Positions 1-64,000 of a DNA stretch of 64,000 bases are shown in pieces. Location of the stretch: assembly GCA_963811165.1 (NCBI GenBank), contig CAWEQH010000010.1:1024001-1088000 (forward strand), written 5' to 3'. This stretch comes from an uncultured Nitrospiraceae bacterium (lineage in GTDB: Bacteria > Nitrospirota > Thermodesulfovibrionia > Thermodesulfovibrionales > UBA6898). A program made the translations under genes and the position numbers. The notes under the pieces were generated by a model that was given only the letters and a program-made list of their open reading frames with translations, did no database searches and had not been told where the DNA came from. The first letter of the stretch is position 1. Every line of letters starts with the position of its first letter.

Positions 1-228
1 ATAAGGATTACTTTTTCGGACACGGGCTGCGGCATTTCTGATGAGATCAGGGACAAGATATTCGAGCCTTTCTTTACTACGAAGCAGCCGGGAGAGGGAA
101 CAGGACTCGGTCTTGCGGTAAGCTATGGAATAGTGAAGGAACACAAAGGGGAGATTTCGGTCAGGAGCGAGAAAGGGAAGGGATCGTGTTTTACGCTTTG
201 GTTCCCCCTCGAAGGAGAAAAGGCATGA
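1..228 (+). CDS. Sensor histidine kinase, C-terminal HATPase domain (5' part outside window)
   Basis: Frame 1 reads [25 protein letters not shown] (G1/F/G2 boxes). Its TGA overlaps the ATG of the response regulator (ATGA at 225-228). Confidence 0.92.
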
Positions 229-1631
229 GCCAGAAGATTCTCATTGTTGACGACAATCCGGATATGACCCGCTTTCTTGAGAGGCTGATCGGAAACGCAC
301 TTAATCTGGAAACCCGTGTCGCCGGCAGCGCTGAGGCGGCCCTGCAGATCCTCAAAGAAGACACTGTCCACTGCCTTCTTGTAGATATGAAGATGCCGGG
401 TATGGACGGTATGGAGCTCTTACGGAATATCAGGAAAAAGGACGACTCGCTGCCTGTGATAATTATGACCGCCTATGGCGCCATCGAAACGGCGGTAGAG
501 GCCATGAAGGAAGGGGCCTATGACTTTATCACCAAGCCCTTCGAAGAGGAGCGGTTACTGCATACGGTCCGAAGGGCGCTGGAGCATCAGCAGCTTCTCC
601 AAAGGAACCTGGACCTCGAAAGAAGGATCAGAGAGAAAGAAAAGGAAACGTTCTTTGTCGGAGAGTCCCCCCGGATGAAAGAACTGATCGATACGATAAA
701 GTTGGTGGCAGTAACGGACGTCACCGTGCTTATCACCGGCGAGACCGGAACCGGAAAGGAACTGGCCGCCCGCATGATTCACAGCCTCAGCAACAGGACA
801 GGCAAGCCTTTTGTGGTAGTAAACTGTCCTGCCATCCCTGAGAATATACTGGAGAGTGAACTCTTCGGCTATCGCAAGGGGGCATTTACCGGGGCCAACA
901 CCGACAGAGAGGGGCTTTTTCAGGCGGCAGAGGGAGGGACACTGTTTCTTGACGAGATCGGGGACATATCATCCTCACTGCAGGCAAAGCTTCTGAGAGT
1001 GCTGCAGGAGAGAGAACTGAAACCCCTTGGCGATACCGCCACCCTCAGAGTCGATGTCCGGGTCATAGCGGCCACAAACCGGGACCTCGAAGAAAATGTC
1101 GCCTCAGGACTTTTCAGGTCCGATCTTTACTACCGGCTGAACGTTGTTTCGGTCCGCACGCCGCCCCTTAGGGAAATACCCGAGGATATCCCTCTCATCG
1201 CCTACCATTTTCTTTCCCTTTTTTGCGCAGAACTGGGATTGGACCAGAAGAGATTTTCAGAAGAGGCAATACGATTTCTCGTTTCCCGTCAGTGGAAAGG
1301 CAACGCCCGCGAGCTTCAGAATGAGATAAAGAGGACGGTGATCTTTTCGAAAGGCGAAATCCTTACCCGGGAGGATTTCGGGAGCGGTGCTCCGGCGACC
1401 CCATTATGCGAGGACATCTCTGAACTGTACGGGCTTCAATACCGGGAGGGAAGGAATAAAGTCCTCACGACATTCAACGTGGAGTACATTACGCGTCTTC
1501 TAAGGCGCACGGAAGGGAACGTCTCTCTTGCGGCCCAGACCGCGGGTATAGAGAGACAATCCCTGCAGCAGCTCATGAAGAAGTACGGAATCAATTCGTC
1601 CGAATTCAAGAAGGATGCGGAAAAGAAATAG
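225..1631 (+). CDS. NtrC/AtoC-family sigma54-dependent response regulator (REC-AAA+-HTH)
   Basis: Receiver motifs ILIVDD..DMKMPG..KPF, Walker [15 protein letters not shown] loop, FLDEIG, C-terminal Fis-type HTH. Start placed at ATG 225 after GGAGA. Confidence 0.95.
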
Positions 1632-1654
1632 CACGACCTTACCAATTCAGGAGA

Positions 1655-2170
1655 TCAGGAAGATATGGTCATTTTCTCCAGGACAGACACATCTATTGCA
1701 TAGCCGAAATGCAGTTGCGCCTGTCTGATAAACTGCTGGATTTCCTTAACGTCTTTTTTTTTGTCGAAAAAAATCTTATCAATTCCATTTTCGGTTTCTA
1801 TGCATAAATGATATCTTGCCCGAAATATTCCGCTCAAAAGCCAGAAGCCGGCCCCGGTCATGATCCAGAGGATGATCGGGATAAGGGGGATTACAAAGTT
1901 CCCGGATTCATCCTGTATAAAAGAGCCCCCTCTCGCACTTGCAAAAAAGGTAACGACTAATCCGATCAGCCCAAGCGAAAGGAGCGTAAAACCGAGGAAG
2001 TATTGACAAAACGGATACTTAGCATCTGTGTCATAATAGAGTTTGATCCGGCGAATTTGCTCTCTTTGAATAGTCCTGACAAGCCTGTCGCCGTCGAGTT
2101 CACTGATATTGGTCCCCGTAATTTCTACTTTCGGGCGCCTGAGAGAATTATTATATGTGTCGATAACCAA
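1655..2170 (-). CDS. Hypothetical membrane protein (2 predicted TM segments)
   Basis: 171-aa ORF with two hydrophobic stretches; start codon uncertain. Confidence 0.65.
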   Translation of the reverse strand: MVIDTYNNSLRRPKVEITGTNISELDGDRLVRTIQREQIRRIKLYYDTDAKYPFCQYFLGFTLLSLGLIGLVVTFFASARGGSFIQDESGNFVIPLIPIILWIMTGAGFWLLSGIFRARYHLCIETENGIDKIFFDKKKDVKEIQQFIRQAQLHFGYAIDVSVLEKMTISS

Positions 2171-2652
2171 AGCAACCTCTCTCTTATGAAGTCCCGCACA
2201 GACGACGATACAAACGTACTATATTATACCCTATTTTGCCCCGGAACTGCCGCTTGACCATCCTTCGGCGTTGCTACCCTTCTAAGGAATACTTGTGTTT
2301 ACATTTTTTGTAAATATTAATCGTGATTTTTTGAAGAGGCACCACGAGTCCTAACTTTCAGGAAACTGAAAATCTATCAAGGTTACAACTGGAATAAACC
2401 ATTGCTGGAAAGACCTGAACGCGTTTCTTTCAGCCACTAAGTGATATTCCTCAAGCGCCGGAATGGTTAACCATTTCCAGATGAAAGACACCTACCAGTG
2501 CCCACTTGAAACCGCCAATATTCTTCCGCTCACAACACGTTAAAACAACGTAACAAATTATGACGAATCTGAGATGACGAGCTTTCTCGTTTTATAGGAC
2601 AAAATAAAGTTGCGCACTCATTTAATTAGAGGGCTATGATATTTGAGAAAGA

Positions 2653-5238
2653 CTACTCCCTTGGGCTTGCGACAATGTTCATGAAAATATCATAGCACGT
2701 GCTCCCGCGATCGACCGATATCGAAATCGCGGGGAACTGAAAACTATCAGGAACCAGGCCACTGTCAAAATGCATGAGATCACTATTGTCTATGCTGAGT
2801 TCAAGAACAAGTCGATGCGTCTTGGCAAAGTCACCGCCTGTTTGGTATATCCCAAATCCGGTGATTGTGTGCATCACCGTTCCATCAGGACTGGCAACAG
2901 TCCACGAGATATCATCCAGACTGTATCTGTCAAACGCTGGGCTGGAGTTCAATTGAATCAGCTTGAAAGCCCCCAAAATTTGTCGGCCGATGGTTATCGG
3001 ACATAAACAGGGACTGACACATCCTTCCTGATAGGTTGACGATGAAGCGAGCAGATAAGGCGTAGTATTAGTGGTTTTTTGCCCTACACCGAACAAGCTC
3101 AGGACTGAATCATGACTATATTGGAAATCTGCAAGGTAAGAAACTCCGCCAAATAGAATCGTCGGGCTATGCAGTGTAAGATCGGGAGATACCAAAGCAG
3201 GTCGGCAATTTGCAAACGGTCTTATGTCCGTCAATAAGCCGTAGTTTGTAAGTTGGATTTCAAGGGTATTCAGGTGGATTTCGAGGGTATCTGATATAAC
3301 TTGGAAATCCGCCCAATAGGACTGACCATGAAAGTTTATAACAGGGATATGCAATTGCAAACCGCTCGATAGTGTAGCTGCGCAATCTCCATTTTCCGAA
3401 TCTGGCTGAAGTATCGCACCGTTGCGTCCAACAGTTAAGAATCTGCCATTCCCATAGGTTACTTCCTGGAGCCCCGGCCGGAAGTATGCCGGGATTCTGC
3501 CTGTCCAGTTCACTCCGTCAAAAGATGAAGAAACTCCGTTATTAACAGCTAAAAAATTACCGTTGCCGAATGTAATTCTGCTGAAAGCCGACGAACAATT
3601 TATAAAATTGTCCGGGCCAGCCGTCCAGTTCACGCCGTCAGATGAAGTATAAATCATTGAACAAAGCGGTTCCGGAGGGCCAAAAATGTAGACACTTATG
3701 AACCCCACAGCAACAAAGATTCCGTTTCCATAGGCTACGCCATATAAGGACCCATAAGATGTTCCATATAACGAAGTCGAAGAAATTCCCGACCGCCTTT
3801 CGGTCCAGTTTATCCCATCTGACGATGACAGGATTATTTGATCAGACCCTACTGCGACAAAAGCACCGTTACCATAAGTTATTCCCAAGAGTTGATTGGG
3901 AGTTCCTGATGTCCTTTCTGTCCAGGTGAGACCATCGGACGAGGTGAGGATTGTGCCGTTATCGCCAACGGCAATAAAGATCCCATTTCCAAAGGTCATA
4001 TCATTTAGGCTATGCATATTTGTAGAATTTCCAGTATTCCACTTTACTCCATCAGACGATGTAAGGAGAGTGTCATTATCACCCAATGCAACAAACAGTC
4101 CGCTGCCGTAAGCCACTCGACGGAGTTTGCTGGTAGTACCAGACAAAACGCTTTTCCAGTCTGTGCCGTCATAAGAATAAAGGATCGTGCCCTTATCTCC
4201 TACGGCGACATATGTTCCCTTACCGTAGGCTGCACCGTAAAGGTCATTAATGTTTCCGTCAATTAGAACAGTCCACTTCACCCCATCAGAAGAGATCAGA
4301 ACTATGCCATTACCTATAGCGACAAACATGCCGTTTTCATAAGCCGCCACGGAAAGGGACTTAGTTGTGCCCGAACTGCTGGTTGTCCAGTTCACGGAAT
4401 CGGGAGAGGTAAGAATTGTTCCATTATCTCCCACAGCGACAAAAACACCATTACCGTTAGTTATTCCAATGAGTTGATTTGGAGATTCTAATGTCTTTTC
4501 AATCCAGGTTACTCCATCAGGGGAGGAGAGTATTTTGACCCCGGGCGAGATGAGGGGTTGGCCACGCCACCCCATAACAACAAATGTCCCATTCCCGTAT
4601 GTAACATTAGCTTCAGAAAAATGATCAGTGATAGGACCATTGATGTTCCTTTGTGTCCAATTGAGTCCATCCGGTGAAGTAGAAATTCCGCCATTAACGC
4701 CTACTGTAACAAAAGTACCGTTTCCGTAGGCCAAATGAACAGCGTCGCGTGCGATCCCGCCAGTTACGGGATTACCTGTTGATATAATGGTCCAGTTTAT
4801 TCCATCCGGAGAAGTCATGTTCGTGTAGGCCCCGATGGCAACAAAGATTCCGCCTCCGAAGACCACATCATTCAGGTCATCCTTGATTTGGGTATCGATT
4901 GCTGTCCAGTTTATCCCATCCGTGGAGGTAAGAACTTTGCCCCCGGTGCCTACAGCGGCAAAAGTGCCGGTACCAAAAGCCACTCCGGACAACGGATTAG
5001 ACAGGTCTGAAACCCTTACGGTCCAGTTCATGCCATCAGGCGAAGAAGAGATCGCTCCGCCCACAGCGACAAACATACCATTGCCATAAGTTATTTTTGA
5101 AACGAATCCGACCTGAGGTATCGGATCTCTCCAAAGCCATCTATCAAGCGGGTCTGCACTTGAATTGCCTGAGAGGAGAAATGACGTAATAATAAGGGTC
5201 AGGATTAAGATGCGGTGAAATAATTTTTGTGACTTCAT
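2653..5238 (-). CDS. Large secreted protein: ~40-aa beta-propeller-like repeats plus C-terminal accessory domains
   Basis: N-terminal signal peptide, then about 14 repeats of (I/V)xYGNGxFVAVG..GTILTSxDGxNWT. AT-richer than its neighbours. Confidence 0.85.
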   Translation of the reverse strand: MKSQKLFHRILILTLIITSFLLSGNSSADPLDRWLWRDPIPQVGFVSKITYGNGMFVAVGGAISSSPDGMNWTVRVSDLSNPLSGVAFGTGTFAAVGTGGKVLTSTDGINWTAIDTQIKDDLNDVVFGGGIFVAIGAYTNMTSPDGINWTIISTGNPVTGGIARDAVHLAYGNGTFVTVGVNGGISTSPDGLNWTQRNINGPITDHFSEANVTYGNGTFVVMGWRGQPLISPGVKILSSPDGVTWIEKTLESPNQLIGITNGNGVFVAVGDNGTILTSPDSVNWTTSSSGTTKSLSVAAYENGMFVAIGNGIVLISSDGVKWTVLIDGNINDLYGAAYGKGTYVAVGDKGTILYSYDGTDWKSVLSGTTSKLRRVAYGSGLFVALGDNDTLLTSSDGVKWNTGNSTNMHSLNDMTFGNGIFIAVGDNGTILTSSDGLTWTERTSGTPNQLLGITYGNGAFVAVGSDQIILSSSDGINWTERRSGISSTSLYGTSYGSLYGVAYGNGIFVAVGFISVYIFGPPEPLCSMIYTSSDGVNWTAGPDNFINCSSAFSRITFGNGNFLAVNNGVSSSFDGVNWTGRIPAYFRPGLQEVTYGNGRFLTVGRNGAILQPDSENGDCAATLSSGLQLHIPVINFHGQSYWADFQVISDTLEIHLNTLEIQLTNYGLLTDIRPFANCRPALVSPDLTLHSPTILFGGVSYLADFQYSHDSVLSLFGVGQKTTNTTPYLLASSSTYQEGCVSPCLCPITIGRQILGAFKLIQLNSSPAFDRYSLDDISWTVASPDGTVMHTITGFGIYQTGGDFAKTHRLVLELSIDNSDLMHFDSGLVPDSFQFPAISISVDRGSTCYDIFMNIVASPRE

Positions 5239-5774
5239 GATCCCCTCACTCTTTTCTTAGGATATCTCTCAAACTTTTGAAAGTCAATTACATAAAAAAA
5301 CAATTAAAAAAACAATCTGTCAAGATTAGCATTTAATGCCTGTAGACAAATCATATTCGACTGCCGGCATTTTGGCATTGAAATGCTGTAATTCCGTTTG
5401 TCGTATATACTTCTCGAACTTGGTAATAATTAATAATTTTACGAACAAGGCGGTAATTATGTTCCCTTCCCACGAGCGCATAAGTCTTGATGGAGGTTTT
5501 ATAGGAAGGCTGCTCGTTTTGGAACGCAGGCGTTATCATTGGCGGAGAAGCGGTCGGCGTTTGATAGAAGCAAGCTGAGGCCTCAACTTTCTTTTCGAAA
5601 ACTCGCATCAGGGATAGCGTCTCCAGGTCGCTCTTTTAGCCACAAGGTCGCAAATCCTGGAGATACCGATGACCTACAATTATGGAATGAAAGAACATAT
5701 CGCCTCAGGACTTTCGTGCAATAAGATCATCAAAAGTTTTTTCCATAAAAGTGGTTAGTTACTATTGCTGCATC

Positions 5775-6641
5775 TCACCCTTTCGGCAAAGCATCGATTA
5801 TCTCGCTCACAGAATCCGATTTGTTCATGGTATAAAAATGAAGGAACCTGACCCCGTTACTTATCAGATCTTCGCACTGCTTTACGGCATGATTAATTCC
5901 TACCTTCCTCATATCTTCAGGCTTGTCTATATAAGGGGAGATCTCCACCCTTACATTTTTCGGAATCGTCGCGTTGCAAAAGTTCGCGAATTCCTCAATC
6001 TTTCTGCAATCGGTAATTGGCATTATACCCGGCAGTATCGGAATATTTATCCCTATTTTTTCCGCCCGCTCCATAAACTCATAATAATATCGGTTGTCAA
6101 AAAACATCTGAGTAATACCGAAGTCGGCGCCGGCATCCACTTTCTGTTTTGTATAATCCATGTCCCTAGCAATGTCAGGAGACTCGAAGTGACCTTCCGG
6201 ATATACGGCAACACCTGTAGAGAAATAATCATATCCCCTTATGAATTCAACCAGGTCCTTTGCATATCTGAATTCACCTTTGGAGGCGTTGAAGTCGGGT
6301 GCGTTTCTCGGCGCATCACCACGCAGCGCGAGGATGTTGTCTATGCCGTTTTCTCTGTAATTTTCGAGGAGCGCAGCAACGCTGCTTCTGGTTGCGCCGG
6401 TGCAGGTAAGATGGGACATTACCGTGAGATCTGTTTCTCCCTTAATCCATCCGAGAGTTTTGGCAGTCCGCTCCTGCGTGCTGCCACCCGCACCGTAGGT
6501 CACAGACACATACAGGGGATTGTATCTGCTTAGATCAAGGACAACTTTCATGAAGCCTTCTTTACCTTCAACCGATTTCGGCGGAAAGAATTCGAAAGAT
6601 ACCCCGCTTTTTTTCTCATTCAGGAGTTCCCTTATTTTCAT
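5775..6641 (-). CDS. metF: 5,10-methylenetetrahydrofolate reductase
   Basis: SFEFFPPK, SVTYGAGG, HLTC, LALRGD, ITQMFFD, HFYTMN motifs. Confidence 0.95.
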   Translation of the reverse strand: MKIRELLNEKKSGVSFEFFPPKSVEGKEGFMKVVLDLSRYNPLYVSVTYGAGGSTQERTAKTLGWIKGETDLTVMSHLTCTGATRSSVAALLENYRENGIDNILALRGDAPRNAPDFNASKGEFRYAKDLVEFIRGYDYFSTGVAVYPEGHFESPDIARDMDYTKQKVDAGADFGITQMFFDNRYYYEFMERAEKIGINIPILPGIMPITDCRKIEEFANFCNATIPKNVRVEISPYIDKPEDMRKVGINHAVKQCEDLISNGVRFLHFYTMNKSDSVSEIIDALPKG

Positions 6642-6815
6642 TGTTTCCTCAAGGTAATTCTATTTTTACCCGTTATTCTCACAAAAAGTTGACATAAAAG
6701 TGGGCATGAAAGCTGGGAAGGTCATTATCTCAACCGCCTCCAAATTATTCAATTTCAAATTCATCGCCTTGTTTTTCTTTCTTATCAAGAATGGGGTAAG
6801 CTTATATTTAATTCC

Positions 6816-7160
6816 TTAAACTACACCTCCTTCTCCTTTGAGATACCCCACTACTTGGGGATTAGGTTTTGGAAGACCTGCCACCTTCCATGCGGTGAGA
6901 GGTTCCATAAACTTTTCGGTTATGCATTCCTTGGGCTGGTGAACATTCTTACAGATAGAACCGAGAAGCGGGAAAAAGTTATATTTTCTGTAATGATCCC
7001 TCAGGAATTTGATAATCTCCATTCTATCTTGGGTGAGTTCTTCGACTCCCTCATTCTCTGCCAATGCGCACGCCACCTTTTCGTTCCAGTCATCGGGATT
7101 TTCGAGATATCCTTCATCATCCAGCTTAATCTTTAGATTTGAGTATTCTAAAATAGGCAT
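6816..7160 (-). CDS. TusE/DsrC-family protein lacking the C-terminal cysteines
   Basis: LDDEGYL..DWNE.VA..LA..EG..ELT and AGLPKP family motifs. No Cys in the C-terminal arm. Confidence 0.88.
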   Translation of the reverse strand: MPILEYSNLKIKLDDEGYLENPDDWNEKVACALAENEGVEELTQDRMEIIKFLRDHYRKYNFFPLLGSICKNVHQPKECITEKFMEPLTAWKVAGLPKPNPQVVGYLKGEGGVV

Positions 7161-7210
7161 AGAAGCCTCCTTCCTTTGCGGTTGTAAAATTCAGACGACA
7201 TCGACCTACC

Positions 7211-7471
7211 TCAATTGCTTTCTCCTTCTTCGAAATATCTGATGAACTGGCCGACCTGCACCCCGAGATATACGCACTTGATATTATTCAGGCAGTCGTC
7301 CGCATCCTTCTTCTCGAGATGCGTTGTGAGTTCATGTTTGCCTTTCTTGAAATCGAGAATATAGGCATTCTTCTCAGCATTGAAACGAAGACTAAAAGAT
7401 ATCTCGTGCTTTTTGATTTCAGGATACATCTCCAGAATCTTGGCTCTCAATTGATCGTCCGAATACGCCAT
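7211..7471 (-). CDS. Small conserved hypothetical protein
   Basis: Start MAYSDD after GGAAGGAGG; co-oriented and adjacent to the DsrC-like gene; contains CxxxxxC. Confidence 0.75.
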   Translation of the reverse strand: MAYSDDQLRAKILEMYPEIKKHEISFSLRFNAEKNAYILDFKKGKHELTTHLEKKDADDCLNNIKCVYLGVQVGQFIRYFEEGESN

Positions 7472-7639
7472 AAGGCCCTCCTTCCACTCTCTTTTTATTT
7501 CATGATAGCGCATCCTGAAACAAAATCAATCCCTTCATCAGATCATCCGCTCGTTTGACAGGGGCCCCTTCTCGTGATATGTTTTCCTCGTATTGAAAAA
7601 AAACCTTGTCAGAAACGCTGTGGTACCGATGGAGGGACG

Positions 7640-8566
7640 ATGGAGCGAAAGGACGGCATAGGTGGCACCGAGGGCGCAGAGTCACCGCTCGACTGCATTG
7701 TCATCGGAGCTGGCCCGGGTGGCCTGCAGGCTTGCATCTACCTCGGCCGCTACAACTTCCGCGTTATGCTGTTCCACCGGCAAGGCGGACGGACCTACCA
7801 CGCAAAGCATATCGAGAACTACCTCGGCCTTCGCGTTGTTACAGGCCCGGACCTTCTGGAATCCGGCCTTGCCCAGGCAGAAAGCTTCGACGTTGCTATC
7901 GAGCGCGTTACGGTGAACCGCGTTGCGCCCCGGGGAGAGTATTTTGAGGTGCAGGCTGAGGGTAGGACGTATCGCTCCCGTTTCGTCATCGCTGCCTCAG
8001 GGGCCAGGGAAACCCTCGCCCCTCTCAAGAACATAGCGCGCTTCTTCGGTACCTCCTACTTCACCTGCATGATCTGCGACGGCTATCGTACTACCGGCAA
8101 GAAGCTGCTTGTCATCGACCGCACCGTCAACGGGGTGCGCCTCAGCGTCGGCATGAAGCAGCTGTTCACCAAGGACGTGACTTTCCTTGCTCATGGTTTC
8201 TCTCCGGTACAGACGTACGCATCGCTTCTCAAGGAGGAGGGAATCGGCCTGGTCGAGGGGCGGCCGGAGGAGCTTCTCGGCGAAAAGACCCTCGAGGGGG
8301 TGCGGCTCGCCGACGGGCGCGTCATCCCCTGCGAGGTCATTATGGGGTGGGGGGGGATCTCTCTCAACGACGAGTACCTCGAGGGCCTCCCTCTGGAGCG
8401 CGACGCCGAGGGGTTCAAGATCGTGACGAGGGGAGCGGGCGAGTCGAGCATCCCCGGTCTCTTCGTAGTCGGCGCTCTCCGCCAGGGCCACTCCCAAGCT
8501 ATCATCTCTGCTGGCCAGGGGGCCGAGGCGGCGATCGAAATCAGCACGAGGATCGTCGAGCTCTGA
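7640..8566 (+). CDS. Thioredoxin-reductase-like FAD-dependent oxidoreductase
   Basis: VIGAGPGGL, ENYLG, ASGA, CMICDG (CxxC), SIPGLFVVG. RBS GGAGG before ATG 7640. Visibly GC-richer than its flanks. Confidence 0.88.
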   Translation: MERKDGIGGTEGAESPLDCIVIGAGPGGLQACIYLGRYNFRVMLFHRQGGRTYHAKHIENYLGLRVVTGPDLLESGLAQAESFDVAIERVTVNRVAPRGEYFEVQAEGRTYRSRFVIAASGARETLAPLKNIARFFGTSYFTCMICDGYRTTGKKLLVIDRTVNGVRLSVGMKQLFTKDVTFLAHGFSPVQTYASLLKEEGIGLVEGRPEELLGEKTLEGVRLADGRVIPCEVIMGWGGISLNDEYLEGLPLERDAEGFKIVTRGAGESSIPGLFVVGALRQGHSQAIISAGQGAEAAIEISTRIVEL

Positions 8567-8680
8567 CGGTCCCGATACTTGGGAGAGCTCAGCCGTCGGC
8601 TTCGGTCCGTGGCTTCTACGGGTCAAAAACGCTCCCCATACACGCGTTTTCCGACAACTTTATGGACAGTACGTTGTGAA

Positions 8681-9256
8681 TCACGGATTTTTGGTGGCTG
8701 GCTCAGAACCTCCTGCATCTTCTACCAAACCTCCATGATTGGTTTCGATCTTCACAGGTCTTGAGAGCGTCAATCCCACAGGCGAGGTGTTTACCACATG
8801 CTTATGGAGTTCCCGGAGGGTTTTTTCGTCCGCACCGGCTTTGATCCTCACCTTTGCCTTGATGGTCTTGAATCCTGGGAGCTTATCCATATGAAGCTTT
8901 TCGGGAGGTTCGAGGCCAAGAAAGCCAGGCAGGTCAATCTCTCCTTCCAGATCGATCTTTATGTCATCAATCCTTATTCCTCTCACCGCGGCGTTCATGG
9001 CATATCCTATGCTGAGACATGCCCCGTATGCCTGGAGGAGCATCTCCACAGGATTGGCCGCGGTGTTTGTCCCGCAGAGCATCTCAGGCTCATCTGCCAT
9101 GAGAGTGAATTCCCTCGAACACGTCTCGACCTTAAAGCCGCCTTTCCAGGTTGTTGATGCCTTCCATACCGTCCTCCCAACCTCCCAATTCTGTTTCACC
9201 GTCTCCACAACCTTCATCAAATTTTCGGGGTCAAGTCCGTTTATTGCCACTGTCAT
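8681..9256 (-). CDS. OsmC-like protein
   Basis: ADEPEMLCGTNTAANPVE.LL.A.GAC, EGEIDL.GFLG, SPV motifs. Confidence 0.88.
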   Translation of the reverse strand: MTVAINGLDPENLMKVVETVKQNWEVGRTVWKASTTWKGGFKVETCSREFTLMADEPEMLCGTNTAANPVEMLLQAYGACLSIGYAMNAAVRGIRIDDIKIDLEGEIDLPGFLGLEPPEKLHMDKLPGFKTIKAKVRIKAGADEKTLRELHKHVVNTSPVGLTLSRPVKIETNHGGLVEDAGGSEPATKNP

Positions 9257-9360
9257 AGTCGTTACCCCCTTTAAAAACGTTGGGTTAGTAAAAAATGGGA
9301 CGAGTCGCGATGACGCTTGCCCGCTCATACTTGCTCATTGATGTATTTTATCTATATCTG

Positions 9361-9549
9361 TTACTCGCTCCAGCTTATGGCTTGGACGGGACAGACATCA
9401 ATCGCCTCCTGACAATTGCATGTGTGGCATTTATCAGGGCCGATTACCCATGCCTTCTCATCATTCCTTAATTCAAAGACCTCGGGACAAAGCTCAGGAC
9501 ATGAGCCGCACCCTATACACGTTTCATAGTCTACTATGGGTATTTTCAT
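9361..9549 (-). CDS. Monocluster 4Fe-4S ferredoxin
   Basis: CIGCGSCPELCP ... CPVQAI, 62 aa. Confidence 0.93.
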   Translation of the reverse strand: MKIPIVDYETCIGCGSCPELCPEVFELRNDEKAWVIGPDKCHTCNCQEAIDVCPVQAISWSE

Positions 9550-9628
9550 GTAAATGTCTCCTTTTCTTTACCAATAATACTTTAAGGTCTGAGCTCAATG
9601 CCTTTTAGAGGTCTGCCTTTCTCACCTC

Positions 9629-10114
9629 TCACCCTCCTATATCTCCTTGAGGAATAGCATCTCCTATCTCATCCAGCTTTTGTCTCAGCCAGCCGGCCTT
9701 GTTCTCTATTTCTTCTCTTTCGGGTTCCCAGCTTGTCGCACATTCGAGTTTCAGTCTCCCGATCCTGTCGTTAAGCTCCTCCATGACCATGTGCAGTTCG
9801 TTCACCTCCGCCACCACTTTCTCCTTGTCACCCGTTGACACACTGTCCAGCTTTTTAACAATGCCCGCGAGCTTCGTTTTCCACCCGGCAAGCTCTATGC
9901 TCAAATTGTCGCAGTACCCCTCTATGTTGCCAACCGGCCTCGCTCTTCTGGTTACACTTTCAAGGAGCCTTCTTGCAACCACTTCATCGCTGTGGAGTTC
10001 GGCCCTCGCGTCCCTTTTGTCAGTCCTGGCTATTAATGTTCTCAGTTCGTTATCAAAACTTTCCAGTGCGTGTTTTAACAACTCTGTTTCTTTTTCATCC
10101 AGTTCGAGTACCAT
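9629..10114 (-). CDS. Coiled-coil hypothetical protein
   Basis: 161-aa helical ORF with RBS GGAGG, lying inside the co-directional CBS-ferredoxin-OsmC run. Confidence 0.75.
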   Translation of the reverse strand: MVLELDEKETELLKHALESFDNELRTLIARTDKRDARAELHSDEVVARRLLESVTRRARPVGNIEGYCDNLSIELAGWKTKLAGIVKKLDSVSTGDKEKVVAEVNELHMVMEELNDRIGRLKLECATSWEPEREEIENKAGWLRQKLDEIGDAIPQGDIGG

Positions 10115-10161
10115 GTCTTGCCTCCCTTCCCTTTGTGAGGGGTTTAGCCTTTGTTTCTTGT

Positions 10162-10587
10162 TCAGCAGCAGTGTTTTGCAAAGGCCTCTTCGAGGCCGAT
10201 GAACTGCTGAAACTCGTCCTTTATCTCTCTTGCCACATCCGCTGAAGATAAGAGACCCACTACCTTGCCGTTTTCCGTAACAGGGAGCCTTCTGACAGTC
10301 GCTTGGTTCATTATCCTCAGGGCGGAATCAAAATCCGCATCTGCACTGATGCATATCGGGTCTGCCGTCATAATCTCATACGCAAAGGTTGTCTTTGGGT
10401 CTTTAGAATCTGCAGCTACCGCGATAGCTACGTCCCTGTCTGTGACAATCCCCTTAAGCTTCCAGCCCTCTTCAACGACAAGAACCGATCCAATGCGATG
10501 CTCTTTCATCTTTTGGGCAACTTCAAAAAGAGTGGAAGATGGAAGAACCGTCACCACTTCTTTATTCATTAGCTGTTTTACGGTCAT
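10162..10587 (-). CDS. CBS-pair domain protein
   Basis: MTVKQLM..V, IGSVLVV, GIVTDRD, VRRLPV..G.VVGLLS..D. RBS GGAGG before ATG 10587. Confidence 0.92.
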   Translation of the reverse strand: MTVKQLMNKEVVTVLPSSTLFEVAQKMKEHRIGSVLVVEEGWKLKGIVTDRDVAIAVAADSKDPKTTFAYEIMTADPICISADADFDSALRIMNQATVRRLPVTENGKVVGLLSSADVAREIKDEFQQFIGLEEAFAKHCC

Positions 10588-10618
10588 AGTGACCTCCTTC
10601 CCAGGCCAAACCCTCACC

Positions 10619-10663
10619 AAAAACAAAAAGCCGAACTACCGTTTTTTCCTTCGGCAGCTCGGC
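10619..10663 (-). terminator. Intrinsic terminator, the expression platform of the riboswitch
   Basis: GCCGAGCUGCCG-aaggaaaaaa-CGGUAGUUCGGC-UUUUUGUUUUU. The 5' arm is shared with the aptamer 3' end. Confidence 0.82.
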
Positions 10664-10727
10664 CATCTTATTAAAAGATCCGCCGCTTTCCGCACCCTTT
10701 TCACAAAGGGGCTGGCTTGTCGGGACT
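10646..10727 (-). ncRNA. GEMM-I family cyclic dinucleotide riboswitch aptamer (c-di-GMP-I / cGAMP class)
   Basis: Minus strand reads UCCCGACAAG-CC-AGC-CCCUUU-GUGA-AAAGGG-UGC-GG-AAAGC-GGCGGAUC..GAUGGCCGAGCUGCCGAAGGA. This gives a GNRA-capped P2, the GGAAAGC junction and the GAURGCCGRGYUGCCG 3' end typical of GEMM-I. It lies in a 5' leader. Confidence 0.8.
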
Positions 10728-11024
10728 ATTCACTTATACTATTTTATCATTTAACACTACGTCTAAATTGTTAAACTTTCTTATAAATCTTATAAGGCAA
10801 TAATATATTCCCTCAATTTCGCCCACATGCGCAGTTTTCACGTGCACCTATGAGTGACGCAAAGACAATATTCGGATGTTAGCAGACTCAATGAAGGGAC
10901 CATGAGGAACAAGGCGAGAACTTCCGTTGATTATAGGAAGGAACTTCCGGTTAAGTAATCTGGTCTTGAAATGCGTTTACAACCCCTGTAATCACGAATA
11001 GTGCTCACGACACTTCATGAAGGA

Positions 11025-11068
11025 GAGATACATACAGTCCCCCATTGAGCCGGGGAGCTGTATGTATC
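11025..11068. terminator. Long hairpin downstream of degP
   Basis: GATACATACAG-TCCCC...GGGGA-G-CTGTATGTATC inverted repeat about 30 nt after the degP stop; no clear U-tract. Confidence 0.5.
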
Positions 11069-11095
11069 GAACTCCTTGTCATCTGATTACCGTTT

Positions 11096-12562
11096 TTACT
11101 TTCCTGAAAGCGTAACGTAGAAGGTCGACCCTTCTCTATATATCAGTAGCAGTATATTCTGGTCCGATCCGATCCTGGAGACCACGTTTTCGAAATCCTT
11201 CAGGTTGTTGATACCTTTTCTGTTTATCTCAATTATCACATCATTGCGCGCCAGAACGCCTCCGGCAGGGCTGCCCTCTTCAATATTCGTTATGATAACA
11301 CCGGTTATTTGCCCGGGGAGCCTCAGATTTTTCATGAGATCCGGGGTAAGGTCCTGAACCTGCACCCCCTTCAGGGCGTTGTCGAATTTCCCCGGGAGCT
11401 TTTGCATCTCAGCGGGAAGCTCCGCCACGGTCACTTTTACCTTTTCCTCTTTTCCGTCGTGCACTATCCTGAGGACAACTTCCCTACCGGGAGCGGTATT
11501 GGCCACCATGTTCCTGAGGTTCGCCGGATCTTCCACTTCTTTCCCGTTATATCCGATAATCACGTCGCCCCTTTTGATTCCCGCCTTTTCAGCCGGGCTG
11601 TCCTCCGTAACGTCTCCGACGAGTACCCCTTTTTGTTCCTTGAGATCGAACTGTTTCGAAAGTTCAGGCGTTATCTGCTGGATCGAAACACCCAACCATC
11701 CCCTCACAACCTTGCCGTTTTTGATCAGGTTTTCCATCACGGTTTTGACCATAGCGCTGGGTATGGCAAACCCTATCCCCTGATATCCGCCTGACGTACT
11801 GAAGATCGCGGTATTGATGCCGACAAGCTCGCCCCTCACATTCACAAGCGCGCCTCCTGAGTTTCCGGGATTGATCGCCGCGTCGGTCTGGATAAAATCC
11901 TCGTAGTCGGCGATGCCCACATTTGCGCGGCCTGTTGCGCTGACGATACCGGAGGTGACGGTCTGGTTTAACCCAAAGGGATTTCCTATTGCGATTACCG
12001 TCTCACCCACTTTCAATGTATCCGAATCTCCGATCATCAGTGTCGGGAGGTGGTCTGAGTTTATTTTAATGACGGCGATATCGGTCCTTGCGTCTTTCCC
12101 GATTACCTTTCCTTTGAACTCCCTGTTGTCCGAGAGCTTCACCTTTATTTCGTCGGCGTCCTTTATCACATGGTAGTTGGTGAGTATATATCCGTCCTTG
12201 TCCACAATGACCCCGGACCCGAGACTCGACTGCTTGTATTCCCTATGTCTTCTCATATTTCCGAATTCTTCTCCAAAAAATCGGTTGAAGAAAGGGTCAT
12301 TGAAGAATGGGTTTGATGTTCCGGGCGTTCTTACGGTGTGCGAGGTCGATATATTTACTACCGCGGGCTTTACGGCGGCAACGACTTCCGCCATCGCCTG
12401 GCCCGTCCTTGACAGGATATCGATTGCATTCTTCGATATCTTCGGCTCCGCCGCATACGCCTTTACATAAAATGAAGAATTCGCTGAGATCACAAGCCCT
12501 GCGATCAGTCCGATGATGGTAAAAGTTGCTGCGATGATAATCGGTCTTTTCTTTCGTTGCAC
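11096..12562 (-). CDS. degP: DegP/HtrA (Do family) serine protease with two PDZ domains
   Basis: LGSGVIV, LTNYHV, DIAVIK, IQTDAAINPGNSGG, RGWLGV and a second PDZ domain. Confidence 0.93.
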   Translation of the reverse strand: MQRKKRPIIIAATFTIIGLIAGLVISANSSFYVKAYAAEPKISKNAIDILSRTGQAMAEVVAAVKPAVVNISTSHTVRTPGTSNPFFNDPFFNRFFGEEFGNMRRHREYKQSSLGSGVIVDKDGYILTNYHVIKDADEIKVKLSDNREFKGKVIGKDARTDIAVIKINSDHLPTLMIGDSDTLKVGETVIAIGNPFGLNQTVTSGIVSATGRANVGIADYEDFIQTDAAINPGNSGGALVNVRGELVGINTAIFSTSGGYQGIGFAIPSAMVKTVMENLIKNGKVVRGWLGVSIQQITPELSKQFDLKEQKGVLVGDVTEDSPAEKAGIKRGDVIIGYNGKEVEDPANLRNMVANTAPGREVVLRIVHDGKEEKVKVTVAELPAEMQKLPGKFDNALKGVQVQDLTPDLMKNLRLPGQITGVIITNIEEGSPAGGVLARNDVIIEINRKGINNLKDFENVVSRIGSDQNILLLIYREGSTFYVTLSGK

Positions 12563-12603
12563 GGTAAGTATCCTCCTTTGACGTTATTCTTAGTAAATCT
12601 CAA

Positions 12604-12641
12604 AATGAAATTATTTGACAGGATTATGAAAAAATTATGAA
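12604..12641 (-). promoter_or_regulatory. Tandem direct repeats resembling an OmpR/PhoB-family operator upstream of degP
   Basis: Minus strand TTCATA-N5-TTCATA-N5-GTCAAA-N4-TTCATT; 10-11 bp periodicity. Confidence 0.5.
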
Positions 12642-12878
12642 GAGATATATCTACGGCTGGAGAAAAATCAAAGAGAGGGCATGGATCTTACCGCAAAAAA
12701 AGATCACCACTTCTTTAGACCTAAATGTCTTGACCTCGTCTGCTCGCCTCGCAACGACCCGGCGTCCCCACAGCAAAAAAGGACCTTAAACCCAGACAGC
12801 AGAGCCTTTTTGCCAACAGACCGCTCCGGCACACTAGTGAGGGCCGGGCTGCGTGCCGGACAAGAGGAATGGCCCCTC

Positions 12879-13106
12879 TTATACCGCCTCGACCGCCTTC
12901 AAATCGGGGATGTCTCTTTTCAGTTCTGCTTCGATGCCGCCCTTAAGAGTCATCATCGACATAGGACAGTGACCGCATGCTCCGGTAAGTTTCACCTTTA
13001 CCACGTTGTCATCCGTCACATCCACAAGCTGAACATCGCCCCCGTCCCGCTGGAGAAAGGGCCTTACTCTCTCGATAACTTCCTGCACCTTTGTTTTGTC
13101 GATCAT
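12879..13106 (-). CDS. NifU C-terminal (Nfu) Fe-S carrier protein
   Basis: VRPFLQRDGGDV.LV..V.VKLTGACGHCPMS.MTLK.GIE. Confidence 0.93.
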   Translation of the reverse strand: MIDKTKVQEVIERVRPFLQRDGGDVQLVDVTDDNVVKVKLTGACGHCPMSMMTLKGGIEAELKRDIPDLKAVEAV

Positions 13107-13200
13107 ATCCGACCTCCCTTATCGATAATCAATCTATACACTATTTTAACCTATTTCTGCGGCGCATTTAATATTACTTGTCAACTAAAAACATTAAACC

Positions 13201-13328
13201 TGTTCTTTCCCGCAAGCGAAGCGCGTCGGGAATCCAACCCCCCTCTACCCCCCTTATCAAGGGGGAGGGGCGGATCCTCCCCTGATGAGGGGAGGCAGGG
13301 AGGGGTTATCGGACAAGACATAATGACA
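13201..13328. repeat. Composite REP-like palindromic element
   Basis: TTCCCGCAAGCGAAGCGCGTCGGGAATCC...CGGACAAG...AATGAC shell enclosing the hairpins CCCCCTT-ATC-AAGGGGG and CCTCCCCT-GATG-AGGGGAGG. Confidence 0.65.
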
Positions 13329-13449
13329 GCCAGCAAGACTTTCATCTATAATTTATAAGAGAAAACGAGGAGGGGATAATGATGACTTTTTTGCGGGAGG
13401 TAGGAGTACTTTGGACGGTCGCGTATGGGCGGGCGTTTGGCGGCTGCAG

Positions 13450-13998
13450 ATGAGACGCTTTGATCAGACGTCCGCGACATGTCAGATATTCACCTACAAG
13501 GAAGGAATCCTGTCGGCCCTCGCCTACGACCTGAGGATCAATGTCACTTCTTTCATTGTCGAACTCGGCGATGACGACTCCCTGATCGATGCTCGATTTG
13601 ACGCTGCCTCGCTTCATGTGGACTGCGCGCTGGTGGACGGCGTCGAGAGGAGGGACCTGCTGTCTGAGGCAAGCAAAAAAGATATAGACGAGAATATCCT
13701 TAAGGACGTACTCGACGCAGCGACCCACAGGTTTATTACCTTCAGTTCCGCATCAGTGACAAAAGAAGACTCGTCCTACCTGATCAAAGGGACCCTCACC
13801 CTCCATGGTATCCCGCGTGAGATGACCTTCACCGCCCGCAGTGAAGGTAACTACTACGTAGCCGAGGCGTGGCTGAACCTGCCGAAATTCAACATAAAGC
13901 CTTTTAGCGCCCTTTTCGGCGCTATCAAGATAAAACCGGACATATTCATAAGGACGGCACTTGCCCTCGAAAAAAGCTCTGCTCCTTTACTTACCTGA
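13450..13998 (+). CDS. YceI-like (lipid/polyisoprenoid-binding) protein
   Basis: T.KEG.LSALA.DL, VLDA..H..ITF.S, GTLTLHG, FNIKPFSALFGAIK. Start chosen at ATG 13450. Confidence 0.82.
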   Translation: MRRFDQTSATCQIFTYKEGILSALAYDLRINVTSFIVELGDDDSLIDARFDAASLHVDCALVDGVERRDLLSEASKKDIDENILKDVLDAATHRFITFSSASVTKEDSSYLIKGTLTLHGIPREMTFTARSEGNYYVAEAWLNLPKFNIKPFSALFGAIKIKPDIFIRTALALEKSSAPLLT

Positions 13999-14062
13999 AT
14001 TGCCGACCGCTATGCCTTACGTCAAAGAGCGACCTGAACCGCCGGCCTTCATTCTGACCTTC

Positions 14063-14398
14063 TTAGAACCTCTTCACAAAAATTACGATGTAGGCGAGCG
14101 CGAGATATAAGAAAATCCCTATCAGCAAGGAAGGTATGACCCCGATCCGCGGCGTCAAAAAAATGATCGCCCCGATATATGCCAGCCATGGGAAGAGCAT
14201 GATGATCAGCCCATGGGCGTAGGGGACTACCGCCTTCTGACCTGCCTCGTAATAGATAGTCAGAAACGTTATCAGCGTCATGACCGGCAGATTTGCAAAA
14301 AAAGCGGCGACCATCGTCCTTGAGTGGCTCGCGAAATAGGTGACCACGCTTATGACGGTCCCCCCGATCAGAAAATAAAGGACATATTTAATTCCCAT
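14063..14398 (-). CDS. Small 4-TM membrane protein (DUF3147-like)
   Basis: KY.LYFLIGG..IS..TY, AAFFANLP..TL pattern. Confidence 0.72.
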   Translation of the reverse strand: MGIKYVLYFLIGGTVISVVTYFASHSRTMVAAFFANLPVMTLITFLTIYYEAGQKAVVPYAHGLIIMLFPWLAYIGAIIFLTPRIGVIPSLLIGIFLYLALAYIVIFVKRF

Positions 14399-14492
14399 AT
14401 GAGATCAGACCTCCAAGATAGTCAATTCTACCAGATGCAAAAGGTGAATGAAACTTGAGCTCATTAGAGGACTTTCCGTCTTCAGCCCACAG

Positions 14493-14526
14493 AAAAAGGA
14501 GGTGTTGCAAATATTCAACGCCTCCT
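14493..14526 (-). terminator. Intrinsic terminator
   Basis: Minus strand AGGAGGCGTTG-aatatttg-CAACACCTCCT-TTTT. Confidence 0.75.
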
Positions 14527-14564
14527 CATCGTTATAACCGGCTATAGGTTATGAACGTCTCATA

Positions 14565-14936
14565 TTACCCGTGTTTTTCGGAGGCAATACGGACGGTGTC
14601 AGCAATATATTTTCCGTCTTTCTCGTGAAACTTCACCAGCACCTTCTCGCCGGCCTTCAGGTCTTGAAACGTCTCAACCTTCTTACCCATGGCGAATTTT
14701 GTGTTATCACCTGTAATGAATGTGATATCACCCTTCCATCTGAGAGAGGGTGATTTGTCCCGCTCTATGGACTTTACGGTCAATGTCTTGGCAGCTGCGT
14801 CAACGGCCAGCACCGGTCCTCTGACAGAGTACATCTGGTCCTTGCTGTACATCTGTTTCTCGGCGGCGCCGGCAACGCTCACGAGGGAAAACACAAAGAA
14901 CATCGCCACTAATATCGCTAGGAATTTTTCCATCAT
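14565..14936 (-). CDS. Small exported OB-fold-like protein (DUF5666/DUF1344-like)
   Basis: Signal peptide ending AGA-AE; G.V.AVD..AKTLTVK ... DLKAGEKV.VKF. Confidence 0.75.
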   Translation of the reverse strand: MMEKFLAILVAMFFVFSLVSVAGAAEKQMYSKDQMYSVRGPVLAVDAAAKTLTVKSIERDKSPSLRWKGDITFITGDNTKFAMGKKVETFQDLKAGEKVLVKFHEKDGKYIADTVRIASEKHG

Positions 14937-15189
14937 TTTCACCTCCATTATCCTTCCATTTCACTCCTAATCTCAATATATATCATGTTGCGCAACCTTA
15001 CAACTCTAAAACACGTATTGATCTTCGATTTTCCGGCCGAAAAAAGCAAAAAAAAGAGGTTATTGCAGCGTTATTATTCGTTTTGCCCTCTTACAGGATA
15101 ATGCTCCCACTCACGAAAAAATTGCGTTGGTCAAACCCTTTGCTTGATCCCTCTGCTGATTTTCGGTTACCGTATCCGATGAGGTTTTC

Positions 15190-16687
15190 ATGATACGGCC
15201 TTTCAGGATTTTTTCACTGTTCATGGGAATATTTCTTCTGGTCTCGTGGGCAGCGCCTTCGCTGCCTTCAGGGAGCGGGGTTGACGAAATAAAGAAGAGG
15301 GGCTATCTCTTATGGGGTTCCGATTCCGAGGGAGGGGCCCCGTATGTATTTCCCGATCCGAAGTGATCCTTCAAAACTCATCGGCTTCGAAGTGGACCTT
15401 GCCGATGCGATTGCAAGGGAGCTTGGGGTAAAGGCGCGACAGTCCCAAAACGCATGGGACAGCCTCATCCCCGCCTTGGACAGGGGAGATTTCGATATGG
15501 CCATGAACGGCATAGAGATCACTCCTCAGAGGCAATCCAGGGTCCTCTTCTCCATCCCCTATTACGTCTTTACCGAACAACTCGTGGTAAGGAAGGACGA
15601 CCCCGCCATTGGCGGGATCAATGATATAAAAGGCAAGAAGGTCGGCACCCTTTCAGGCACCGTGGCCCAGGAAATCCTCACCGGAATCGGCGGCGTGGAT
15701 GTGAAGATATACTCCGGCCAGGTCGAGCCTTATGAAGACCTTGCCATTGGAAGGCTCGATGCCGTCTTGCTCGATCTCCCGATAGCAGCGTATTACGGAA
15801 AGACAAACCCAAAACTGAAATATGCAGGCCCTCCGATAGGCGAGGGTTTTTACGGGATCGCAATGAGAAAAGGGGACGAGGACCTCCGAAACGAGATGGA
15901 CAAAATACTGGGCAGGCTCCTTAGAACCGGAGAGCTAAAAAAGATATACGAAAAGTGGGGCCTCTGGAACGAAAAACAGGAAAAGCTTCTTCCCAAGGCA
16001 AAGGAGCCGGAGAGGTCCGTGGGTATCGAAGAGAGCAAGAAAGCGGCACTCATCACCTTTATTCCTGCGCTTCTCAAAGGGGCGGGCATAACCATTGTCA
16101 TCTCTGTCGTGTCGATGGCCCTTGCGGTCTCTCTCGGTCTCTTGCTCACCGTCACCCGACTCTATGGCAGACCTCCGTTTAGCAATTTTTCAACGGCATA
16201 CATCGAGCTTTACCGGGGCACGCCGCTTCTGATACAGCTCTACATCCTCTACTACGGGCTTCCTAACATCGGTGTCTCCCTCAGCCCGCTGACGGCCGCT
16301 TTTTTGGGTCTCGGTATGAATTACGCGGCGTATGAAGCCGAGATATACAGGGCGGGGATAATGGCGGTGCCGAATGGCCAGATGGAGGCGGCCCTCTCCC
16401 TCGGCATGCCCCAGGGGCTTGCCATAAGAAGGGTCGTACTTCCCCAGGCCCTGAGGATAGCCACTCCTGGCGTGACGAACGATTTTATTGCACTCTTTAA
16501 GGATTCTTCGCTGGTCTCGGTAATCGCGATGGTGGAGCTGACAAAGACTTACAGCATTCTCGCGGCAACCACGCTGAGGTTTTTCGAACTGGGGCTCATC
16601 GTCGCCTTCCTCTATTTTGCGATGAGCTATCCCCTCTCCTTGCTCGCAAAGCGGCTGGAAGAAAGGCTTAAGGGCTCTAAGAGATGA
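15190..16687 (+). CDS. Polar amino-acid ABC transporter, fused substrate-binding and permease protein; one-base frameshift near 15364
   Basis: From ATG 15190: signal peptide, [26 protein letters not shown], then an extra T; the next frame continues [11 protein letters not shown]...RGTPLLIQL...[11 protein letters not shown]. Confidence 0.88.
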
Positions 16688-17445
16688 TCACGGTAAGGGA
16701 GCTCCATAAATATTACGGAGATGATCTGCTTTTCAGGGGCCTCAATCTCGATGTCCGAAAGGGGGAAGTAGTTGCACTCATTGGCCCCTCAGGCAGCGGC
16801 AAGAGCACCTTCCTCAGATGCATAAACGGGCTGGAATATTTCCAGAGGGGGGAGATAACGGTCGCCGGCATGAAGCTCCACGGCATTGATAGGATAAGGC
16901 CCGGGAAAGAAGACCTCGAAAATATAAGGAAGATCAGGCTAAAAGTCGGGATGGTATTTCAGCAGTTCAATCTTTTTCCGCATATGACCGCGCTCGAAAA
17001 TATCATCGAGGCGCCTGTCAGGGTGCTCGGCATGGATAGAAAAGCGGCAGACGCTATGGCCCTCGGTCTTTTAAAGAGGATAAATCTCGACCATAAGACG
17101 GGAAGTTATCCTGCGGAGCTCTCGGGCGGGGAGCAGCAGAGGGTGGCCATCGCCCGTGCCCTCGCCATGACGCCCGAGGCGATGCTTTTTGATGAGCCGA
17201 CGTCATCCCTTGACCCCGAGATGGTGGGGGAGGTCCTGGCGGTTATCAAAGATCTTGTTCGCGAGGGGATGACCACCGTCATCGTGACTCATGAGATGGT
17301 CTTTGCAAGGGAAGTGGCTGACAGGGTTGTGGTCTTTGATAAAGGGGAAATTGTAGAGACCGGCCCTCCCGCGGAAATCTTCACCGGCCCCAAGGCCGAA
17401 AGGACGAAGACGTTCCTTAGCAGGGTACTAAATTCGCGCCTATGA
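16684..17445 (+). CDS. Amino-acid ABC transporter ATP-binding protein (GlnQ-like)
   Basis: [45 protein letters not shown]. Confidence 0.95.
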
Positions 17446-18139
17446 TAGTGATCAAAATTCCCATGCTTATATAATCCCCGTAATAACGTTCCCCGATGGG
17501 AAGGGCTTTGTCTGACAGAGGTGATCGCCTTTACTCTGTCAGACTGCCCGCGTTTCCCGGCAGGACAGTCCGGTTCCCGGTCGATCCTGATTCGATCCAT
17601 ACCTATCATCACATTCCGGACGTGGTAGCAGGTCTATTACCGGCCGAGAAAGCAAGGAAATTCCAACAATCACAGCCCCGTACCGCTCAGCGTCAACAAC
17701 GCCTGATACCACACTCTGTAGTCATCATCTCAGGATTGAAGATTTCCGCTTATAGTAGGGAAGGTCCTTTTTTTGCTTCCTTCCTGGAACCCACACAAAA
17801 GTGCTTGTACCACAGACGCATGGTTTCTCTTGTAAATATGCGGCGGGATTCATCTAATCTTCACCACCCTAAACTTCGAGCGTCACCCTATTTCCTCAAA
17901 TTCCTGGTATCATAAACTGGTCGTTAGCGCAGTCAAATCGGGGCAGTAGGGGATGACACCACCCTTAAAATAAACTTTACCCAGGAGAAAAACTGTGAGA
18001 ATCGGCTTTGGAGATATGCGCCCTTCGGGTGTTTGTCCCTTGTCTGGGTGAGTTTCAAAACGCTACTTGCATCCGCCGCGGGCGGCATCGCGCTTGTGAG
18101 GCGCGGTTGGGGTTAGAGTCTACTACAATCGAGGTGAAC

Positions 18140-18958
18140 ATGTCTGCAAAAAAAATCGCCATTATTTCCGACGCTACGGGCCAGAGCGGCCTGCATATTC
18201 TGAGGGCGGCTCTGGTGCAGTTTGAACACACCCACCCCAAGATCATGCTTTTCCACGACATTGATTCCAAGGCCGGGCTCAAAAAGGTCCTCGACCAGGC
18301 CAAGTCGGACAAGGCCCTGATAGCTTTTACCTTTGTCAAAAAGGAGATGCGCGACTATGCGACCGCCTATTGCGTGAATAACAAGATTTTTCATCTCGAC
18401 ATTCTGGGCCCGCTGATCAACAACCTCGCGGCCTATCTTCGACTGGAACCGCTCGAAACTCCGAGTCTGCTCAGAAAGGTCGATGAACGATACTTCAAAC
18501 GCATCGACGCGATCGAGTATACGTTGGGACACGACGACGGCAGGGACACCGAGCACCTCGATGGCGCGGACATCGTTATCGTCGGACTTTCGAGGACGTC
18601 CAAGACCCCGACCTCGATCTTTCTGGCCCAGGAGGGCTACAAGGTCGCCAATGTCCCGATCGTTCCGGGCATCCCCCTGCCCGAAGAGCTTTTCGAAATC
18701 GATCAGCAAAAGATCGTCTGTCTGGTAATCGATCCCGAGGTCCTTCAGAAAATCAGGAGGGTGCGCCAAGAAAAGTCCTCGCTCCCGACGAGCTACAGCG
18801 AATTCAAGAAGATCTTTGCCGAGGTCGAGTATGTCAGGGACCTCCGCAAGAAGCACCGGATCTGGAAAGTCGTCGATACTACGAACAAATCCATCGAAGA
18901 GACCGCGTGGGAAATCATCCACCATGTGTTCGGAGACCACCATGAAGAATATAATTGA
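18140..18958 (+). CDS. PEP synthase / pyruvate-phosphate dikinase regulatory kinase-pyrophosphorylase (DUF299)
   Basis: ISDATG, YFKRIDAIEY...HDDG, GLSRTSKTP, DTTNKSIEETA. Confidence 0.92.
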   Translation: MSAKKIAIISDATGQSGLHILRAALVQFEHTHPKIMLFHDIDSKAGLKKVLDQAKSDKALIAFTFVKKEMRDYATAYCVNNKIFHLDILGPLINNLAAYLRLEPLETPSLLRKVDERYFKRIDAIEYTLGHDDGRDTEHLDGADIVIVGLSRTSKTPTSIFLAQEGYKVANVPIVPGIPLPEELFEIDQQKIVCLVIDPEVLQKIRRVRQEKSSLPTSYSEFKKIFAEVEYVRDLRKKHRIWKVVDTTNKSIEETAWEIIHHVFGDHHEEYN

Positions 18959-19803
18959 TTCCGGCAAGCCGGAACTAAAATGCGCCGTGAAAACTTGAAG
19001 GCGCACGAAATCAGGAAGAGAATTGTTGCGAAGGACTGCGTGAATACGGTGATTATTCCGATGGCGTTGCTTCGAGAGGAGGCATGCGTTTCCTTAAAAA
19101 GACCGTTTTCGAAAGTTATTTAATTACGACTCATTACGATTCACGCTCGGGTAGACCATGTGATTGCCGAAAGTACAAATATGATAAGTCTTCCCGCACG
19201 TCGGTTTGTCCGTGTAACAATGCCGAAGAGCTTTTCTATTTCGACTTAATTATGCCACACGTAACTTCCCCCGGTCAGGTTCTCACCAACGCGGTTGTTT
19301 CCGGAAATAACTGTGTATCTATAGTAGAAATGATACGGGCTCAGTTACAAGAAAGGAACGAAAAAAGTTGTCTGACTTTTAAGCATGCCCTCTTCCCGGC
19401 ACAATTCGGGGCGAAATCTATCAGTTAGTTCTATTGATCTGAACGACTCTCGGTCCTCTCGATGCCTTCCTGTAAAGCGCACTTTAAGATTGCCGCAACT
19501 GTGTGCGGAGTACGCTTGTAAATGTAGCTCCACTGGATGTTAAGTTCTTCTAAGAATCCGCCCGCGAGAAAACGCAGCAAGGTGAGAACTTCTTGTTGCT
19601 CTCTCACTCCTGTTCATTTCTGAGGATAGTCACTTTTCAGTGGAAATAATTGTCATAGAATATCTACAGGAAGCGAAGTTCAGGAGCTTGCAATCTACCC
19701 ATCGAATTCCATGCGCGACCCCCTTTGACACCATAGGAAGAGCGTAATGACTTGTGCACGAAAATGATGATCAGCTAAAATTATACCAAGAGGTATCCAG
19801 ATT

Positions 19804-20565
19804 ATGAGTGTGTTACATTTATTGATTGTGGGATCGGCAGCCGTTGCAGGAGGTGCGGTGAATGCCCTCGCTGGCGGTGGAACACTTATTACATTTCCCA
19901 TGCTTACGGCTGTAGGCATTCCGGTTGTTGCCGCAAACATAACCAATACAGTGGCACTTTGTCCCGGCTATCTTGGCGCAACCTTTGCACAAATGAAGGA
20001 CCTGCGCGGACAATCTCTCCGTTTGTGGCTTCTTCTACCGGTCGGTGTGCTTGGAGGGATTGGCGGAGGGATTATACTCCTTCACACGGATAATCAAATC
20101 TTTAGAAAAATTGTGCCCTATCTGATCATTATGGCCGTTGTCCTTATGGCCGTCCAGGATAGAGTGCGGTCATGGCTCACTCGCAGCGCAGGCAAATCAG
20201 AAAAGGTTACGTTACACGATGCATGGTCGATATTTCCGATTCTTCCTGCCGCTATTTATGGTGGCTACTTCGGGGCCGGCGTAAGCGTGATAGTCATAGC
20301 AGCGCTCGGAGTTGTTATAGAAGACTCATTTACACGCCTCAATGCCCTCAAGCAGGCGCTCTCGTTCAGCATTAACATTGCGGCCGCAATCTTTTTTTTG
20401 TTTTCCGGACAAGTAGTATGGTCAGCGGCGCTTATCATGGCTGTAGGGGCACTCGCCGGCGGGGCATTAGGGGGCAGGCTGGCCGGACGGATCAGTCCCT
20501 CAATGCTGAGGCGCATTGTAATCGTAATAGGTTCTGTAGTAGCCGCGATTTATATGATCCGTTAG
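19804..20565 (+). CDS. TauE/SafE (TSUP) family membrane protein
   Basis: NALAGGGTLITFP.L, ANITN.VAL.PG, IYGGYFGAG, NALKQ. Confidence 0.92.
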   Translation: MSVLHLLIVGSAAVAGGAVNALAGGGTLITFPMLTAVGIPVVAANITNTVALCPGYLGATFAQMKDLRGQSLRLWLLLPVGVLGGIGGGIILLHTDNQIFRKIVPYLIIMAVVLMAVQDRVRSWLTRSAGKSEKVTLHDAWSIFPILPAAIYGGYFGAGVSVIVIAALGVVIEDSFTRLNALKQALSFSINIAAAIFFLFSGQVVWSAALIMAVGALAGGALGGRLAGRISPSMLRRIVIVIGSVVAAIYMIR

Positions 20566-20959
20566 GCGGGCCGGCCGCATCTCGTACAAAGATGAATAGC
20601 TACCATTGATTCATGTCACTCGTTTACCTGACTTATGCGGCAGATCTAAGACATACCTCCTTAGTTCCTCGGAAACATTTGATACGCGTCAGCAACTTTA
20701 AATTCAGTCTGCATCAGATTGTTAGGCTGACTTCCATATGTACACCGCAAGCTACTTGTGACATATTATTACCGAACTCTGCGGTCAATCCATTGTGCAA
20801 CTAATACGTAGTTGTCGGTGCAGCCGTCAAAATAATCGTCTCAGATGCGGGGCAAAACATGCTGCGGCCAATCGTGCGGCCTTTTACACTCTATAACTTT
20901 CTGAAGACCACACCCCTCTCATCTGCTATAATTCGCTATATCACTATCGGAAACCATCA

Positions 20960-22075
20960 ATGTCTTCAGAAGGGGGGATGCCTTGGATGTTTATCATGAA
21001 AGAGTTTTATCTGTTCGGAATGGTCATGGTTGCTTCAACTGTTTTGGGTTTGAATGCATGGGCTGAGATGCCGAAAATTACGGGCAACCCGGTCATCGAT
21101 ACCCCGCAGCTGCTGGATTGGCCGGCTGACCAGGGGATTGTTACTCCTAACTTAAACGATCCGACCTCAAATACTTTATTTGACTTGCACGGCATTATCT
21201 CGTCCTGCGACCTGGTGCTTTCCACGGAGGGAAACTACCACCCCGCCCTGCGTGACGTATGGCCGCTTTTTCTGGAAAAATTCAAGGACCGGCCGCTCCA
21301 TAACTGCTTTTATACCACGAGTCCGCCGATTGTTATTGAGCAGATTAAGAATCATACACTGGAGTTAGGAAATCTGTATATCACCTGTATACCATCGGTT
21401 GCCGTTGCATCGAGGCTCGTCATGGATAAATTGATTCAAGCAGGATATGCTGACGGACCTGTTTACCCGCTCTACCGGGATCGCGGCGCGGTAATTCTGG
21501 TTAAGAAAGGGAATCCGAAAGAGATTCGTTCCGTCTGGGACCTCGGGCGTAAAGACGTGCGGTTTGTGACGCCGAATCCGAAGTTGGAGCCTGGCGCGTT
21601 CGAGAATTATCTCACTACCTTATACGGCATCGCGGTTCACGACAAGAAGCCCCCGAAACAGATGTCTGCTGAAGAACTGATTAACAATATTTTTAACAAT
21701 GCCGACGGTGATTCTTACAAATGGCTGGCCGGCGCACGCATCCATCACCGCGATCTCCCCTGGTCTGTCGCTTATGGCAAGGCGGATGCCGCAATAATTC
21801 TCTACCATCTGGGGTTGTTCACCCTGCAGACATTTCCAGACATATTTGATATCGTACCGCTCGGCGGCACGATTGATGATCCGCATCCGCTGGAAGGAAC
21901 AATGATCAGCACACGTTTCGTGGTCCGCGTCAAGGGAAATTGGTCGGCACTGCAGCTCGAAGCCAGGGAAAAACTGGTTGAGACGCTCTTGTCGGGCGAC
22001 TTTTCGAAGATACTTAAAATGCGCGGCCTCTATCGGCCCGAAGGGTTCACACCGATAGAAGGTGGAGAGAAGTAG
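20960..22075 (+). CDS. Exported oxyanion (ModA-like) substrate-binding-domain protein
   Basis: Signal peptide, GNYH, ILVKKGNPKEIRSVWDL, IHHR..P..VA.GKADAA. Confidence 0.7.
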   Translation: MSSEGGMPWMFIMKEFYLFGMVMVASTVLGLNAWAEMPKITGNPVIDTPQLLDWPADQGIVTPNLNDPTSNTLFDLHGIISSCDLVLSTEGNYHPALRDVWPLFLEKFKDRPLHNCFYTTSPPIVIEQIKNHTLELGNLYITCIPSVAVASRLVMDKLIQAGYADGPVYPLYRDRGAVILVKKGNPKEIRSVWDLGRKDVRFVTPNPKLEPGAFENYLTTLYGIAVHDKKPPKQMSAEELINNIFNNADGDSYKWLAGARIHHRDLPWSVAYGKADAAIILYHLGLFTLQTFPDIFDIVPLGGTIDDPHPLEGTMISTRFVVRVKGNWSALQLEAREKLVETLLSGDFSKILKMRGLYRPEGFTPIEGGEK

Positions 22076-22100
22076 TTCCTATGACTACGACGCGAATCCC

Positions 22101-22823
22101 TCATTTGCCTTCCTGAATTCCAGCCTTTCTCCCGATAGTTTTCACAAATTCCTCTGTCGTCACCACCGTAGCCTGTCGAGGAAAGACCTTCTCTGTCAAC
22201 ACACGCTGAACCTCTTTATCCATATCGGCGCAGGCATCGGAAATAACAAAGAGCTTGTAGTCCATGTCAGCAGCCCAACGCACGGTGGAAAGGACTACTC
22301 CGCTTGAGGCGATGCCAAATAATACGAGCGTATCAATATTTTTAGCACGTAGGATCGTTTCTAAATCGGTGGAGGTGAAGGCTCCCACGCGGCGCTTGGT
22401 AACCACTATGTCGCCCGGCTGAGCTGCGACCTTGGGATGTATCTCGGCTCCCGGAGTGCCTTCGCGCAAGCGTCCGGATTCTTTGAGGCCGGCAAAAAGC
22501 TTGTTCTGCAGACTGATCTCGGGGAAGCCGTCCCGAAACCGAACGACGACATAGATGACAGGCAGACCTGCTTTGCGCGCTTCCTTGAGGATGGCACCAG
22601 CATTCTCCAAAAGAGGTGTTTGTTCCTTCACCGGGAGCATGCCTACGATGTCGGTTTGGTAGTCCATAATCAGAACCGCGGTCCTGGCACTGTCAAAAGC
22701 AAGCTTGTCCTGCGTCTGAATCTTCTTCCCCTCTTGTCTGTCGGCAGCTAAAACTGGGGTGACCGATGAAATCAAAAACACAGCCAATAGGGCTACCGTC
22801 AATGAGATCCTGATGATGCGCAT
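22101..22823 (-). CDS. Isochorismatase-family hydrolase with N-terminal signal peptide
   Basis: TAVLIMDYQ, VVTKRRVGAF..TDL, GIASSGVVLST, SDACAD. Confidence 0.88.
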   Translation of the reverse strand: MRIIRISLTVALLAVFLISSVTPVLAADRQEGKKIQTQDKLAFDSARTAVLIMDYQTDIVGMLPVKEQTPLLENAGAILKEARKAGLPVIYVVVRFRDGFPEISLQNKLFAGLKESGRLREGTPGAEIHPKVAAQPGDIVVTKRRVGAFTSTDLETILRAKNIDTLVLFGIASSGVVLSTVRWAADMDYKLFVISDACADMDKEVQRVLTEKVFPRQATVVTTEEFVKTIGRKAGIQEGK

Positions 22824-23196
22824 GGATTTGTCCTCCTTCTATTTGAAACAACATATCTTGTTTCGATGTAGTCCTCTTATAACATCTATGAGCAAATGAT
22901 TTTAATCTCTCCTCTTCCATAGCAGTTTAGCATTATTTTGTTGCATCAATCGTTTTTTTTCGAATGCTTCCTCCGCACAATCAGCCACCATATCAGACAT
23001 GCTGATTTCTTTCGGAATCAAATGCTGTGAAGAGCGGCCATCCATCATGGCGCCCCCTTCGCCTAAATGGGCACCCCCCTAGACTATCCCCCCGGATTGT
23101 GCTATAAATCAACCGGTATGTAAGGGTTTGTATAACCGTGTATTAACCGCCTTATCCCAACAGGGAGTAGTTTTGTGGCGGTTCTTGACAGAGACA

Positions 23197-23240
23197 GCCG
23201 GGCAGCCAAAGGACAGGGTCTTTGGGACACCCAGCTTTTT
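23197..23240 (+). terminator. Terminator-like hairpin in a 5' leader (possible attenuator)
   Basis: GCCGGGCAGCCAAAGGAC-agg-GTCTTTGGGACACCCAGC-TTTTT; imperfect stem about 80 nt before ATG 23323. Confidence 0.45.
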
Positions 23241-23322
23241 ATCTGACTTGTTTTCGGGGGACAGATGTGATCCGTCAATTCAAGACAGGTTCTCCCGCAT
23301 TACTGAAAGGAGGTACGGGGAG

Positions 23323-24375
23323 ATGAAACAGAAAGGGTTGCTCATTTGTTTGTTCGTTGTCGTGGTCACAATGATGAGTGCAGGGAACGCCTCCGCGCTC
23401 ATAAATCTGTTTTGCGATCCGTTCGGTTGCCAGGTCGACGCTGCCATGATCGCGGACACTGCCAGGGGGCTCTCATGCACCGGGTGCGTGACGTCTACGA
23501 TGATACAGAATATGCCGCTGAGCCTGAGCGTAGGCAGCACGAATCCGATCATCTCAGCAACAAACACGAACTCCACGCAGGATGCAACAGGAGTGCTTGG
23601 GTATGCAAAGGCAACGAGCGGAAACACTAGGGGCGTTTCAGGCTTGAGCGATTCCATCGCAGGCATAGGCGTGCTTGGGCATACAACTGCAACGACAGGA
23701 ATCAACGCAGGCGTTTCAGGCGAGAGCGATTCCAACTCAGGCACAGGCGTGTTTGGGCAAACACCTGCGACGACAGGAAACACCACAGGTGTTTCAGGCG
23801 AGAGCTACTCCATCTCAGGCACAGGCGTGTTTGGGCATGCACCTGCAACGACAGGAAACACCACGGGCGTTTCAGGCGAGAGCGATTCCATCTCAGGCAT
23901 AGGCGTGTTTGGGCATGCACCTGCAACGACAGGAAACACCACAGGCGTTTCAGGACAGAGCAATTCCCCCAGCGGTTATGGGGGCCACTTCGAGAACTCT
24001 AACGGTGGTAAGGCCCTCGGGGCACAGGTGAACTCCACGGAAGTCATGGACGTTGACCTCAACGGCGTGCACGCGGGGCCCGGCATGACACCGACACCTA
24101 TTGCGCACGGCTTCTTCGACAATGTATCTGGCTCCCGTCTATCCGGCAGCAGCAACATCACGTGCTCATGGGACAGTGCCAACCTTTGGTACGCCTGCAC
24201 GATCTCGGGCGAGAACTTCTACTTTCAGTCATACACGGTCAACGTGACGCCGACTTCGCTGGCCATCCCTGTCACCGGTAGCGCGAATAACCAGTTGCTC
24301 GTACAGTTTTACGATATATTTGGTACGCGGGTGAAGCCCGGAAGCGGCTTTTCAGTTACGGTATTTAAGCAGTAG
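23323..24375 (+). CDS. Secreted Gly/Ser/Thr-rich repeat protein
   Basis: Signal peptide ending ASA, then 26-aa repeats GVSGESxSxSGxGVFGHAPATTGNTT. Confidence 0.85.
   Translation: MKQKGLLICLFVVVVTMMSAGNASALINLFCDPFGCQVDAAMIADTARGLSCTGCVTSTMIQNMPLSLSVGSTNPIISATNTNSTQDATGVLGYAKATSGNTRGVSGLSDSIAGIGVLGHTTATTGINAGVSGESDSNSGTGVFGQTPATTGNTTGVSGESYSISGTGVFGHAPATTGNTTGVSGESDSISGIGVFGHAPATTGNTTGVSGQSNSPSGYGGHFENSNGGKALGAQVNSTEVMDVDLNGVHAGPGMTPTPIAHGFFDNVSGSRLSGSSNITCSWDSANLWYACTISGENFYFQSYTVNVTPTSLAIPVTGSANNQLLVQFYDIFGTRVKPGSGFSVTVFKQ
23632..23960 (+). repeat. 78-bp in-frame tandem repeat (4+ units)
   Basis: GG(C/T)GTTTCAGG recurs at 23632, 23710, 23788, 23866 and 23944. Confidence 0.93.
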
Positions 24376-24810
24376 GGAATCTGACAACTGGCAAGTTTGA
24401 AAGACAAGCCATTTGAGACGGACAACGCAGGGAACGCCCAATTTCCCCAGGGGGCGATGGATGCAAATCGCCATATGGGCGCAATTCGACGGCACTCCCG
24501 CTAAATCTGGGCGAATCCCTATAGCCGGTAGGATTGCAGATGGGCGGGCCGTTTCGGTTCGCCCGGTTTGTTTCGATAATCCGCAAGAGTCCCCTTGGTT
24601 TTGCACTCAAGACTTGTCAGTAATCGGCAAATTGTCCCTGCGCATTTCCGACAACAAACAACAATACGATCAGTCGGCCAGCCGGTTCCGGCTCCTGTGC
24701 GCATCATTATCGCCCACTCATCGCTGAAGCGTTTGTTTGTGAGCGCAGCCCAAGGGCCCGACCCATGTTCCCTGTGCTGATGACACCAAACGCATATCCC
24801 CTTCTTATAG

Positions 24811-25191
<381 letters not shown>

Positions 25192-25213
25192 ATCTGCTCC
25201 TTTTTTCGGGATA

Positions 25214-25678
25214 TCATATCCACTCTTCCTTTACTATTTCACCCTGAATTCCGACCACTGCGTACTTGATCGGGACTTTTCTTACGGAATCCCGGGCGGC
25301 TTGTTGCGCAATTCTCAAAAGACCCGAACAGCACGGTACCTGCATGATGAGAATCGTCAGGGTATTTATCCTGGCCTCATCGATCCAGCTCTTTATCTTT
25401 TCATAATAAACTTCCTGCTCGGAATCGAGTTTGGGACACGCGATGGCAACTGATTTCCCTCTGAGGTAATCGGAATGAAAATTACCCATTGCATATGCGA
25501 CGCAGTCGGCGGTGAGAAGCACATCCGCGCCTTGGTAATAAGGGGCAGTCGGTGAAACCAGGTGCAGTTGAACCGGCCACTGTCTGAGCTGGGAACTGAT
25601 TTTTGCGGTGGACGCATTATTTTCATTGCCGATTGTTCTCAAATCCGCCATCGTTGATCCTGGGCATCCTTTAAACAT
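25214..25678 (-). CDS. Cys-rich protein matching the C-terminal domain of hcp-associated Fe-S oxidoreductases
   Basis: GCPGS, SQLRQWPVQLHLV.P.APY, ADCVAYA, IACPKLD, MQVPCCSGL. No N-terminal 4Fe-4S dicluster. Confidence 0.8.
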   Translation of the reverse strand: MFKGCPGSTMADLRTIGNENNASTAKISSQLRQWPVQLHLVSPTAPYYQGADVLLTADCVAYAMGNFHSDYLRGKSVAIACPKLDSEQEVYYEKIKSWIDEARINTLTILIMQVPCCSGLLRIAQQAARDSVRKVPIKYAVVGIQGEIVKEEWI

Positions 25679-26474
25679 TTATCATTTCCTCCTTATACTT
25701 GATGATTTCTTCCATTTCTTTTACAAACTTCTCCTGATGTGAGGAGACCTCCCTGAATTGCATGTCGGTCGCCGCGAATTGGGAGAAGAGCTGTCCGACC
25801 TGGGACATAGAAAGTTTTTCGTCCATCCAAGGGTAGAGCACCTCGTCTTCTTTCTTTATGTGCGCGGTGAGAAGTTCACGGTAGGCCAAGAGATGGGCCG
25901 TTATTTCCTCGTTGTCATTCTCTTCGATCGCCTCGAGCACAGCCTTAACGTGGCCTCTGCCAATCTTGTGCTCCTGATTCATCGCTTTAAGAATCTCGAG
26001 ATCTGAATCGAAGAGCCCGAAGAGAATATCTTCCTCTTTCGCGTGATGGAATTTATCCGCATAAGAACGGATGAAGCCTACAACGCCCAGGATTCTCCTC
26101 CTGTCTTCCCCGATCGAAACATCAAGGCCCTCCAGAATGCTCGGGATAAGGGCGAGCATCCTCTTGATGACCGAATGTTCGTCCACCAGCGATTGCATCG
26201 GCGGGGAATATTTAAAAGTTTCTTTTCTGGCACCTGTCTTTCTCTTTATCGTCGGTATCTCCACCCGCCTGCCCGGAAATATAATTTCAGCCATCCGGGT
26301 CAATAAATCACGTTCCTGCTCGCAGGAGAGCCCGTGGACTTCCACAACATCCTTCAAAAGACAGGTCCCGACACTGCATGTAATACAGGAGATCCCCCCG
26401 GCAGAGAGGATCTCGCCTACCTCTGGGTGCTCTGTAATCACTTCTTTGATTCCCTTCGACAAGTATTGCTCCAT
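25671..26474 (-). CDS. Hemerythrin-like (HHE) domain protein with N-terminal CxxC(x4)C domain
   Basis: CITCSVGTC; EH..I, HHAKEEDILF, EH..GR, HIKKEDEVLYP. RBS GGAGG. Confidence 0.88.
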   Translation of the reverse strand: MEQYLSKGIKEVITEHPEVGEILSAGGISCITCSVGTCLLKDVVEVHGLSCEQERDLLTRMAEIIFPGRRVEIPTIKRKTGARKETFKYSPPMQSLVDEHSVIKRMLALIPSILEGLDVSIGEDRRRILGVVGFIRSYADKFHHAKEEDILFGLFDSDLEILKAMNQEHKIGRGHVKAVLEAIEENDNEEITAHLLAYRELLTAHIKKEDEVLYPWMDEKLSMSQVGQLFSQFAATDMQFREVSSHQEKFVKEMEEIIKYKEEMINV

Positions 26475-26539
26475 TTTTTTCCTCCTAAGCAATTTATTCA
26501 AGTGTATGGTCCAGTTTATGATGCCGGAGAAATTCGTGC

Positions 26540-26555
26540 TATGACGTATGTCATA
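26540..26555. promoter_or_regulatory. CRP/FNR-family (HcpR-like) box at a class II position
   Basis: TATGA-N6-TCATA palindrome centred 29.5 bp upstream of a minus-strand TAAACT -10 hexamer (26518-26513), i.e. about -41.5. Confidence 0.65.
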
Positions 26556-26835
26556 ATTGCCTCATTCTTTTTGGAATCGCCCGCCACTGCTGGGTTTTAT
26601 CCATTACGACTCCACCGCAATGGGATTTTGTACTGTTTGGAAAATGCATTTCCTCAAAAGAAGGCAGAAATACCGTCATATAAATTCAAGCCGTTGCAAA
26701 TCCATAGAGGTAACTTTCTTTTTTGCAACAGAACTATCCTGATTGCATGTATAATCTGAAATATATTGAGTTTAGCGGGCGTCAAATGAATACCGGTTCC
26801 AAAAGCTTATTCTTTTACCTGAAAGGAGACAGAAA

Positions 26836-28263
26836 ATGAATATTGCCCCGAAGACAAAAGTGAATGAGCTTCTTGCTAAATACGAATTCCTCAAGGACTT
26901 TCTGATAAATATGGACCCTCACTTCAAGGCGCTCGACAACCCGCTGCTGAGAAAGACACTCGGAAAGGTGGCAACCTTGAGCAAGGTTGCCATGGTGGGT
27001 GGTGTAGACATCAATAAACTCCTGAGCGGGATAGCGCAGGAGATTAAGAAGCAGACAGGAGAAGATATCACCATAGATGGAGAGGACAGGCCTGTGGTGA
27101 TAACAGACCCTGAACAGAGGATTGTAGCGCTTAAGGAGATCATAGAGGACCTGCACAGGGGAGTTGAAATCAAGGTCTTGAAGAAACGGTTCCTCGAACT
27201 CATCAGGGATGTTGCGCCCACTGAGATTGCGCATATGGAACAGCGGCTCATCAGTGAAGGTATGCCTGAGGAAGAGGTCAAAAGACTCTGCGACGTCCAT
27301 GTGGAGGTATTCAGGGAATCTTTGGAGGATAAGGTCGTGCCGGGTTTACCTGCAGGCCATCCCGTGCATACCTACATGCTCGAAAATCGCAAAGCAGAGG
27401 CCATTTTAGGCCGAATACAGGCAGTGCATGATATACAGAAAGAAAGAGAACAGCTTGCGGGATTTCTTGAGACCCTCTCTGACATAAACCTGCATTACGT
27501 CAGGAAGGAAAACCAGCTTTTCCCGATACTTGAGGTCCACGGCGTCTCGGGCCCCTCAAAAGTCATGTGGGCTCTTCATGACGATATACGCCAAATGCTC
27601 AAAGAGGTCACAGCCAGGGTCGGGGAAGGAACATCAACACCAAAGGAGATTCAGGCCCTCATCCATATGGTCAATGACATGATCTACAAGGAGGAGCATA
27701 TACTCTTTCCTATGGCGCTTGAGACCCTTGGGGACAGTGACTGGGCAAAGGTGAGGGAAGGAGAAGAGGAGATAGGGTATGCGTGGGTCCAGCCGCCAGT
27801 AGTATGGAAGCCCGCATCAGAGCCCTATCAGGAGAATATCCCTGATGACAAGGTCGGCAGCCTTACGCTGGATACAGGCTTGCTGACAGCAGAGCAGATC
27901 AATCTCATGCTTATGCACCTGCCTGTTGACATATCATTCGTAGACGAAAATGATAAGGTCGCCTATTACTCCCAGACGGAGGACAGGATATTTCCGCGCA
28001 GTCCGGGAATCATCGGCAGGAGTGTTCAGAACTGCCATCCGCCCAGGAGCGTACATGTTGTTGAGAAGATCCTGCAGGAGTTCAAGGCAGGCAACAGAGA
28101 CAGCGCTGAGTTCTGGATACAGATGAAGGGCAGGTTCATCCATATACGATATTTCGCCGTGCACGACAACAGCGGCAAGTACAGGGGGACACTTGAGGTC
28201 AGCCAGGATGTCACGTCTATCAGGGGGCTGGAGGGAGATAAAAGACTCCTTGACTGGGACTGA
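26836..28263 (+). CDS. DUF1858/DUF438-hemerythrin-PAS domain protein
   Basis: EIA.MEQ.LI.EG..EEVKRLCDVH, GHPVHTY..EN, HY.RKENQLFP, KEEHILFP, FPRSP.IIGR.VQNCHPP.S. Confidence 0.9.
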   Translation: MNIAPKTKVNELLAKYEFLKDFLINMDPHFKALDNPLLRKTLGKVATLSKVAMVGGVDINKLLSGIAQEIKKQTGEDITIDGEDRPVVITDPEQRIVALKEIIEDLHRGVEIKVLKKRFLELIRDVAPTEIAHMEQRLISEGMPEEEVKRLCDVHVEVFRESLEDKVVPGLPAGHPVHTYMLENRKAEAILGRIQAVHDIQKEREQLAGFLETLSDINLHYVRKENQLFPILEVHGVSGPSKVMWALHDDIRQMLKEVTARVGEGTSTPKEIQALIHMVNDMIYKEEHILFPMALETLGDSDWAKVREGEEEIGYAWVQPPVVWKPASEPYQENIPDDKVGSLTLDTGLLTAEQINLMLMHLPVDISFVDENDKVAYYSQTEDRIFPRSPGIIGRSVQNCHPPRSVHVVEKILQEFKAGNRDSAEFWIQMKGRFIHIRYFAVHDNSGKYRGTLEVSQDVTSIRGLEGDKRLLDWD

Positions 28264-28309
28264 GGAACAATACAGATAAGACAAGAAATAGCTCTTTACC
28301 AGTGGGCGG

Positions 28310-28325
28310 CATGATGTAGCTCATG
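28310..28325. promoter_or_regulatory. CRP/FNR-family (HcpR-like) box upstream of nrfH
   Basis: CATGA-N6-TCATG palindrome followed by TATAAT at 28343-28348. Confidence 0.55.
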
Positions 28326-28461
28326 CCTGAAATGACAGCTTGTATAATAATCCCGGCTTGATATACTGAAATTATAGGTTGGACCATACATATGAACTTT
28401 GCAGAATAAGCGAAGGTCATGCATTGAATCCCGGGCTATATTCTCACATGGGGGTGGAGAT

Positions 28462-28926
28462 ATGAGCACTGAAAAATCCAAAAAGGTCATTAAGTATCTT
28501 TTTATTTTTATAGTCGTCGGAACCACGATATTTTTCTTCCTGCTCCTGGGTCCGCCAAAGCTGCTTGCGAGGTCCGAGGCACCCATTTTCTGCGGGGGTT
28601 GCCACGTCATGGAATCGGAATTTGAGTCGTGGTCTCACGCGGGTGCGCACAGAAGAAAAAAATGCGTTGACTGCCATCTGCCAAACCATAATATGCTCAT
28701 TCACTACATCTGGAAGTCGATCGACGGAATGAAGGATGTGGGGTTCTTTTTCTCCGGTCTGGCGCCCGAGCGGATCAAAATCACAGAACACGGGAAAAAG
28801 GTCCTGCAGGCAAACTGCATCCGTTGCCATGAAACAACGGTAGATATGATAAACCAGGAACGACCGTGCTGGGATTGCCACAGGAGGATCGCACACACGC
28901 GCACTGGTTCAATTTCAACATTATGA
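28462..28926 (+). CDS. nrfH: Cytochrome c nitrite reductase small subunit (tetraheme NapC/NirT family)
   Basis: N-terminal TM helix; CGGCHVM, CVDCH, CIRCH, CWDCH; directly upstream of nrfA. Confidence 0.93.
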   Translation: MSTEKSKKVIKYLFIFIVVGTTIFFFLLLGPPKLLARSEAPIFCGGCHVMESEFESWSHAGAHRRKKCVDCHLPNHNMLIHYIWKSIDGMKDVGFFFSGLAPERIKITEHGKKVLQANCIRCHETTVDMINQERPCWDCHRRIAHTRTGSISTL

Positions 28927-28943
28927 CAGAAAGGGGGTTTCCG

Positions 28944-30431
28944 ATGAGAAAAAGATTTTTTTTAAGACTGGCTCCGTTTCTGGCGATAATGGCGACCATA
29001 GTATTTTTGTCTGCATGCCAGAAGCCGAAGCCGCAACCGGTCAAGACCGTTCAGATACCCGACGGAGAAGTAGATCCGGAGGTGTGGGGTAAAGCCTATC
29101 CTGCGGAATATGAACTCTGGAAGAAGACCGAGGAACCAGCACCTGCCGGTAAGAGCAAGTACAAGAGAGGGTTTACCACCGACAGGATCACCTATGACAA
29201 GCTTTCCGAATTCCCGTACATGGCACTCCTTTTCAATGGCTGGGGGTTCGGGGTTGAGTACAATGAGCCGCGCGGGCATGCAAATATGCTCCGCGACCAG
29301 CTCGAAGTCGATCCTTCGAGGGTCAAGGCTGGCGGCGCCTGTCTCACATGCAAGACGCCCTATGCCCCAAGGTTTGTAAAGGAGAAAGGCCTCGATTACT
29401 TCTCGAAGCCTTACCTGGAGGTGCTCAATTGGATCCCGGAGAAGCACAGGAAGCTGGGAGTAGCCTGTATTGACTGCCATGATAATAAAGACATGTCACT
29501 GAAGCTTTCGAGGGACTTCACCCTCATCAAGGCATTACAGAGTATGGGTGTTGATCCGCTAAAGCTGTCCCGGCAGGAGATGCGGTCAGCTGTCTGCGCC
29601 CAATGCCATGTCACCTATATGGTCCAGAAAAACCCTGAGATGCATTCGATAAATGTCATATTCCCCTGGGAAGGAAGCAAATGGGGCAATATCTCAATCG
29701 AGAACATCATCAGAAAACTCAGGAGTGATGAGTCGTACAAGGAATGGACACAAGGAGTTACAGGCTTCAAGCTGGCCTTCATCCGCCACCCCGAGTTCGA
29801 ACTGTTCTCGAATAACAGCGTACACTGGAAGGCAGGCGCTGCGTGCGCTGACTGTCATATGCCGTATACTATTGTCGGGGCAAGCAAGGTCTCTGACCAT
29901 CGCGTGATGAGTCCGGTCAAAAACGACTTTAAGGCCTGTCAGCAGTGCCACACCGAAAGCCCCGACTGGCTGAGAGACCAAGTGACTGCCATCCAGGACA
30001 GGACCGTCTCACTCATGCTCCGCTCCGGCTATGCCACGGCGACTGTTGCAAAGCTCTTTGAGATAGCACACAAGGCTCAGGCGGAGGGCAGGCAGATCGA
30101 CAAAACACTCTATGACAAGGCCAAGGACTTCTATGATGAAGCATTCTACCGTGTTGTCTTTGTCGGCGCAGAAAACTCCATCGGCTTTCATAACCCCACA
30201 GAGGCCACAAGAATCCTCGGGGATGCAACTGCCTTTGCAGGCAAAGCGGAAGGGCTGCTCAGACAGGCGCTCACCAAGGCCGGCGTCAACGTGCCGATGG
30301 TCGTGAACCTCGAGCTGAATAAATACCTGGACAACAGGGGACAAAAGAAACTCAAGTTCCAGAAGGGGGTCGAAATCAAGGACCCCTATGGCATTGAGGA
30401 AAGACTCTTGATGGTGGAACAAACAAAATAA
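28944..30431 (+). CDS. nrfA: Ammonia-forming pentaheme cytochrome c nitrite reductase
   Basis: Lipobox LSAC, YNEPRGH, catalytic CLTCK plus CIDCH, CAQCH, CADCH, CQQCH, AENSIGFHNP. Confidence 0.96.
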   Translation: MRKRFFLRLAPFLAIMATIVFLSACQKPKPQPVKTVQIPDGEVDPEVWGKAYPAEYELWKKTEEPAPAGKSKYKRGFTTDRITYDKLSEFPYMALLFNGWGFGVEYNEPRGHANMLRDQLEVDPSRVKAGGACLTCKTPYAPRFVKEKGLDYFSKPYLEVLNWIPEKHRKLGVACIDCHDNKDMSLKLSRDFTLIKALQSMGVDPLKLSRQEMRSAVCAQCHVTYMVQKNPEMHSINVIFPWEGSKWGNISIENIIRKLRSDESYKEWTQGVTGFKLAFIRHPEFELFSNNSVHWKAGAACADCHMPYTIVGASKVSDHRVMSPVKNDFKACQQCHTESPDWLRDQVTAIQDRTVSLMLRSGYATATVAKLFEIAHKAQAEGRQIDKTLYDKAKDFYDEAFYRVVFVGAENSIGFHNPTEATRILGDATAFAGKAEGLLRQALTKAGVNVPMVVNLELNKYLDNRGQKKLKFQKGVEIKDPYGIEERLLMVEQTK

Positions 30432-30443
30432 TCTCCCGGAAGA

Positions 30444-30467
30444 AGTCGGGGCCGAAAGGCCCCGACT
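30444..30467 (+). terminator. GC-rich hairpin after nrfA
   Basis: AGTCGGGGCC-GAAA-GGCCCCGACT perfect stem; weak U-tract. Confidence 0.65.
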
Positions 30468-30587
30468 CCCCCTCCTTGGAAATTATCTTTTTTAGGGCAG
30501 TCTGAAATATCCCCTGCAACGTTTCGATTGGCGACATTCTTGGCGTGTATGACGCGATCCATTCAGCCCCTGCGCAGGGCCTCTTTA

Positions 30588-31364
30588 CTACTCACCTGAA
30601 AGTTCGATGGTGAATCTTTCCAACAGATTGGCGAGATATTCGATATCGATATGCGCCTCTGCACCGCTGTCGAATAAAATTTTGCAATCGGCATCGAACT
30701 CTTCGTCGGCGGACCAGAAAGAAAGGAAAAGAGGCACATTCGGCAGGAGGTCGAACCTGAAGCTATAATCTGCCTTTAGCTTGTTTGAAGCTGCGGCACC
30801 ACCCAATTCCTCGCAACGCCGTCTTAAGCGGAGCTCATTATTATTGAAAATGACGGCCATCTTTCTCTCTGCGTTGCTCTGGAACGCCTTCACAAGGGAT
30901 GCGGTATGGGGAAAGTGCCCAAGCCCTATCCATTCCCCCGTGGGAGGTCTTGATGACTGTCTGCGTATATAATCACAGATAATTATCCTGGCCCAGGTGT
31001 CGCGGCTGCATACATTATTTTCGGATAAACCCTCTTTAAAAAGTTCGTATGTCTTATTAATCATTGTCAGCCGTATGGCCTCTTTGCCGCCAAAGGATAT
31101 ATACGCGCCGCCTACCGCTTCCGCCGCCTGCTTGAAATCGACACTTACCGCCTCTTTCTCGATCTCTTCCGCGACCTGCTCGTACCCTCCCGGGGACGCG
31201 GTAAGTGAATCAGTTTGCGGCCCGAGGGATGCCCCGTCTTTTACATAGGGGCAGCTAGACAGATCCGCCTGCGCTTTCTTAATCCTCATGGCAAAAACCA
31301 TACAAGTAGCTGAACCGCACTCCCCGCAGTTTGTCTTCGGAAGTTTTTTATAGATCTCTATCAT
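30588..31364 (-). CDS. DUF3786 protein with N-terminal 4Fe-4S domain (AcsC/RnfB N-terminal type)
   Basis: IYKKLPKTNCGECGSATCMVFA...CP; LPNVP...FW.ADEEF....ILFD. Confidence 0.85.
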   Translation of the reverse strand: MIEIYKKLPKTNCGECGSATCMVFAMRIKKAQADLSSCPYVKDGASLGPQTDSLTASPGGYEQVAEEIEKEAVSVDFKQAAEAVGGAYISFGGKEAIRLTMINKTYELFKEGLSENNVCSRDTWARIIICDYIRRQSSRPPTGEWIGLGHFPHTASLVKAFQSNAERKMAVIFNNNELRLRRRCEELGGAAASNKLKADYSFRFDLLPNVPLFLSFWSADEEFDADCKILFDSGAEAHIDIEYLANLLERFTIELSGE

Positions 31365-31444
31365 CTAAATTTTATCCAATTAAAAAATGAGCAAGGATGA
31401 TTTAGATATATTGTATCCGACTAGGTTCAGTACTCATATGACGT

Positions 31445-32768
31445 CACTAGTGTCCGGTTAAGAAGTGAATAAATTCAACTGGTTTTGATTTTCGAGCATA
31501 ACTGAACGTTCTTCGATAGTCTGAAATGCTTGTTGCAAAGGCATTTTCTCGAAAAGGGTAATCGAGAGAATCTGTAACAATGTATAAAGGGATGCATCGA
31601 GATTGAGCTTTTTCTTGATGATGGCGATGAGTACATACATGGAAACGGCGATCCAGATTTGGGTCTTCACAGCGTTTTCCGATGTACCATAAAACCGTTT
31701 GATGCGAAGATGCTGTTTGATCCATTTGAAGAACAGTTCGATCTGCCAACGGCTTTTGTAGAGTGCAGCGATTGTGAGTGCTGATAGAGTCGTGTTGTTG
31801 GTAAGAAAGATCAGAGTTTTGTCTCTCTCGATATCTTTGAAGCGAATACGACGCAAATGTTCGGGGTAATGACAATGACTGTAGTAGCCGTTCAACATAA
31901 TGCTCTGGTCGCAGATAATGCCAGAGGATCGGTCGACGGGCGCAGAGTATACGCGCCTTGCATTGAGGTTCGACTTTGTGCGGGTCACAAAGAAACTGCC
32001 TGCCCGGTGCAACGCATAAAGACGAGCGAAGTCCATATATGCCCGATCCATGATGTAGAACGCCCCAGGTTCCGCAATAAGCAGGTCGAGAATATTGATG
32101 TCGTGCCACTTGCCGTCGGTGATGTGAATGAAACTGGGGATTGCACCCTTGAGATCCAAAAGTGTATGGACTTTGACTGCGGCTTTTGTATCGCGGAACG
32201 GAGCCCATGGGAACACCGAAAGACAAAGATCGATGGTTGTGGAGTCCAGCGCATAAACCGTGTTGGAAAGATCGAGTCCCAAATCCTCGTCTGCGTAGAG
32301 CCTTCTTGCTTGAGCGATCAGTCTCTGCGCAAAATCGGCGTAGATGCGCCAGTCTCGGGATTCGTTTGCGTCGGCCAGAGTCGACCGAGAAATCGCTCCG
32401 TTGAGACCCATATGGTAAAGCTTCGAAGCCTGAGCCGAAAGGCACGCTTCTATATCGCGCAGACTCTCCCGATAGGTCAATTGGGCGAATGCCAAGATGC
32501 GAAACTGCTCCGTGCAGCGAAAGGTACGAATACGATGATCGCCTCCATAGCGAGCGACTATACGATGAAATGTGCTCCAAGGGAGAAAATCCATGATTTG
32601 CGCAAATAGGGTCTTGCCAGTATACATTGGCACCTCCGGGAATTTCAGTTCCAGAAGGATTGCCCATTCGGCGATATCTATTCAAGTCGACACCACCAAA
32701 AATATTGCAAATATTCTTATCTGTCATATAGTTTTAAGTATCAGCCGTTTCTTAACCGGACAGCACTG
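31445..32768 (-). mobile_element. IS4-family insertion sequence, apparently intact, 9-bp TSD
   Basis: 20-bp IRs CACTAGTGTCCGGTTAAGAA / CAGTGCTGTCCGGTTAAGAA (17/20). Direct repeat ATATGACGT at 31436-31444 and 32769-32777. Confidence 0.93.
31458..32633 (-). CDS. IS4-family DDE transposase (DUF4372-type N-terminus)
   Basis: FAQLTYRESLRDIE, ALDSTTI, MDRAY, Y..RW.IE.FFKWIKQ (YREK motif). Confidence 0.95.
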   Translation of the reverse strand: MPMYTGKTLFAQIMDFLPWSTFHRIVARYGGDHRIRTFRCTEQFRILAFAQLTYRESLRDIEACLSAQASKLYHMGLNGAISRSTLADANESRDWRIYADFAQRLIAQARRLYADEDLGLDLSNTVYALDSTTIDLCLSVFPWAPFRDTKAAVKVHTLLDLKGAIPSFIHITDGKWHDINILDLLIAEPGAFYIMDRAYMDFARLYALHRAGSFFVTRTKSNLNARRVYSAPVDRSSGIICDQSIMLNGYYSHCHYPEHLRRIRFKDIERDKTLIFLTNNTTLSALTIAALYKSRWQIELFFKWIKQHLRIKRFYGTSENAVKTQIWIAVSMYVLIAIIKKKLNLDASLYTLLQILSITLFEKMPLQQAFQTIEERSVMLENQNQLNLFTS

Positions 32769-32820
32769 ATATGACGTATATCATTAAAATCGGCGCTTTT
32801 TCCATCGTTCCGCATTTTCA

Positions 32821-32840
32821 GGACAGATGTACTCGCTACA
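32821..32840. mobile_element. Relic terminal fragment of a second IS1202-like copy
   Basis: GGACAGATGTACTCGCTACA matches the element end GGACAGTTTATGTGCTCGCTACA (34161-34183) and abuts the same 16-bp target. Confidence 0.7.
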
Positions 32841-32856
32841 GATTATCAAATATTTG

Positions 32857-34183
32857 TGTTGTCAACAAATAGAGTTGTCCGGTTTTAGAGCAGATAAACT
32901 GTCCGGTCCGTAGCTAGTTGATATCAGGCTGCTTTTTTGTTTAGTTTTGAGACCTCCTTCCCCTTGGAATTAAAGGCTATCAATTTTCTGTGCCCATGGA
33001 ATATTGCTAGGTTGCCGTTTGGATAGCGATGGACACGGACCTTTACTTTGACATAGTGAAAGCGATATTTATCGGCTGGAATCTGAAGGGTTAGGGCATC
33101 GAATTTGACACAGTTGTTGTTGCCGACCGTCCGCTCATATTGTTCGCAGAGGATGTCTTGAAGAGGTGTTCCGGCCGAAGGGACAAACATACTGGCAGGC
33201 TCCTCAGCGGATACGGCAAATTCATCGTTAAAGGCGGGAAGATACACATCACGGATATAGGCATTGGCCTGTTTCATCTCAGTGATGCCGGCTATGGCAA
33301 GTTCCTTTACAAGGCGCTCCTGATGAGTGCGGAAGGCGCGTTCAGAGCGTCCTCGGGCCTCAGGGGAATAGGCCGGGATCATCTCTATCCCTAACTGCCT
33401 CATGGCACGGCCAAATTGTGTCAGATTCTCCTTATCCACTTTCCCCCCAGCCTCTGGGGTATTCCAGTAGTGGCTGCCGCGATCCGTGTACAGTGAGGCA
33501 AATACTCCATGCTCGACGATCACCTCACTGACTCCCTGAAAACTGCTCTGAGTTCCTTCTTCATCGATAAAAAACATCGAGTAATGTCCATTGCTGGCAT
33601 CATCCATTGTTACAATCAGATCCCATAACTTCCCAGGCACCCACTCATGCTGTGGAGCCGTCCTGATGCAGCATCATGCCAATATACGGAGCTCTTGGAC
33701 GCTGTCTCCGGTGGGTTCCCTTTCTCGAATCCTTATGCACAAGTCCCTTGCCCTGAAGAGTATTCTTTACCCAGGTGTAGCTCCTCATGCCCTCATGAGC
33801 CCGCCTGATACCAACTGTAAAAGTGCTTAACCGTCAATCCCTGATACCGGTGGTTGTATAAATCTGCCAGGGCTACTACCTCATCAACAGGCGCACTGCG
33901 GTGTGATATTTGCCCTAAACGCCTATCTATAAGCCCCTCCATCCCCTGCTCCTCATATCGCACCAGATAACGACGGTACGTCCGCTCGCATACTCCAAGC
34001 AACCTCGCCGCCTCCTCCTGCGTCAATCTCCCCCTTTGACATCCCTCATATGCTTCCTCAAATCTCATCTTCCGTACCTCCTGTAGTAGTGCTGTCCTCT
34101 TCATGAATGGCACCTCCGTGCCATCAAATCTTAACCGGACAGTTTATGTGCTACAGATACGGACAGTTTATGTGCTCGCTACA
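32857..34183 (-). mobile_element. IS1202-like (ISNCY) insertion sequence with 16-bp target duplication
   Basis: TGT...ACA termini with doubled internal CGGACA boxes at both ends. GATTATCAAATATTTG duplicated at 32841-32856 and 34184-34199. Confidence 0.88.
32924..34113 (-). pseudogene. ISNCY/IS1202-type DDE transposase split by two frameshifts (~33805, ~33652)
   Basis: HTH LTQEEAARLLGV.ERT.RR; middle frame HRRQRPR...GMMLHQDGS; then HEW...DDAS, LYTDRGS, SPEARGRSERAF.T.QERL. Confidence 0.88.
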
Positions 34184-34199
34184 GATTATCAAATATTTG

Positions 34200-34228
34200 T
34201 TGCCATTTGAATTGGCCGGAGGTAATAT
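34200..34228 (+). promoter_or_regulatory. Putative sigma70 promoter of cooS
   Basis: TTGCCA-N17-TAATAT starting immediately after the IS target duplication. Confidence 0.45.
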
Positions 34229-34354
34229 TTGAAATATGGATGGCTTCAGCGTTAAGACAATCCTCTCATATCTTGGCATCTCTTATACCTGTATTTTGGA
34301 ATTAAAAGCATTATTCATGTCTTATTATGTCTGATTAACAGTAAGGAGGCCGTT

Positions 34355-36268
34355 ATGTCTATGGAAAAATCCGTTGATAACAAAAGCCTTGATCCTGCTG
34401 TCCAGCAGATGATCGCCAAGGCCGGGGAGAAGGGGATAACTACTGTATGGGACAGGTACGAAGCCATGACCCCTCAATGCGGGTATGGTGATTCCGGACT
34501 TTGCTGCCGTAACTGCCTGCAGGGGCCCTGCAGGATAAACCCTTTCGGCGATGAGCCGAAAAAGGGGATATGCGGCTCATCCGCGGACGTCATGGTTGCC
34601 AGGTGGCTCGACCGGGCCATAGCCGCGGGCACAGCCGCCCACTCCGGCCACGCCAAGCACCTTGCGCATACCATGATGAAGATGGCCAAGGGACTGGCCC
34701 CTGATTACCACATAAAGGACACTGCAAAACTCAAAGCGGTTGCGACTCGTATCGGAATCGCTGTTGAGGGCAGGGCCGATATGGAGATCGCCGGAGATGT
34801 GGCATCTGCCGCCATGGCTGACTTTGCCGAGAAGGATACCCCTGTGCTATGGGCGGCCACGGTGGTGACCGAGGGACGTGTAAAGGCGCTCTCCGCCATA
34901 GGGGCCGTGCCGAAGGGCATAGACTCCGAGGTTTCCGAGATCATGCACCGTACGCTGTACGGGGTGGATGCCGACGCAGTGAACCTGCTTCTTGCGGGCA
35001 TCAGGTGCGGCGTTGCAGACCTGGCCGGATGCTATATGGGAACAGACCTTGCGGATATCCTCTTCGGAACTCCCACCCCCGTGGTATCAAAAGCCAATAT
35101 GGGAACGCTGAAGGCCGACATGGTCAACATCGCCGCCCATGGCCATAACCCGGTCCTCTCGGAGATGATTGTAACTGTTGCCGAAGAGATGAAGCAGGAG
35201 GCTGTGGCTGCCGGGGCCACAGGGATCAATGTAGTGGGCATATGCTGTACGGGGAATGAACTCCTGCAACGACATGGCATTCCTTCCTGTACGCACTCGG
35301 TAAGCCAGGAGATGGCGCTTCTGACAGGCGCCCTTGACGCTGTCGTCGTTGACTACCAATGCATCATGCCCTCGCTCGTGACAGTTGCCGAATGTATGGG
35401 CTCAAAAATAATAACGACCATGGATATATGCAAGATTACCGGCGCAGAGCATATTGAATTTACGGAAGAGGCCGCTGCAACAAAAGCCAAAGAGGTAATC
35501 AGGGTGGCCATCGAGGTCTTCAAAAAGAGGAAGGGCCAGCCGGTAGACATCCCGGACGTTCAAAGCAATGTAGTTGCAGGATTTTCGGCAGAGTCCATAG
35601 TGGCCGCGCTTGCAAAGGTCGATGCAAAAGACCCGCTTAAGCCCCTTGTCGATAATATCAAAAACGGCAACATCAGGGGGGTATGCCTGTTTGCCGGATG
35701 CAATAACGTCAAGGTGCCCCAGGACAGGAACTTCAAGATAATGGCCGAAAAACTGCTTAAGGAAAACGTGCTTGTCGTTGCCACAGGGTGCGGAGCCGGT
35801 GCGCTGATGAGACACGGCTTCATGGACCCGGCCAATGTCGGCACCTTGTGTGGAGATGGACTGAAGGCAGTGCTTACCGCCATTGGTGAGGCCAATGGAC
35901 TTGGCGGCCCGCTTCCTCCGGTGCTGCATCTTGGTTCATGCGTCGACAACTCGCGTGCGGTGGCGATCGTGGTTGCCCTTGCCAATTACCTCGGCGTGGA
36001 TACCGATAAGCTGCCTGTGGTTGCGTCTGCCGCCGAGGCGGTGTCCGAGAAGGCCGTCTCCATCGGTGTCTATGCCGTTGCCGCCGGACTGCCGACACAC
36101 GTAGGGGTAATGCTGCCTGTTCTGGGCAGCCCTGCGGTTACCGAAATCCTTACCGACAAGGTAAAGGGACTTACGGGCGGGTATTTCATTGTGGACCTGG
36201 ACCCTGAATCATCGGCCGATAAACTTTTGGCGGCAATCGATGAGCGCCGAAGGGGTCTTGGACTTTGA
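34355..36268 (+). CDS. cooS: Anaerobic Ni,Fe carbon-monoxide dehydrogenase catalytic subunit
   Basis: D/B-cluster CGYGDSGLCCRNCLQGPC..CG. All six C-cluster ligand motifs present: HGHNP, GICCTG, DYQC, GCNN, TGC, GSCVDN. Confidence 0.96.
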   Translation: MSMEKSVDNKSLDPAVQQMIAKAGEKGITTVWDRYEAMTPQCGYGDSGLCCRNCLQGPCRINPFGDEPKKGICGSSADVMVARWLDRAIAAGTAAHSGHAKHLAHTMMKMAKGLAPDYHIKDTAKLKAVATRIGIAVEGRADMEIAGDVASAAMADFAEKDTPVLWAATVVTEGRVKALSAIGAVPKGIDSEVSEIMHRTLYGVDADAVNLLLAGIRCGVADLAGCYMGTDLADILFGTPTPVVSKANMGTLKADMVNIAAHGHNPVLSEMIVTVAEEMKQEAVAAGATGINVVGICCTGNELLQRHGIPSCTHSVSQEMALLTGALDAVVVDYQCIMPSLVTVAECMGSKIITTMDICKITGAEHIEFTEEAAATKAKEVIRVAIEVFKKRKGQPVDIPDVQSNVVAGFSAESIVAALAKVDAKDPLKPLVDNIKNGNIRGVCLFAGCNNVKVPQDRNFKIMAEKLLKENVLVVATGCGAGALMRHGFMDPANVGTLCGDGLKAVLTAIGEANGLGGPLPPVLHLGSCVDNSRAVAIVVALANYLGVDTDKLPVVASAAEAVSEKAVSIGVYAVAAGLPTHVGVMLPVLGSPAVTEILTDKVKGLTGGYFIVDLDPESSADKLLAAIDERRRGLGL

Positions 36269-36325
36269 GGCCGTCTGCGGCCTCAACGCGATGGATTAAT
36301 GCACAACAATAACAAGGAGTATGCC

Positions 36326-36832
36326 ATGCAAGAGCCAAAGGAGATATTTGTAGATACGAGCAGATGTACCGCGTGCAAAACCTGCGAGATCGCATGTGCG
36401 GTCGCACATTCCAGGAGCGGGGACCTTTATGGCGCCTTACTGGAGAAGCCGGCACCCAAACGCAGACTCTATGTGGAATGGGTCAAGCCCGACACGAACG
36501 TCCCCATCCTCTGCAGGCACTGCGAGGACGCGCCCTGCATGCATGCCTGTATAAGCGGGGCGATAAGCCGGAACCGGGAGTCGGTGGTCATAACGGACAC
36601 TGATAAATGCATAGGATGCTGGACCTGTGTAATGGTCTGCCCTTACGGTGTTATCGGCCGGCACCTGGAGACCCATAAGTCCTACCGGTGCGACAGGTGT
36701 CCTGACAGGGAGACTCCGGCCTGTGTCAGTTCCTGTCCGACGAAGGCGCTGATTTACCGGACCGCGGAGTCATTCTCAAGAGATGTCCGAAAAGAGGCTG
36801 CCTCTAAATTGCTTAGCGGCAAGGACAAGTAA
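36326..36832 (+). CDS. cooF: CooF-like 4x[4Fe-4S] protein
   Basis: CTACKTCEIAC, CRHCEDAPC..AC, CIGCWTCVMVCP, CDRC...PACV.SCP; follows cooS. Confidence 0.88.
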   Translation: MQEPKEIFVDTSRCTACKTCEIACAVAHSRSGDLYGALLEKPAPKRRLYVEWVKPDTNVPILCRHCEDAPCMHACISGAISRNRESVVITDTDKCIGCWTCVMVCPYGVIGRHLETHKSYRCDRCPDRETPACVSSCPTKALIYRTAESFSRDVRKEAASKLLSGKDK

Positions 36833-36833
36833 A

Positions 36834-38087
36834 ATGACGGCAGACAGGGCCGATTACCTCATTATAGGCGGCAGTGCTGCCGGGATGGCAGCGGCGCAGG
36901 TCATACGGCAGCAGGACCCCGCAGGCAAAGTCACTGTGCTGTCGGAAGAGCCGGACATGCCCTATTTCAGGCCGATGATCCCCTATATAGTGACCGGCAG
37001 GAAGAAGGCAGAAAACATAGGACTGCAGGGAAATGGGCCGTATACAAATACCGGCATCGATATCCGCATCGGCACACGGGTCGATTCGGTGGATACCGGC
37101 CGGAAGACGATCGGCATAAACGGCAGGGACCGGCTGTCTTATGAAAGGCTGCTCCTGGCAACCGGCAGTCGTCCGAACATTCCTCCCGGTATTGAAGGGA
37201 CAAAAGCAGAAGGTGTTTTCGCGCTTCGGAAATTGACCGATGCCAGGGCCATGGCCCGAAGGGCGGACAACACCGGCCATGCCGTGATGCTCGGGGGCGG
37301 ATTGCTCAATCTCAAGGCCGCCTTCGCCCTTTTGGAAAGGGGCGTCAAGGTCACGCTGATAGTCCAGTCTCCTGAGGTCCTTTCACAGCTTATGGAGCCC
37401 GGCGATGCCGGGTTAATCCGCGATGCCCTTAATCGGGCGGGACTGCAGATAATAACGGGACACAGCGCAAGGGGGATCCTTTCAGACAAGAGCGGGGTTA
37501 GAGGTGTATCCCTTGATGACGGGTCCGAGATCGCCTGTCAGATGGTCTGTATCGGCAAAGGGGTGAGACCGAACGTCGATTTTCTCTCCGGCAGTGAGAT
37601 AGCGATAGACAAGGGTATTGTTGTGGACAGATATACGGCCTGCAATATGCCTCACACTTTTGCCGCCGGTGATGTGGCTGTTACCTTCGATCCTGTGACC
37701 GGTGGCAGGATAATGACCGCCCTTTGGACAAACGCGGTTGAGATGGGCAGATGCGCAGGCTATAACATGGCAGGCAGGAAGACCGCTTATTCCGGTACGT
37801 TCGGGATTATGAATGCTACACAGGTTGCGGACCTGCCTTTTGTCTCGATGGGCGTTGTTCATACGAGGAACACCGCTTATGAAGTACATGTCCACGCCTC
37901 GGGGTCAACCTACAGGAAAGTGGTTTTCAGCCCGGACGGTGAAAGGCTGGTCGGCGTACTCTTTATAGGCAATATTACCGGCGCGGGAATGTACAGGTAT
38001 GTGATAAGAGGGAACATGAATATAAGCAGGATCAAATCCCATATTGTGGATCAGACACTGCATTATGGACATTTTCTAAAAAGCTGA
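36834..38087 (+). CDS. FAD-dependent NAD(P) oxidoreductase (CODH-associated type)
   Basis: IIGGSAAG, LLLATGS, LGGGL, GVRPN, FAAGDVA. Confidence 0.9.
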   Translation: MTADRADYLIIGGSAAGMAAAQVIRQQDPAGKVTVLSEEPDMPYFRPMIPYIVTGRKKAENIGLQGNGPYTNTGIDIRIGTRVDSVDTGRKTIGINGRDRLSYERLLLATGSRPNIPPGIEGTKAEGVFALRKLTDARAMARRADNTGHAVMLGGGLLNLKAAFALLERGVKVTLIVQSPEVLSQLMEPGDAGLIRDALNRAGLQIITGHSARGILSDKSGVRGVSLDDGSEIACQMVCIGKGVRPNVDFLSGSEIAIDKGIVVDRYTACNMPHTFAAGDVAVTFDPVTGGRIMTALWTNAVEMGRCAGYNMAGRKTAYSGTFGIMNATQVADLPFVSMGVVHTRNTAYEVHVHASGSTYRKVVFSPDGERLVGVLFIGNITGAGMYRYVIRGNMNISRIKSHIVDQTLHYGHFLKS

Positions 38088-38255
38088 TGCAATTCCCAAA
38101 AAGGTAAATTGGGTCACTCGTTAAAGGCCATCCGATCAAGAGCGAACATCGACTTCCCCGGGTTGGGGAAACGCCTCTCGGTGGCCCACTCGTCCCGTGC
38201 CACATTCGAATACATACTTACCCATCAGGCGAGAACTGACCGAAGACATATCGTG

Positions 38256-38381
38256 CTTCCGGTGATGCAGGGACTAAGAAAACCGGTGAATGATCTCAGC
38301 CGGAGGGCAACGGTCACGGACATTGTGGATACCGTTGCGATAACCGCAATTCATGCGCAATCGATCGGACCGAAAAAGTGA
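38256..38381 (+). pseudogene. pta: Relic of phosphate acetyltransferase C-terminus
   Basis: [34 protein letters not shown]; the rest of the gene is absent. Confidence 0.82.
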
Positions 38382-38500
38382 AAATTCTTGTCCTCAACTC
38401 AGGCAGTTCTTCGATAAAGTACCGGCTGTTTGACGCACAGGATATTCCTGCTTGCAACCGGACTGCTGGAAAAGATAGGAGAGCCCGGCAGCCGGGTGCG
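38378..38500 (+). pseudogene. ackA: Relic of acetate kinase N-terminus
   Basis: GTG start overlapping the pta stop: KILVLNSGSSSIKYRLFD, then after a frameshift LLATGLLEKIGEPGS; truncated. Confidence 0.82.
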
Positions 38501-38576
38501 AGGTCGAAGAAGGCTTGAACCTTCGACATCGCCTTCACATCGGTCCTGAAGAGGTGAAACGGGAAAGGAGAAATTT

Positions 38577-40013
38577 ATGACACTGCCATCCAGCAAGACC
38601 AGGATCGTCTGCACCATAGGACCGGCCTCCGATTCTCCTGCGGTGTTAAAAGAGATGATCACCGCCGGAATGGATGTTGCGCGCCTCAACTTCTCTCACG
38701 GCGTCTTTGAAGACCATAAGAGAGTGATCGGCGCCATTCGTGCGGCGGCCGCCGAAGCAGGCAGACGGGTCTCGATCCTCGCGGACCTTCCGGGGCCGAA
38801 GATCCGCATAGGCATACTGGCCAGGGAACCGATCACTCTAAGGCCCGGTTCGTTATTTGATCTTGCCACCGAAGAGATCGTGGGAGACGATCATCGCGTC
38901 TGCGTCAGTTTCAGTAAATTGCCTAAGGTGGTAAAGCAGGGCGACATCCTTTTTTTGAGCGACGGCCTGATCCAGCTTGAGGTGATCGGAGTGGAAGGCG
39001 GCGTGGTGAACTGTCGGGTCCTGGTCGGCGGCGAGCTGCGGTCCAGAAAGGGCCTTAATCTGCCGGGTATCGACCTGGGCATCAGCGCTTTCACCACACA
39101 CGATCGCGAGTGCCTGCAATTTGCCCTCGAAGCGGGCGTCGACGCAGTCAGTCAGTCATTTGTCGAAGGCAGCCGGGACATTATGGCAGTCCGGGAGGCA
39201 GCGGCTTCCCTCGGTTATAATCCCTTTGTCATAGCCAAGATCGAGCGGTCGAGGGCACTGGATCATCTTGAGGAGATCATGGAGGCGGCAGACGGCATCA
39301 TGATCGCCCGCGGCGACCTCGGCGTCGAGATACCAATCGAGCGGATCGCGGTTGTACAAAAGCGCCTGATGCGCGAGGCAAACCTGCGGGCCAAGCCCGT
39401 GATTACGGCAACGCAGATGCTCGAATCGATGACCGATAACCGGAGGCCGACGAGGGCCGAGGCGACGGATGTGGCAAACGCCATTTTAGACGGCACCGAC
39501 TGCGTCATGCTCTCGGAAGAGTCGGCCACAGGCAAGTATCCGGTAGAGGCCGTCGCTGTCCTGAGAAGAATTGCCGCGGCCACCGAGCCGTACCGGACTG
39601 CGCTACGGCTGAAAGACGCGGCTCCTGAAAAATGCGGAGGGGGAGGCGAAGGCATCAAGGACCTCATCTCCCTCAGCGTAGAGACGATCTTTGAGCACGC
39701 CGCTCCGGCCGCGGTGTTCGTTCCCACAAGGAGCGGCGCTACGGCAAGGAGCATCGCCAGATTCAGGCTCCCGGTCTGGGTTGTCGCTGTCAGCTCTCAC
39801 GAAGCGACATGTCAGAGGCTTCAGTTCAGCTACGGAGTATATCCGGTGTACGAACCCGTGCATCCTGAGAACTGGCGAGTGTACGCCGGCGATTGGCTCG
39901 CCTCGCACAACGTCGAAGGCAAATTCGTCGTACTGACCCAGGGGCCCTCTTCGAAACACCCCGAAATGAGCCACCGCGTCGAGATCATCGAACTCGAAGA
40001 CCGAGACCGCTGA
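38577..40013 (+). CDS. pyk: Pyruvate kinase
   Basis: KTRIVCTIGPAS, RLNFSHG, DLPGPKIR, IAKIE, MIARGDLGVE, ATQMLESM, DVANAILDGTDCVMLS. Confidence 0.96.
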   Translation: MTLPSSKTRIVCTIGPASDSPAVLKEMITAGMDVARLNFSHGVFEDHKRVIGAIRAAAAEAGRRVSILADLPGPKIRIGILAREPITLRPGSLFDLATEEIVGDDHRVCVSFSKLPKVVKQGDILFLSDGLIQLEVIGVEGGVVNCRVLVGGELRSRKGLNLPGIDLGISAFTTHDRECLQFALEAGVDAVSQSFVEGSRDIMAVREAAASLGYNPFVIAKIERSRALDHLEEIMEAADGIMIARGDLGVEIPIERIAVVQKRLMREANLRAKPVITATQMLESMTDNRRPTRAEATDVANAILDGTDCVMLSEESATGKYPVEAVAVLRRIAAATEPYRTALRLKDAAPEKCGGGGEGIKDLISLSVETIFEHAAPAAVFVPTRSGATARSIARFRLPVWVVAVSSHEATCQRLQFSYGVYPVYEPVHPENWRVYAGDWLASHNVEGKFVVLTQGPSSKHPEMSHRVEIIELEDRDR

Positions 40014-40028
40014 CTACCCCACTTTTCC

Positions 40029-40055
40029 AAAAAAAAGGCGGGCCCTTTGCCCGCC
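40029..40055 (-). terminator. Intrinsic terminator between convergent genes
   Basis: GGCGGGC-N5-GCCCGCC with a T8 tract on the minus strand. Confidence 0.75.
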
Positions 40056-40094
40056 CCACGGATACATAGACAGCTTTGCTGCCGCCTCAATGAA

Positions 40095-40799
40095 TTAAGG
40101 GTTCGAAATCGTCACCTGGACGATGACCGTACTCACAGTGTCCGTGACGGTTAAAGTGGCAATTGCTGTGGTGCCACTTGCCGGACATGTGCCGGGTGTT
40201 ACCGAAAATTTCCCGTTTGTCGTAAGAGTGGTTGTTGAAAGCGTAACGAGCCCAGTTGGCGATGCGGCAACGCTGTAGTTACTGAGTGTACCGCCTGTTA
40301 CCGTAAATATCTGGGATGTCGGCACTCCTGTCGTTCCGGAACAACTTAAGGCAGCCGATGTCGGTGACACCGCAAGCGGGGCCGGTGGAAGGTTCTTTGT
40401 TGCACTCCAGTCCCCTGATCCGTCCGAACCTGTGCTTGTATATGTTCCGGACATTGTCTTCCAATCAGGGCCTGCGGTGCCGGCCAAGGTTGTGGTTGTT
40501 CCATCTAGGTTATTAAGAGTAAGAGCAACATCATTGCCGCTTACAGTCCCCGTGATTGTGGCGCCATCCGACTTTGTTCCCGAAATAGTATTGTCCGTTT
40601 GTGTCAGGGTGCAAGGTATTGCTGCGAGTGTGGATGCGCCGGACGGGGTAAGAAATAAATTCCAGCTGCCGCTCACGTCTCCTTCATTGGGAAAGCTGCG
40701 GAATGTGCCCCCACAGCCAAATAGAGATACAGATAAGATTACCACAAAAAGACAGAGTAATAATGCCTTGGGCCAATCCTTTGTGACACACTTTCCCAT
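40095..40799 (-). CDS. Thr/Ser-rich lipoprotein
   Basis: Lipobox LFGC; beta-rich, Thr-rich composition; RBS GGAGG. Confidence 0.78.
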   Translation of the reverse strand: MGKCVTKDWPKALLLCLFVVILSVSLFGCGGTFRSFPNEGDVSGSWNLFLTPSGASTLAAIPCTLTQTDNTISGTKSDGATITGTVSGNDVALTLNNLDGTTTTLAGTAGPDWKTMSGTYTSTGSDGSGDWSATKNLPPAPLAVSPTSAALSCSGTTGVPTSQIFTVTGGTLSNYSVAASPTGLVTLSTTTLTTNGKFSVTPGTCPASGTTAIATLTVTDTVSTVIVQVTISNP

Positions 40800-40926
40800 G
40801 CTTCCTACCTCCGAAGATTACAGATTACCGCTTCAAATATACCATATCCGGTGAGAGACTGGAAAGCGATGTTTCAGTCAGCCTTTACAAATGGATTTAG
40901 CCCGGCGCTAAAATGTATCATTAAAT

Positions 40927-41142
40927 ATGGGACCGCGATTGTATCTCAAAGTGGGAGATTCGGTGAGACATCTCCGGTATAACTTTTGGGGAAAGGGGCA
41001 GGTGGTCGAAGAAAAACACTCCTCCCTTTCAGGCGGTTTCTGCATGGTCAGGGTCCTCTTCGCCGACGGCAAGGAAAGGTCCTTTATCAACGACCTTGAT
41101 AATGAGTGCTGCTGTTACTATTCCGGCATCAGGCTTCTGTAG
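40927..41142 (+). CDS. Small SH3-like conserved protein (DUF3553-like)
   Basis: LKVGDSVRH....WGKG.VVEE, VRV.F.DG.ERSF, C-terminal CCCYY. Confidence 0.75.
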   Translation: MGPRLYLKVGDSVRHLRYNFWGKGQVVEEKHSSLSGGFCMVRVLFADGKERSFINDLDNECCCYYSGIRLL

Positions 41143-41252
41143 CATCCTGTTTTGAAGTCGAGGCGGTCCCGCAGAGGTCCCGGTTAATTCGCCTTGGAAA
41201 AAATATCTTCTCTCCTTTTTTCCCGCCGTATGGGCCTTTCCCACCCATATGC

Positions 41253-42140
41253 TTAGATCGATTGAACAGCCTCGGCAATAACATCCCTCACGCCTCTATG
41301 GAAAACAATCGAGGCATGGTTTAAAGGGAAATTAAGGTGTTCGTCTGCATAAGGGAGCACCGAGCTTGAGGCCGATACAAGGCCGTCGCCGTGCCCGTCC
41401 CTCATCTCTTCGGGGAACATCTTCTCCGGTACCACACCGGCAAGCAGTTGCGGCAGCGGCAGTGCAAGTGCCCTGAAAAGGTCCGGGTCCGTACCGCCGA
41501 TAGAAATATACTTAGCCCCTTTCACCTTCTCGTCTTTCAGTCTCCCGTAAAAGTCCGATCCGGGCAGCAGTTCCTTCAGCCCGCTGCTGCCCAGGAACCT
41601 CAGTATCTTGCGGAATGCCGTATCAGCCTCTTTCCTGTCGAAGTTTTTCAAAAGACGGGTCACTGCGTTCGCCAGGGGCGACATAAATACGGCCCATTTT
41701 GCCAATGACGTACCTCCGTGCGGAGTAGAGAGTGTTATCACTGCCCGTGTCGTATCCGCACCGGCCTCGAGATATTTTCTCGCTATGAGCCCCCCTCTGC
41801 TGTGGCAGATAAAAAACACCCCCTCATGCGCTTGTTCCGGGTGTTTTAGGAGGATTTGTCCGAGTTCCCCGACCGCAACCGATATCGGACCTGCCGGTCT
41901 GGACTGAGACCAGGTGAGAACACTGAATCCAAGCCCCTCAAGGTCTTGGTAAGACGTCCGCATTTCAACGTCCTTTCCAAGCAGGACGCTTAAAGGATAC
42001 CTCCCGCCAAGCACCCTCGCCCGGGCAGGGTCTGTCCAGAAGTCCGCATCCATGCCAAGGCCATGAATGAAGACAACAAGAGGTTTATGCTTGTCTCCTT
42101 CGCGGAACCGTATATCGAGTTTCACCAGTTTTTCCTTCAT
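41253..42140 (-). CDS. Alpha/beta-hydrolase (lipase/PGAP1-like)
   Basis: VFIHGLG, CHSRGG nucleophile elbow, TPHGGT, GDGLVS, NH. Confidence 0.85.
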   Translation of the reverse strand: MKEKLVKLDIRFREGDKHKPLVVFIHGLGMDADFWTDPARARVLGGRYPLSVLLGKDVEMRTSYQDLEGLGFSVLTWSQSRPAGPISVAVGELGQILLKHPEQAHEGVFFICHSRGGLIARKYLEAGADTTRAVITLSTPHGGTSLAKWAVFMSPLANAVTRLLKNFDRKEADTAFRKILRFLGSSGLKELLPGSDFYGRLKDEKVKGAKYISIGGTDPDLFRALALPLPQLLAGVVPEKMFPEEMRDGHGDGLVSASSSVLPYADEHLNFPLNHASIVFHRGVRDVIAEAVQSI

Positions 42141-42207
42141 AGAAAGTGTATTGATGAATTATAACAGACTGGAAGAGGGCGCAAAGATTCACCGTCAAAA
42201 AATAAGA

Positions 42208-42341
42208 ACTGGGTAAGGACGGCTTTTTCGCTCATTCTCGTCCCGAAAAGTTGGTAGCGGGACTCCGAGGCAATTTCTCGACTCGCCGTATGCGAGTCAA
42301 AACGAGAAATTGAAGCCGCTCAAATGCCGTCCTCACTCAGT
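42208..42341 (-). repeat. Structured repeat family, copy A
   Basis: Minus strand: stem ACTGAGTGAGGACGGC, GAGCGG, hairpin, CCTCGGA, hairpin, GAGAATGAGCG, closing stem GCCGTCCTTACCCAGT. Confidence 0.85.
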
Positions 42342-42450
42342 GGTCGCGTATAGGCTGTAAGGACTAGGTTGTTTTGCCTGCTGCATGCTGATACACTTTG
42401 TTCATGGAGCCGATAATCAGACATAGGATTTTTTATCCAAAAGGCTGCTC

Positions 42451-43836
42451 ATGAAAGAGTATGACGTCGTAGTTATCGGTTCCGGAGCTGCGCTTCATAT
42501 TGTCGAAAATGCCATGTCCCATGGGTTTTCTACGGCACTGATCGACCGGGGGCCTCTTGGCGGGACCTGCCTCAATGTGGGCTGCATACCGTCAAAGATG
42601 CTCATCTATCCCGGCGACAGGGTCATGGAGATCATGGATTCGGAGAAACTCGGCGTGACCGCAGAGATAAGGGATATCGACTTCAATGCGATCATGAAGA
42701 GGATGGTAAGGACGGTATCCAGGGGTGAAGCCCATATAAGGGAGGTCATCCGGCTGGCCGAGGAACTTGATTTCTACGAGGGACAGGGACATTTCATCGC
42801 CGAACGCACACTTGAGGTAAACGGCGAGCAGGTCAGGGGGAAGAGGATATTCATCGCCTCCGGGGTCAGACCCCAGGTACCCCCTATCCCGGGAATAGAC
42901 ATGATAGATTTTCTGACCAACGAGAGTCTGCTTCGTCTAAAGACGAGACCGGAAAGCCTTATCATTCTGGGGGGTGGCTACATAGCCGCGGAATATGCCC
43001 ATTTTTTTTCGGCCATGGGCAGCGCAGTTACCATACTTCAGAGAAACAAGAGGATCGTGCCTGACGAAGAGCCCGAGGTATCCGAGCTCCTGAGAAAAAA
43101 GCTCGGAGCGCGAATGAAGGTGTTTACGAATACGGAGGCGGTCTCGATAAGGAAATCGGGGCGGGACTGCGAAGTCACCGCCAGGGAGAGAGGGTCCGGC
43201 AAAGAAAGAAAATTCTCAGCCGAAAAGATCCTCCTTGCCAGCGGAAGGACCTCGAATGCCGATCTTTTGAGGGTCCAGGATACCGGGGTCGAGACAGATA
43301 AACGGAACTTCATAAAGGTAAACGAATATTTCGAGACGAGCACGAAAAATATATGGGCCTTCGGCGACGCGCTCGGGAAAAAGATGTTCAGACATGTTGC
43401 AAACAAAGAGGCGGCCGCCGTCTTTCGCAATGCCTTTCACAATTCGAAGGAAACGGTCGATTACCTCGCTGCGCCGCACGCGGTTTTTACCTGGCCCGAG
43501 ATCGCATCGGTCGGCCTCACCGAAGAAGAAGCGAGACGGCGGTACCATATCCATGATCTTCTTGTGGGCAGGGCAAACTATTCAGACGTTGCACGCGGAG
43601 AAGCGATGATGGAGGAGGAGGGTTTCTGTAAAGCGATCGTAAAAAAAGACGGGGACAAGATACTCGGGTTCCATATCATCGGCCCGCATGCCTCAATCCT
43701 TATCCAGGAGGTAATCATCGCAATGGCAAATAACCTGAACATCTGGGCAATGAATAAAGGTATGCATATCCATCCCTCTTTGTCCGAAGTGATCATGGCC
43801 GCCCTGGGCAACCTCGAAGAAGCCGGAGCAGCATAG
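42451..43836 (+). CDS. Class I pyridine nucleotide-disulfide oxidoreductase (dihydrolipoamide dehydrogenase / mycothione reductase-like)
   Basis: GGTCLNVGCIPSK, GGGYIAAEY, PHAVFT.PEIASVG, HIHPSLSE. No E1/E2 genes adjacent. Confidence 0.9.
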   Translation: MKEYDVVVIGSGAALHIVENAMSHGFSTALIDRGPLGGTCLNVGCIPSKMLIYPGDRVMEIMDSEKLGVTAEIRDIDFNAIMKRMVRTVSRGEAHIREVIRLAEELDFYEGQGHFIAERTLEVNGEQVRGKRIFIASGVRPQVPPIPGIDMIDFLTNESLLRLKTRPESLIILGGGYIAAEYAHFFSAMGSAVTILQRNKRIVPDEEPEVSELLRKKLGARMKVFTNTEAVSIRKSGRDCEVTARERGSGKERKFSAEKILLASGRTSNADLLRVQDTGVETDKRNFIKVNEYFETSTKNIWAFGDALGKKMFRHVANKEAAAVFRNAFHNSKETVDYLAAPHAVFTWPEIASVGLTEEEARRRYHIHDLLVGRANYSDVARGEAMMEEEGFCKAIVKKDGDKILGFHIIGPHASILIQEVIIAMANNLNIWAMNKGMHIHPSLSEVIMAALGNLEEAGAA

Positions 43837-44237
43837 GTCTCTTCTTCCTGCCGGCGCTGCCGTTATTGAAAGTATTTTCTCGCCATTTCAAGCTTTTTTT
43901 CTGAAAGACTTCAAGGCTGCTCCCCCCTTCGAGGGCATGATGTCGAGGCCGTAAAATCGGACTTTTTCGGTTTTAATAGTTGCTTTAATTCATAATTATA
44001 TAGTTTCGAAATATCTTGACATTTGTTTTCCTTTTGCTTATCCTATGAAAAATAATTCTCAATTTCGGTGACAGGGGTTGATAATGCTCATAAGACATTT
44101 GTCCCAGTTTGCCAACAGTAGGCCTTCCACCAGGCTCAGCAGCCCGATGCAATCCGTAATTACCTTTCCCCATTTCTTAAGGAAATCCAGTTCATGAACT
44201 TTTGATCAAAAGTAAAAATAACTTTTAGGGGGTACCG

Positions 44238-45703
44238 ATGAAGGTATTAAAAGTGTCATTTCAGTTCGTTGCAGCAGTCATTTTGTCGTTGTTTCCTTTA
44301 GGCGCTTCGTCGAATGCGACTACCGACCATACAACACTGATAAAAGGGCCTTTCAAAAACGGGGAAGAAGTGACAAAGGCATGCCTTCAGTGTCACGAGA
44401 AACAGGCGGATGAAGTCATGCAGACCCCCCATTACAAATGGAAAGGAGTTCCGCGAACGGTAAAAGGCCTCGAAAACAGTAAGGAGGAATACGGCAAGGC
44501 AAATCTGGTCAATAACTTCTGCACCGACGTCGAGGGCGGCAGCAGGCCCTTCTGCATCAAATGTCATGCGGGCTACGGTTGGACGGAAAATGGCTCCCTG
44601 CCTGCGGAAAAGTCCAAGGTCGACTGTCTTGTGTGTCATGCGAAAGAAGGCAGATACAGAAAGGGCATCGGCGGAGAGGTAGACCAGGAGTTGTTCTCAA
44701 GGGGGAAAATGGACCTCGTAAAGGCGGCCCAGAGTGTAAGCCTGCCCAACCGGGACAACTGCGGGGTCTGCCATTTCTTCGGTGGGGGGGAGACGCGGTC
44801 AAGCATGGCGACCTGGATTCTACACTTAGTAAACCCAAGAAGGCGCATGACGTCCACATGGGCGGGCCGGCCGACATGAACTGTCAGGCATGTCATGTCT
44901 CTAAGGATCACAGGATCGCAGGGGCCTCTACCTTTTTGGCCACGAACGACGGAAGGGTCTCCTGCGAGGACTGCCACAGAGACCCGCACAAGGACTCTTC
45001 GGAGCATAAACTTCTCTTAAGACATTCAAAAACCGTCGCATGTCAGACATGCCACATCCCGGTCTTTGCAAAAGGACAGGCCACAAAGATGAGCTGGGAC
45101 TGGTCAGACGTCGGAAAGGACCTTGAGCCGACTGAGACATTCGGCAAAGAGACGTTTGCCAAACACAAAGGGACCTTTGTATGGGCCATGAATGTAACGC
45201 CGAGTTACGCATGGTATAACGGTAAAATCGAGAGATATCTTAAGGGAGATAAGATAAAAAACCCGAGCCAGACAGTCTATCTCTCACGGCCGGTCGGAAA
45301 CATAAAAGACGAAGACTCCAAAATCTATCCCTTCAAGATCCACAGGGGCAAACAGCCCATGGATTCACAGTATAAATATCTTTCGATTTTCCAGAATTAC
45401 GGCGGATTGTGGTCCCATTATAACTGGCAAAAGGCGCTGACGGACGGCGCAAAGGCCTCGGGTCTTCCCTATAGCGGCAAGTTCGAGTTCGTCTCCACCG
45501 CCTTCTACGGAAGTATAAACCATGAAGTCGTTCCCAAGGAACAGGCCCTGAAATGCGGGGACTGCCATTTTGGCAAAGACACGCGGCTTGACTGGAAGGC
45601 CCTCGGCTATGCCGGCGACCCAATGAGGGTAGGAGGAAGGTTTGAAAAAACATCGAAAGAAACTGCAGTCAGAAAGGTTTTAAAAAAAGCAGCCGTTAAA
45701 TAA
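44238..45703 (+). CDS. Octaheme tetrathionate reductase (Otr)-family cytochrome c; frameshift at G7 run 44784-44790
   Basis: Signal peptide, GK...NNFC, four CxxCH before and four after the shift. One added G restores CHFFGGGGDAVKHGDLD. Confidence 0.9.
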
Positions 45704-45754
45704 AACAACAAAAGAGCGGCCTTAATTGCCGCTTCGGAAAAAAAGGAGGAAGGT

Positions 45755-46075
45755 ATGAAAAGAGTTTCAAGTGCAGCTACGGTCCTGGCCCTGATGATTT
45801 TCTGTCTGTCCATAGTCGCCGCTGTTGCGGTGGCGGAGGACAAAATCAGCGTAAAAGGCAAGATCAAGGACTATGACCTTGACGCCAAAACCGTGTTGGT
45901 CACGACCGACGACGGCAAAGACATGACGTTCGTTATAGAAAACGAAAAGGCCCTTCAAAAACTCGATGACAGACTCTTTAAGGGGGACGAGGTAAAGGTC
46001 AAATACACCGTTAAGGACGGCAAAAACTGCGTCAGGGAAAACAGCGACTTCAAAGGCACAAAACCAGGCTGCTGA
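45755..46075 (+). CDS. Small exported OB-fold-like protein ending in Gly-Cys
   Basis: Signal peptide AVA-ED; VKGKIK..D...KTV.V...GDEVKVKY; C-terminus KPGC; strong RBS. Confidence 0.85.
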   Translation: MKRVSSAATVLALMIFCLSIVAAVAVAEDKISVKGKIKDYDLDAKTVLVTTDDGKDMTFVIENEKALQKLDDRLFKGDEVKVKYTVKDGKNCVRENSDFKGTKPGC

Positions 46076-46104
46076 GCGGCCGAACGTTCCAAGGAGGTGT
46101 TCGA

Positions 46105-47695
46105 ATGAAAGTATTCCTTGCGGTACTGCTCTCTCTTTCTCTTTTTGTCCCGGTCTCTGCCTTTGCGGCCGATCAGGCAGAACTGATGAAAAAGATAGAC
46201 GACATGTCAAGGCAGCTACAGGAGCTGAAGCAGCAGATGCAGGACATGCAGAAAAAAGAGACCGCAGCAACGGAGAAGATCAAGAAGGTCGAAAAAAAGG
46301 TCGAAGACGGCCTCAAAGCCGTCGTGGCTTGAAATCGGCGGCGATTACAGGGGCAGGTATGACTACCTCAAAGGCACGGTCCACGACTACTACAGCTTTA
46401 CCCAGGTCCTGCCGTTTTTCCTCGGCATGCCCGGCGCACAGGCGCCGCAGCTGATTCAGGCCCACGACGTAAAGAACGATGCTCTTTTGACAAACCGTTT
46501 CGGGCTTAACCTCAAGGCAAGGGCGACTGAAGACATCACGGTAAAGGCAAGATTGCTGATGTACAAGGTTTGGGGACATGAGACGGACGAGCCTGTCGCA
46601 GGCCCCACGAGCGCATTTTTTGCCGACAAGTTTTTTGTCTTCGACGGCAATGTTTCTCATATCCCTGAAGACAATGTCCTCAGGGTAGACCAGGCATTTG
46701 CAACATGGTCAAATATTGGAAAACTCCCCGTATGGTTTTCTGTCGGCAGACGGCCCTCAACAGGAGGCGTCCCGACCAATTTAAGACAAAACGTCGAAAA
46801 AAGCGGAAGCTCGGGGGTGCCGGGGCTTCTTGTAGACTACGCATTCGACGGCGCGACGCTGGGCGTTGCCCCGGACATAGACGCCCTGCCCGGCGCATAT
46901 GCAAAAATCTGTTATGGAAGGGGCTTTGACGCGGGGTTCAAGTCCTCGGATAAGGGCCTCAATAATGTGGACTTCATGGGCGTAAATGTGGTCCCCTACG
47001 ACACCGACAATCTCCATGTCGAGCTTCAGTGGGACCGCGGGTTCCAGTTTTTCGCTTTTCCGGAGAACACGTTTAGTCCCTTATTCAACGCCAGCAATAC
47101 AAATCTCGGTGACATAGACCAGTACGGCGCACTCGTTATGGGGAAGATTAAAGACATCGGGATCGGCGACCTCAATCTTTTCGTAAACGGCGCCGTAAGC
47201 CGGTCACATCCCAACGATAACCTCTTTTCCATCGACACGCCTTCGGGACCCGTTCCCGTTGCCGGTCTCCTTTATGACGCACCGAATTTCGGCGGGGTAA
47301 AGGAAGGCCACACCGGCACGGCCCTTTATCTGGGCACGAGATATGATATTACGTCTACGGGCACCAAAATTGGTCTGGAATATAATTACGGCTCCAAGTA
47401 CTGGGTGGCCTTCACACCGGCCTCGGACGATATGTGGACAAGCAAGCTCGGGGCCCACGGAAATGTCTATGAGGCATATGTCATCCAGGAGATCAAAAGC
47501 AAGCCGATATCAAAGTACGGCAAGGCCTTCTTCAGGCTGGGGTATCAGTATTACGATTTCAACTACACAGGAAGCAACAACTGGGTGGGAGCGCCGAAAA
47601 GCATGTCGGATTTGAACAACCCAATGAACGCCCAGATGTTTGCACCTCTTGAGAAGGCCCATGACGTATATCTGACCTTTGAGGTAACGTTCTAA
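46105..47695 (+). CDS. DUF3373-type outer-membrane (porin-like) protein; frameshift near 46290-46320
   Basis: Signal peptide and coiled coil, then in the next frame PSWLEIGGDYRGRYD...LTNRFGLNL...SVGRRPSTGG.P...; C-terminal Phe (FEVTF). Confidence 0.85.
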
Positions 47696-47706
47696 CGTGC
47701 CGTTAC

Positions 47707-47744
47707 ACGCGCCGTGCGGCTGATGCCGCACGGCGCGTCATTTT
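47707..47744 (+). terminator. Intrinsic terminator of the otr operon
   Basis: Perfect 14-bp stem ACGCGCCGTGCGGC-TGAT-GCCGCACGGCGCGT followed by CATTTT. Confidence 0.8.
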
Positions 47745-47864
47745 GAACATATATGGCCCTTGAAATGTCTCTCCCTGCCCTGCCCTCTTCGCGGCCCCGC
47801 CTGCCATGGTCACATCCACCTATCGAACTAAAATCCAAATTATTTTTCCTGAATTTTCCCATCC

Positions 47865-50192
47865 TTACCACTTCAAAAAGAGCCTTCTGAGATTCCTCCA
47901 TTCAGCGGCAGGGCCGTCGGCCTTTTCGAGCACAAAATCACTATAGGTCTTTATAACGAGGCCGTCGTCCTTTTCGGTTATCTTGACCGCGCCGTCCCTG
48001 TCGGTCCTGAAAACCTTGACACCTGATAGTCTTTCAAGGACATCAGGACTCGGATGACCGAAGGAATTGTCCCTGCCCACCGAAATGACAGCGACAGAGG
48101 GAGAGACACTCGAAATAAACTCAGGACCGGCGGACGTCCTGCTGCCGTGATGGGGAACCTTAATTACATCTGCGCGAAGCCATTTCGTAAGATGGGAGAT
48201 GTCCCGCTCCGCTTCTCCCCCTGTGTCCCCTGCGAAAAGGAATGTCTTCTTTCGTCCCTTTATACTAAGCACAAGAGACGAGTTGTTTTCTTCTTCATAG
48301 TCATTGCCGTCGCGGGTGTAGAATTCCCTGTAGGGATGGAGCACGGTTATGCTGCAATCTCCGGCATCGATCATGTCTCCCCTTTCGAGCGTCCTCCGCT
48401 TTGCCTTCAGCCCCATCTCCTCAGGATACACGATCCGGCCATTGTCCCAGATTTCCCTTGTTTGGAACTTCTCCATAAGATAGCCGAGCCCGCCTGAGTG
48501 GTCGGGATGGACATGGCTTATGACGAGGGCATCTATCGACCGCATACCTTCGTAGGCAAGATATGCAGCCGTCTCCTTCCCGGTCCTTCCCGTATCGATG
48601 ACGATTACCCTTTTGTCGGGCAGCCGGACAACAGCGGAATCACCCTGCCCGACGTCAAGAAAAGTTACGCTCAATGCCCCCTTTTCAAAAGCGACCAGTG
48701 CGGCAAAAACGGCCAGCGGCAAAAACGGCAGAAGAAGCCATTTCTTCTTCCTGCCGAAAAAGAAATATGGGATAAAACCGAGGTAGAACACTATGCAAAG
48801 GACCGGAGGGAATGCGGGAAGTTTGACGTCCGCAAAAGGTACTTTCGCCAGGAGCTTGACAAGAGCGACCGAGGCATCTGCCGTCCACGACACAAAAGGG
48901 GCGAAGAGGTAGTGTCCTGTGAGCAGAAATGTAAAGGAGGATACCACCGCCAGCCCCACAAGGACAAAACCTATAAGCGGCGAGGCGATAAGGTTTGAAA
49001 GAGGCGAAATGAGGGAGAAGTAGTGGAAGTAAAAGGCCACAAGAGGGGCCGTGCCCAGTGACGCCGCCAGTGTAAGTGAAACGGATTGCTTCACGTGATG
49101 AACCAGTCTGTTTCCCTTATCTTCTTCTTCATCATCCCCCTTCTCCAGTGCAACGCCTATGAAGAACACTGCTATGAAGGACAGCCGAAAGGAAATGCTC
49201 TGGAGCACTTCGGGATTCCATAGCACCAAAAGACAGGCAGCTAAAAGGAGGGAATTCAGCCAAAACCCTTTTCTGCCCAGAAGGAGAGCAAGAAGGAAAA
49301 GGGTTATCATAACAAACGACCTGACCGCAGGAGGACTGGAACCCGAGATGCCCAGGTACAGGACCATTACCGGCATCGTAAGGACCGCAGCGGCCTGAGA
49401 CGGCGTTACGTAGATCGTCATCCTCTGCAACATTCCGTAAGGCAGTCTTTTTATCAAAAAGACGAACGTTCCGAACATCATAACGGAAAAAAGACCGAAG
49501 TGTGTACCGGAGATGCTGAGGATGTGCGCAAGCCCCGTCACGTTGAACGCCTCTTTCAGGTCATCTCCAAGGTAGGACGTCTCGCCGGTCGTCACCGACG
49601 CGATGAGGGCCGCCGAGTCCTTCCGGAACCTGCCCAAGACATACTCATTGATGCGTTTTCTCAATTTGTTGAAGTAATTCGTAATGGACGGGGAAGCGCG
49701 GCCTGCAACCCTCAGCTCCGCTGCCTCACCGTACAGCTTCACCTGCCCCCAGCCTCCCGGGTTTCTGCGCGACCTGTCCTTACCGGTCTTCAAAAGGACT
49801 TCGTACTCTTCGTCTGAGTCGGCCTCGAAGTCTGTAAAGACGGTTGCATCCTTATCCTGGAGGTCTTCGATCTCCGAGTCGGATTCATCTTCTAAGGCAG
49901 TGTCTATCGAGAAGGTTTTCGCATCGCTACCGGGAAACGGAGCATTACTGCTAGGCAGGAACCTCCCCGTCAGTATCAGTTTTTTGTTCCAGAGATCAAG
50001 TGTTTCCACCCCGGGCGAAAATCTTACATAGGCATAAGAAATACCTAGGACGACAATCAGGAGCAACACATATCTTTTCCTCCTCACGATGAGGACCGCG
50101 GCGGCCGCAAGGAGTATGGCGGATGTGATCGGGAAAAAACGGAACAAAGAAAAAAGCGCCGTCCCGTAGATAAAAGAAATAAAACCCATCAT
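47865..50192 (-). CDS. comEC: DNA uptake competence protein ComEC/Rec2
   Basis: GLAHILSISGTH, SFRLSF, FLDVGQGD, SHVHPDHSGG, KVPHHGS, FGHP, RTDRDGAV. Confidence 0.93.
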   Translation of the reverse strand: MMGFISFIYGTALFSLFRFFPITSAILLAAAAVLIVRRKRYVLLLIVVLGISYAYVRFSPGVETLDLWNKKLILTGRFLPSSNAPFPGSDAKTFSIDTALEDESDSEIEDLQDKDATVFTDFEADSDEEYEVLLKTGKDRSRRNPGGWGQVKLYGEAAELRVAGRASPSITNYFNKLRKRINEYVLGRFRKDSAALIASVTTGETSYLGDDLKEAFNVTGLAHILSISGTHFGLFSVMMFGTFVFLIKRLPYGMLQRMTIYVTPSQAAAVLTMPVMVLYLGISGSSPPAVRSFVMITLFLLALLLGRKGFWLNSLLLAACLLVLWNPEVLQSISFRLSFIAVFFIGVALEKGDDEEEDKGNRLVHHVKQSVSLTLAASLGTAPLVAFYFHYFSLISPLSNLIASPLIGFVLVGLAVVSSFTFLLTGHYLFAPFVSWTADASVALVKLLAKVPFADVKLPAFPPVLCIVFYLGFIPYFFFGRKKKWLLLPFLPLAVFAALVAFEKGALSVTFLDVGQGDSAVVRLPDKRVIVIDTGRTGKETAAYLAYEGMRSIDALVISHVHPDHSGGLGYLMEKFQTREIWDNGRIVYPEEMGLKAKRRTLERGDMIDAGDCSITVLHPYREFYTRDGNDYEEENNSSLVLSIKGRKKTFLFAGDTGGEAERDISHLTKWLRADVIKVPHHGSRTSAGPEFISSVSPSVAVISVGRDNSFGHPSPDVLERLSGVKVFRTDRDGAVKITEKDDGLVIKTYSDFVLEKADGPAAEWRNLRRLFLKW

Positions 50193-50220
50193 CGCCGGAA
50201 CAAAACCCCTGACTCACATG

Positions 50221-50347
50221 ATAAGGCGGGATATGGTATTTGAGCGGTTTTTTTTGCCGATATTCCGAAAGTCTGTTTATTTGCGATGAAGAGGCAAAAG
50301 CCTCGGAGCGAAGCGAGAATGAGCGAAAATACTATATCCCGCCTTAT
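50221..50347 (+). repeat. Structured repeat family, copy B
   Basis: 21-bp closing stem, GAGCGG, TTTTGCC..GGCAAAAG arm, CCTCGGA, GCGAAGC, GAGAATGAGCG. Confidence 0.85.
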
Positions 50348-50443
50348 ATTTTGCACAGGTCCGCTGCGTCCCCCCATAAGACGATCCCCCGATCTACACA
50401 ATTTATTTCATCAGCCCAAAGCCATCGCAAAGGATTCAATCCA

Positions 50444-50557
50444 AGGGCAGGCATGGTATTGGAGCGACTTCTTTTATCCCGATGAATATCGGGAGAAAAG
50501 CCCTCGGAGATCCGCTTCCTGCGGATCGAGAATGAGCTACGATACTATGTCTGCCCT
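50444..50557 (+). repeat. Structured repeat family, copy C
   Basis: 18-bp closing stem with 3 G-T pairs, GAGCGA, TCCCGAT-GAAT-ATCGGGA, CCTCGGA, GATCCGC..GCGGATC, GAGAATGAGC. Confidence 0.85.
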
Positions 50558-50598
50558 ATTCCCATATTATCTCAACATTACCATCCCAATACCAAAGG

Positions 50599-51948
50599 TT
50601 ACTGCATCTTCTCCCGTATCACCTTCGAGATGTCCCGCCCCAGTTTCGTGATAAGCTTCTCGTCCTCCCCTTCAAGCATGACCCTTATCTTAGGCTCCGT
50701 ACCGGATGCCCTGACGAGCACCCTACCCCTGCTGCCGAGCTTTTTCTCAGCCGTTTCCACCGCGCTTTCGATATCGGGGACCGAACGGATATCCTGTTTT
50801 TTCTCGACCTCGACGTTCATAAGGACCTGGGGAAAAAGCTTGATCCTCGATGCCAGTTTAGAAAGCGGCGCATTACTGATTTTCATAAGACTTAGGACCT
50901 GGGCCGCCGTGATGGGTCCATCACCGGTTGTATTGTAATCCAGAAATATTATGTGGCCCGACTGTTCTCCGCCCATGTTAAAGCCGCCGTCGAGCATCTT
51001 TTCGACCACGTACCTGTCTCCCACCTGGGTCCTCAAGAGCCGGACGCCATGTTTTTCGAGGAACCTTTCAAGCCCTAGGTTGCTCATCACCGTTGCCACG
51101 ACCGTCTTCCCTTTCAAGCTGCCGGACCTGACCATGTCGGCTGCACACATGCCCATGATCCTGTCGCCGTCAACGGGCCTGCCCTTCTCGTCGCAAAGCA
51201 ACGTCCGGTCCCCGTCGCCGTCATGCGCGATCCCTATATCCGCCGTGTGTTCGATCACCGCCTTCTGCAGACCCGCCATATTTAGAGAACCGCAATCAAG
51301 ATTAATGTTGGTGCCGTCAGGCCTGTCGTTGAGCGAAATCACCTCGGCCCCTAGTTCACGCAATAGCCATGGCGTTGTCTTGTATGCCGCACCGTTTGCG
51401 CAGTCGACAACGATCTTCATCCCTTCAAGCGTAGTGCCCTTCGGGAGCGTTGACTTTATATATTCGATATACCTGCCGGTGGCGTCGTCGAGCCTGAAGG
51501 CCTTTCCGACCTCTTCACCTTTAGGCCTGAACTTTTCCAGGTGATCGTCCATCACAAGGTCCTCTATCCTCTTTTCGACCGAATCAGGAAGTTTGAAGCC
51601 GTCGTAAGAGAAGAACTTTATCCCGTTGTCCTGGAAAGGGTTGTGCGACGCAGAAATCACGATCCCGGCATCGATCCTCAGGGTCCTTGTGAGAAATGCG
51701 ATTCCGGGGGTCGGAAGCGGGCCTACCAGGGTCACATCCATGCCCATGGAGCAGATCCCCGACGTAAGGGCGCTTTCTATCATATATCCCGACAGCCGCG
51801 TGTCCTTGCCTATGAGCACCATATTCCTGCCGTGGAGTTCCTTACGGAGCACCGTTGCGGCCGCCATGCCTATCCTTAAGACGTTTTCAGGCTTCATCGG
51901 ATATTTATTGATCCGGCCCCTTATGCCGTCCGTGCCGAAGAGTCTCAT
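50599..51948 (-). CDS. glmM: Phosphoglucosamine mutase
   Basis: LFGTDGIRG, GKDTRLSGYM, ISASHNP, DGDGDR, GGEQSGH, RASGTEP. Confidence 0.97.
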   Translation of the reverse strand: MRLFGTDGIRGRINKYPMKPENVLRIGMAAATVLRKELHGRNMVLIGKDTRLSGYMIESALTSGICSMGMDVTLVGPLPTPGIAFLTRTLRIDAGIVISASHNPFQDNGIKFFSYDGFKLPDSVEKRIEDLVMDDHLEKFRPKGEEVGKAFRLDDATGRYIEYIKSTLPKGTTLEGMKIVVDCANGAAYKTTPWLLRELGAEVISLNDRPDGTNINLDCGSLNMAGLQKAVIEHTADIGIAHDGDGDRTLLCDEKGRPVDGDRIMGMCAADMVRSGSLKGKTVVATVMSNLGLERFLEKHGVRLLRTQVGDRYVVEKMLDGGFNMGGEQSGHIIFLDYNTTGDGPITAAQVLSLMKISNAPLSKLASRIKLFPQVLMNVEVEKKQDIRSVPDIESAVETAEKKLGSRGRVLVRASGTEPKIRVMLEGEDEKLITKLGRDISKVIREKMQ

Positions 51949-52592
51949 TTCCTTCCTCCTGCTATTACGACCGTGACCCTGACCTTCTCCCTTTCAGGCT
52001 TGACATTGGCGCCGGCCGCGTCTATATTCAGCTCCTGGGTCTGCGTAGAGTTTATTCCGGATATATCCATCTGGTCCGTCCCGATCTCGCTGATCTTCCT
52101 CACCTCGGTCTTGAGGCCCTGGATAACAATATTCTTCGGCTCCACATCGACAGTTTTCACATAATATCCGGGTGCCGGCGAGCCGGTTATCGAGGCCCTC
52201 ACCGGGACCGCCTTTGTGACCGTTTCGTCGAGCCTTACCCGGATGGTTGAAGGATCGATACTCGTTACCGACATCGCGTAGGGAAGTTTCACGTCGTCTT
52301 TGTTGATATGATAACTCCCCTCGCCCTTTCTGGCCTTACTCATATCGACCAATACCCTTATGTCGGAGGGTCTCAGACTCTTCATGATCCTGTCCTGCCC
52401 CTTCACCGTCACGTTCGCGGACTTCGCACTTGAGTTGACGATACCGAGACCGATCGGCACGTCCTTGAATTCGATCGGGACTTCGAAAGACACCTCCGAC
52501 TGTCCCTTCCATGTCACAAAGAGCCAAAGCAAAACCGCAATAAGGACCGCCGAAACCTTGAGCCCTAAATTTTCGAACAACAGCTTTCTCAT
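51945..52592 (-). CDS. cdaR: CdaR/YbbR-like regulator of diadenylate cyclase
   Basis: N.GLK..A..IA..LWL TM segment and YbbR-like repeats; located between cdaA and glmM with overlapping stop/start codons. Confidence 0.88.
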   Translation of the reverse strand: MRKLLFENLGLKVSAVLIAVLLWLFVTWKGQSEVSFEVPIEFKDVPIGLGIVNSSAKSANVTVKGQDRIMKSLRPSDIRVLVDMSKARKGEGSYHINKDDVKLPYAMSVTSIDPSTIRVRLDETVTKAVPVRASITGSPAPGYYVKTVDVEPKNIVIQGLKTEVRKISEIGTDQMDISGINSTQTQELNIDAAGANVKPEREKVRVTVVIAGGRK

Positions 52593-53356
52593 TTTTTCCC
52601 CTTCTGAGAAGAAAATACATCTGTTAGGAGGTCCCTCATCGTCCCCATATCGAGCTTGGTCTCTAACTTGCCATCCATGGCCATCGAGATAAAGCCCGTC
52701 TCCTCGGAAACGATGATCGCGATCGCGTCCGTTTCTTCGGTCAGTCCTATGCCCGCCCTGTGGCGCGTGCCCAGGGACTTGCTCAGCTCCGAACTGAGCG
52801 TGATCGGCAAAAAGCATCCGGCGGCGGCTATCCTGTTGCCCTTAATAATGACCGCCCCGTCGTGAATAGGAGACGTAGGATGAAAGATGCTGGCCAGCAA
52901 TTCCCTGGACACTTTTGCGTCTAAAGGCGTGCCGACCTCGATAAAGTCCTTGAGGCTCGTGTCCCGCTCGATGACGATGAGGGCGCCGATCTTTCTGTTG
53001 GCGAGCGATATTGAGGCCCTTACGATCTCTTCTAAGGACTTCAGTTCTTCGGCCTTCGTAAAGGTAAGAAACTGCGCCTCCCCTATATGGGCGAGAGCCC
53101 TCCGGATCTCGGGCTGAAACAGGACAATGATCGCGATAACGATCTGCGCCCAGAAACTCTGCACCAGCCAATCAATCGTATAGAGTTCAAGGTACCGTGA
53201 GGCCACCGAAGCCAGCAAAAGGATGCCAAGCCCTATCAGCATCTGCACGGCCTTCGTCCCCTTCAGGATAAGGAGCAGCCGGTAGAGGACCACCGACATC
53301 AGCGCGATATCGAGAAAATTAAGTATCCATCTGTGTTGTCTTAGAAGCTCTACCAT
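52589..53356 (-). CDS. cdaA: Diadenylate cyclase
   Basis: 3 TM segments, FQPEIRRAL, catalytic HDGA and GTRHRA motifs, VSEETG. Confidence 0.95.
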   Translation of the reverse strand: MVELLRQHRWILNFLDIALMSVVLYRLLLILKGTKAVQMLIGLGILLLASVASRYLELYTIDWLVQSFWAQIVIAIIVLFQPEIRRALAHIGEAQFLTFTKAEELKSLEEIVRASISLANRKIGALIVIERDTSLKDFIEVGTPLDAKVSRELLASIFHPTSPIHDGAVIIKGNRIAAAGCFLPITLSSELSKSLGTRHRAGIGLTEETDAIAIIVSEETGFISMAMDGKLETKLDMGTMRDLLTDVFSSQKGKK

Positions 53357-53490
53357 TTTCTACACGGGTCCCCCGGATATTGTTAAGTATCTAATTATAT
53401 ATCATGCAATATTAATTTTCCCGCGATATGAGGTAATGACCTCACTTTGTCGTATACTATTGTTATAATTTCCCCAGAGGAGCGGACTGA

Positions 53491-54255
53491 ATGAACGCCG
53501 TTGAGCTCTATAAGAAACTGCCGAAGAAAAACTGCGGTAAATGCAGCCTAAAGACATGCATGCCCTTTGCGCTTGCGGTGATCAAAGGTGATGCGGAGCT
53601 TGCCGAATGTCCCCTTCTCACCGGAGATGCGATAATTGAGATAGAGGGCTCCCTCAAGCGGTCGGACTGGCGTGAAGAATTGATCCTTAAACTGAGGGAA
53701 GAAATTAAGGGCATCGATTTCAGCGAAGTCGCGGAAGGGATCGGCGCCACCGTAAGAGACGGCGTACTCGTCCTCGACTGTTTCGGAAGGGAATTCAGGA
53801 TATCGCCTGACGGAGAAATAGCAGCCCAGGGGCGCATGACGCCCTGGATAAGAATCCTCGTTCTGCACTATGTCCGCACGGCAGGCAAAGGCGGCCTGAC
53901 GGGCAAGTACGTCTCTTACAGCGAGGTAAAGGGCGGAATGGTGAAGGCGTCCTCGTTTCAGAGGGATTGCGAGGAACCGCTCACGGAATTGTTCAAGAGA
54001 GATTTTGAAAAAACCGCGCTCATGTTGTCGAGGATGGGCACGAAGAAAAAAAAGGGTTTTCCGACAGAGCACGCATGGGAACTATACCTGCTCCCCAAGC
54101 TGCCCGTCACCGTCCTTTATTGGCCTCAGGAGGAAGAATTCCCGTCCAGGGTAAAGATACTCTTCGATTCTTCGGCTGACAGGTATCTTGACGCGGAGTC
54201 GCTCATATTCTTAGTCGAAGGGCTCGTCAAGAATATCGAGATGTCGCTGCACTGA
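53491..54255 (+). CDS. DUF3786 protein with N-terminal 4Fe-4S domain (paralogue of 30588-31364)
   Basis: LYKKLPKKNCGKCSLKTCMPFA...CP; LPKLP...YW..EEEFP....ILFD. Confidence 0.87.
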   Translation: MNAVELYKKLPKKNCGKCSLKTCMPFALAVIKGDAELAECPLLTGDAIIEIEGSLKRSDWREELILKLREEIKGIDFSEVAEGIGATVRDGVLVLDCFGREFRISPDGEIAAQGRMTPWIRILVLHYVRTAGKGGLTGKYVSYSEVKGGMVKASSFQRDCEEPLTELFKRDFEKTALMLSRMGTKKKKGFPTEHAWELYLLPKLPVTVLYWPQEEEFPSRVKILFDSSADRYLDAESLIFLVEGLVKNIEMSLH

Positions 54256-54274
54256 TTTCGTTTGTTGCGAGGCA

Positions 54275-54377
54275 GGGGGTGGTACTCGAACGGCTTCTCT
54301 TAACCCGATGAATATTGGGGGAAAAGCCCTCGGAGGGCTGACTTCGTCGGCCCGGCAATGATGAGAATACCGTCCCC
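54275..54377 (+). repeat. Structured repeat family, copy D (most diverged)
   Basis: GGGGGTGGTA..TACCGTCCCC stem, GAACGG, CCCGAT-GAAT-ATTGGG, CCTCGGA, GGGCTGAC-TTC-GTCGGCCC, GGCAATGA. Confidence 0.78.
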
Positions 54378-54488
54378 ACGCACACCTCATAATCTTCTGA
54401 TGGCAGCTTATCTCGGAAGCTCCTAAATTGCTTTTATCACGGATTTCCGTTACATTTTATATGAGGCTGATCGGATGCCTCCCACCCT

Positions 54489-56109
54489 ATGGCCGGAATT
54501 CATTACAGGAAGAGATTTTTAAAAGGACTTTTAATAGCCCTCAGGATAGCAATCTCCTACAGGGTCGCGCATTTCTTGGCTCTCTTTCTACCGGCCGAAC
54601 GGAAGGCCGCCCGCCTCAAAAAACTCCACAGGAAAAACGCGGCGCTCATAAGAAAAAAAGCGCTTGAGATGAAGGGCGTGATGATCAAGGTCGGCCAGTT
54701 CCTGAGTTCGAGGATCGACTTCCTTCCGGACGAATACATAAGCGAGCTTTCCGAGCTTCAGGACCAGGTCCCGCCCCATGACTTTGATGAAATAAGGCAG
54801 CGGATAATCGATGAACTGGGTTCCGCACCCGAGGAGATCTTCTCCGAGTTCGAAAGGGAACCGCTTGCCGCGGCATCTCTTGGACAGGTGCACCGTGCCG
54901 TCCTCAAAGACGGGCGGGAGGCGGCCGTCAAGGTCCAGTACCCAGGGATAGAAAAAATTATCGAGACAGACATAAGGATGTTCGAGGTCCTGATAAATGT
55001 GATGCACGGCAGGATGGGCTGGATCGATCTGAGGGTATTGCATGAAGAGTTCTCGAGGGTTGTGCGCGCCGAGCTCGATTACGCCCAGGAGGGGAGGAAC
55101 GCCGAGAGGTTCAGGCAGAATTTCCTCGGGGACGAACGGGTTGTCATCCCCCGGGTATACTGGGAATTTTCGAGAGGCAAGGTCCTCACTCTCGAGTTTG
55201 TCGGGGGAATCAAGATATCTGAATGTGCAGTGATCAAGGCGTCGGGGACAGACTGCGGAGCACTGGTCAACCTCCTTGCAGAAACCTATGCCAAGATGAT
55301 CTTCGTCCACGGATTTTTCCATAGCGACCCCCACCCCGGAAATATCTTCGTCAGCAAGGGGCCGACGCTCGTCTTCGTCGACTTCGGGATGGTGCAGACG
55401 ATACCCGAGTCGACGAGGAGAAACCTGCGTCGGTACGCCAATGCCATCGTCGAAAACGATACGTCCGGCATCGTTGAGGCCCTTGAGAGCCTGGGGTTTC
55501 TTATCGAAGGCGCCGACTATAAAGCGATAGCGGACGTCACCCAGGACCTGATCGACAAGTACCGGTACAGCACCCCGGGGGAGCTGAAGTCCCTCACCAT
55601 AGACGATATAGGGGACGAGATCCATAACGTTCGCGGCGTCATCGATAACTTCCAGGTGCCGAACTATTTCATACTCCTTGGCAGGACGATCGGAATGCTA
55701 AACGGTATGGCGTTCAGGCTCAATCCCGAGGTAAACATCATAGAGATCGGCAAGCCCTACATTAAGGAGTTCTTCGCAGGCAGCCGCGAGGAGCAAATAA
55801 AGCGGGCATTCACTTCGGTCGAAGAAGAGATTTTGGGAACTCGTCGATCTCCCTTCACAGGCACAGGCGTTCCTCAAGAAGGCAAACAGGGGCGAGCTCT
55901 CCTTCAAGCTCGCAAAGTCCGAGATGCAGGGTATTACGGGCCAGCTCTCGTCCCTGGCCGACGTGATGCTCCTGGTGATCCTGACGGTGACCGCCTCTTC
56001 AGCAGGGCTCTTCTTCGCCCTCCTGGGGAACAAGGCGCCCTCGATCTTTGCCGCCGGCATGTCCCTTTTCCTCGGGCTTCTCTCCGTATTCAGACTAATG
56101 AGGCGATAG
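54489..56109 (+). CDS. ABC1/UbiB-family atypical kinase; frameshift near 55820
   Basis: IKVGQ.LS.R.D, AAASLGQVH, AVKVQYP, HSDPHPGN, DFGM. The typical C-terminus (ELVDLP...RGEL plus 2 TM) lies in another frame ending at 56109. Confidence 0.88.
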
Positions 56110-56283
56110 CCACAAAATTAGGACACAGCAACCCAATAGCAAAGGGTTCCAAAAAAAAATTCCACATTTGGAAAAACCAACAGACATAAAGAAAAAGATT
56201 CCGGACAGGTTACCCGGCCGCTTTTGAAGATTTCCTGCCGCTGGGTATATACTTGAATATAATAAACCGGTACGGTTGGTGCG

Positions 56284-56847
56284 ATGAAGACTAAAGAAAA
56301 AGATATCATACATACTGAAGGAAAAGATATCTGCAAAAAGATTACCCTTACCGGTAACAATCCGGAAAACATAAAGAAGCTCATTGAATGCTATAAAAAC
56401 GTCCTCGTCTGCGGGGTCAAGGGCGTCGGCAAGATCACCAATACCGTCCAGGCGGTCAGGAAAAATACGAACGTCTATTACATCGGCAACCGGGTTGATT
56501 ACGAGGGAAAGACAAGGCCGGGCAGTTTCGAAAAGTATCTCGCCTACATCCTCGCCTTGAAGAAAGACCTACACATCGCCGCCAACCTTGACGAACTCGC
56601 CGCACTGAAGGACGATATCATCCTCATTATCGATGAAATTTATGGCAGGAGCGAAGCGCAGCTGGCCCAGATCAGCGTACTGCTCGACATGAAAAACATC
56701 CGGATAATCCAGATCGTAGGCTGCATGAAATACATGGGCGCCCTCATCGATAAGATAGACGCCATCGTCGAACTTCACCTCGACGGCGCCTTCATGATCG
56801 ATAAGGAACTCGGCAAGGCGATCTGCGAGATCCTGGGCAAGAAGTAA
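56284..56847 (+). CDS. Small P-loop-like hypothetical protein
   Basis: VLVCGVKGVGK (Walker A-like) and LIIDE (Walker B-like). Confidence 0.7.
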   Translation: MKTKEKDIIHTEGKDICKKITLTGNNPENIKKLIECYKNVLVCGVKGVGKITNTVQAVRKNTNVYYIGNRVDYEGKTRPGSFEKYLAYILALKKDLHIAANLDELAALKDDIILIIDEIYGRSEAQLAQISVLLDMKNIRIIQIVGCMKYMGALIDKIDAIVELHLDGAFMIDKELGKAICEILGKK

Positions 56848-56872
56848 TTACAAGGGGCGATGCATGAGATCT

Positions 56873-57328
56873 TTATCGCGTCCATGTCGCCGTCCCACCG
56901 ATGAACGATATGCCGATGAACCCTCTTACATTTAATTGATTGGGTGAAACGAGTGTCAGCTTGCCGCTGTATGTCTTACCGTTTTCAGAGTTGTATATTG
57001 TTCCGTTTTTCCACGAATTATCGCCTGCAAACACGAAGTCAAGAAGAATGGGCAGCCCAATAAGTGGGGTTTTTCTGAGGTTCGGGTCCGGGTTATTATG
57101 ATCGAGCATCGGCGTGTCCGGCGTCCCTTCTTTTGAACCGGCAGGATAATTCGGTTCCTTCAACCAAGCAATCTTGCCGCAGTACTTTATGCCGCATGTG
57201 TAGATCTCTATCTTTGCGTCTCTCTCTTGGGTATTCCACACCCCGATAATATCGTCCGGGCCCGCGGCATAAGCAGGTCCCGCGGCCAGCAGTATGCCTG
57301 TGAAAACCATAACGATGAATTGCCTCAT
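56873..57328 (-). CDS. DUF2147 family exported protein
   Basis: G.W.T....AKIEI..CG..YCGKI.W, D.NNPDP.LR, G.IY..E.GKTY, L.VRG.IG...GGT.TWTR. Confidence 0.9.
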   Translation of the reverse strand: MRQFIVMVFTGILLAAGPAYAAGPDDIIGVWNTQERDAKIEIYTCGIKYCGKIAWLKEPNYPAGSKEGTPDTPMLDHNNPDPNLRKTPLIGLPILLDFVFAGDNSWKNGTIYNSENGKTYSGKLTLVSPNQLNVRGFIGISFIGGTATWTR

Positions 57329-57590
57329 ATTGTCCCAACTAACGCGCTTCTGATGTCCGTCCCGCATGCCCATATATCATCTTCAATCCGCCAAAGTATA
57401 TCATACCCCGGCTTCCCTGTGATGCCCCATTGAGAGGGCAAATACAACAATGCAAAGCCGACCCTCACATGGTTGAAATCAAGGCGGCCAATGATATTCA
57501 TTACTTTCTTGACACCTTTGAAACCTGATATAATGGTGCATAGTCAACTGGAAGATAATGCCATAGCGGGCTTGCTTTAAAGGGAGGACA

Positions 57591-59084
57591 ATGGAAAACC
57601 TGAACGTCCAGGATTTGCTGAGCATGATCGGGGCCGGGACCAGCTTATTTTATGTAGTTACCGATAACGAGCAGTCCACGGAAAGAATTGTGACACAGGC
57701 CGCCCAGCAGGTGGAAGGGGCGGGAAGTATCTACGCATGGACCTGCACCGAAGGCTTCGTCCGGGAGGGAGCGTCATTCAAAGAGACGGTAGAACCTCTG
57801 CCGGCGCTTGATTTCGCCATCGCGCAACCCGGACCCGCCATTTTTCTTTTCAAGGACCTCTACAGATTTTGGTCGAATAGCCCGTTTATTATCAGAAAGC
57901 TGAAGGAGTTTGCCGTGCGGGCACGGTCAAAGATACTGATTGTCATTGGGGAAGAGGAGGCTGTGCCGGAACCGTTACGGGAAGACCTCGTTATTCTTTA
58001 TCAGGGCATTCCTGTCGTAGCCGAGATCAAGGCGCACCTGGAGTCCCTGAAAGAACGTGTCCCGTTACTGGCGCGGGTCTGTGCCGCTGATCCCGAGCTA
58101 ATGGGGAGGTTGGTGGTTGCGGCCCAGGGGCTTTATCTTGAGAACATCGAACGCAGCATCGGCGCTTTCAATCAGGCCCAGGTCGGCGGCGGAAGCGAAA
58201 TCGTCCGGAGGTTCTTCGAGACTAAACAGCAGATCATCAGAAAAAGCGGAATTATGGAGTTTGTCGTCAATGACGTCGATCTGGACCATCTGGGGGGGAT
58301 GGAAAACCTGAAAAAATGGCTTGAACGTCGTGAAACGGCATTCGGCCTGGATAACATTTCTACCGGTGCCAACATGCCGAAAGGGGTGTTGATCATGGGG
58401 GTATCCGGCTGCGGCAAATCGCTGTTTGTCAAGGTGATCGCGACACGGTGGCGCGTCCCCCTTATCCGTCTGGATATGGCGGTTGTGTATGGGGGGGCGT
58501 TCGGCAGCCCGGAGTCAAGCCTGCGCAAGGCGTTCAGGATTGCAGAGGCGATTGCGCCCTGCGTCCTCTGGATAGACGAGATCGAGGCCGGCGTTTCATC
58601 GCAGGGGTTCAAGGTTGAAGGGGGCTCCGCTTCACGGGTCCTCGGGTCTTTTCTGACGTGGATGCAGGAAAAAAGTGCGCCTGTTTTTGTCGCTGCTACC
58701 GCCAATGCCATCGAGATGCTTCCCGCGGAAGTGCTGCGCAAAGGACGCTTCGATGAGATATTTTATATGGGTCTTCCCAATGAAACGGCGCGGGAAGAAA
58801 TATTCCGCATTCATATGAAGAAGCAGAATATCGATCCTTCCGGGATTAATGTCCCGCTACTGGCGCGGTTGGCCAACCGTTTTTCCGGAGCTGAAATCGA
58901 GCAGGTGGTCAAATCAGCGGCTTTCGAGGCCCTTGCCGATAAGCGTCCTATAGTCGAAGAGGATTTCAAGTCAGTTCTGAGAGGGACCGTTCCTCTTTCG
59001 GTGACCATGGATGAACAGATAAAGAGCATCGAAGGCTGGGCATTTAAACGCGCAGTGCCGGCCTCAGGGGAATTAAGGCGTTAG
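57591..59084 (+). CDS. Ycf46-like AAA+ ATPase
   Basis: [51 protein letters not shown]. Confidence 0.9.
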
Positions 59085-59205
59085 CGGAAATCACTGGCTG
59101 ATGAATCTTTGCGCGGTCAGTGACCCTTGCATTCTTTACCTAAATCCATTAGATTTTATCTAAAGGGATGGCATCAGTAAAAACCTCGTGGAAGGGAGAG
59201 TCGAT

Positions 59206-59415
59206 ATGAAATGCTGGGAATTTACGCAATGCGGACGCGGGCAAAAGGGGGGATGTCCTGCATGGCCTGACAAGGGAGACATATGCGCTGAAGTTGTGGG
59301 GACGTTCTGTGTAGATAAGGACCGCATACTGGGCATAAATGCGATTAAGCTCAAAGACTGCACCAAATGCGCGTTCTTTAACAGTATCCATTACAAGGGT
59401 AAAAAAGGGCTTTAA
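59206..59415 (+). CDS. Small Cys-rich protein ('two-CW'-like domain)
   Basis: MKCWEF..C......CPA......C..V.GTFC...C..C.FF. Confidence 0.75.
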   Translation: MKCWEFTQCGRGQKGGCPAWPDKGDICAEVVGTFCVDKDRILGINAIKLKDCTKCAFFNSIHYKGKKGL

Positions 59416-59461
59416 TCGACACCCCGAATATTTTCCCCCTACTCGAAATTTTCCAGTCATT

Positions 59462-59477
59462 TGTGACGGGTGTCACA
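59462..59477. promoter_or_regulatory. CRP/HcpR-type box
   Basis: TGTGA-CGGGTG-TCACA, a consensus palindrome in intergenic DNA; target gene unclear. Confidence 0.5.
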
Positions 59478-59709
59478 TCCAGTGGCGCAGGGGGCAGTAG
59501 ATCCCTGCAATTAAACAATTGCTGTTAATAAGCTGTTAGCAAGGCCAATAAGTTCTTTACAGGAATATTACAGAAAGCGACAAATGACTTTTTGCCCAAA
59601 AATTAGACACCTCGCAAAATGAATAATACCAGGATGTTACGATAAACTATTAGGCTTTTTTCCGTCGATGCCTATAAAGAGTGTCTTTTCCCCCGAAAAT
59701 TAAAGGGTT

Positions 59710-59965
59710 TTAATTAGAACGCGGCCGCGACGGGATAGACGGCATCGGGTGGGAAGCAGGCGCAGATCTGTAAGCTCGCGCAGCGTGACCACTTCCACTG
59801 GTTGGACGATGGTCGCCTTGATGGCGATGGTCACCGCCGCGAAACGGCGCCACATAGTAGCCGGGTCCCCAGCCACCGTATTCGACACCAGAGGGTTCAT
59901 AGTAGTCCCCTCTCCGTCGTAGTATCCGTTTTCGCCAACAGTTGCGACGCAGCCGGGCAACAGAA
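59710..59965 (-). pseudogene. Frameshifted, 5'-truncated small lipoprotein-like gene
   Basis: LPGCVATVGENGYYDG in one frame continues as GDYYEPSGVEYGGWGPGYYVAP...PSIPSRPRSN in another; no signal peptide upstream. Confidence 0.5.
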
Positions 59966-60021
59966 TTTGGGTGCCAAATCCATTTTGAAATGCAGTATGC
60001 TAATATAGAGACGCAAATTTT

Positions 60022-60540
60022 ATGCGAAATCTCCGTTTCATTTTGATTATTGTTTTGGTATTCTTCGTTCGCACAGACGGAGGGGCGTCCGCAGCGTATT
60101 ATGCTCCTGAGCCTGGAAATCATGCGCCCCTCTTTACTCTGAAGGACACCCAGGGGACAAACGTCTCGTTCTCGGATTTCAAAGGCAAGGTTGTCCTCAT
60201 TAATTTCTGGGCGACATGGTGCGGTCCGTGCAAGGCCGAGATGCCTTCCCTGAACAACCTCTATAAGGCACTCAAAGATAAAGGGTTCGCAGTTCTTGCA
60301 ATATCAACCGATTCCTCAGAAAAACCTGTAAGGTCTTTTGTTGCAGAAAGGGGGATTTCTTTTCCCGTTCTCATGGATAAAGACAAAACGGTCTATTCCG
60401 ATAAATATGCGGTCTTCGGCCTCCCCATGTCTTTTTTGATCGATAGGGATGGAGTCGTGGTTGGCAGAGTCGTGGGCGAAGTGAAGTGGGATTCACCTGA
60501 GATGAAGAATAAGATTACGGGAGTCCTGAACAGAAAATAG
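60022..60540 (+). CDS. TlpA/ResA-like thiol-disulfide oxidoreductase
   Basis: AP.FTL, KGKVVLINFWATWCGPCKAEMP, GLP.SFLIDRDG. Confidence 0.93.
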   Translation: MRNLRFILIIVLVFFVRTDGGASAAYYAPEPGNHAPLFTLKDTQGTNVSFSDFKGKVVLINFWATWCGPCKAEMPSLNNLYKALKDKGFAVLAISTDSSEKPVRSFVAERGISFPVLMDKDKTVYSDKYAVFGLPMSFLIDRDGVVVGRVVGEVKWDSPEMKNKITGVLNRK

Positions 60541-60549
60541 GGAGATTTT

Positions 60550-60752
60550 CCGTCATTTCTCTCATCAGTGAGATCCCGTTGAGCAATTGCCGGGCCTTTT
60601 GATCGTCAGTCGGCGCTGAAAGTTTCAAGCAGAAATAAACTGGGGTTCAAGAATTGTTTCAAATGCCATGGGCAGGGATGGAAAAATCCCCCGAAGGGAA
60701 GAAGGCCCAGATGACAAGCGACCAGCGCTGCACACCCTGTCACAAAAAATAA
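60550..60752 (+). pseudogene. Decayed class III (c3/c7-like) cytochrome c fragment
   Basis: NCFKCH (from 60652) and, after a frameshift, MEKSPEGKKAQMTSDQRCTPCHKK-stop. FSH and NCRA remnants upstream among stops. Confidence 0.6.
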
Positions 60753-60793
60753 TCAGCCAAGTCCCGACTTTCAGACACAAGGAAAGATAAAAC

Positions 60794-60818
60794 AAAAAAG
60801 CGCGGTCGCGTTGACCGC
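60794..60818 (-). terminator. Intrinsic terminator
   Basis: GCGGTC-N5-GACCGC followed by GCTTTTTT on the minus strand. Confidence 0.6.
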
Positions 60819-60849
60819 CCTCAGGTTTTCTTATTGAGGAGAGAACCCC

Positions 60850-63192
60850 CTATATGTTTTCGGTCATCTCCCATACGCCGCAGGGGCATATGCCGGCGCA
60901 GAAGCCGCAGCCGATGCACTTGTCGTCGTCGACCACGTACTCGTACGACCCGTCTTTGTGCTCCACCCTGCTTATCGCCCCCCAGTAACAGGTCACCTCG
61001 CACATATGACAGTCCCTGCAGGTAGCGCAGGACATACAGACGCCGGCCTCTTTTTTGGCATCGAAGCCTTCGAACCGGCAGACGTCGTAGTATTCGGTCT
61101 TGATCTTTTCATAGGGGACGACCTGTCTCACCTCGGGCAGGTAATCGTAATGCATAAGCTGGGAATGGATCACGTCGGCAGCGATACGGCCCTGGCCGAT
61201 TGCGTGGGTCACGAGTCCCGGCTTGGTCGCATCCCCTATCGCAAAGACCTTCACGTCGGAGGTCTGGCCGAGCTCGTTCACCTTAAGCCATCCCCTCTCG
61301 GCGATGATATCGGGGGGGAGGAAATCAAGTATCGGCACCTCGCCTACCGACATGACCACAAGGTCCGCGAATAGGGAAGTGCCGTCTTTGAAGTATATCG
61401 TCTTTTCCTTTTTGTCGTATCTTTCGGTCGCCTTCGGCCAAAGGATCTCCGTCCCCTTCTCCTTGGCCATATCCATCTCCTTACCAAAAGCGGCCGGTTT
61501 CTGGATATCGACGGCCGTGACTGAGGTAGCGCCGCAGTTAAACGCCTGTGAGGCCACGTCCATCCCTACGTTCCCCGCACCTATGACTACCACCCGTTTG
61601 TTCTTAAGTGCAATGTTCTTTCCGAAATTTACCCCTTTGAGGAAGTCTATCGCGGCCATCACATCCTCCGACCCCGGGAATTTGATCTCCCTCGGCCTGT
61701 GCGCGCCGCAGGCGACTACTACCACGTCGTGGTTTTTGTATATCCTGTCGAACTCCTTCCGGTTTACCGCTTTGCCCAGATGAGTCTCGACACCGACCTC
61801 TCCAAACCTGGAGAGTTCCTTAAGGAGGATCTTCTGGGGCAGCCTCTCCCTTGGGATACAGAGTTCTATCTTGCCGCCCAGCTTGTCCGCAGACTCGTAG
61901 AGGTCAATGCTATGGCCTTTAAGGCCCAGCTGCCATGCTGCCGACAGCCCGGCGGGTCCGCCGCCGATCACGGCGATCTTGTGCCCGGTTTTCTTGGCGG
62001 GCTTAGGCGCCGGTTGCTTTAATGCAAGGCTCCCCATCTCCTTGATATTAAGGGGCCTGTCCACCCTGCCTCTGCTACAGCTTTGCATGCAGAGGTTCGG
62101 ACAAATCTGTCCGCAGACCGTGGCCGGAAGCGGGCTATATTTAAGTACGAGGTCAATCGCCTCTTTCATCTTCCCCTGACGTATGAGCGTCGCACGCTTA
62201 TGGGAAGGGATACGTGAAGGACAACTGTATGCGCACGGCGGCAGGTATTTTTCATTGTTCCATACCGGCCTGTTCCTGCGGTCCGCACCTGTGGTGATGT
62301 AAGGCAATATCGTAAGATCGTGGGTGATAAATTCGGCGAATATGCCGCCCTCTCCTACTCCCTTCTCCCAGGAATTCTTCCGGAAGTCCGTCGTAGAGAG
62401 TTTCTTCCTCGCACGGGCCGCCTTTTCCGCAGGCGTATAGGCCACAAATTTTTTCCATTCGGACATATCGCGGGTAAGCTCTCCGTAATATGACTCGCGG
62501 TCTATGGCCTTTAGGAACTCCTTCATCCCGCCTGTGAGCCATTCCCAGTCCTGGGGGCTCAAATCGAGGAGTTGCACGTCCCGGTCGCTGTAGCCGCCTA
62601 TCTTCCCCCGGAAGTAGATCGCCCCGCCGACCATGCCGACGCAGGGCCGGTACCCAAGTATGTTTTCCGGGTCCCTCGGGTCAACGCCGCAGACGACAGC
62701 GATGCCTCCTGCCTTGAATTCGGCAAAAGAATCTCCCACGTTCCGGAAGTACCACGACTGGGGGGGATCGAAACGCGGGTTGCGCTTCGTCATCGTGTCG
62801 CACCGTGCGCCGCCGCTTCCCTGCACATAGAGGATCCCCTGTGCGGCAGCATTATGGGCCCCGTTCGTCACATCGCCCAAGACAGTGATCTTGGCACCGC
62901 AGTTGATCCACCCCGTATCGTCGGAGGAGCTTCCTTTCAAAACGATATCCGTGCCGAACATGCCCATGCTGCCCAGGCGCTGTCCAACAGGACCTTCAAC
63001 GGTTATCTTTATGGTTTCGCCCCTCGGCCAGATGCGTCCGCCTATCCCATGCTGGCCTTCAGCCGCCACGCGGACCTCGCGGGCACCGTCTTTGACGGCC
63101 TCCTGGATCTGCTCTTCGAGTATCCTCGAAGGGACGCGATGACCGTCGACGTTCCCGTAAATTACCTTTTTATCTTTTCGCTCCTTGCTCAT
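60850..63192 (-). CDS. Glutamate-synthase-related fusion: GXGXG (GltB C-terminal) domain, GltD-like FAD oxidoreductase and 2x[4Fe-4S]
   Basis: GQHGIGG..GQRLG.MG, CVGMVGG, PC..SCP..CGQICP..C..SC, IAVIGGGPAGL, GAGNVGMD, CMSCATCRDCHMC, CIGCGFCAGICP. Confidence 0.88.
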   Translation of the reverse strand: MSKERKDKKVIYGNVDGHRVPSRILEEQIQEAVKDGAREVRVAAEGQHGIGGRIWPRGETIKITVEGPVGQRLGSMGMFGTDIVLKGSSSDDTGWINCGAKITVLGDVTNGAHNAAAQGILYVQGSGGARCDTMTKRNPRFDPPQSWYFRNVGDSFAEFKAGGIAVVCGVDPRDPENILGYRPCVGMVGGAIYFRGKIGGYSDRDVQLLDLSPQDWEWLTGGMKEFLKAIDRESYYGELTRDMSEWKKFVAYTPAEKAARARKKLSTTDFRKNSWEKGVGEGGIFAEFITHDLTILPYITTGADRRNRPVWNNEKYLPPCAYSCPSRIPSHKRATLIRQGKMKEAIDLVLKYSPLPATVCGQICPNLCMQSCSRGRVDRPLNIKEMGSLALKQPAPKPAKKTGHKIAVIGGGPAGLSAAWQLGLKGHSIDLYESADKLGGKIELCIPRERLPQKILLKELSRFGEVGVETHLGKAVNRKEFDRIYKNHDVVVVACGAHRPREIKFPGSEDVMAAIDFLKGVNFGKNIALKNKRVVVIGAGNVGMDVASQAFNCGATSVTAVDIQKPAAFGKEMDMAKEKGTEILWPKATERYDKKEKTIYFKDGTSLFADLVVMSVGEVPILDFLPPDIIAERGWLKVNELGQTSDVKVFAIGDATKPGLVTHAIGQGRIAADVIHSQLMHYDYLPEVRQVVPYEKIKTEYYDVCRFEGFDAKKEAGVCMSCATCRDCHMCEVTCYWGAISRVEHKDGSYEYVVDDDKCIGCGFCAGICPCGVWEMTENI

Positions 63193-63213
63193 AGCTCTCT
63201 GCCTGTCTGTTTG

Positions 63214-64000
63214 TTAGCATGCATAGTCTATCTGTAACCTCTCCGCCATCGCCTTATCGTCAATGCTTAAGCCGTCGGACATACCGATGGGCAACTCGGT
63301 GCTTCGACCCATGGGCGCAAAAACTTTCCTTAATTCCACGTCCGCGGTCTTAAAGACGTCCACTACGCGTTCTGCTACCTTGTCGGCATCCAGCCTCCGG
63401 TAAAGTTTGGGGTCCTGGGTAGTTATTCCCCGCGGACACCGGCCGGTATTACAGAGGTTGCACCTGTTAAATTCGTCCCCGAAACACTGGGCCGCGGCCT
63501 GCATGATATATTTGCCGATCGAAACAGCCGATGCCCCAAGCATGATAAGCGCCGCGGCATTCGCAGCGAGGTTCCCTTTCTTGCCCACGCCGCCGGCAGC
63601 GATCAAGGGGAGTTCGTTTTGCTTGCCTTGCTTTACGAGGTCCAAGTAACAGTCCCTGATATTTGAGGCTATCGGATGTCCCATCTTGTCCATCGATACG
63701 TTATATGCAGCTCCGGTACCGCCGTCTTCCCCGTCTATGCTAAGCGCAGCGGCATAGGGGTTTCTGGCCAGGTTGTTAAGGACCGCCCTCGCCGTCTTCG
63801 TCCCTGAGATCTTAGGGTACACAGGCACCCTGAAACCCCAGGCCATCGACATCGACTGGATCATCTTGGCGACCGCCTCTTCGATAGAGTATTTCGTCTG
63901 GTGCGTAGGAGGCGACGCGAGGTCGACCATCATCGGCACACCCCTGATCTGGGCGATAAGCTTTAGTACCTTGTAGGCCATAAGAAGTCCACCATCGCCG
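63214..64000 (-). CDS. Glutamate synthase FMN-binding-domain subunit (5' part outside window)
   Basis: GDGGLL..KV, IRGVP..DL.SPP, DG.DGGTGAA, C..CNTGRCPRGITTQDP.L. Confidence 0.88.
   Translation of the reverse strand, partial: GDGGLLMAYKVLKLIAQIRGVPMMVDLASPPTHQTKYSIEEAVAKMIQSMSMAWGFRVPVYPKISGTKTARAVLNNLARNPYAAALSIDGEDGGTGAAYNVSMDKMGHPIASNIRDCYLDLVKQGKQNELPLIAAGGVGKKGNLAANAAALIMLGASAVSIGKYIMQAAAQCFGDEFNRCNLCNTGRCPRGITTQDPKLYRRLDADKVAERVVDVFKTADVELRKVFAPMGRSTELPIGMSDGLSIDDKAMAERLQIDYAC

Follow-up and report, generated by a model that had tools for sequence, protein, structure and literature searches.

The four intergenic elements A-D found in the window, the stretch of 64,000 nucleotides from an uncultured Nitrospiraceae genome analysed here, are copies of an uncatalogued mobile repeat present in several bacterial phyla. 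The repeat measures about 130 bases (elements range from 105 to 190 nt) and is built on a conserved three-way junction enclosed by a stem, P1, of about 19 bp. Our preferred reading, with a probability of roughly 0.55, is that of a mobile repeat that folds as single-stranded DNA and is carried partly, in trans, by miniature IS1380 elements. Coordinates, strands and shared layout of the four elements, as first described from the letters of the window, all hold; they are listed here with the associated features.

42182..42199, minus strand: eroded IS1380-type (T2) right end associated with A; score 12.5, p<0.001 versus shifted windows
42208..42341, minus strand: element A; CCTCGGA begins at 42270 and GAGAATGAGC at 42239
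50189..50377, minus strand: short ORF that overlaps the start codon of comEC and has taken up B in frame
50221..50347, plus strand: element B; P3 is the 7-nt mini-hairpin GCGAAGC
50415..50432, plus strand: possible eroded IS1380-type (T1) left end, 47 nt upstream of the C core
50444..50557, plus strand: element C, downstream of glmM and antisense to it
54275..54377, plus strand: element D, a decaying copy with a variant AC/GT pair and GGCAATGA
54396..54414, plus strand: eroded IS1380-type (T2) right end associated with D; score 7.3, p=0.003

The order of the parts in A is P1, tandem GA pairs, a GC/GC pair, P2, CCTCGGA, P3, GAGAATGAGC and P1'. A lies between divergent genes for an alpha/beta-hydrolase and a pyridine-nucleotide oxidoreductase, B is antisense to comEC and glmM, and D is found in sense orientation between DUF3786 and ABC1-kinase genes; the inconsistent orientation reported previously (D sense, B and C antisense) is correct. 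Folding z-scores versus shuffled sequences are -5.9 for A, -6.4 for B, -7.6 for C and -2.6 for D. Both B and C are missing from the sister species; the short ORF at the comEC start encodes 62 aa here and, as judged by eye, about 15 aa in the sister species G002.

A strict pattern found 20 copies in the genome and none in a reversed control, while a covariance model, whose training set included A-D, gave 39 genome matches, exactly four strong ones being located in the window, namely A-D. The model search of the genome and its relatives, advised by the first-pass annotation, did return further copies, about 37 in the source genome and more elsewhere: copy number varies from 0 to at least 54 among 61 relatives and reaches 117 in other phyla. 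The core was found from Nitrospirota to Planctomycetota and CPR bacteria, with about 25 junction bases near-invariant across phyla and with copies distributed patchily and in bursts. Rfam scans of the window and of 32 loci gave no match reaching the gathering score on the elements, TwoAYGGAY included, and only weak chance matches of the miRNA/snoRNA type, so the family still has no Rfam counterpart. No description of the motif was found in the open-access literature; in viral contigs neither the core nor any IS relative was found, and a single isolated T1-like end was present.

The stems had been described as variable yet paired around a multi-way junction with a conserved core, and covariation supports this: 92.6% of cells are paired, versus 67.9% after shuffling and 41-48% in slid controls, both sides change in 21 of 25 pairs, and the junction is three-way with covarying stems. 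P1 is independent of the interior, since its identity (columns 5-16) is 0.46-0.54 between copies with identical P3 and 0.45-0.47 otherwise. Selection of one strand for folding, initially proposed from a hand count, is also borne out: in P1 columns 4-14 of 136 copies, a set pre-filtered on P1 pairing, G-T pairs number 152 versus 27 A-C, and an unfiltered test on 47 copies of genome G426 gave 43 versus 8. As for the hand count itself, the nine G-T pairs were recovered (seven in P1 and, by eye, two in the inner stems of D), but the tally of a single A-C was short, since there is one in A and an uncounted C-A tops the P1 of D. In 29 of the 37 source-genome copies the C-rich strand is the one that folds; this is probably the leading-strand template, and replication does not expose that strand the most, which counts against the preferred reading. 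Relative to co-directional genes, the fold strand is antisense in 70 cases and sense in 27 in a set dominated by Nitrospirota, while in other phyla this bias is gone (12:11). The argument against an ordinary riboswitch is upheld, because the 270 neighbour genes are unrelated and antisense copies prevail over sense ones.

Folding energies favour the fold strand modestly with both DNA and RNA parameters, and do not decide the chemistry. Seven-base P3 arms are GCGNAGC in 30 of 37 cases, and C(GNA)G loops account for 68 of 470 loops on the fold strand versus 5 of 463 on the other one; mini-hairpins of the GNA type are far stabler as DNA than as RNA, according to PMC13037366. These loop statistics favour the single-stranded DNA reading, one of those initially offered. 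It is probably single-stranded DNA, not RNA, that adopts the three-armed fold. Against this, G-T wobbles and tandem G-A pairs fit RNA too, and the mini-hairpin modules are shared with other repeat families of the source genome, and therefore may have been imported rather than selected within the element. In other phyla, where the antisense bias is lost, many P3 loops are CAGGA or GGATG, which resemble the RNA loops bound by CsrA.

It is rather unlikely, then, that the functional form is an RNA, either a multicopy ribozyme or a protein-binding RNA similar to TwoAYGGAY or CsrB, spread passively by MITEs and recombination. Such an RNA would account for the near-invariant junction bases and the G-T excess, for AYGGAY in 15 of 213 copies and the GGA loops of other phyla, and for an architecture, a patchy copy number and divergent doublets similar to those of TwoAYGGAY, as set out in bioRxiv 10.64898/2026.09.22.753630, section 8. 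However, among the 470 fold-strand loops cUNCGg is never found and GNRA only 9 times, a P3 of 2 bp closed by a GNA triloop would be of borderline stability in RNA, and antisense orientation of the fold strand to co-directional genes prevails in the mainly Nitrospirota set; an Rfam match is lacking, and a k-turn reading was dropped, position 1n being G in 131 of 136 copies.

The vehicle of the repeat in this lineage can be partly recognised. No target-site duplication had been seen, and indeed none occurs at the P1 borders of A-D; however, 71 of 186 Nitrospirota copies, A and D included, keep an IS1380-type end of about 18 bp at fixed spacing, and intact shells, which contain no ORF, duplicate 4-5 bp. 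Of 202 copies, 28 have both T1 ends, and 10 of these show an exact 4-bp repeat; among 6 T2 shells an exact repeat, here of 5 bp, occurs in 4 (control, 1/487 for each type). In the window, A and D retain eroded right ends, the one of A finishing 46 nt past the core, as in intact shells, and the one of D about 48 nt beyond it; B has no shell remnant and C a weak one (p=0.017, under the 99th-percentile cut). The state of B and C weighs against the preferred reading, as does the T2 profile, built on four seed sequences, three of which are shells. An autonomous IS in genome G274 displays T1 ends, a CTAG duplication and an IS1380 transposase (NF033539), and IS and shelled core stand side by side at 2 of 58 IS loci; the left end of the IS had no counterpart on plasmids. 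Thus, spread in this lineage likely occurred in part inside miniature IS1380 transposons, and the mobile unit often exceeds P1. For copies in shells, whose P1 is internal, the evidence does not support the idea that P1 copies the target in inverted form.

The shared ends, the duplications, the empty site and the autonomous IS could suggest a plain, functionless family of IS1380-derived MITEs, whose interior is kept by recent descent. This is improbable, and was already weakened because the core crosses phyla without shells, the ends being missing in 48 of the 49 copies outside Nitrospirota (one retains such an end). Moreover, no core lies inside any of 71 IS1380 loci (58 of the T1 type and 13 others), the two matches lying in adjacent shells; for this reason the idea that the core arose from the right end of the IS1380 was discarded. 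The core occurs in two shell types, T1 shells without core also exist, and the stems turn over yet stay paired around a fixed junction.

The enzyme that would act on the core was sought next to the copies. Clustering of neighbour ORFs and a Pfam scan of 270 neighbours turned up only housekeeping genes and one ssn-like gene, with no transposase, integrase, RT or Y1 among the 270; source-genome neighbours outside the window entered the clustering alone. In the source genome, 95% complete, Y1, IS1380 and RT genes were not detected, and a nuclease, HUH or RT gene flanked by copies, suggested as a possible partner, was not found. The ssn-like genes at L012 and L240 are each flanked by their own CGTC-type hairpins (SRMs) and not by the element. 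The missing partner is a point against the preferred reading.

The earlier proposal of an HUH partner (RAYT or IS200/IS605-like) was not supported. A substrate of a Y1 transposase, similar to REP/REPIN or PATE, would agree with the strand-specific hairpin, the DNA-type loops, the inversion and the bursts, and the source genome carries GTAG-type repeats and no Y1 gene, which makes gene absence weak evidence. Nevertheless this reading has a low probability: none of 27 Y1 loci adjoins an element, Y1 was not found in seven genomes, several of them high-copy (G000, G001, G012, G430, G432, G433 and G435), while relatives devoid of copies, G004 and G005 among them, do have it, and no tetranucleotide is conserved at the hairpin foot, the commonest 4-mer occurring 6-7 times in 213 copies. 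The lack of a partner gene among the neighbours and in the source genome, together with a DNA-type core invariant across phyla, could also point to the junction as a naturally occurring DNA that cleaves or processes itself, in no need of a dedicated protein; direct evidence for this is nil, non-autonomous repeats often outlast their enzyme, draft genomes often lack mobile genes, and we consider it very improbable.

At the strain level, a genome about 96% identical has the interior of A inverted in place, the left part or half of D deleted and the B/C interval replaced. Of empty sites, also looked for, one clean case was found, L208 versus the source genome; a close relative of G426 was sought and not found. 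For the single-stranded DNA repeat that we favour, the following cycle can be envisaged: once the fold strand is exposed, in a replication gap or a transposition intermediate, P1 would close; the invariant cap, with its sheared G-A pairs and GNA mini-hairpins, might then be bound or nicked by a putative trans-acting protein, by analogy with Ssn on SRMs and RAYT on REPs; repair that switches strands, from one P1 arm to the other or from one copy to another, could flip and swap interiors, keeping the new stems paired. The IS1380 shells would be a secondary vehicle, prone to erosion, with a persisting core.

A broader proposal is tentative, possible rather than probable: the family may represent a cross-phylum class of selfish single-stranded DNA, whose invariant three-way junction, made of sheared G-A pairs and mini-hairpins, is either catalytic or acted on by a DNA-processing enzyme not yet described, and which rewrites its closing stem copy by copy and hijacks unrelated transposon ends as vehicles. 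A core fixed across phyla, with stems turning over copy by copy, predicts a partner or activity still to be discovered. The last bacterial hairpin repeats traced to their partners led to new enzymes, the RAYT transposases and the Ssn site-specific ssDNA nucleases, and the core, more elaborate than those repeats, offers a defined substrate of about 110 nt. Capture of one non-coding cargo by two IS1380 end types is a further aspect of interest; as a caution, an intergenic motif with strong covariation and a G-T bias is not necessarily an RNA.

Among known systems, bcr1 of Bacillus cereus and ERIC are also mobile repeats of about 130-155 bp, and bcr1 folds into a branched structure, shows compensatory changes and has direct repeats of 5 bp; compared by description, from PMC3184786, they are lineage-restricted and fold as transcribed RNA, whereas the element crosses phyla and has DNA-type loops. 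TwoAYGGAY (RF01731) shares a basal stem with two hairpins, tens to hundreds of strain-variable copies and divergent doublets (section 8 of the same bioRxiv preprint); it differs in that its covariance model does not match and the element is conserved in the junction, AYGGAY being infrequent. REP/REPIN sequences with their RAYT are likewise non-coding and palindromic, with lineage-specific bursts and strand asymmetry (PMC3733652), while the element has a branched core, no GTAG/CGTC foot and no linked Y1. IS1380 MITEs resemble the subset that lacks an ORF, has matching ends and 4-5-bp target duplications, and includes a case with an empty site, but the core is not IS-derived, occurs in two shell types and is end-less in most copies and in other phyla. 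Finally, the Ssn/SRM system (NTS/SRM, CGTC-type REPs) also consists of dispersed oriented hairpins acting as ssDNA, and hairpin modules of the P2/P3 arms recur in SRM-like repeats of the source genome; as described in PMC11893778, SRMs are simple hairpins of 20-50 nt that flank their own ssn gene, whereas the element is a three-way junction of 105-190 nt.

Four intergenic elements were found in the window as the first-pass annotation had described them, and shuffled controls fold much less well than any of them (z of the elements from -2.6 to -7.6).

Elements A-D, with the IS1380-type ends (types T1 and T2) assigned by a position-specific test; the T2 profile was built on four seeds
A: 42208..42341, minus strand; T2 right end kept (p<0.001)
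B: 50221..50347, plus strand; no IS1380-type end
C: 50444..50557, plus strand; weak T1 left end (p=0.017)
D: 54275..54377, plus strand; T2 right end kept (p=0.003)

The refined anatomy, drawn from 136 distinct copies, starts with a basal closing stem (P1) of about 19 bp; next to it GA dinucleotides face each other, and a two-pair helix shows covariation, being GC/GC in 114 copies and AC/GT in 12. Next come, in this order, GG, a bulge of three bases, the inner arm P2, CCTCGGA, the inner arm P3 and GAGAATGA; the G-C pair closing P3 in every copy is set by the search pattern itself. The alignment and covariation analysis proposed in that annotation revealed covarying stems: in a 38-sequence alignment 92.6% of cells are paired, versus 67.9% in shuffles and 41-48% in a control with slid structures, and 21 of 25 pairs have changed on both sides. 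The proposed Rfam comparison gave no match to a described family, either for the elements in the window or for 32 loci of other genomes. A c-di-GMP-I riboswitch is found at 10650-10726 of the window (minus strand; 44.8 bits, gathering score 35), and another structured intergenic repeat, longer than these elements and of a different kind, at G000:C1 ~615970-616400 (genome:contig); its hairpin modules are GA-flanked and its closing hairpin is T-rich/A-rich.

A covariance model built on the same alignment gave four strong matches in the window and at least 39 in this genome (GCA_963811165.1), 37 of them with E < 1e-6, with 150 of 582 candidates scored. The wider search that had been suggested also found matches in 40 of 61 related genomes. 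With 54 candidates scored in each genome, the copy number ranges from 0 to at least 54, and it is 0 in two congeneric genomes that are nearly complete. In species-representative genomes a pattern scan matched at least 132 stretches; the 80 titled loci among the listed matches are mostly from Nitrospirota, the others from Planctomycetota, Latescibacterota, Gemmatimonadetes, Deltaproteobacteria, Auribacterota, Elusimicrobiales and CPR genomes. One planctomycete genome holds 117 copies; of 30 relatives sampled, 27 lack the element, and the other three show one chance-looking match each. The core (P1 plus interior) was not found in viral contigs, nor was a description of the element family in the open-access literature; the family is real and uncatalogued.

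Some cores lie within an outer inverted repeat, detected by k-mer enrichment outside P1. Both T1 ends occur in 28 of 202 copies, 10 of which show an exact 4-bp repeat (YTAR type), and a single T1 end in 12; 6 copies pass a loose T2 test, and in 4 of these a 5-bp repeat is exact. In shifted windows the counts out of 487 were 1 (both T1), 3 (one T1) and 1 (T2). Target-site duplications, not seen in the first-pass annotation, do flank part of this shelled subset. A look for empty sites in relatives had been proposed; a clean one for the locus L208, with the 5-mer in single copy, is located in this genome. An autonomous element with T1 ends and a CTAG duplication (genome G274) encodes a 444-aa IS1380 transposase (410 bits; cut-off 180), and T2 ends correspond to the right end of L297, a further element of IS1380 type. 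A shelled copy adjoins the IS in 2 of 58 T1 IS loci, one pair having a TTAG target in common. In the position-specific test, where about 4% is expected by chance, an end lies at the expected spacing in 71/186 Nitrospirota copies and 12/29 copies of this genome. Within the family, just the shelled subset can be classed as IS1380 MITEs; that the whole family is a plain MITE is improbable, since the core is not contained in an IS1380 element in the IS loci searched and an end occurs in only 1/49 copies of other phyla. Moreover, some T1 shells have no core, and searches of this genome and of five genomes from other lineages that bear copies found no IS1380; the shells are therefore a secondary carrier. 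In T1-type IS1380 elements (L315-L394) the 3' non-coding region has a nearly fixed length (~201-214 nt in most), very low sequence conservation and, close to the stop codon, a single conserved motif. Three T1 IS1380 shells of genome G054 (L258, L271, L281) have P1-like arms and a different core, possibly a sister cargo family.

The claim that one strand is selected to fold is borne out by P1, with 152 G-T versus 27 A-C pairs in the 136 copies, pre-filtered on pairing, and 43 versus 8 in a set without this filter; P2 shows a weaker bias (29 versus 16). Sheared tandem GA pairs are also formed by RNA, so the context of the facing GA pairs is neutral between DNA and RNA. These pairs stand between pyrimidine and purine in 185/213 and 161/213 arms, the setting in which tandem pairs of DNA are sheared according to PMC10085684. 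In the 213 copies, GCGNAGC accounts for 30 of the 37 P3 arms of seven bases, and C(GNA)G loops occur 68 times on the fold strand and 5 on the opposite one. GCGNAGC and GCGNNAGC are described, in a review (PMC13037366), as extraordinarily stable DNA mini-hairpins, with considerably less stable RNA counterparts. An RNA as the functional form is unlikely, as against those 68 loops there are 9 GNRA and 0 cUNCGg loops in the 213 copies; on balance, DNA is favoured. Relative to co-directional genes the fold strand is antisense in 70 cases and sense in 27 (a Nitrospirota-dominated set of non-independent copies), and 12:11 in other phyla; it is the C-rich strand in 29/37 copies of this genome, a preference that may merely reflect gene orientation.

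The first-pass annotation had suggested a search for a nuclease, HUH or RT partner and offered, as one possibility, a substrate of HUH (RAYT or IS200/IS605-like) enzymes. No partner was found. The 270 ORFs that neighbour copies are housekeeping genes with no relation to one another, the Ssn-like (GIY-YIG ssDNA nuclease) genes inspected are flanked by their own repeats, and RT was not found in this genome. Action of Y1 (HUH) transposases is doubtful, since the element occurs at 0 of 27 Y1 loci, and Y1 genes, present in copy-free genomes, were not found here or in other genomes rich in copies; a self-acting DNA is the least probable reading of all. All these blanks are weak evidence, because draft genomes lose mobile genes. 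The P2/P3 modules may be imported, as repeats of this genome that belong to the Ssn and DUF559 types contain the same hairpins; the CCCCCCT..AGGGGGG module of the DUF559 type recurs inside P2 of some copies. Small Ssn-like genes lie between inverted CGTC-type hairpins at L012 (G000:C7:6323-6541) and L240:408-695, with many similar repeats elsewhere in the genome, and CCCCCCT..AGGGGGG repeats adjoin DUF559 genes at L014 and L015 (G000:C1:35466, C8:182115).

Comparisons among strains and related species indicate mobility. In the comEC-glmM interval B and C are absent in all five congeners with the glmM locus. A 19-kb contig of sequencing run X2, ~96-97% identical to the window, has the interior of A inverted between its P1 arms, D without its left part, which was lost at a 5-nt microhomology, and 198 other letters in place of the 407-nt B/C interval; in run X4, A is present in both orientations. 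An assembly flip appears unlikely, because these contigs are indexed by words of 31 letters, longer than the 19-bp arms. Among the sister-species comparisons listed, a copy is often missing at the same site or replaced by a different subfamily, and a head-to-head pair is inverted as one block. In the planctomycete, 24 copy pairs with identical P3 resemble each other in their P1 arms no more than other pairs do (identity in columns 5-16 of 0.46-0.54, versus 0.45-0.47), and 697/752 P1 positions still pair; thus, stems and interiors reassort or are rewritten independently. In its genome (G426:C4:34390, L412) a copy is inserted between a start codon and a GFTLIE pilin-type N-terminus, and one P1 arm looks, by eye, like leader sequence of the host, a hint of stems templated by the target. 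A short ORF (50189-50377, minus strand), seemingly conserved in congeners (~15 aa, by eye), overlaps the comEC start codon and is still in frame with B inserted; translational coupling of this competence gene is possible. A 4-kb block (43847-47861; genes for multiheme cytochromes c and a DUF3373 protein), absent from the X2 and X4 strains, where 11 other letters stand, is a recent gain or loss.

The reading that we consider somewhat better than even (probability about 0.55) is that of a selfish ssDNA fold, whose junction would be bound or nicked by a putative trans-acting protein. Repair that switches from one P1 arm to the other, or from copy to copy, would flip and swap interiors and leave new stems paired, as the strain, sister-species and planctomycete comparisons suggest. 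In Thermodesulfovibrionales-type genomes the unit would also travel, presumably by transposition, inside IS1380 MITE shells, whose ends, duplications and empty site are observed.

Every membership test run placed the element outside SRM/Ssn, REP/RAYT, TwoAYGGAY and bcr1. Its layout resembles those of TwoAYGGAY (bioRxiv 10.64898/2026.09.22.753630, section 8) and bcr1 (PMC3184786); its working may be likened to that of the SRM hairpin repeats of Ssn (PMC11893778) and of REP/RAYT repeats (PMC3733652).
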